Shown here: positions 1-64,000 of the stretch, piece by piece | Layout of the letters: each line of letters opens with the position of its first letter | Numbering within the stretch: the stretch's first letter is position 1 | Assembly (NCBI GenBank): GCA_964035545.1 | Contig: OZ037771.1 | Span: forward strand, 12,094,480-12,158,479 | Origin: Bugula neritina | Lineage: Eukaryota; Animalia; Bryozoa | Reading direction: 5' to 3' | Length of the DNA stretch: 64,000 bases | Program-made: the position numbers and the translations under genes | Notes under the pieces: model-generated | The model's input: only the letters and a program-made list of their open reading frames with translations | What the model was told of the DNA's origin: nothing | The model's database searches: none

Positions 1-125
1 TGTGATAGTGATGTAGTATGTACTGTATGTATTGTGATAGTGTTGTAGTATGTACTGTATGTATTGTGATAGTGATGTAGTATGTACTGTATGTATTGTG
101 ATAGTGTTGTAGTATGTACTGTATA
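1..125. repeat. Intronic tandem repeat, ~31-32 bp unit (TGTGATAGTGATGTAGTATGTACTGTATGTAT), ~4 copies, cut by the window edge
   Basis: Unit repeats directly from base 1 up to the splice acceptor at 132-133. Confidence 0.9.
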
Positions 126-133
126 TATTACAG

Positions 134-1275
134 TCTAATGTGAAGTCTAAGAGAAGGGTCATACGGATGCTGTTTGTCATAGTCATGGAGTTCTTCATCT
201 GCTGGACTCCTCTCTATCTAGTCTACCTCTGGAGTCTGTTAGACAGCGCAAGCGCCACTAAACACCTGCCCTCTCCTGGAATACTCCTTTCTATATTTCG
301 TCTGTTAGCCTACACTTCCTCTTGCTGTAATCCAATCACGTAAGGGCTTACATCCTAGGTTGTACAGGGTGCTGTGCAATGAATGTTTTAGATTATGTAT
401 TCTTCTATTCTTTAGTTAAATATATATGTAGCTTTCTCAGACAATAATAATATAGTAAATATTCTTCATGTAATTTGTTTAACAAACGGCTTTTAAGCGT
501 CCAAAGAAAATGTTGAGAAATTGTCGGTAATATGGAGCAGTTTTATTTGGTTTTAATACGCAAAGATGAGACTTTGAAGTATTTGCAGTAGTTATTGTAA
601 AATGTTACCAGCTACCTTAACCATTATTTGTTGTGTTTGCATCACACAGTCATATGTTATGCAGGTTAAAATGCACTTTATTAGAGAAAATAATATTGAA
701 ATTCTTTTTAATCTCTGAAAGACGGGCAACTTGTATAGTTACCTGCCTATTAAGTAGATTTACCTGATGCTATGTTTTTGTGGCTTTTTTTAACAAATCT
801 AAAAAACTTCCAGTTTATTTCTATGGTTGAATGCAACCTTAAGATAAACCAAGTGGTACCAGATGTTATATAATGATGTAATGTGGGTATAGATAGCACA
901 GTTAGTGCAGACCGTCTTTGTATTGGTAAGCTATCTGCAGAAAAGTCATAGTCTCAAATGAATATGGCTGAGAGAAAGTTTGTTAGTATATATATTATTT
1001 ATCTTACATTTAGGTACTGCTTTATGAGTAAGAAGTTTCGAGCTGCTTTCCTAACAGCGTTTAGATGTTCCAAGTTACACAGGAGATCAACGATCCAGAG
1101 CACTCAAATCACGTACTGCGACAATAACGGGACGAACAACAATCACCCCCTCCTTCAACGACAAAGTTCTCGATCTAAGCGCCTGAGGTCCGTCTCAAGT
1201 AATGGCAGCATCCAAATTATGAAACTGCCTTTGGAAAAGGAACTCTCAAATGGCAAAGGCGTTGCGTTTTTCTAA
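134..1275 (+). CDS. Class A GPCR, cholecystokinin/sulfakinin-receptor-like; last two exons (134-339, 1014-1275) covering TM6, TM7 and the C-tail
   Basis: The spliced translation KRRVIRMLFVIVMEFFICWTPLY...LAYTSSCCNPIT|YCFMSKKFR carries CWxP and NPxxY motifs. The EFFICWTPLY / SSCCNPITYCFM strings are typical of invertebrate CCK/sulfakinin receptors. The intron is GT-AG and phase-consistent; TAA at 1273-1275. Confidence 0.85.
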
Positions 1276-2274
1276 TTTATTCAATAAAACTTGCATGATC
1301 GAATCAATTTGTACAAATACAATTACCACCCACTTGGGTAGACTGGTTACAAGATAAAGATTAGAATTTACAGTATTTTAAAGGCCACAATCCTTGTAAA
1401 GTTACTATAATAGCTTTATGTGATTAATAATTAAATGTAATGTGCTTAATTTCTGTGCTCAAAACTAAATATTTTTATTGATTTGCTTCTGTATATTACT
1501 TTAATTATTTGACTGGTATATCATTTTATGCCACAAGTGTAGTTTGTATTTGATGTGTGAAATGCCTATATGTTTTAACCATGGACAATCTCTTAAATAT
1601 TGGTTTTCAAACTACTGAATAATATATTTTTTGTTAAAATCTATTTTTATAATTTGTCTCTCTGTAAACTTCTTTTATAGATGTCTATTTTATTTCAATT
1701 TATTTGATATATAAAGATTTTGGAAACCTGCATTGCAAACTTTTACATTGTATTGCACCTTATATTACAGTATCTTATATTACAGCGCCTTATATTGTAG
1801 TACCTTATAATATTACTGTATTTTATATTACAGTATCCTATATTACAACATCAACATCTTATATGACGTCATGCATGGTAGATGGGATTTATATAATATG
1901 TCTACTATCAGTAGATTTTATTTTCTGTAGACTTTTTAACTAAGTGTTTACTAAAAACAATAATTATATGGATCAAGGTTCTATATTGCATTATTTTGTA
2001 AAATATTAGATTACAACCCAAAAATTTGCCAGTAGTAGTTCACATTGTTACAACAGAGGTATACTTTGCAATAGTGATAATTCTTTCAGTTATTGCATTC
2101 ATGTTTTGGGGGAATTATATTGTACGTCTTAGTGTATGGGTCATCTAGTCTGTGTATGACAATATATATTATAATATAACATAGTAATATATAGTAATAA
2201 AATAGTAATATTTTACTATATACACAGTGCAATCCTATTGAGACATAATTAATATGTTTCTATTTGATGGGATG

Positions 2275-2400
2275 GCCATTGGTGATGTTAGGAAGATCAT
2301 CCAGTCATAATTGCTCCTGTGCCCCATCTGAATAAATCCTTAGCCCACTAAAAAAACCTTTTCTATCAGGGGTTTCTCACAGAGATAGTGATTATAAAAC
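2275..2400 (+). mobile_element. 5'-truncated copy of tRNA-derived SINE family A
   Basis: GATGTTAGGAAGATCATCCAGTCATAATTGCTC...TTTCTCACAG is the reverse complement of the body of the copy at 16432-16628. Confidence 0.7.
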
Positions 2401-4055
2401 TTTGTGGGTTTTTATTTAATTACATGATAGAAATGTGTGAATGCCATTGTAGTTTGTCACCCAAACCAATACTAACTATTTTATAAACTTCATACCATAC
2501 ACAAAATAAGGTGAATTTTAACATTTTCTGTTGCTAGCATGACTTTACTTTTGTAAACATAAATAAATTATATAGCTTTCTCTATTCACTTAGTCACTAA
2601 AACATTACATGATTATAATTCAATGGGGGAAACATCAATTACTAATATTAATAGCCTATAGTATCTTGATCTGCACAATCATATTACATGAAATTTCATT
2701 GGTTTTAATTTAAAACTTGTGTGTAATTCAATAATAGATTGCATAGCTTTATCAATAATCATAACATACAAGTCAGTTATTTGAACTATTCTAGGCTTGT
2801 AGAAAATTTCGATGATACATTTTTCAGAAATTACAATTAATATGGGATATCTACATAAATTTCGTTGAACCTTTTTTAGTGCATAATTGTTTAGAATCTA
2901 AAAAGCTGAGCTTGTCAATTACCTTTCGGAAAGCAACGGTTGCTGTCGGAGACTATGACAGCAAAGCTGTTGTCAACAGGTTGGTTTCCTATGGTTTTTC
3001 CGGCAGCAATAATTTGACTCATCACTGCAGCTTTAGTTTCTCCAGAATATTCTTTATAAAGCTAATGCCTTATTTTATACTATCTGCTTCAAAAGCAAAT
3101 AGTAAAGTGGGTTATTTTGCTGCTATGATCAAAGCTGTGTGTGTATTGTCTGCACATGTCTTATAACAGACCAAAACTCCAGAAATTTTACCATGTTGAT
3201 ACTCCAGTGTAAAATAATTGCGTATCACATGTGTAATACTTCAGCTATTGCTATAAGCCTACAAAATGTTGGTTGAATATTTTTAAGACTCATACAGTAG
3301 ATTAAACTGACTTGCACTGCAATTACTTAATATAAAACTTTATTCCCAAAAATGCGGTACCAAAATTGACTTATGCAAATTTGAGTTATATCTCTAATAA
3401 TAAACATATCTGCAAATGTATAAGTTTATAGTATTTCAACATTTAGTATGTGATTTAGACATTATAAGAAAAGATAAGTTTATTGCACATAAATGACTGC
3501 TTATTGACGGTAATTATGCTAAGATTTCAATTTAAACTGTCACATCTCTAAGTTATATTTGTTAGTTAAGGAGTAATTTATTCCCAGATATGGCAAGCAG
3601 TCCAACACAACTTACTTTGTATATGTCTGTAACTTAGCAACTGTTGGTTGTTATTGGAAAGCTTTAGGTTCATCAACCTAATTACATACACGTGCAACAA
3701 AGGGTAATTTTATGACCTAAAAGGTTAAAAAGTTACTTGCGAATGAATTATGTATGGTTAAATAATATTAAGCATTATTTCCTTGACATTTCCATTTTTC
3801 TTTACCATAATAATACAATACTTTGATAGTATACAAATAGCTAATAAGCAAAGATTTAAAATAAATTGTTGGGTAAAAGTGTAATACAAAAATACAGATA
3901 GCAAATGACTTTTAAATTAAATTATTGTAACAAACTTTAATATAATCGAAACTTATTTAGTTGAATAAAAAAACACTTGTACTTGTATATCATAGATATT
4001 TTGATTGTATGGCATTCTAATTTAAAGTTGTACTCAATATTGTATTTTGTTGAAG

Positions 4056-19048
<14,993 letters not shown>

Positions 19049-20071
19049 ACTTGCGGTTCCTAAGCTATAATATTGCAAATTATACAACAAAGCAAGAAAC
19101 CTGTTTGTAGTCTGTGGAGTATTGTAACATGTCAGTATTGCGTCGTTTCATACAAGATACAAGTGTTAAGTAAACCAGATCTTTACAGTAACATTGTTTT
19201 TTATAAGTTTTCAAGAATAATGATAATAAATATAAATTAAAGCTTCGAAACTAGTTAAAATTCCCTTAAACCCACTAACTGGGGTACTGTTGAGATGGCC
19301 CTCTAACTGTGTTGGCAACATAGCTTGAAAACTTCAAAGATTTATTTCAATAAGCATTTCCTAGTGTTAGCTATGACTCTAACAGAGTAGCTAATTTATT
19401 TACTTTATTAAACATCAGGTATTCAGATATATACAGGTCTCTTTACCCAATAGCATCCAACTTTTAACTATAATTCATGTTTCATAAAATCAAGTTATTT
19501 GAGTCTGAAGCGTAATGAACTAAGTCTAAACAATGAGGAGGTGTGTATTCATTACACATGTAGGAACTGATGTAAAAATAAAAGATATGTTTTAGTAGCA
19601 AAAAAGAAGTCCAAAAAGTAAATTTTGGTTGTTGATAATAATTGACGACATTTTCACTCCAAATCCTGTAGACAGCTGCATAAAGTTAGAATGTGATTTC
19701 TGCATTTATTTCAAGCACATTTGTATCCTAAAAATATAGCTCCAAGAATTCATTTGAAAGTTTAGAACTTTTATTTTGATAAAAAATCGACATGTTTTGC
19801 TTTTTGCAGTTTTTATCCAAAATAAGAATTTGGGATCAATCAAATACTTTTGGAAGTTTTTAAAGAATTGCTTTATTCTTAACTTTTGATTATGCTTATT
19901 TAGAGGAGATAAGCTTAAATGATTTACTCATAGAGCGAAAAATGCACAGAAAAATGCCAGCACAGTTCCAGTGGCTTTAAATTTTAAAATAAGTAAGACC
20001 ACAGGAAACATCACAGCCGTATAACTCTACAGACAAAAGTGTTTCATCAACCAATGACCTGTCATATCTTC

Positions 20072-23000
20072 CTATTCTGAAGTCTTTCTCATGAGTTCTA
20101 ACAGGGACTGCAACTGATCCGCTCGTGATGGTTCCCTTCTTAGCTGCTGGAGCTCTTTGTCTGAGTTTCTTCTCATGAAATAGAACACTCCCACGGCAAT
20201 GCCTACAGCCATCAAAACACAGTTTATAGTGTTATGCATGGTCTATAAGTAATATATCGAATTGGTGCCAAGTTTGATGTATAGCATTGTTTGGTTTAAA
20301 AGATTTTTGCTATTGTTTATTATTTGTCTTCAGTATTGCATAATAATTTTGCAAATTTAAACAATGATAAAAAAAATATAATTTAGACAGTTTCATGTAA
20401 TTCTCTAAATTTATACATAAAATGTAAAGAAAATTGCCTGCTCTGGGATTCAAACCCCAGACCTAAAACTTGCAAACTAGCCATTACCCCACATAACCTC
20501 TCATTCACACTTACCGTACCATACGCCGTAACAGCAAACATCAGCCATTTTTAATGTGTCCGGGCTGAAGTTTTTAAAGTTTGCTATTAGGTACAATCTA
20601 TGACACCTCATTGGACAATTATATCCAATGAGTTACCGAAAATATTTTGTTGTCCATTAGGAGCCCGCTGCAGCATTTTTGAATCAAGCAGTGCTTAATC
20701 CTAACACACCGCAACGCCGTACAGGAAGCTCAGACATTTGTAAAAATGGCTGATATTCGCTCTTCCGGCGTGCAGTACGACAAGTGTGAATGAGGGGTAT
20801 TATTATAGTAAATAAAGACTTGAATGTTTAATATAACACAGCTATTCTGAATAGACTGTGTAGTAACTCAGCAGTACCTGCAGAAACAACAATTAAAGCA
20901 ACAATAGCTATAGCAGCTGCAGACATTTTCCCGTTCAAGCTGCCAACAGTTAGGGAACCGAATGTTGCTGTGTTATTCCACTACAAAACAACCATAATAT
21001 TACCGAGTGAGGTTTTTATGGGTTGTATGCCAAAGAGTACATAATAATCATTATGTGTGACATAGGATAGTCACGGTAGTGATAACAAGATGCACCAGTT
21101 TTGCTGTGGGTGGTATGTTAACAATGAACATAGTAAAGATTATTTCAGCAAAAGTGCTTTGCTAGAGTAATGCATATTGAGATAAAGATAAGTGTTGACC
21201 AAAACAATTTTTTATTCTTTTTTCTCTTTTTTCTATATACTCACTAACACACACACATGCGCGCATACACATGCATACACACGCACTGCAATGCATTGCA
21301 TTGTATTACACTACACTGCATATAACATTTGCTTGTTGTTTTATGATTTTATTAATTTCTGTGTCAATAAAAGCAAGACTTGGTGTAGTAAGTAATTGAA
21401 TTTTACGATCATATATTCCACATTAAGATTTACTATTGATTCAGTATATAAAATCATTCTGGCTTTATTAAGTATGTTGTAGTTGTATAATGGTTGATTT
21501 TACCTGACTCCTACAAGCTCCAGTGACAGAACTAAACCAGACCGGCTCTGAACACAGACAGTAAGAAGTGTATAGTACTGGTCTTCTATCAACTTTTAGT
21601 ATAAAGTGCTTGTTGGCTAACAAATGACAACAATATTCTACAACTATTCATTCTTATAAATTATACGAAGGGATGTATTTAAAATAGCGTTGGAATTGAG
21701 ACCTTTTCAATCACATGGTCATTAAAGGCAGCTGTAACACTACATACCTGTTATTAACAGAAATTCACTTAAAATGTGTGAGCTAAACATAATATTAGCA
21801 GTGTTGCTTGCTTTGCTGTTTTTTCTTTGTATTGAAATTACAGTTGCAATTTAAAATTCCTTAGATAGTGACCGACATACATGTGAATATATATTAGCAA
21901 AGTAAAAAACTTAATGACTGCTTAGCCCATCTAAAAGGTTTACATGTTTACCTTAATTTAGACAAAATTCATAACATATTTAGATTACATAAACCATAAA
22001 TCAACTATAAGCTGAGATGTAGAGTTTGGTATTTCATCAGCTATAAAGCGAAGTTCAATCAAATTGTTGTGAAATAATTTTACCCCCACTGGGGATTCGT
22101 ACCCGAGACCTCTGGCTGGCAAGCAGGTGAGCTACCATTACACCACAGGAGCTACTGGGTAATCAGAGCACTACAGTTTTAGTGGATAAAGTGTGATTAT
22201 AAACTAGGAAATTTGATTTACCAGAACAGACCATGAGTGGGTGGATGCGACTGCATTCACCGCTAGTTTTACAAGGCACCAACCCAGGCAGACATCTTGG
22301 TGGTTCACCTCTCTTCTTGAAAGCTACTGACCCAGTTGGACATCCACATTCACCGTTTATACATATACTGTTGGGCATTTTCTCTCTGTAACATAGCTCA
22401 GAGATAAATAGGGTTAGCAAAAAGTTGTATTTCTTAATAGAACTTTCGAAGCCGACATGCTTAAATAACTGGCACTAAGTTTAATCGATGTTTTACATTT
22501 TCATCCTGTAAATGAATTTTTCAAGAATTTATTTATTGCTTGTACTTATAATTACTAGCCAATTGTTTTAAACAAATTTTCTTTTTTATTAAAAGTGTTC
22601 TTGCAATCAGAATGAAGAAAAGATGACTCACCGGCACCCTCGCACTGTACATACGGTGCCCGTGTAATTTGACGGTTTTGAGTTTAGATATCGATGTCGG
22701 AAGAAGAGTTCGCTGACTGGTGTACACTGATAACCAATGTAATCTGCCCACCCTGTTTTATTTACGTCACAATACGTATTGTACTTGTATGCGCAACGTT
22801 CTTCAACTACACACTTCAAGGGAGCCGTGCATTCTGGGCCATAGAAATCTTCTGTACATTCACATCGATCTACATACAAAGTAAACTTGTAGTCTTTTAG
22901 TATTTTTGCTTACTTTAAACTTTCTCAATAGACTTTTAATCCATAGCATTGTTTGCAATTTCAAAATGTCTGCTGTACTTTAACAGTGATTTGTTTATTT

Positions 23001-26000
23001 CCTTGGGAATAATTGGGAATTGATGTAATCAGCTACACTACCCTTTCTCAATTACAAACGATGTTACAATTGTACTAGTTTTTATCGTTCTGTAAGGAGT
23101 TACGCCTGGACTGGGTAGGCGCACACCGTAAACTTATTGAACTTGTTGCATTGCGTTCTCTCTTATATAGAAAGTGTCCATATTCTAAAGGGTGTCTTAG
23201 CTTCAGCGAACCCACAAAGTTTTGTGCATGCATCTAGCCAAATAGCGAATTATTACTAAACTATCTCATGACATGCTTATATGTAAGTATAGACACTTTT
23301 TCTGTATGATAATGAAATAGCCATTGATTCCAGGAAAGCTTCTAGTCTAAGGCAACAACACAGCTCTTACACTTTCTAAATGCTAAATTACTCAGCTAAT
23401 AGTTTACACATATACTAATTTGCAAACTATAAAAAATAGACAATAATATGACAAATTATAATAACATCGCAGTTTTTATTTAACTGCGCAAGTACAAATG
23501 GAAACAGTTTACTTACTCTTTACACATTTTCCTCCGTTCTGACACATAAAGAACTTATTGCAAAGTTTGACAGAACATTGGTAACCTCCCCAGCCTTCTG
23601 GACACACCAGCGGCTGACTCGTGAGATTGGTTTCACACAACAAGCCTGTCATTCCTGCAGGGCAATTGTCTAAAATAAAGTGGTGACATTGCTGTCATGC
23701 AGTGCCGTGGTTTCTGGTTTGGTGATATAAAAAAATGGAAAGAAAATGCAAGATCAGTTAGGATAAACAACAGAATTCTCAAACCCAAAAAACAGTGAGA
23801 GCAAAGAAAAAATGGTAGGAGTTGGGGAGAAGATAACTAACATAAGGCACGAAGTTTATTAGTACTCGTTTATTATTTAGTGAAATCAGTGTATGTTGAC
23901 AAAACTACACAAACAATTATAGGAAGTTTAAAAAAACTAACCGGATGTTAAAAGCTATGAAGCTTTTAGAATTAAGAAAATAATTTTACTCTTTACCTTA
24001 GCCAAATATAAATCATGCAAATTCTAAGTTTTGAGGAAAAATATGTAGAGAAATTGCATAAAAAGTAGCAAAGGCTTAAAATTCAAAAACTTGGGAGATG
24101 CTTTAGAGTTGAATGGCAGTTAGAAAGAAACCAAGACAAAAGAAGCGTGATATGGTGATATGTTGATATCTAACAGTGACCTTGGAGCTCACTGTTAGTC
24201 TATACTTACAGTAAACGTCATAGCTAGTCTAGACTAATAGTTCAGACTAGCTATGATGAAGATTGAGAAAAGTCTATATTATACTCAATGTGAAAGTTTA
24301 CACTCACATTGATAGTCTTCACTCACATGTAATAGTCTATACTAATAGTGATAGTCTATACTCAAAATGATAGTCTATACTAATAGTGATAGTTTATACT
24401 CACAGTAATAGTTAATAGTCTACACTCACAGTGATAGATATTGAGGAGAGTCTATACTCACTGTAACAGTTTGTTGAACAGAACCCATCTTTACCGCAGC
24501 AGAAGCTGAAGCCTCTGAAATATTTATCTGTACTCAGCTTTTTACAGTCAGATTTCTTGGAGCATTTGAAACCACAGTCGCCTACCCAAGATCTTTTTGA
24601 AAGTTCGGAGTCCTCAGGGGGTATGTCTGTTGACAATGAAATAAAACTTTTATATGAGAATCAAGGCTTCACAAGGCTGTAAACTTTAAAATGTAGCTTG
24701 CACCATTTACAAAAATATTAATTTTTTATTGCGTTTGAAAATAAGTTTACAATAACACTTAGGCAAGCAAGTAGCTAGTCACATTGATATATATTGAACA
24801 AAAGTTGCACCTTTTTTATTTTATGATAAGCGATTTATGCAAAATGCAACAAAAAATATCAGTAATTTTTATTATCTGGTTGGGCCCATAAATTTATATG
24901 GCTTTTGTTTTCAAGTTGTAAATTTTATGAAAAATGCACTATTTTTTTTAATTATTTATTCATCACATGATACTTGTTTAATAGATCTTTTCTGGTAACC
25001 ACAACAGCCATAAGATATGTAGGTAGCTATAACACATACATACAAACATAGCATGCATGTAGATTTACCACAATCTAAATGTTTAACTTCAAAAATTTAA
25101 CAACAATATCTTGTACATAACATTACAACCCGGCTGTAAATACTTACACGACCTTGAGATGGTCGAAAGATGTGCTAGACACATTTCTTTTCTGAGGCCT
25201 TTTCGGCTATATGGTGCTTTAATCTGGCACACTCCATAAAATGAGTTGCACTCCAGTACCTTATATTTACAAGTTTCTCCTTAAATAAACAAAATATAAA
25301 CATATTAATGTAAATCTAGCTACTGGTTTTAATGAGCTAAACCTCCTAAAGGTTTAGGACAATGCCAAACAAATAACAAACGCAGATCTCCATCAGCTGT
25401 TATACCTACTTTTAGTTGAGAAGTGTTTCCCGGGGCAAATGATGTTTCTAGATTGATATTCTACGCAATCCAAATTTGATGAGCAAATGGCTGATGGCAT
25501 AAGAGGATCACTAGCTGAGGCTGAAGCAAGAATCATCTAATTATACATGTGAAAACTATCTTGATAATAGACTCATGAAAATAATCAGGTTATTAACATA
25601 TGGGAGCCACTTTAAAACAAAAAATATCACGCAAGTTTATAGTGGCCATCCCTGTGAAAAACTAAGCTCCTCCCATTGTCCATAGCGTATGTTAGTAGCG
25701 TAGTAGGTAGATATCGCCAGGCCGAGTAGATGATGGACGCTACGCATTAGGATAACAGAATTTAATAAGAGAGAGCTGTCCTTTCGATATACTATGGTGA
25801 TACAACTCCGTACAGCCAGATATACATGGGGACACAACCCTTACAATATGTGACACAAGAGCAATTATGACTGAATGCTCTTCTTAACATCACCAATGTC
25901 TTTTTTTGGGGTGTGAACCTTTTACTTTGTGTTTAATAAGCAAACGCTCTAACCCTTAGACCACGGCTGATTCCACTTAAAACAATCAGAGTAATAATAT

Positions 26001-26341
26001 ACCTAAAACATTATTGTTGATGCATCAATTTTAAAACTTTTGCTGTTGCTGGGATTTGATCCCGAGATCCCTGCTTGCATGCAGGCGAGCTAACTATTAC
26101 ATCACAGAGACTGCTGGGTAAATTCAACGCTACATTGGTAAACTACACATTATTAAAGGCAAGATTTGAATGGTAACTTCAAATTTTTTTGAACTAAATG
26201 ACAGAATTAAATAGGCCCTATAAAATTTATTACCTGGTCGGCAGAGCGAAGTATCGGCATCACAGTAGTAAAACGGGTAATCTCTGTTTCCTTTAGCTGG
26301 TTGGGGACAAAATTTAGACTTGGCATAGTTGCAGCTCACAC
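20072..26341 (-). CDS. Paralog of the Cys-rich/EGF/TM half of the upstream membrane protein; 10 exons
   Basis: Exons ~26341-26234, 25519-25406, 25280-25148, 24627-24460, 23669-23516, 22868-22632, 22388-22222, 21617-21504, 20981-20878 and 20202-20072. Exon-for-exon similarity with the + gene, e.g. SWVGDCGFKCSKKSDC vs TWVGDCGFRCSARSDC and CPEGWGGYQCSVKLCNK vs CPNGWGGDQCSVKLCNK. TM AIAIVALIVVSAGIAVGVFYFM; TAG at 20074-20072. Confidence 0.85.
20496..20798. mobile_element. ~300 bp MITE with ~55 bp imperfect TIRs (PIF/Harbinger-like terminus)
   Basis: CTCATTCACACTTACCGTAC...ATCAGCCATTTTTA at left versus TAAAAATGGCTGAT...GTACGACAAGTGTGAATGAG at right. Confidence 0.75.
22081..22160 (-). mobile_element. 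Short tRNA-derived element family B (pseudo-tRNA/SINE)
   Basis: Minus strand CCCAGTAGCTCCTGTGGTGTAATGGTAGC...GGGTACGAATCCCC; similar to copies at 20436, 26041 and 47565. Confidence 0.7.
24300..24459. repeat. 19-bp tandem repeat (TGATAGTCTATACTCACAG-like)
   Basis: About 8 diverged copies abutting a splice donor of the minus-strand gene. Confidence 0.8.
25636..25975 (-). mobile_element. SINE family A copy with a longer, different internal segment
   Basis: Shares head (CTCTAACCCTTAGACCAC), core (GAGCAATTATGACTG.ATGCTCTTC) and tail (TATAGT.GCCATCCCTGTGA) with 16432-16628. Confidence 0.75.
26041..26118 (-). mobile_element. Short tRNA-derived element family B, diverged
   Basis: CTGGGATTTGATCCCGAG...CTTGCA...ATTACA...CTGGGTAA pattern as at 22081 and 47565. 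Confidence 0.6.
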
Positions 26342-27829
26342 CTGCAGTTCAAAGACTCTCCACATATTATTCCAATACTAGCAAACGTGTTTTGATATTG
26401 ATAAGGAAAACTTTTGCATGTACTATCTGAACGCTATTAGAGCCTGAGCAAAGGAATAACTGTATGGCTCAAATCAATTTGACAACATTCTCACTAAGAT
26501 TTCGACAATAGACAACTATTTGTTGATCAAATAATACACCATTTGTTATAAAAAATATTTCATCAACAATTAAAAAACAAATAAGACTGACTTTTGATAT
26601 AATATTTTTAGCTGAACTAAGAGTTTAAAAAGTTTCTTTCTGTAAGATATGACATACAGGGTTTTGGGCTAAGGACATAGGCTTCACCTGACGTATAGTA
26701 ACTAGTATGACATTGATTACCAATTGATACCATATTGTACATCTCGTATTTTCTGATCTGCATACGTTACACGGCCAGTGCATCACACGGCTTTTACGAC
26801 TGTCAGGGTCGATCCTCATTTTGCCATTTCGCGATATTAGCCGCAATAAACAATATATTTTCGTGCGATAACATCGACTGTCTAGGGCGCTACTGTTGAC
26901 GAATCAGAACAAAGAGAGCACATGAGTGCTGTAAACATGTACGTGTTGTTATGGTTACTAATGATGATCTGCTACGTAATTTTTGTAGTAGACAACTCTC
27001 ACAGAAATCATTAATTTGTCTTTTTATTATTTAGCTAACAACTTTTGCCTAGAAAAAAGCAAAGGTAAGGTGGCTCAAGCAATCCTGTATTTTTTTAGAA
27101 TGTTTTAGCTTAAATTCTGTTTGGTTTATCCTACTAGAATGTTACCTGCTGCAGCATCAACACTATCATTGCAAAACTATATCTACTTATAACAAAATCT
27201 TGATGCACATAGCAAAATTATCTACTTTATTGTGGCGGATGTGCAAGAGTTTGGAGTCATCTCATCAATTACACATAGCAACAGAAGAACACAATATAGA
27301 AATAACAGAAAGCCAAAGACAGTATACCTTTATTTTTAACCAAAAAAGAATTTTGTTAAACATTATATTGTTTAGTTCACCATAAAAAAACTGATTTTAC
27401 AAGTGGTTACATCTTTTCCGAAAATAAAGGTGCCATGAAGCAGCCGAAAATGAAGTCGTCCGCTCACCAGACACCTAAAAAATAATTATGCAACATGATA
27501 TTTTTAAAATTAAACACAGATATGCAAAAGTCATCACCTACATAATTTTTTATAAATTTAACAAGCTTGTTTAGTGAAAGTTTATAATATAAACACTAAT
27601 GTTGATAGCGAAAATGCCATGTTCATGCAAGATAGTAAATCAATATAAATAAGGAGTCATATCATATCTATGTTATATATGTATTCAATTCTGGTTTATG
27701 CTTTATGCCTTTAACTATGAGTGCACAACCACTAATCCTATTTCTACCAACACCATCTCTACCACTAACAGTACTAACGTCAGAATCAAAAGCAACTTCA
27801 CCACTACTACTAATAATGTTATTATTTTA

Positions 27830-28290
27830 TTATTATTACTTCTACTACTACTACTGCTACTGCTACTACTACTACTGCTACTACTACTACTACTACTACT
27901 GCTACTACTACTACTACTACTACTACTGCTGCTACTGCTGCTGCTACTACTTCTACTACTGCTACTACTACTGCTACTGCTGCTGCTACTACTTCTACTA
28001 CTGCTACTACTACTGCTACTACTACTACTGCTACTACTACTTCTACTACTGCTACTACTACTACTACTGCTGCTACTACTGCTACTACTACTACTGCTAC
28101 TGCTGCTGCTGCTGCTGCTACTACTTCTACTACTGCTACTACTACTGCTGCTGCTACTACTTCTACTACTACTACTACTACTACTACTAACTAGTACTAC
28201 TACTGCTACTACTACCAGTACTGCTGCTACTACTACTTTTACCACTACTGCCGCTACCACCGCCGCCGCCACCACCACTACTAATATTGT
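27830..28290. repeat. (CTA/CTG)n trinucleotide microsatellite
   Basis: Seen directly; source of the poly-L/poly-Y/poly-S ORFs. Confidence 0.95.
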
Positions 28291-28456
28291 TTCTACTACA
28301 AGTACTGTAAATCTTACCAGCAGCAAGTTATATTGGAAACTGTTTGCTCATTTTATCATTGTATTAGTGCAATAACAAAATGTTTATATTTTAATATAGT
28401 CAAACCTTTTAAAAAACTAGGCTGCTACTTATGAACTAAGAAGTTGTGCTACCCAC

Positions 28457-29618
28457 CTTGATATGCACTCAGCTCCAACACCAAGCAGGTGGTTATGATG
28501 CTTCTCCACAATGGCCAGGCCATCCAGCTGTCCGATTGTATGCATCTACGTAAAAATTATTGGCATATGGTGCAAGAAATGATTAAAAACCAGATAGGTG
28601 TGCTAGAATTTATACAGCATAATATAGAGTAAGGTAAAAGAGAACAGACCGTCAAGTGGTACAGCATAGAAACAATTACTAGCTATTATATGCTTTATAG
28701 AAGTTGGCAAATTGTAGCCCACTAGATATGAACTTTGGTTAGCATTTTATTTTGGCTTTCAGCAACTGCTTTAATCAATAATCTTGGCAAAACCAATATG
28801 TTTACAAATTAACACCTCCACTAGATAGGTATACAGGTCAAAATATTCCAATTGGTGACATACTAAAAGAAAATGTATATTTATTCATCTTTGAAAGATT
28901 GCTAATAATTTATAAAACAGCGTCGAAATCAGTAAAGTAACAGCGCAAATAAGTTTATTAAACAGCATTATAGGATTGCCTATTACTAGTTTCATGATTT
29001 CTATTATTTTACTGGTTTTAAACATAATATAGGCTGAAAAAGCAATATTAGTTCTCTCACTTTTGCTAACTACATTGCTTGGAAGGCCATCATAATTAGA
29101 TCAGATCAAACAAATGTGTTGACAGGTAGACTGGAACAGGCCTAAAATTTGCAAGGTATAATTTAAATGTATCTGGCCTGAAATTGCTGAAACTGACAAT
29201 ACAATAATATGAGAAACGAGCAGGGTTTTTTATTAAAGCTAGCAAAAATAATTCCTCTACATATAATTAACATACAGTTCATACATATAATATATTACTA
29301 TGTCCAGGCAGCAGTGCTTGTTCTAGCCAAAAAAAAAACTGATTTAATGGCTGATTTTAATGGCCATCAAGAAATTTATGGCGCACAGTGGCATTGTCAT
29401 ATTTTTAATATTCAAAATTACAGTTCTAATCTATCAATCATTTTATCAATACTACTACACTATGATCTACTCCTGCTGCTACTGCTGCTGGTTCTACCAC
29501 TGCTACCATACTGCTGAGTAATGCAAGCTAAGTAATTTAAATTACAATTAAAAAAATTATTGGACTTTCTTTTCTATTACCTGTCCAGTTTAGCATTTCT
29601 TTCATCATAGCTTGCCAT
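28457..29618 (-). CDS. Candidate leader exons (29618-29581, 28545-28457) of the minus-strand EGF/TM paralog
   Basis: GT-AG, phase-compatible splicing gives MASYDERNAKLDR|CIQSDSWMAWPLWRSIITTCLVLELSAYQ|GVSCNYAK..., in frame with the exon at 26341. The hydrophobic stretch could be a signal peptide. Confidence 0.45.
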
Positions 29619-30136
29619 AGTAACTTGAAAATTCACAGGGTTTGAGTTAGACCTATGGAATATACTTACAAGTAGAATGAACCCACAGTTCTGCAATATA
29701 TCATGAAAACATTCAAAATAAAAATATAGGAAAACCAAGTAAATGCTTCTAAGTATTAGCGCAAGTAAAGATGCTATGCAATCTATCCAACATGCAGCCA
29801 AATGTCTCAAAATAAGCATCATGCAGAGTTATAAATATAAAATGTTTCCGAATCAAGGCTAGCAACACATTGTTGTTGTGATAGCAAATTTTGCTTAATA
29901 AAGTAAGGAAACCAGCTTCCCTTGCATGACTCAATTTCTATTAAAGAAAAATTATACTCTCATATAATCGCGAATAATTCAATGCATGTATTTTAATTCA
30001 ATTTCATAGTTATTTTTCAGTTTCTAGACATGCTGACTATTGAACCATATAGGCTACTTTAAACTAGTAAAAATACTGAGAGCAATATTAACAAAAAAAA
30101 TGTTCACAAAATGTAAAAATACAACTAAAAAATTTT

Positions 30137-30223
30137 GCGACACCCATTTTAGTCAAAACCCCCCTTATGACTAAAATATGTGTCACGGACCGCGACACCA
30201 GGTGGCCACCCATTTTAGTCACA
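30137..30223. repeat. Cluster of three CACCCATTTTAGTCA-type motifs, two forming a hairpin; probable transposon terminus
   Basis: GCGACACCCATTTTAGTCA (30137) and the inverted TGACTAAAATATGTGTCAC (~30168), plus a third direct copy (~30207). A T-run precedes the cluster. Confidence 0.55.
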
Positions 30224-32139
30224 CCCAGTTTTATTTAATAGTAAATCAATTTACTTATATAAAAATTATTACATTCACAGTGATACATTGATGGTCATAA
30301 TATTTTATATATCAATATCATCATTATGATACAATTATCACTATTACTATTAGTGTTACTATATGATAACTTATCAATAAAACTTCATAAAGTTCATGAA
30401 AAACATTAAATATAACAATTTAATTAAAACTAAATCAATGCCAAAGGGCAAGGTAGAGTCAAAATTAAATAAGCTATAGGGTGTAGGCTATAAGTGTAAG
30501 TATAATCATCACTATAAAACTAAGTGACTGATGAGTTGGTACTTGGTAGCATAAACATAAAATGAGCATCATCTCATCTCATCTCATCTAATTAATCTCA
30601 CTCGGAGCGCTTTGGCTCCTTTATCGAGATGCAGTGGTGTATGAACAATTGTTTAAATTATCAGTAGTAAGGAAGAAAACCATTTTGTCTACGAGATAAG
30701 AATATAGTTAATTATGCTTTGATTCAAAGCTCAATAGCTAGCTACTGCCAGGAGAGAAAAAAAAGAAAAAAATAAACAAACAGAAACTAAAACACCATTA
30801 CATATATGATTTATGACCCTTTGGTTTCTATTTCTGATTTTAGCTTTACCTTGTCTTTTGGCATTGGTTATAGTATTAGTTTGAGTTACAACACTATCAG
30901 TTACTATGACTATGAGTATGAGTGAGTAGCCTTGCCCGTAGAACTAGGAATAGGAGTAAATCACTAGAAGTAGAAGTGTGGGCATCGGGGTATGACTATG
31001 AGTATAACTCATAGCCATAGTATGAGTATCTTACTGAAAGTGATACTCATAAACCTCAAGTGATAATCATAATGATACTTAGCATGACATGTAAGGTGTA
31101 TAATACTCAGTCTCAGTTAATGAGTTATACAGAGTAGAATATCAAACTTTAAGTTTAACTGCTACTTTGAAGTAGGACTTAGACATCACCATTTATGGGT
31201 ATGTCATGCCGTCATAGACTATAGACATAGTATAAGGTTCTAATACTATAAGTATAACTATTACTATTAGTATTACTATTAGTGTATTACTATTATAACT
31301 TATAAGTATAAGTATAACTATAAGTCAGCTATACTGATTACGCAGATTTGTGATTACTAATTTAAAATCACTCTAATCAGTAACTGTTATCACTATTAGT
31401 GAATTATTCATCATTTTATGATTTTATCATGGTCATAGTGAAACTGATTGAGTAATACTTAGAGTTATAGCTATATTGGTAGTGATACTGCTACTGATAG
31501 ACTTAGAGTTAGAGTGTGAGTCAGAGTGAGAGTCACTGAGCTGGAATATTATTGAGTTCGATGGTGAGAGTGATATTGTGGTGGCTCGTGGAGCTACCAG
31601 CAGCACAATACGCAGGGTCGCGTAATTGACCCGGAACAATGACAGCCAATTAGCAACTTTAGTAGTTAGTAGCAGTAGTAAATTTCCCGCTGTTAGTCAG
31701 TCGAAGTTAGAGTGTTGAGTAGTCTACATGTGTGGAATTATTAAATGTATTTGTATCGTTTTTGTAATGTGTTCTTGTACTTAAAATATATAGTCGTTCA
31801 CTCGACTTATCCTGGTGAAGTTCTCTAGCAAGTAATTAGACTCTCTGGATTGCATATCAACCCTAATTCTGAAAATCATAACAATATTCATATTAATTAT
31901 AAATATGGTTGTAACTAAGAGTATGAGCAAATGTGACATTATAAGTATTACCATTACTATTAGTGCATTCGTATCAGTATTACTATTAGTATTAGTACTA
32001 CTAATTATTAATCTATTTTCCAATAATAACCATGCATATGCCCTAGCTTATAAGTTTGAGTACGCCTATGGTATTCCAAATTGAAATTGGATCATTATGA
32101 TTAATTTAAATTTAACCAAACATATTTAGTTTGTTTACT

Positions 32140-32510
32140 GTCGTTCCATACACAAGTCGTTTCGTACACAAAATGAATAATTGATTAATCCACTAGATGA
32201 CTACTTCAATGGTACTAATTTACTTATTTATTGCTTTCCAGCATATATATTGAACACCTCCCATGTCTCTTATTGATCGATGTTTTATATTATTTTTTAA
32301 TGTATTACCTATTACTATTTTGATAAATAAGGTAATAAATTTTTTTATTGAACACTTTTTGGTTTTATTTTGATCAGTGCCTCAGTGGTTTAAATTGTAA
32401 TGTGCAAGTTGCTTGTGAGCAGTACTGTTTGGCTCATAGTCTCATACATCAAATAATGAATATGTATTTCAGTCAATTCATATTAATGTGTGTACGAAAT
32501 GACCTGCACC
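32140..32510. mobile_element. ~370 bp MITE-like insertion
   Basis: GTCGTTTCGTACACA (~32156) is inverted to TGTGTACGAAATGAC (~32489). Confidence 0.55.
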
Positions 32511-34032
32511 TATTTATTTATATTAAATATTCTTATTTGATATTGTAGTTTCTTTTACAAACACAGAATTAGATAGCTTTTTAGTACTTGTAGTTTTGCT
32601 ACTATACAACTATTGTCATTATTATAGTTGTAGTAGCAAAATTATTATTATTACTGTATTATTAATATTACTAAATATTATTGTTTTTAAATTTGTACTA
32701 CTTCTACTTACTCAGTTACTGAGTGAGTCAGCAACTATAATAATAACCCTTAAAGTATTATTTTCATTACTTAGATTTATACATATACAGCTAAAATGTG
32801 AAGCTGTACAGTATGATTAAGAATTGTTAGTATAGTAAATAAGTAATTCATTGTAGTCATATTCATACTTCAATGTGATACTAATGCTGATGGTACTATT
32901 TTTTCTAATACAATAAATATATGTAAATAAGTATAATCATTTACTATAGCCAAGACATCAAAGACTCACATTTTTAATAATGATGAATTGATTTAGATCA
33001 TAATTAAGATCATCATGGTTTTAATTATTTTCATTACCATCATTATTTACATTGGTAATAATATTGCAATCTTCATTACTAGTTACGTCAATTATAATAA
33101 CTGCAAAGTACACTTTTGATTGAGAACTGTGAAAATCATTAGTGATAACAAACTACCACTGTAAGTCTGTAAGTGCTTTAGTACTAGATGTACCACAAGT
33201 ATCAATGCTTTAGGTTTTTATGGTGTTAAATACTCATTTTCTTACAGTGATTGGTATTTTATTGGTACGTGTTCTGTTACTTGTGAGTATTAGTTACAAT
33301 TCCAAATGAATAAGCTATTTTAAGTAAATACTCTTATACGGTGTGAATATTGATATGAATTATATGTTTCACATTTACAGTTACAGTTTTATTAGTATGA
33401 TATACATTTTATTAATAATAATGATCATAAAACATCATCATTAAAAGTGTAAAGTTTTACTGCACTTTTTGGGACCAGTTGCTGCTTCTGGTAACATAGG
33501 TATAGAGTTTTTTGCTCATTTACCCTAACACACTAAGGTTTGAGTTTTATCTTTATTGCAACATCCAAAAACCTTTGCCGACCTTTTTCTTACAATCAAC
33601 TATGAAACGTTGTGCGTCTATGCTTAGCTGATAAATAACTAATAATATTTGCTTGTTATATGGGGAAGAATTTTTTGCATAGTAATACCTCTCGTGTTTG
33701 TATTTTGATTTTTCTAATGTCAATATATTTAAGAAATATTCTGGAAAGCATTTTTTGCCAGTTTGTTTCTTCTCTTTATTTCTTGTTCATTTTAACCATG
33801 CAATATCAGTTATTAACTCTATAAGATACACTGTTTTAATTATTCGTTGCACTGGTGTAGCATCTAGGATCGTGTTGATTTTAAGTGGGGTGCAGACTTT
33901 TTGAAAATTATGGCTTTTGTTTTAAAACCTTTCTTATCCATACCACAAAGTTTTTTTGCTTGTTTACCGCAATGAGTCTGTACACAACTACTAACTATAA
34001 CTAAAAGATATCTGTTTGAAATATTATAGAAT

Positions 34033-41486
<7,454 letters not shown>

Positions 41487-42152
41487 AGCTTTTTTCTTGA
41501 AACCTTTTTTGATAGTTTTTGGATATATTTTTCAAGCCACTATCTATCTGAGTGAGGCTATATTTTAACTAACTCTCTTCAATAATAATTTTATGTCTAG
41601 CTTAAAAATACCTATGATTGTGCTTGCTTGCACACTGTATATGTTCGAGTTTCTTCCAGGTTGTTTTTAGTCACATGATGTACTGTCGTTGCTAATGAAA
41701 CTTGCTTATGAGTACCCAATTATCCTTTTTCCACAATACTTATTGCTGCATTTTAGTAGTTGTTTTTATATTAAAATAATTTTGAAAGTTGTAAAGCTAG
41801 TTTTTACTAATGTGTGTGTGTGACTGGCAGAATACACATAATCTGTTATCAAACATGTATTAAATGTTATTAGCGATTCCAAAGATGAGAAATTGCATAC
41901 AGTTTTCTAGTTTGTTCTGCCCTGTAATAATTTTGTAATCTAAAAAAGAACTTTTTACTCTTATAATATTTTTGTAACCATAATATGCTCTAATTCAACA
42001 TTTGAAGTAATGTTTAACACATCCTATGTTGGCTAGAATTGATTTGCAAGGTAACTTTCACCTTTGTCTTGAAAGAATATCAAACTGTTTGGCATACAAT
42101 TATTTGTTTATTTACAATATATATATATATATATAATATGAAATATTTAGGT

Positions 42153-45035
42153 TCAGGTTCTTTTGCTGCATCCTTGTCCCTAAAATACAAGAAATAATAA
42201 TAATCAACAAGGAATATGCAACTTCACCCAGTTGATATCTTTAAATCACAAATGAACAGTTACCGGTTTACTTAGTTAAGCTGCAGCATAGTATAACTAA
42301 ATGCTACTTTAATTTTAAAAGTGTCTAGTCAACTAATTGATAATGTGAACAGCTGAAGTAGTACACTTACCATAAACTGTTTGTAAAACACTGTGTGACG
42401 CACATTTGTAATTGGCTCCCAGGTTGGAGTCCTAGAATATAAACAACAACTTTTTCAAACTGGAAGACCAAAAGCACCCACCAAACTTCTGAAGTTGAAG
42501 AAAAAAAAAATCGGTCTAGATCTGTGACAAGTTACAAAGACATTCCATTGTACCTCCCTCCGTAATTTAAATTTTTGTCTAACATTTTATGTTATGACAT
42601 TGCTTACATGCAAGTTCTAATTTCTAGCAAAAAGTAAAAAAAAATGCAGTTTATAAAAAAACATGACCTAATTACACAATGCTTCCAAATAAACAGTCTT
42701 CTAGTCAAATGAATTTAACCACTAAATTTAACCACTAATTTTCAATCTTACGATAACAAATGGCATACTCAAATAAATTGGGTAAGCTATTTTACATTTT
42801 TATACCGAGCTCTATCGTCTGTGTATGCATGCATGTGTTATACTTTGCTAGTGGATCATTATGAAAGTTCAATGCAGAATTATTCATACTCCATGATCAT
42901 TCTTGCTGGTCTCAATTCAACTTACCTGTACCCCTTCCATTTAACAAGTGCTTCCCTTCCTTTAACGTTAGTAATCTTTTCAATCACCCAAAGTTTTTTG
43001 GTACCTCCTTCAACAAGAAACACATAAAACATTATATTTATATGATGATTTTATAACAGCTTTTTAAACATGGGTAAATAATGCGATTTATAAATATGTG
43101 ACATTTGCAAAGAGTTTCTGAACATTTTGTTAGACAAATTAATTCATGAAATCTTTTATACGTGTCATGCATATACTCAAAAAGCTGTGCAAACAATTAC
43201 TTCAAACTTTAATTTTCTTGATTTACAAAACCTTGTATTATATAGCATTGAGCTAATATTACAATAAATATAAAACTGATGCATCAACCACAAATTGTAA
43301 AGTATTATAACTACAATATAAATATATGCAAGTATGTAATAAGCTTTGTCTAATTTGGTTACAATTTGTGAGACAATAATTATTTTGATTTTAAATAAAG
43401 TTTGAGGATAATTATCAAAGACGTACGTTTTGTTTTTTGTGAACTCTTCTTTCTAGTAGTGGCTGAGGGCACACTGGTTGAAGGATCACTGGCCGAGGAA
43501 ACACTGGCTGAAGGAAGACAGGTTGAAAGCACACTGGTGGAGACAAAGCTGGTTGAAGGCACACTGGTTGAGGGCACACTGGTTGAGAGACCTATGGTTG
43601 AGGGCACACTGGTTGAGGGAACACTGGCCGAGGAAACACTGGTTGAGAGATCTATGGTTGAGGGAACACTGGTTGAGGGAGCACTGGTTGAGGGCACACT
43701 GGTTGAGGGAGCACTGGTTGAGGGAGCACTGGTTGAGGGAACACTGGCCGAGGAAACACTGGTTGAGGGAACTATGGTAACTGGTTTATCATCTTTGTCT
43801 AGTTTATTATAGCTTTCCATGACTGTCATCTTGTTTGGATCGTAAACTTCCTTTACTAAATACAATAAAGTAAAATTACATTCAAACTCTGCACAAATTT
43901 TTTTTAAAAAGTAATAGAAAAGTAGTTTTACAACTTTTATGGTCTATATATGATAATCAAATATTTGCATGTTTTATATCTGAAACTACATAAAGAAATG
44001 TAAATATCTTATGTAAAATGTATTTATTGGCCATAGGTTTAGTGAAAAATACGAGTAGAAAGCTTGAGTTGCCACCGTCAATAAATTATAAATAAACATA
44101 CAAAGTGCTCTATATTACATCTAGCTCTAAAAGCATGTATGCATCTTACTTGAACTTAAAAGCACTGCTGTCATAGCTTTAGTAAGTTGTCCTAAGAATT
44201 CAGATGACACTCCACTGCTTATCACTGTGACCTTCTTATTTGAGTTAGGCTTTATCATAAAAGTAACTGTACCAAAGCCAGCTCCAAGAGCGAATGATGA
44301 CTAAAATATAAAATAGTTTAAATTATTTCAACAATAATATGGACAAAAGAACAGCTATGCACTTAGTAATTAATTCTATTTGTTATTATTATAAGTAAAA
44401 TAATTTATACCGCATCAAATTATTGTTTACAGAAAGCAATTTTTACCAAAAATGGTAAATAAGCTACTGGCACAGCGTTTTAGTTATGCATGCATAGTAA
44501 AATACCTTTCTCATTTTTTGCTTAAACTGATATTATATTTAAGCATTACAATATTGCAGAAGTTAAAAGATTTTATTTGATGGCATCACACATGTATGCA
44601 GATCAACTTTGTTTTCATTTTCCTATAATTTGCTATTATTATAGCATTCTAGAGAACAAAATCGCTTACCATGTTACACATCCTCTGCCTTGTGTAGCCG
44701 TTACCTTTTTTATGTTGAGCACCATACTCAAACTGTCTAGCCAATGTCTCCTGTTTAGTTTGTAGTGTTAATGATCTCATAGAGCTCCCTAAATATATAC
44801 ACATATATATCCAATTATACATTACTTAAGATGCTTTAAATTAAACTTTTTAAGACATGTATGCAGATATAGCTTCATATGTAAAAAGAACCTGGGTATA
44901 ATTGTATACCAGACAAAATGACTTATCTAAATGCATATACTTTTCATTTGACCTGTGAACGCTGCAGTAAAATCTTTGAAGTCACAACTTTTATAGTAAA
45001 ATATTTCGTGTGTGAGTGAGTGTGTGAGTGAGTGA

Positions 45036-45079
<44 letters not shown>

Positions 45080-46909
45080 CACCAATGAAAGCAAAGTAGA
45101 ACAATTGGAAGCTCTATTACCATAAGTAATAATGTACTCACCACAGTTGGAGCAATTGACTGCATTTATTGGTATAACGTGTTTGCAGCTGGGGCATTCC
45201 CTTTTGGTAACTAAAAAACCAAGATAACAATAAACAAGTTTTAACTGCAGTATGGCCTCATGAAATTTCTGGTGAAATTGGTGCTAACTATATATAATAA
45301 CTTACCAGATGATAAATTACACTAAATCCTTTTTAAAGACCTATAAATGACTATAGGATTATGATATAAGATGGTTTTACTTGAAAATTTAATGTCTATT
45401 AATAGCTAGAGTTATAATTTTAAGTATAATATTGCAAAAAAGTTTAATTGCATGCAAGAAACATCGTTTATTTAAAGAGATCATTTATCTATAATAAACG
45501 CTTGCATAATAGCTATTATAGCATTTCTTTTCATTATATAGCACATTGAAAAGTTAAAGTGCTATACCATAATTGTCAGTGAGGATTTGAGAGCACAAAA
45601 ATACTTAGGCTATTTCAAAATTATGTTTTTAATTTCTATTGCAATTAACAAGAAACAGCAAGGAAGTGTATATGAATTATATTTCATTCTTGAGGATTTA
45701 TATAAGAATGCCCAACTATTTTATATAAGTAAATCTACTATCTCATAATTATTTTTAAATTTAGAGCCATAGATGAAATTAAACTCATATGACACGTAAA
45801 ACAAGAAACTGTACTGGTTTTGTGGTTAATGCTAAAGTAATTTGTTTTAGCATAACAAATTGTAGACATTCTATACAATCTAGATTATGATGCCTGTGCT
45901 CACATAAAACGAAAGATTGCTAAACTAATTATGTATAGCAATCCTGTTTACTTACAGAATAGTATATATAATTGACCACAAACAACTCAAGACCTATGAT
46001 CTGGAAAACTATATGCAAACAAAGAAAAAACCTCAGCCCATAACTATTATATTATATTCCATATGTTGTTGTAATCATGCAACTATACAACTATTTCAAT
46101 AGATGATACTTGGTCTACTATATATATGTTTTTTGTATATAAAATATTGTCTTAGCTTAAATTATGTTTTATTGAGAATTTTTTGCTACTTTAAATAAAT
46201 TGGAAAAATAAATGAAAAAATTAGCTACAAAAATAAAAGCTATATAGCCAAGTTTTAAAGTATGCTGGATAAAATAGCATTGATTACCTAATTAAATTAT
46301 GAGAACTCAAATTACTTATATAAGTACGAGCCGATTTGCTTGCACTTGCAGTTTGCCTGCGCGTCTGGTATAACATGGCACAAGTATAATAATGGCACTA
46401 TGGTAATTTAAGGGCACAAATAGAAAAGTGAGAAAGAATGCACACTGATGTCAAACTTGTTAAACCCCAAACTCAAACCTTCATTTCCAAACCTAAACCC
46501 CATCCCACCCCAAACCATAACATTGAAGATGTGCCATTATTTGTACCTACTTTGCCATTTGTGCCTTTATTATCAGTATTATCATTACCTGTGCCATTTT
46601 TACCTGTGTCATTTTTACTGCAAACTGTAAATAGTAGGTATTTGTTGATTGAAGCTCAAAAAGAATTTACTACACTTGAAAATAATTATTATGATATAAG
46701 CAGCATACATATATACTTGGCTTGTCTAGCATAAATTAATTTAAATTAATCAATCATAATATATAATAATCAAGTTATAAAATATCCTTTATTTTATTAT
46801 ACTTACTGCATTTGCTGCATTTTGCAGGAGGCCTAATGCTGGGTGGTTGCATAAAAGCTTCTGCACACAAATTGCAATGTGCAATTTTAATTTTTGTTGA
46901 GCTATCCAT
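42153..46909 (-). CDS. Zinc-ribbon (4x CxxC) + Ser/Thr/Pro pentapeptide repeat + C-terminal chromodomain protein; 8 exons, roughly 345 aa
   Basis: Exons ~46909-46807, 45210-45142, 44788-44670, 44300-44150, 43855-43426, 43007-42926, 42431-42371 and 42179-42153, all GT-AG and phase-compatible. CNLC..CSKC..CPSC..CSNC; (VPSTS)n; KLWVIEKITNVKGREALVKWKGY|RTPTWEPITNV is the chromodomain consensus. Confidence 0.75.
43465..43772. repeat. Coding 15-bp tandem repeat (ACACTGGTTGAGGGA-like, ~20 copies) encoding VPSTS/APSTS on the minus strand
   Basis: Seen directly; lies inside a phase-consistent exon. Confidence 0.9.
46368..46625. mobile_element. Small non-autonomous element with inverted ~15-bp sub-repeats (GTGCCATTTTTACCT), intronic
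   Basis: AATGGCAC-type motifs at left, GTGCCATT motifs at right; same family as 48490-48685. Confidence 0.6.
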
Positions 46910-47564
46910 GCGTTTTACTGTGAAATCTAAAACAATATAAATTTGCAATGAACATAGCGTTATATAAAGGTTGCAGGAATACAGACTGGCATAATTTGGA
47001 ATAGAAAAACTAAATAATACTTATATAATATAAGAATAATCATACTGATTATGAATAGATAAAAAGAACCATGATGCTTTAAAACTGGTAATTATGTGCA
47101 AAATCATACAAAAACATACAACAGTTATATTATTACATAATGTAACCATGCATGATGTATCAAAATAAAGAGTTATTTTTAATTTCTATAAAACCTCACG
47201 CGGTCATACTAATAACTAATAGTAATATGGTAAACAAAAACATAATAAATTGATGATAAATTATTTAAATATCGTGACTAGTTATGATTGATTCAAAATA
47301 TTTAAAATAAAGAATATACTTCAAAAAATTAAATAATTTCCTGATAAATTCTTAGTACCTCAGTATTGAATGCTTCAAGTGTTTCTAATCAATTACGTAT
47401 AAGCTATTCCGTTGCTGCTGATCTGGCAAATTTAGCCTAACGCAACATTGAGCCATCTCATTGGTTCAAGCATACAGCAGTGGTTTAGCTTTCTATTAGC
47501 TATAACAAACAAAAAGAGAATAAATTGTTTGCGGGTATATAATAACAAGACTTATGTGAAATAT

Positions 47565-47643
47565 TTGCCACTACTGGGAATCGAACCCGGGTCCTCAGGC
47601 TTGCAAGCAAGTGTGCTACCATTACACCACGGAGGCTACTGGG
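47565..47643 (-). mobile_element. Short tRNA-derived element family B, best-preserved copy
   Basis: Minus strand GCCTCCGTGGTGTAATGGTAGCACACTTGCTTGCAAGCCTGAGGACCCGGGTTCGATTCCCAGTAGTGGCA has intact A/B boxes but poorly paired acceptor and anticodon stems. Confidence 0.7.
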
Positions 47644-48489
47644 TTAACACAACACTACAACTTATAACAATTAAAGTTGTTACAGGTCTAGAAAATTAAC
47701 TATAACAATAATTTTGGAAAAGTTGTAAAGTCAGCAAAATCAAATTAAACTCTTTAAAAATGTTTCAAACAAACATAATGGATGCAAGAAAAAAAAGCCA
47801 ACTTTAAATTGAAAGCAAAACAAAATACTTTTCAACAAAATTTGAAGAAATGGGAAGAAAGTATCAAGTGTCCATATATATCTGCCATTCGTGCCTACTT
47901 TCTTATTTACTGCATTTCTACTTGTGCTACACCTGGTTTTATAACAATTCTTATTAGCACAGAACCACGATATCAGTAAACATTAGCAAGCCTATAAGTT
48001 ACTCATCCAATTTAATTAAGTGATGGACCTGTTTTCGAGTGCAAAGAACAAAGTGAAAAACGTAATTTGTTTTAGCACATGATGGTCAAAGTGTTATCTT
48101 TTTCAGTATTGTGGGTTTGAGTGTGCGATCAAGTTATTTCACAACGCGTATTCTAAATCAACTTCGCAAGCGTAGTTCAGATTACAATATATTTATACAA
48201 CAATACACAATCTAAAAACTACATCTATTCAAACACATTAACAACTACCCAGCACAGTGATTAAAGTTTGCATGTCTACTTGATCATAACTGTTACGCGG
48301 GAAGTCACTGTTGCTAATTATAGTTCATGATTCATATTGGCGGGTTTCTGTATCGAATCATCTTCTTAACACACTTAGTGACCCCGTCCTGCACTTGGAA
48401 GGGAATTAATATTTCCCCCTTCTTCGTTATGACAGTAGCTCCACGAGCCACCACAAAAGCTCTCGGTTACAATCCATTTTTTTTTTCAT

Positions 48490-48685
48490 TTGTAAAAATG
48501 GCTCCAGTAAAAGTGGCACATGTAATAAGAACCACCTGCATCGTATATAACTGATATAATATATACAATACAAAATACATATACAAAACCATTATTACCT
48601 GTGCCATTATTGCCTGTGTCATGTTTAGCTGTGCCATTTTTACCTTTATCATTTTTACCTCTTCCATTTTTACCTGCATGGGCAA
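48490..48685. mobile_element. Second copy of the GTGCCATTTTTACCT sub-repeat element
   Basis: GTAAAAATGGC/GTAAAAGTGGCAC at left, tandem GTGCCATT..TACCT at right. Confidence 0.6.
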
Positions 48686-50984
48686 TTTTGGTTTCATCCT
48701 ATATTGCAGATATAAGAGGCTTATCCTATGGTTGAAGCTAGACTAAATTTCCCACTTGGATTCTTCTCACCTAAAGGCTTCCAAAGTTAGACTCTGCACA
48801 TCAACTGGCGTATCGATTGCTAAATAGCTAATATGCCTATAATATAGCTATAATTATAGCTATATTAGCTAATAAATTATTTGGAATAATAGCCTACTTT
48901 TCAAGGATTTGTGTGAGGCAAAAAACCGTAATACATTATTAATAGACATTATTTTTGATGAATATTTATAAAAAAAACAACAAGATGTAGAGAATTTCAA
49001 AATTAATAAGTTGATGCAGATCAAAAAAAATTTATGTTTCAAATAGCAAACAATTGATCCAAGTTTATTTGAATATAGATTTATTTCATTAATATTCAAA
49101 CGAATTGTGCATAAAATATATGTTGCACTGAAATTAATTATTAATTAGCATCTAACTGGGATGACGCTGCCAATTTTACCTAAAGTTGTAAGAAACTATA
49201 ACAATGCATGCACACAATGTTGAAGGTTCTTGACCTTCATGATTCATAGAGTGTTTACATCAATACTAATATAATAATAATATGACAGAAGAAAGTAAGG
49301 AATCATATAACCATGCAGACATATAGATGCAAAATGTAGAATTTAGTCTACCAAACAAACTAAATTTGAGGTCAACAATAAAAAGACCATAAAACTACTG
49401 CATTTTACCACATTATATCCAATCTAAAAAGATCTACAAATAAAATGATCTTTAAAAAGCTCCATAGTAAACTTAGAACGGCATTAGCACCTGTTTCTAA
49501 TTAAAGTGTGTGGCTATTTGAATCAAATTAGTGTCTGGAAAAAGTATTTACAGCTGTAATTATAGCATAACTCATCATGGTGGGAAAAGTGTTCAATCTT
49601 TAATTGCAATCACTATATCTATGAATGCAAGTGTATCTCCTGCCAGATAGTCTGTTAGCTAGCAAGCCTGTGACTTATAGTAATGTAGACCCCTATATTA
49701 TGTGCTCATCACTGAAGTGTGAAGTGATGCACAGTGTTCACTACTTAAAAAGAAGTATACCATTTCTAGTGTATAAATCCACAATTTATATAAAATCTAA
49801 AAGTCATTGCTTTTTTATTCAGATATCATGTTTTCCTGCTAAGATATTTTACTGGTACCCCAAAAATCAATTTTTGAGGCAAAATTAGCCAAAAATGTGC
49901 AGTTTTTTCTATAACTTTGCAAAAGAATGAAAAAATACCAAAAAAGCTGCACTGAGAAAAAATAAGATTCACACCATAGTTTTTAAATTTTGATTCTAGT
50001 AGCCTTCAATTAAATAAGATTGTTTTTACTGGTACTGAATTTTTACACAGTTACAATGCAAACCCCAGCAAGGCAGTTGCAGCTAAAAAGTTACCTGTAA
50101 CTAGCCTGTGCAGACAGGTATTTCAAAGACATTTAATCAGGACTGGCCATATATAGAGACAAGACTTTTTTGAAAGTGTAACTGAGATCTCACTTTTATT
50201 GACTGTATTGTGAAAGATAAGTAGTTGAAGAATCCCTGACACACTTTACTTATGCAGTACTGAAATATTACTATGTATGTTAGTTTTCATTTACATATTG
50301 TTTTAAGGTTAGATGTCTAAACAATTTTGTTTTATAATGAATTTTGTGCGAGTATGTACTGAAATGATTTGGGATTTGTAATCGCCTTGACCTTTGACCT
50401 TTGAATGCTTGTTAGATGCTGCACTGCACAGAGATGGCTTGAAGGTTTGAACTTTCAATTTTCAGTCAAATGAAATACACAAAATAAATACTACACTTCA
50501 CTCACTAGTCAGCACTTAGTCCAGCAACTAAGGGTTATATATGTTCTAATACGAAACCAGATATTAACAGAATTGTTCAAGGCAAACAGTACTCACTGTG
50601 TACTCACAAGTGTTTCACTGATGGTTGTAAAATATAACTATACTGGTATGAGTACAGACTCTTATCACTGGCGCATCTTGTTTAAATTTGCATGTACAAT
50701 CATGAATATATTATACTTTGTATGAATATATATGTATAATTTTTTATGCACAAACATAAATCCATATATAATTATTGATTATTAAAGTAATAAAAATGAA
50801 ATGTTTCTTGTTTACCTATTTTAATTAAATGCATATATTATACACACATACACACATAAATAATATATATCTATTCAAATACGTTATGATTTTAATAAAC
50901 ATGCAAAGCCTAGCCCTCGCTTATAATTACAATACATATGGCCTGCGGATGTTTAATGAATCTTGAAAATTTATTTTAAAAACA

Positions 50985-51062
50985 AAAAAAAATGTTGTGG
51001 CCCCCAGCTCAAGCTAAAACTTGCAGACTGGCCCTCGGTCTGAAAAGGTTGGACACCCCTGC
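50985..51062. mobile_element. Single terminus of a hAT-type MITE
   Basis: TGTGGCCC...TGGCCCTC...AAAAGGTTGGACACCCCTG resembles common hAT (CAGGGG...) MITE ends; partner end not found. Confidence 0.5.
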
Positions 51063-54000
51063 TGTAAATAAATCAAAGCCCCCTGGGGGGGGGATTAGAG
51101 ATTTAGAATGCCGGGTTTAGGTTGAGGGGTTTAAGGGCTGGTGGCTTGAGTTTGGACTTTGAGTTAAATTAATGTTAATTTTTCCAAACCACCATTTAAA
51201 ACCACACACACGCACACATGCACACAAGTTAGAAAATATGTATATGTTTTTTTTCAACTATGTTTTAAACGGAATACAAACATGTAAACCACAAAACAGT
51301 GATTGTCTTCTTTCAATGCCATATTTTTGATCACACTAAGAAAGATGGTGGTAATGCAACTCCTAAAAGCATGTTGCATTATGTCGCTCCTCTGTCGGCA
51401 AGTATACCATTTGTATTAATGTATGAAGTCTTCAACATATATTTCAACTTATTTTTGCAAGTAACTCATGACAGTAAACTATATGCTTCTTTTTCTTCAT
51501 GTGTGTGTGCGTGTGAGTGTGTGTAAAAATGCAGCACTCATAATAGTTGTTATTTTCTGAACAGCTTACAATAGCTACAGTTATATGTAATTGCATAGGA
51601 GTGTTGCAAGTGTTTGCTAAAAGATGGTATGTAAAACATGCTGACGAATTTGTTGTGGAGAAATTTAAATAATTACTTAGCATTTAGCAATAAAATTGTT
51701 CATGTACAAATCAGAAACACCAAGTTGTATGCATATATTTTAAATAGTATGCATGAATTTGCAAAAAAAATGTAACTTAAACTATACCAAAGTTGTGTTT
51801 CATTAAGTTAGGAGATATTTATCAACAAAGCAAAAAATTAGAACTTTATATACTTTTACTATGAGTATAATTATGTTTTATATATGTGCTCATTTTGTAT
51901 ATACTGCAAAATATGTTATATACAATGTTAAACCAAAAGAATCAGAACTTTATAGTGTAATACAGGCACATCTACAATGTTAACAAATATAACATTAAAA
52001 ACAAGAAACAAAATTGTTCGTCTCTTCTACTTAACTTTTTACAAGCAAAAAATTATTATTGCTGCAAACTAAATTTAAATGCTGAGGTTCGTAAAGTTAT
52101 ATGTTTGTTAAATTATTTCACATTGTTTATATTCTACAAATAATTTCTACATATTATTTTCTAAACGCGATATCTTTTTTCGTCTACTACATGCAGCTCA
52201 TTATATGCATATGTATATTATACAATGCAGCATAAAATTTTATAATACTTAGCAAAAAATGCTGAAAAATATTAAAATTTTACAAGATGGTATTATATTA
52301 TGGTGGCAATAAAATTGTAATAGACTATTATTTAATGAGAAGACAATTATGTTTTTATAATGAAGATTGATAAATTTATAATATGAGCTGAAATTGAGTG
52401 AGAAGACAATTATGCTTTCAAAATACTTACAAGACTAAATTCTTATCTAATAGCTACAGTAATTAATATCCTTTGTTTGAAACAAAGTCTAAAAGGAGCG
52501 GATTTAAATAAAAATTTAGACCTGCATTTGTTAAAACTTTTCAATCAAAACTATTACATTATATTATTTTTTCTCATAACTCCTAGCTCCTAAAACCTTT
52601 CGCATAAAAAAATTAATTTAGAATGTAAAATACTGCTAGAAATTGCCATGTTAATGTCAACCCTAACTGTATCCACCACTTGTTATAGTTGTTACGATCG
52701 TTACTTAACCAATGAAGTTGAACTAGTTGTACCTTCAGCCAATCAATGACTTATTTCGATTGCGCCTCGTTAGGCGAGGGTCGTTGACGAAATCTATATA
52801 ATATAATACAAATCCCATTACCACTGATTGACCCGAAGTTCTCTACGACTTCTATAGTGGTATAGGATAATAGATATACTGAGCACTTCACGCTTCACTG
52901 AGCACGTAGGGATGAGAAGATATTGGCGCCTACATAATAATCACAGGCTAGCTAGCTGGCAGGCTGTAATGAATAGCTTGCTTTGTACTTTGTTTATGTA
53001 GCACCAATAATGGAATGTTGATAGATAACGCAGCCCTAACGAAGGTTGCTGCTTATTGGTTGTAGTTTAATCTTAGGCTAAACAATTACAAGTAGGCAAC
53101 ACGCATGCCACCCGCAGAGCAATATTATTCAAGAACCTGAACTACATTTTGAGAGAAATTTATGATATTCTTAGTGAGGATGCCCTTAACTATCCTGTGT
53201 ATTGCATGAAGTAATAAATGATTTATGAAGTAATTAACAAACCAATGTAAAAACTGTTGTTGTATATAGAACACAACATATTGATTTTCTTCAATTTCCA
53301 CATCAAATCTATATATTCAATTATATCTAACCAATGCTAATAAACTAAACATGCATGCATACAAATATTTGCATTATATGCAAGTAATATTAGCTAATTA
53401 GCAACTATACCATTTTTTTCATTATCTTTATTGCTTGCATATGTCCAAGTATTATTAAAATAAGGTTTTTATTTGCAACTTTGCACCACAAATTACATAA
53501 AATCTAAAAACTTGAGTTGTGACATAGGGCTACCTATACACAAATAGACCTTCATAAAACTCTCAATGATTTTATTCAACTCATGTATGCAAAAGTTTTG
53601 CTTTAAAACAATTCTTCTAAATCACCCTAGAGCAGGAAATTATTACAAAAACAGCTTCTCATATATAATTTTTCCCCAGATTAATTTTTTTTCCTGTATT
53701 TAAACTAACTTAGCAAGTGAAGATTGTGATATCACTCAGGTAATCACATATATATTATTCATAGCTGTAATACTTTAGCAATGAATAGATCATGTTTAAT
53801 TTCCACTCTACCTAGCAGTTTTTCAGAATTATAGAGCTATGTATATTATCGTGAAATTAGAATAGCCTAATAGTTTTACATGTGTTTATAGCTAGACAAA
53901 TTAACTTAAAAAGCTTACAATAATTAGATGATATTGGCATTCTTTTGAAGGTTATGGTGAAGCTACTGCAAAACTGGCCATTAGTTTAGCATAATATGCA

Positions 54001-56574
54001 ACGCCACGCAAAAGCATGCCAAACAAGCAATGTTTATTTACCTTACCAGTGCAATTTTATCACCTTAAACACAAAAGCAAGTATAAAATACACATCCATA
54101 TTAGATTAACTGTCAAGTTAAAAAAAGACAACATATATTCATGAGCTGGTTCTGTTTGCACAAGTACAATTTAGACCAGCTTATTATTTAGATTGCCACA
54201 AAAATATGACATAAAATATGTCTTTAATCATTATTTTGATATTCACTGGTTGAAGATATTTTTTATATCCCAATATGTAAATATTGTACATAAATCTTAA
54301 AAATTAACTAGGTGAATAAGGAAAACTGCTAATTTTATGAAACTGTTATGTTAATAAAGACAATGGCTATCAACAAATCCCACCAGACCACAAACTAATT
54401 GTAAATACTAAAGCAATTATATAGTGCTATGTGTTGATCTAGCCTAGTCAATACACCACAAATATGTATTATGACATACCACATTTTAAGTACTGGGTTA
54501 CCATTTATTCTAATGGGTATTTGTTTAAACTGTTATATACAGCTTTTTGCACTACCAATATACAAGCCAGTTGTTATTCTGTCACTTTTTATCTACATCT
54601 CTTTTTAATGCCAGTTACTTGTTAGCTTCAGTACAAACAGCTAAACATTCTACTCTACAGCCAATCTTACTGTTAACTCTTGTTTAACAATATTACAAGA
54701 ATCTAAAAATTTGAGTGTGTTTTAAGTATAATATTTTATCATTATAACTTTTAAATGAAACAATAATATGATAAATGCATTATAACTTTCTGAAAAGTTT
54801 GTTTGCAAAGTATATGTTTTTGGAAAATAGTTTTACAACATTTGCTAGGAGCATTATATTTATTCCTATCTAAAATAATTTTGTTTGAACTGCTATGTTT
54901 GTAATCATGTAATCAGAAGTAAAGCATCAGTAAAATGAGTATAAGTAGAAGCTTGACAGCTACATTAGGCATTGCTACATAGTACATAAATATATGGCCG
55001 TATTAAACACTTAGCCGCATTCACAGATAAATGCATGGCTTGGAATTACAATACCATGAATACATTATTTATTTAGCTGGGTAACTATACAATTATGCCA
55101 AAGTGAAAAGCCTTTGGTTATTAATGCCTAAAATGTCTAACAATCTACTTGGGAGACCACCTTGTTGTTACAGAGTGAATGAGTTATTTATTTAGCATTT
55201 GGATGATGGCACAAAGAAAGGCTATTTGGTTTGTTACTTGAGACTAGTAGCAAACTGCTACAGTCATAGCATCTTAGAAGATTTTGCATCACTTGCTACA
55301 ATAATGATTTTTAGGCAAGACTTTCGCATCTATATTGCTCATCTGCTAGCTTGAAATACCCCTCTCCTTGGACTAATCTCAGGCTTTTCATTGTTGTTTA
55401 AACAGTTTTTAAACTCCTATTTCAATAAATCATTACCAACACTGCCTGCATGTATTAATATTCATTAGTGCCATCAATGCACTGTGGAGACAGCACCTGA
55501 TGTTCTGTATATTACATTATAGTACAGAGATACTAAATCCAAAACATCTAAAATAATTGATGCTTCTACCAGATTTTTAGCACACCTATAATATGTATTC
55601 CTGTAGTAAATATTAATAAGATGTTTTAACTGATAGTTTTATGCCATTATAATAGTTTGATACTATAACTACAACTTGAAACTCTTTAACCAGCACATTG
55701 GTTAGTAATATTGCTTCTTGATATTTAATTGCTGGTTCACAAACTATCAATAATAGGGATGGATATCAAAACTTGACTGCATTCATAATATGATTTTAAT
55801 GCTGGGTAATGACTAAGCATGTCTGGCTGATATGAGGTGACTATTTTGTACACTGTTTAACATCAGCTTTTTGGGTTCATTTAAAGCATCTGCAAATCTG
55901 TATTATACATAATTACTGTTAGGGCCAATTAATTAAATTGTTAACCCTGAAATGCTTTTTACACTGTAATACTAAGTAGTAAAAGACATGTATATATATA
56001 TATATAAACTGATTGTAATTTATACATAACATTGTACATTTAAAAAAAATCACAAAATACATAATTTATTAGCTAAATTTCAAGGCGTTTTGTAGGTAGT
56101 GGGTTAATGTCAATAAAGTAGAATCCGGGAAGTTGAGTAGCTTTATTCAAGAGGAAGGCTCTCCAACAGTTCTACCAAAGCCTAAATAACATGTATAAAA
56201 TAAAGGTTATATGCACAATTTTTTTTCCAAAACAGCCTGCAACTGTTTTGCTATTGCATATGCCCTATGCCATTCATCAAGTGGAACAATTTTAACCAGG
56301 ATATCTAGAAAAGTTGACACAAGGGCTTTATAAACTATGTAACAGTAAAACTGTGAGTAGAAATTAATTGACACTAATGAATAATGCTTTAGGTGCTGGC
56401 AACAACCATAAAAGAAAAGTTATATAACAAACAAATAGACAAAGCACTAAACAAATCAACAGCATTATATACAATTAGGGCACATACATGAAAACAGCAG
56501 CTAGTGTCATTTTCTTAAGACAGCACTATTTCAGGTGTAAATTTAAGAAGTATTAGAAAATGCAGAAATTTACT

Positions 56575-56985
56575 GCAATTGGTTCATTTTATTTAAGTTA
56601 GTGCATACTAAAGATCTCAAGTTTTTGCTAATGAACATGAGTTTTGGCCCGAAACTAAAAAAATATCAATAAATACACCTAAATAATCAAGGCTCTTTTT
56701 AATTTTTTTTGATTTCCTATGCTTTTTTCTAATTACAGCAACTTCTGACTGGGGATCGCCATGGTTAGTTTGTAACAGTAGGCAATCCAAATGAAATGAA
56801 TAAATAGGAAAAAACATGAGAAATCATGCAAAATTAAGAAGAACCTTGATTATTTAGGTGTATTTCTTGATGTCTCACTAATTTTAAGCAAAAAGCATTG
56901 TTCATTAGCAGCTAAATTGTAAAAATGGCTAAAAACTGCAGATTTCCAGTGTGTACTAAATTAAATAAAAGGACTCAATCACCTT
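56575..56985. mobile_element. Foldback (palindromic) MITE, ~400 bp
   Basis: AAATACACCTAAATAATCAAGG (~56671) is inverted to CCTTGATTATTTAGGTGTATTT (~56845); GCTAATGAACA versus TGTTCATTAGC. Confidence 0.7.
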
Positions 56986-59059
56986 TGCAACATAATTCAA
57001 TAATTGCATGGTCAAGCAGAATAAACTACAATTAACAGCAACAACAGTGTAATAGTTGCGTAGAAAAGTTGTACTGCAAAAAACTAAAAGAATGTAAAAT
57101 CTATAAATGTGTGCTACCAAGTAAATGCTGAACAGACATCATGAAATAGTGTACGAAATACAAACTATTAAACTTACCTGTTGATCTAATGCAGCCAAAA
57201 CCTTAAGCTTAGAGTAGTGGAATGGTGCTGTTCGATGTTGATATGCAACAAGTAGCTAAGATGACTCAAATTCTTGCCTTTAGGAGTAAGAGGCCTCAGC
57301 TCAGTTTCAACAAAACTTCCAATAAGCTCAACGGATGCGCTCAATTAGGAGCCACAACAAAGCACACCCATGTCATTTTAGTAAACTCTAAAAAATGAAC
57401 AGAAATAAAACTGTTAGAGAGTAAACAGAGAAACATATAGTGATGGGGGAAAAACCTGTCAGCAATGGTTATATACACTCATAGTCATAACACGAAGAAA
57501 AAGATAATGAATAACAAGCTATTCAAGATGACACAAGAAACCAAACAAATTTCTTTGACTAAAAAATATAATTAAATACTATATTACTTTGCAAAAAATA
57601 TTTGTTTTGAACAACGTATTATTGGGAAGAATTGCCAGTGTCTTAAATTTTGAGATTAAAGTTTCTGCCTTATAGCGGAAATAGAGAGGCAATCAATAGT
57701 GTACAAAACATGTTTTCAGTCATTGGCTGTTGACTAAATTGACAAAGTTAAAGAAAGCTTCCATATCATTATTTATTTTGTTCTCAAGTGTGTGGTTACA
57801 GTTTCATGAGTCAGAAATATAATTATTTGAGATATGAAATCAAATGTAGTCAAAAGAGTGTCATACAATTTAAAATGTAGTAATAGAGCTTTGACAATAA
57901 TTTCTTCTGCTAAGTAAAACAGGTACCATTATGTGCTACTTATCTTTTAGAGATGAACATCAAGGATGTTGAAAACAAAATAGTTGTAAATTACAGCAAA
58001 TACCTTTCTACTTACCTAACCAGAGAAAATAAGTTTTCAACCTTGCATGCACTCAGCTGGTTTTCAATGTTTGGATCAGTGACATCTTTATAACTGATAG
58101 CAGCATTATGTGATAGCTTTAGGAATTGTTACCTTAAATCTAAATTATATAGAACAAGAAGTGCAAAAATATGGCATTAGTACTCATTGCACAATACACA
58201 CTTGCTAGAGTAGCTAATCTAGCATCACATTAATTTAAGAAAGACAAAATTTTATTACTGTTCACAAATGATGAATATTAAAATTTGAATAATTAGACAA
58301 ATTAACAATGATATTGATGTTAGTTCAAACATTACTAATGGTAAACACCAAAATACTAATAGGAATAGTCATGTTAACATCAATTAGAAAAGTAAAGATA
58401 ATTTGAAAATGAGACAGTTTATAGGTCTAACTCTTATAGTTGACAAGCAATTACAGGGCAGTCATATTGATGTAGGCTACCCTCAAAATGTAGCACTTTA
58501 AAAATATTAAAAAGACAGCACATATAAGAACATAATCTTAAAAATAGGCATATGTGACACCTATATTTTGATTAACAGAGAAATCTTCTTTACTTTAATA
58601 ATCTAGCTCATATAATGGTATTCTGTCTTAGTATGTTATTTTAATACTTGAAATCTAATCAGCTACAGAAAAGTACTTCAATTCAAAGGCCTTCATAATT
58701 ATTCTTTAGTTTGCTATTTAAATAGACAGTTAGGTTGATGAATAAAATAAAAGTTAGTAAAGTAAAAACTAAATAAATTGAGAATAATATCTCCACTCTA
58801 AGGTTATAATCCTTATAAATTAACATTTTAATACTCCTGTTATCCTTAGGTATAGTTGTTAGCAATTTAACTATGAGCTCGAAGCCAAATGTCAGTATCA
58901 GCATCCCCATTACATTGACTAAGACTGACTTTATAACCCTCAAGCTGTGGCACTCAATTTCTATAAGTAGTAACTAATAACAAATATAAAATTATTTATT
59001 TGCTACTGATAGTGATAATAATAAGAATTAAAAATAATAATAAGATCCATTAAAATAGA

Positions 59060-59930
59060 ACTAATAAAGCCAACGACGTTAATGGTATGTCTAACTAAAC
59101 ATGGCATGTCTCGTCTGGCAGTGGGTATGTGGAGGACCAGGCAACCTACGGCCGTCAACCCGTTACTGGCACAACTAGAAGAAGATACTCAAGAGAAGAC
59201 AACAAAGTTGTCATGAAATGCTGCTTCAAAAGTACACCCAAATTGAGAGGTTATAGAAAAACAACGTATGAGCTCTGTAGACCCGGATCAAAGAATTATT
59301 TAAAAAGAATGTGCAAACGCTGGAAAACAGAGGAGAGTTTAACATCAGCGAATAGAGACTAGCGGATTAAGCAAGAACTATGAAGAAACACAAGCATTTT
59401 ATGGAAGAAGAACTCCATAAGATTGAAGAAGGAACCTTGCAAGACCTAGGCACATCAATTGGTGAAGAAGAGCTAAATTTGCAAATAGAGGATGTTATAG
59501 TACAACATGAGATAGCATATAAATCAGCCATGAGAACTTTAAGAGTACCTAGTTCAGAGGTAGAAAAAGTGTTAGTAGAAAAATTATAAATGAGCATAAC
59601 AAACTATCTAATGATCGACCAACACTAAGAGCCCTTAGGCACATTGAGAGGGTCAAATTACTAAAGGCAGTAAAACAGATTAATGATGTGCTAAACTGTG
59701 TTGAGATTATTAATACCATTGAGCTTAATAACACCACCATGGCTTGTGCGAAAAATAGTAACAGAACAAGTGTGTAACAAAAAGGAAAAAGAAAAACTGA
59801 CAATGTACAAGTATGGAAAATACGACTGCAGAAGAAATAAAAAGAAATTAGATCAGACTTAAGTAAAATAGCAGAGTGAAAAAGTAGAGCTTACAATGAT
59901 TCATTGAGAAGAATGGTTGAAGAAAAATCA
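59060..59930 (+). mobile_element. Decayed 5' fragment of a Dong/R4-like non-LTR retrotransposon
   Basis: RRRYSREDNKVVMKCCFKSTPKLRGYRK and VWKIRLQKK*KEIRSDLSKI resemble the N-terminal motifs of Dong/R4-clade ORFs. Stops and frameshifts are present, and TAA-rich sequence lies upstream. Confidence 0.6.
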
Positions 59931-62900
59931 GGGCATAATTTCACAGTATCTCGTCCTCAGACATAACACTTATGTACCAATACGAGATACATTACATCAT
60001 AATTAAATGTTGTCTATCGGCAAAAATTTTGCAGTAGCCAATCATAGTACTATAACAGGGCAGTCTGAGTGTAATATCTCGTTTATCGGCATAATTATAA
60101 TAGCCCGTAGTTGAAGATGGAGTTGGAAGCTTTTCAAATACCTCCCGCATATAATAGCATTTATGCTAGTCCTTAAAACTAAATAAACATTATGGTAGAC
60201 CAATAATCATGAAAGCTCTACTCATTTGTAACTGGAGGATTTGTAGCACCACAATACTAAATTTCTTGCATTGGAGGTGCTTAGGCTGTGTTGTCATAGT
60301 GATATGTACTTATTGGGGCTTGGTATAAAATTAAACCTGACAATTATAAGGAGTAAGGTATTATTGCTGTGGTTTCAACTGACCAACTTTGGAGTTATTA
60401 TCTCGATTCTTTGTCAGGAATGGTTAGATAATTTCATGCAATAATGCGTTTTGGCTTTATATCATTATAAATATCTACATTGATGGCAGCACTGAGCTAG
60501 AATTCTAATATCTTTTCAAGCTCATTGGGTGGCAGATTATCGGCTAAATTTTATGCAGATATTGAATTATGTGGTTTGATAGTTATGCTATATTGTTAGG
60601 TTCACAAGCATCTTTAAAAAGTTATAATTATTACGTTAACCATAGGTCAAAAATTTACCTAAAGAGAGGGCAGACAACTCCAAAAGATTGTTTTCGCAGA
60701 AGCAAGTAGAATTCAGCTAAACTGAATACTCCAACTGATCAACATTTTCATCTATTAAAATTGAAGAAAAGTTAAATATTATTATACTATTCTAATCATG
60801 AATAGGCACAAGCTAAAAAAATATTTATTTCAAAAAATATAAAAAGTAAAGTAACACAACAATGTTTGCAAACGCAGACCTAAAAATGTGAATATTCTAG
60901 CTTGAAATTAAGTCTGAAATTCAGACTTTTCTAGGTTGAATTGACTTTAATTGACTCACCAGAAAAAACAATTAATAAAATTATAAAGACAAGCATGTAA
61001 TGAAAAATGTAGTTCATTAGCAAAACTGGAGGAAAGCACTTTTTTCTCTAGAAATTGTTCGATTACATAATACATTTTTGTGCAAATGATATTTTTTAAT
61101 AAAATGAAACTGTTGTATTGTTTGGCTAGATGAAGTTTCAAAAGTATTTTTAATATTTTCTCAAATAAAGTAGACATGCACTCCATTTTCACATTTTTTG
61201 GCAAAACATATGATTGAGATTCAGTAGTCAATCAGTTAAGCTTGACACAAGGAGTTGTCACATCCATTCCAAAGAACAAGACCATCTACAATAACAAACA
61301 TGGAAAGTACTTAAAATTACATTTAAGTTTACAATAATCCTTAAAATATATGTTGCCTTCTGCAAATGCTAAATAAAACACGATGTAATGCTATGTTTAC
61401 TTAGACTAAATCTTGCTGACTTACAATGAAATTCATTCATTTCAATTTGAAAATTCCTGCCAATAACTTGACTCTATGCTAACAACTAATTGTAATACCA
61501 AAATCACACTGCTACTTTTAGTTTAGGGAATTCATTTTCATCATTAGTTCAATATTCAGCAGAGGTTTCTCTTTAATGAACAAGCAATAGGCATACATGC
61601 AGATGAAAGATTAGGTCTAGTGAATACTAATTTTGTGCCTAACAAAATAAAATGAAAGATTGCATGAAAAATTAACAACTCTAAAAACTTGCAATTTGAA
61701 TGAGGCTCACGCTTTTAGGTGAGCAAGGGTAACCAGAAGAGCTACTTTAATGGAAGAAATTACTGACTGATTGTGTAGTTGCAGGCTGCATGATGTGTTT
61801 TGATTGTCACAACCACTTTTGAAAAGGGAAAATCCATTAAATTAAGGCTACTGGCAAACAACAGAACGATAAGGAAAAAATACCAAGTAGAAATTCACTT
61901 CTCAAAGCAAACTGTAGTTAATACATTATAGATGCTTAGAAGAAGCAGGCAATAGTGAATGCTATATAGTGTAGATCAGGATTCTATACAATGACAAGTA
62001 AACTGAAATTCCAGTGCACTACTTGTAAGAATGGGCTTAGTGCTTTATAGTGCCTTGAAATTTTTTCAAGTCTAATTGGCACCATGCTATTAGAATTCGC
62101 AGAGAGATGACCCTTTAAACTTTCACTTTAAACTTTAATACCTTCACGATTTTCAGTAAAAAATTCAATTTATCTAGGTCTGAAATTTCACCGAGTTGCA
62201 TTGCAAGCCGCTGGTCAAAATGTTTAGTTTGTGATAACTTAATCAGCTGATTTCAGAATAACAATCATTGGGAATGACATCTTCATGTAGATATAGATAT
62301 TTATGCTTATAATTATATCGGCTGCCTTCATCAATCATCGATACTATGCTGCCAAATCAACTAATTAATTACAGTTGGAAACTTCAAAGGGCATTGAATA
62401 GCAATTAAGCAAGTTATACTTTTAATATTACAAAAAGAACTTATGCATCAATATGATTTAAAATATAGGTGGGCACTCCGCTAGTGATATTAACTGAAAC
62501 TGGAACTTTTTTCATGCAGGAAAAGCAAAAACGCATCTCAAAAGAAACCTAAAAATGTCCAGCACACTTTATGCTTTGACAACACGCACACAATAACTTC
62601 GTTTATGGTACAAACCTTTTTGTTGATTGTTTTCCAACATTTTCACTAGAGCAAAGCCGAAAGAAATTTGGAAACTGCATAATGATGCCAGCCACCGTGG
62701 CATCATCTTCTCTGGAAAATTATTGACAAATCATCACCCAAAAACTTCACCAAAGCCTCCATCAGTAGTATGTAATACTTTAGATGAAACTAAAAAGAAA
62801 GAGACAATATTTTCGTGTAATTTAACCCATCAATAAACGCATCAATAGTTAGTGTGGCCACGGTTTAAACCTCATTAATTTCATGCTATTTAAGGCTTTT

Positions 62901-63837
62901 ACAACTTAAAAGATGTAATTCATCTGCAAGAGAAATGTTAGGTATATGAAATGAGTAGAAGTGCAAAAGCAAGCAGGTATTAAGGAAGGAAGAGTTAGTA
63001 GGTGTACTTTGACTTGCGATAAATCAATGTGATACCAGATGTGAATTTTGAGGAGTGTTTACTCCAATCTCACTGAAAAGGTAGAAATAGCTAAATTTAC
63101 GAGACACACAATATTTTATGAAATACTGCACATTCATTAAAACTTTATAAAACTCTAGTGTGAAGGGTGACTCACACTTTTAAACCGTAGATGAGCTAAG
63201 TTGTAAAAGTTTGATGAGAACCTTTTACTCTATAAATTTATGCAATATAAAATACTCTCCACATATTCAACAGCTATGAAGTTTTGTTGAAGATAAACTT
63301 CCTCAACAAATATACAGAAAAAAGCTATTTGAAAGCCAAATTTCATTAGCATAATATAAGATTATTTGTGTTTCATCTTTATAAACAGTGATTTAGTCAT
63401 TTAACGGATAACTAAAGATTTCACTTTGTTTTTCATTCAATAAAAACTAAGTGTAGTCATGGTATTAAAAACAGCTTTCATTTCTCACTTTTTTTCTCAC
63501 CCTAATCTGCGTAGGCAAACAATTGGTTTGTTTCAAACACCACAACAGTAAAGCGTGACAGCATAGCCAGTGGAGAAAACAATCATCTATACTGCTGGAT
63601 CAGTGGCAATTTGTGAGTGTGTCAGAGTAGTGTCTTGTTGTGTGACTCTACAAATAAATTATGAATTTGAATATACTACAAAGTTGCAAACATTGTTTTA
63701 ACAAAACACAGCATTTATTTGATATTATATGTAAAGCTCAAGTTGGTATAATATATATTAAATAAATTTTAGCTTTCCTTTTGGATACTCTGAAACAAAA
63801 TAAAAAAATAAACCAAAATTGGGTAAAGCCATGCAAA

Positions 63838-64000
63838 CTAGAGAAAGAGAGAGTGGGAGAGGGGGGGGGGGGTGGGAGAGAAAGGTTAGGAGAGAGGATG
63901 GAAGAGAGATGGGGTAAAAGAGAAAAAGGGAGGGAGTCAGAGAGATAGTGGAAAAGGGAAGAGAGAAAGGTTAGGAGAGAGAGAAAGTGGGAAAGACGGA
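63838..64000. repeat. GA-rich polypurine low-complexity tract
   Basis: Seen directly. Confidence 0.85.

Follow-up and report, generated by a model that had tools for sequence, protein, structure and literature searches.

The KDZ (Kyakuja-Dileera-Zisupton) superfamily of DNA transposons is known mainly from fungi, in which its members bear DNA-demethylation genes of the TET/JBP type. Other mobile elements offer partial parallels to the locus described here: the chromoviruses are Ty3/gypsy elements with a chromodomain fused to the integrase, maize MuDR carries two convergent genes (mudrA/mudrB) driven from terminal repeats of ~200 bp, and DNA transposons capture host genes, as in Pack-MULEs and transduplication. 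Among the fungal KDZ transposons, Kyakuja and Dileera include a gene for a TET/JBP dioxygenase (Iyer et al. 2014, as cited in PMC12730594), and in Kyakuja-1_LB the termini are CA..TG, with terminal repeats absent (PMC12730594). Target duplications of 8 bp are published for Zisupton, Dileera and Cryptococcus KDZ1-3; Zisupton and KDZ1-3 are 9-11 kb long, have terminal inverted repeats of 139-241 bp and, as described, encode only a transposase (PMC12730594, PMC12810828). In these papers the KDZ elements of animals are described as transposase-only.

The window, a 64,000-nt stretch of chromosome 7 in assembly tzBugNeri2.1 of Bugula neritina, a bryozoan, very probably contains at 26776-52881 one of five near-identical 26-kb autonomous copies of a KDZ transposon, with an old, maintained paralogue of a host gene family as its cargo and with a 22-bp inverted repeat that is accidental (Table 1). 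Like the chromoviruses, which were the source of the targeting idea in the first-pass annotation, this element owns a chromodomain, but here it lies in a separate protein of a DNA transposon and is not fused to a retroelement integrase. Its cargo resembles that of Pack-MULEs and transduplications in being paralogous to host genes with intron positions kept; it differs from the Pack-MULE type, a fragment or chimera, in being a whole intact gene on which purifying selection appears to act. As in MuDR, one DNA transposon holds a convergent gene pair. However, the two start codons are 7.3 kb and 6.0 kb away from the true ends and long terminal repeats are absent, which speaks against the MuDR-like layout evoked at first pass, with genes driven from terminal repeats. 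The transposase belongs to another superfamily.

A close likeness is to the fungal KDZ transposons with TET/JBP genes, as described in PMC12730594: both have a transposase of the CxC-cluster KDZ type, a second chromatin- or epigenome-related gene inside the element (separately transcribed in the fungi), target duplications of 7-8 bp, CA..TG termini and weak or no terminal repeats. In that comparison the bryozoan element stands apart by its animal host, its 26-kb length, its intron-rich genes and a partner with host paralogues; this partner would be a histone-reader-type protein, whereas the fungal one is a DNA-base-modifying enzyme. The ends resemble the repeat-free CA..TG termini of Kyakuja-1_LB. 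With Zisupton (fish) and Cryptococcus KDZ1-3 the element shares a KDZ catalytic core, here a predicted one, 8-bp duplications and recent low-copy activity (PMC12730594, PMC12810828), but it is 26 kb long, its ends share only ~4 bp and it has a second gene aboard. Compared with the animal KDZ elements of these papers it adds a co-mobilised gene of a chromatin-reader type, and it offers a concrete case in which to ask whether the recruitment of epigenome-related partners is a recurrent event among DNA transposons.

Table 1. Features of the KDZ element and its nested insertions, in window positions.
Feature	Position	Strand	Evidence
KDZ-superfamily DNA transposon, complete, 26.1-kb autonomous form	26776..52881	+	shared boundaries, sister-copy target duplications
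Left terminus, CAGTGCATCACACGG...	26776..26815	+	
Insertion A, solo-LTR-like, 307 bp, TG..CA, bears left 22-mer	31577..31883	+	4-bp duplication, empty site
Multi-exon CxC3+KDZ transposase gene, predicted, partial exon model	34033..41486	+	Pfam exon by exon
Stop-free piece with CxC3 cysteine-cluster exon	35848..36177	+	PF18804, E 2.3e-5
Piece with CPCC...HIDGN motif, first catalytic Asp region by eye	36663..36878	+	translation
Three exon pieces spanning KDZ profile positions 55-205	37253..38179	+	PF18758
Zn-ribbon/chromodomain gene, eight predicted exons, 346 codons + stop	42153..46909	-	exon map vs homologue P0003
Exons 1-4 of chromodomain gene	46909-46807, 45210-45142, 44788-44670, 44300-44150	-	
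Exons 5-8 of chromodomain gene	43855-43427, 43007-42926, 42431-42371, 42179-42153	-	
Two N-terminal CxxC...CxxC zinc ribbons, exons 1 and 2	45142..46909	-	DZR, Zn_ribbon_3
Chromodomain, split by 494-bp intron	42371..43007	-	profile vs PDB
Insertion B, solo-LTR-like, 364 bp, TG..CA, bears right 22-mer	48092..48455	-	4-bp duplication
Nested copy of unrelated ~1.43-kb dispersed repeat	49647..51066	.	at least 17 genomic copies outside KDZ elements, 89-94% identity
Right terminus, ...GATATACTG	52842..52881	+	

The transposase gene is predicted to run from an ATG at 34033 to an acidic C-terminal exon with a TAA ending at 41486. The KDZ profile (PF18758) scores 30.5 bits on the piece at 37253-37438, above the cut-off of 26.6, and 22.7 and 21.1 bits on those at 37582-37761 and 37940-38179, while the CxC3 match (PF18804), made on a single exon, reaches 24.6 bits, slightly below its gathering cut-off of 26.6. 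With both start and stop located, these matches bear out the first-pass identification of a CxC-type KDZ transposase. The short piece that carries the HIDGN motif has no match in Pfam. This and the other DDE-type motifs, ATDVMC and GETTEQ, were recognized by eye only in exons read separately; GETTEQ aligns with a second KDZ lineage of the genome. The exon pieces are free of stops and differ by 0-1 nt each across copies, apart from one 3-nt gap in copy C5a, and a whole-genome Pfam scan detects PF18758 at all five 26-kb copies. The assignment to the KDZ superfamily is consistent with the PF18758 domain, the CxC-type cluster, the 8-bp duplications of the sister copies and the CA..TG termini. Presumably the element moves by cut and paste, the intron-rich CxC3+KDZ DDE transposase acting on its CA...TG termini and producing 8-bp duplications. 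The second KDZ lineage includes a 451-aa open frame (for example at C4:11721561) and has diverged too far to help with the exon model.

The stop codons of the two genes are 667 bp apart, in the convergent arrangement reported at first pass, and the spliced Zn-ribbon/chromodomain gene proposed there resolves into a complete model. From an ATG at 46909 to a stop ending at 42153, the exon lengths total 1041 nt, all splice sites are canonical GT/AG and the phases are consistent; the least certain site is the donor of the S/T-rich exon. The predicted protein consists of two zinc ribbons, a family-specific domain of ~50 aa, an S/T-rich linker and a divergent chromodomain. Domain searches were run exon by exon or with the natural homologue P0003. 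The ribbons, which are kept in the paralogues, match DZR and Zn_ribbon_3 below threshold (E 3e-5 to 6e-5), and the family-specific middle exon has a weak match to an SLX4/BTB giant protein (E 1.7e-4) that is too thin to interpret.

The Pfam gathering score for Chromo (PF00385, cut-off 25.1) is missed both by the exon with the N-terminal half-domain (13.3 bits) and by full-length P0003 (14.5 bits). Searched against the PDB, a profile of the family (A3) matches 48 entries at E<=1, all of them chromodomains, the best being HP1 (E 2.6e-4), with Rhino (0.002), CBX6, SUV39H1 and cpSRP43 among the others; the 43 matches of the single sequence are likewise all chromodomains. The predicted homology of the second gene to chromodomains is thus specific. 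In the HMMER alignment to HP1 (6mha), the columns of the aromatic cage are occupied by W (LWVIEK), W (VKWKGY) and Y (KGY), a putative cage kept in all paralogues. An AlphaFold2 model of the chromodomain, built on the 11-row alignment A3, is all-helical with a pLDDT of 58.6 and too poor to use, and an ESM Atlas look-up of P0003 gave weak leads to zinc-ribbon and chromobox clusters with TM below 0.3. We infer, tentatively and with a little less than an even chance, that the cargo protein is a reader of methylated histone tails and aids the element through tethering, targeting or modulated silencing. A stronger version is speculative and rather unlikely: the protein would be a long-selected accessory factor of the transposon, steering KDZ integration or blunting heterochromatic silencing, and the stand-alone Bugula genes may be its domesticated offspring. 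If true, this would be an animal, histone-reader counterpart of the fungal partnership between KDZ and TET/JBP.

The five 26-kb copies lie at unlinked sites on chromosomes 2, 5, 7 and 8 and differ mutually by 0.05-0.6%. All five carry the gene pair, so the tail-to-tail co-occurrence expected at first pass is found at multiple unlinked loci on four chromosomes; the variability of exons and of non-exon sequence among them shows no significant difference, the counts being too small to show selection. A copy divergence of 0.05-0.58% indicates that the element is recently active. It is a very young KDZ element, with precise ends and target duplications, from a phylum that has hardly been studied. 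About 25 further elements have the same ends, and the 26-kb form would be their only intact source of transposase. In the 17-18-kb elements examined the chromodomain gene was not found and the transposase is dead, its KDZ remnant bearing an in-frame stop and deletions and lacking the N-terminal exons. The possibility raised at first pass that other copies of the transposase never carry the chromodomain gene thus holds for the non-autonomous relatives examined but not for the five 26-kb copies. These relatives are 99.5-99.9% identical to one another and amplified without the chromodomain gene; therefore, the gene is not needed in cis. As a candidate autonomous/non-autonomous pair, the two forms lend themselves to functional studies.

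The chromodomain gene is not specific to the transposon but belongs, as a diverged paralogue, to a host gene family restricted to Bugula, of which four paralogous loci lack any KDZ within 10 kb on either side. One of them, pC3c, is collinear over ~20 kb with a contig of a sibling species and is flanked by a P450 gene and a ZNFX1-like helicase gene. Host paralogues and transposon copy have the same exon structure and intron positions; therefore, capture would have taken place at the DNA level. Between transposon and host copies dN is 0.26, dS 1.25 and dN/dS 0.21 (176 codons), and on an unrooted tree the cargo gene appears to be under purifying selection; the branch cannot be rooted, and therefore part of the constraint may predate capture.

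On our preferred reading, the second gene is an old, selectively maintained paralogue of the host family that would be co-mobilised as cargo. It could instead be an inert passenger, a host gene captured at the DNA level in the manner of a Pack-MULE or transduplication and useless to the element. This is a serious contender, if on balance a doubtful one: such capture is established for DNA transposons, paralogues of equal exon structure sit at KDZ-free loci, the non-autonomous relatives spread without the gene, and in one of the five copies (C5a) its start codon is already gone. Yet the gene stands at dS ~1.25 from every host paralogue and still has an intact frame of 346 codons, its splice sites, its cage residues and a dN/dS of ~0.2, and no near-identical, donor-like stand-alone copy is found in the genome. 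A dead passenger would decay over such a distance, which argues against inertness unless the gene was picked up very recently from a donor that has since been lost.

The direction of transfer could also be the reverse, with a gene born in the transposon and the four stand-alone loci as its domesticated descendants. All host copies group together with the transposon copy as their outgroup; they are young duplicates (dS 0.09-0.49) with a relaxed dN/dS of 0.36-0.95, and the family is nearly absent outside Bugula, with 5 matches among 1.8 billion representative proteins. We nevertheless regard this as improbable: the tree that makes the transposon copy an outgroup is unrooted, pC3c is syntenic across two cryptic species amid ordinary genes, and the host proteins end in a C-terminal tail of 77 aa, which is absent from the transposon copy.

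That the unit is a transposon is also apparent from its borders. Its termini read 5'-CAGTG...ACTG-3', and the likeness of the two ends as inverted repeats is limited to CAGT (4 bp) and a few scattered subterminal bases. A sharp left boundary at 26776 is common to ~30 genomic copies and the right boundary at 52881 to at least 23. Each of the seven sister copies tested has a perfect 8-bp target duplication, with a different sequence at each site; the flanks of the copy in the window hold no such duplication and read TACACGGC on the left and AGCACTTC on the right. The two-gene KDZ transposon of the first-pass annotation thus stands as a pair co-mobilised in one KDZ element, but its borders and its ~17-kb size do not, as sister-copy homology and boundaries give a unit of 26.1 kb. 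Segmental duplication is a very unlikely source of the five copies. Some members are close together (for example those of C9, at 3.06 and 3.09 Mb, or the inverted pair of C112) and the window copy lacks a target duplication, but the boundaries are base-exact at unlinked sites on four chromosomes with unrelated flanks, and the 8-bp duplications differ among all seven copies. For the family as a whole it is refuted; it may apply only to how the window copy came by its present flanks.

The perfect inverted repeat on which the first-pass borders relied is real: its two 22-mers, 31576-31597 (+) and 48435-48456 (-), agree with 0 mismatches, and shuffling gives an expectation of 0 such repeats. It does not bracket one unit, however. 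Each 22-mer consists of a single flanking base and the 21-bp tip of a small insertion, a separate one in each case, and both insertions have the TG..CA ends and a target duplication within the 4-6 bp typical of solo LTRs. Insertion A is flanked by ATAT (31573-31576 and 31884-31887) and has many genomic relatives of ~308 bp at ~94% identity; the 17-kb form has a clean empty site with a single ATAT at this place and is collinear on either side. Insertion B is flanked by AAAG (48088-48091 and 48456-48459) and has dozens of relatives at 74-88% identity. The two insertions are 58% identical, alike in head and tail. A model in which a ~16.9-kb transposon ends at the repeat (31576 and 48456) is almost certainly wrong, for although the repeat is perfect, unexpected by chance in the window and present with both arms in 5/5 copies, the 22-mer is common and dispersed (572 occurrences in the genome) and has no relation to the genes, each arm belongs to a complete TG..CA unit, of 307 bp or 364 bp, that has a separate 4-bp duplication, the 17-kb sister form lacks arm A alone, homology to the sister copies continues at 96-100% identity for >4 kb beyond both arms and stops abruptly at 26776 and 52881, and the segment's flanks have no target duplication.

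The supposed terminal inverted repeat is therefore an accident, made by two solo-LTR-like elements inserted in opposite orientation; two members of the 572-copy family would have entered the transposon before its last burst. As a practical warning, nested LTRs can yield a perfect inverted repeat around the genes of a transposon. MITE- or SINE-like units with a TA duplication were considered as bearers of the 22-mer and are ruled out by the TG..CA ends and 4-bp duplications; Rfam and ARAGORN find no tRNA-like head in these units. The genomic matches of the 22-mer include one same-strand pair 8.4 kb apart (C1:27734073 and 27742494).

The window lies on chromosome 7 of the Bugula neritina assembly tzBugNeri2.1 (GCA_964035545.1; G000:C7:12094480-12158479; chromosome table in Table 3 of the genome note, PMC11480708). 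The genome searched spans 216,009,554 bp, with nine large contigs of 35.64, 33.58, 32.42, 24.80, 17.72, 16.05, 15.81, 13.35 and 10.88 Mb. A first-pass annotation had proposed a KDZ transposon of ~17 kb bordered by a 22-bp inverted repeat, and the 22-mer pair, a CxC3/KDZ transposase gene and a minus-strand zinc-ribbon/chromodomain gene (hereafter the cargo gene) are all present where it placed them. Four further copies of the 16.9-kb segment, 98-100% identical to it, lie at C2:21.31 Mb, C5:3.31 Mb, C8:0.98 Mb and C8:3.60 Mb, and in these copies identity of 96-100% extends across window 27000-31575 and from 48457 to ~52882. Homology to ~30 genomic places begins abruptly at window 26776, and at least 23 places stop at 52881. 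Alignment of both ends of ten copies defines the termini as 5'-CAGTGCATCACACGG ... GATATACTG-3', flanked in 7/7 readable pairs by perfect 8-bp target duplications (AATTTGAA, GACTGGAG, AAATATAC, AGTTTTAC, GGAAATAC, ATTTAAAG, CATTCGTT). The borders therefore move outward from the 22-mers, and the mobile unit is 26 kb in size. The window copy is alone in having no matching 8-bp duplication (left TACACGGC, 26768-26775; right AGCACTTC, 52882-52889). Immediately to its left, the 18 bp CTGCATACGTTACACGGC are loosely similar to positions 3-16 of the element itself, which could reflect either what is left of an older end or a rearrangement of the flank.

Duplications of 8 bp are likewise made by Zisupton, Dileera and Cryptococcus KDZ1-3, and Kyakuja elements end in CA..TG and lack terminal repeats (PMC12730594, PMC12810828). 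The Bugula element, whose left and right termini have no more than CAGT and a few subterminal bases in common, fits this pattern. With no long terminal repeats, the analogy to MuDR drawn earlier does not hold.

The 22-mer TTGTGGTGGCTCGTGGAGCTAC occurs at 31576-31597 (+) and 48435-48456 (-) with 0 mismatches, and shuffled sequence yields 0 such inverted repeats. Contrary to the expectation that it would not be a common dispersed repeat, it has 572 genomic copies at <=2 mismatches (283 forward, 289 reverse; control, 0); in 18 sampled copies the sequence on the outer side of the 22-mer is unrelated and that on the inner side conserved. Each window copy heads a small, complete, solo-LTR-like insertion (arms A and B in the table). 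Both arms have a 4-bp target duplication of their own: ATAT at 31573-31576 and 31884-31887 for arm A, and AAAG at 48088-48091 and 48456-48459 for arm B. The arms are 58% identical overall, with head and tail in common, and in a related form of the 26-kb element the equivalents of window 31532 and 31884 are directly joined with a single ATAT, the empty site of arm A. Given the TG..CA ends, the separate duplications and this empty site, the "perfect 22-bp inverted repeat" consists of the 21-bp tips of two insertions that arose independently, with one flank base added to each; together with the genomic copy number and the unrelated outer flanks, this rules out the 22-mer as a transposon end.

Features of the 26-kb element and genomic paralogues of its cargo gene
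Feature	Coordinates	Strand	Remarks
KDZ pieces	37253-37438 (30.5 bits); 37582-37761; 37940-38179	+	Pfam PF18758
Cargo exons	46909-46807, 45210-45142, 44788-44670, 44300-44150, 43855-43427, 43007-42926, 42431-42371, 42179-42153	-	P0003 mapping and splice sites
Cargo domain 1			two CxxC...CxxC zinc ribbons; DZR and Zn_ribbon_3, both sub-threshold
Cargo domain 2			~50 aa, family-specific
Cargo domain 3			S/T/P-rich linker; length varies among copies, total gaps 15, 75, 15 nt
Cargo domain 4			chromodomain interrupted by an intron
Arm A, solo-LTR-like	31577-31883 (307 bp)		head is left 22-mer; TG..CA ends
Arm B, solo-LTR-like	48092-48455 (364 bp)		opposite to arm A; head is right 22-mer; TG..CA ends
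Cargo paralogues	C3:18.36 Mb; C3:18.51 Mb; C3:21.05 Mb; unplaced scaffold C298

The transposase gene begins with an ATG at 34033 and closes with an acidic last exon whose TAA ends at 41486 (+), 667 bp from the stop of the cargo gene. A stop-free piece at 35848-36177 (+) matches CxC3 in Pfam (E 2.3e-5), and three consecutive stop-free pieces span positions 55-205 of the KDZ profile. The last intron holds a long (TA/TATG)n-like microsatellite (40956-41223) of differing length between copies, which accounts for the 130-nt "inverted repeats" of the initial repeat scan.

The cargo gene was searched exon by exon or with its natural homologue P0003. A search with a profile built on the exon that sets it apart most clearly (A1) retrieved no more than five of 1.8 billion representative proteins, one of them P0003, a 338-aa protein annotated as full-length in an older B. 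neritina draft (GCA_010799875.2), which the window gene matches exon for exon. From ATG (46909) to stop (42153), the exons total 1041 nt (346 codons plus stop), and all junctions have canonical AG acceptors and GT donors in matching phase. Pfam Chromo scores below threshold (13.3 bits for the half domain, 14.5 bits for P0003); a family profile searched against PDB gave 48 matches, chromodomains without exception, with HP1 at the top (E 2.6e-4). W, W and Y occupy the three positions of the aromatic cage, and the AlphaFold model of the domain is of poor quality.

Pairwise divergence among the five 26-kb copies is 0.05-0.58%, with a 2.5-kb insertion in the C2 copy and, in the C5 copy, insertions of 4.8 kb and 1.16 kb and a ~29-bp deletion that takes out the cargo ATG. 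The 26-kb element is a recently amplified mobile unit that has precisely defined ends, is flanked by target duplications and carries two intact genes together. The central proposal, a KDZ transposon co-mobilising a chromodomain gene, stands, and all five copies carry the pair; a literature search found no published description of such a pairing. Co-occurrence at unlinked loci holds for these five copies but not for the shorter relatives that were read full-length. About 25 further elements have the same termini, and four were read full-length: three of ~17 kb, 99.5-99.9% identical among themselves, and an 18.5-kb variant, 96-99% identical to those three. Their ends are 93-96% identical to the 26-kb form, window 34000-37160 (the N-terminal and CxC3 exons) is missing, the KDZ remnants (38-60% amino-acid identity) carry an in-frame stop and deletions, and none of the four has a cargo homologue, so that these dependants lack both functions. 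A genome-wide Pfam scan for KDZ matched only the five 26-kb copies and a distant second lineage. We infer that the 26-kb form is autonomous and the 17-kb form its non-autonomous dependant. Between the 17-kb form and the window, the ends are 93-96% identical, whereas the KDZ exons reach only 67-77% at the DNA level; this mosaic suggests that lineages have recombined or that the cis-acting ends are strongly conserved.

Further left termini of the family, at G000:C7:12244049-12244272 (86 kb past the window end), C5:4193921, C6:2324864, C3:16718669, C143:38635 and C8:1868097, match window 27000-31534 only and differ in internal layout; they may represent a third structural form. The second KDZ lineage (G000:C4:11721561-11722070, C4:11728328, C5:10985459, C8:6196648) has an uninterrupted 451-aa open frame, and two copies have a 193-aa retroelement-like open frame ~3 kb off.

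Exclusivity of the chromodomain gene to the transposon, implied earlier, is contradicted by four paralogous loci, found by protein searches of the genome, with unchanged exon order. No KDZ exons lie within 10 kb on either side of them, and the genome-wide KDZ scan is also blank there. The C3:21.05 Mb locus is collinear over ~20 kb, at 80-90% identity, with the draft contig encoding P0003, on which the adjacent genes encode a P450 and a ZNFX1-like helicase; this identity fits the known cryptic-species complex in B. neritina (PMC11480708). Accordingly, the zinc-ribbon/chromodomain genes form an ordinary family of the host, set in syntenic surroundings. Over 176 shared codons, divergence of the transposon copy from each host copy amounts to dN ~0.26 and dS ~1.25 (dN/dS 0.21), of which a three-taxon estimate assigns about 0.17 and 1.0 to its own branch; between host copies, dS is 0.09-0.49 (dN/dS 0.36-0.95). 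Protein searches of the genome found no stand-alone locus above 64% amino-acid identity to the transposon copy. These values disfavour a fresh passive pick-up; the simplest reading would be that the gene was captured at the DNA level, or split off, long ago and has since been under prolonged purifying selection, and either direction of transfer fits the unrooted tree. Among the young host duplicates (C3:18359494-18361402, C3:18508681-18510258, C298:109797-111250), dN/dS of 0.8-0.95 between the first and the other two suggests relaxed or diversifying evolution. C298 is 94-97% identical to C3:18.51 Mb over 11 kb and appears to be a haplotig or a segmental duplicate of that locus.

The KDZ DDE enzyme would move the element by cut-and-paste and also act in trans on the 17-kb form. 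More speculatively, and at somewhat less than an even chance, the cargo reader protein may help targeting or counter silencing of the element; spread of the 17-kb form without the gene and loss of the start codon in the C5 copy speak against a strict need for it.

Between the cargo gene and arm B, an Rfam tRNA match (47566-47636, -; 35.7 bits, above the gathering score) is not called by ARAGORN; the surrounding ~105 bp recur at C6:9599474 and C4:19332212 with 93-94% identity. A dispersed repeat of ~1.43 kb with no coding signal lies nested within the transposon's right arm (49647-51066), with at least 17 copies outside KDZ elements at 89-94% identity, and a low-complexity tract of ~700 bp near the left end (27650-28370) differs in length between copies.
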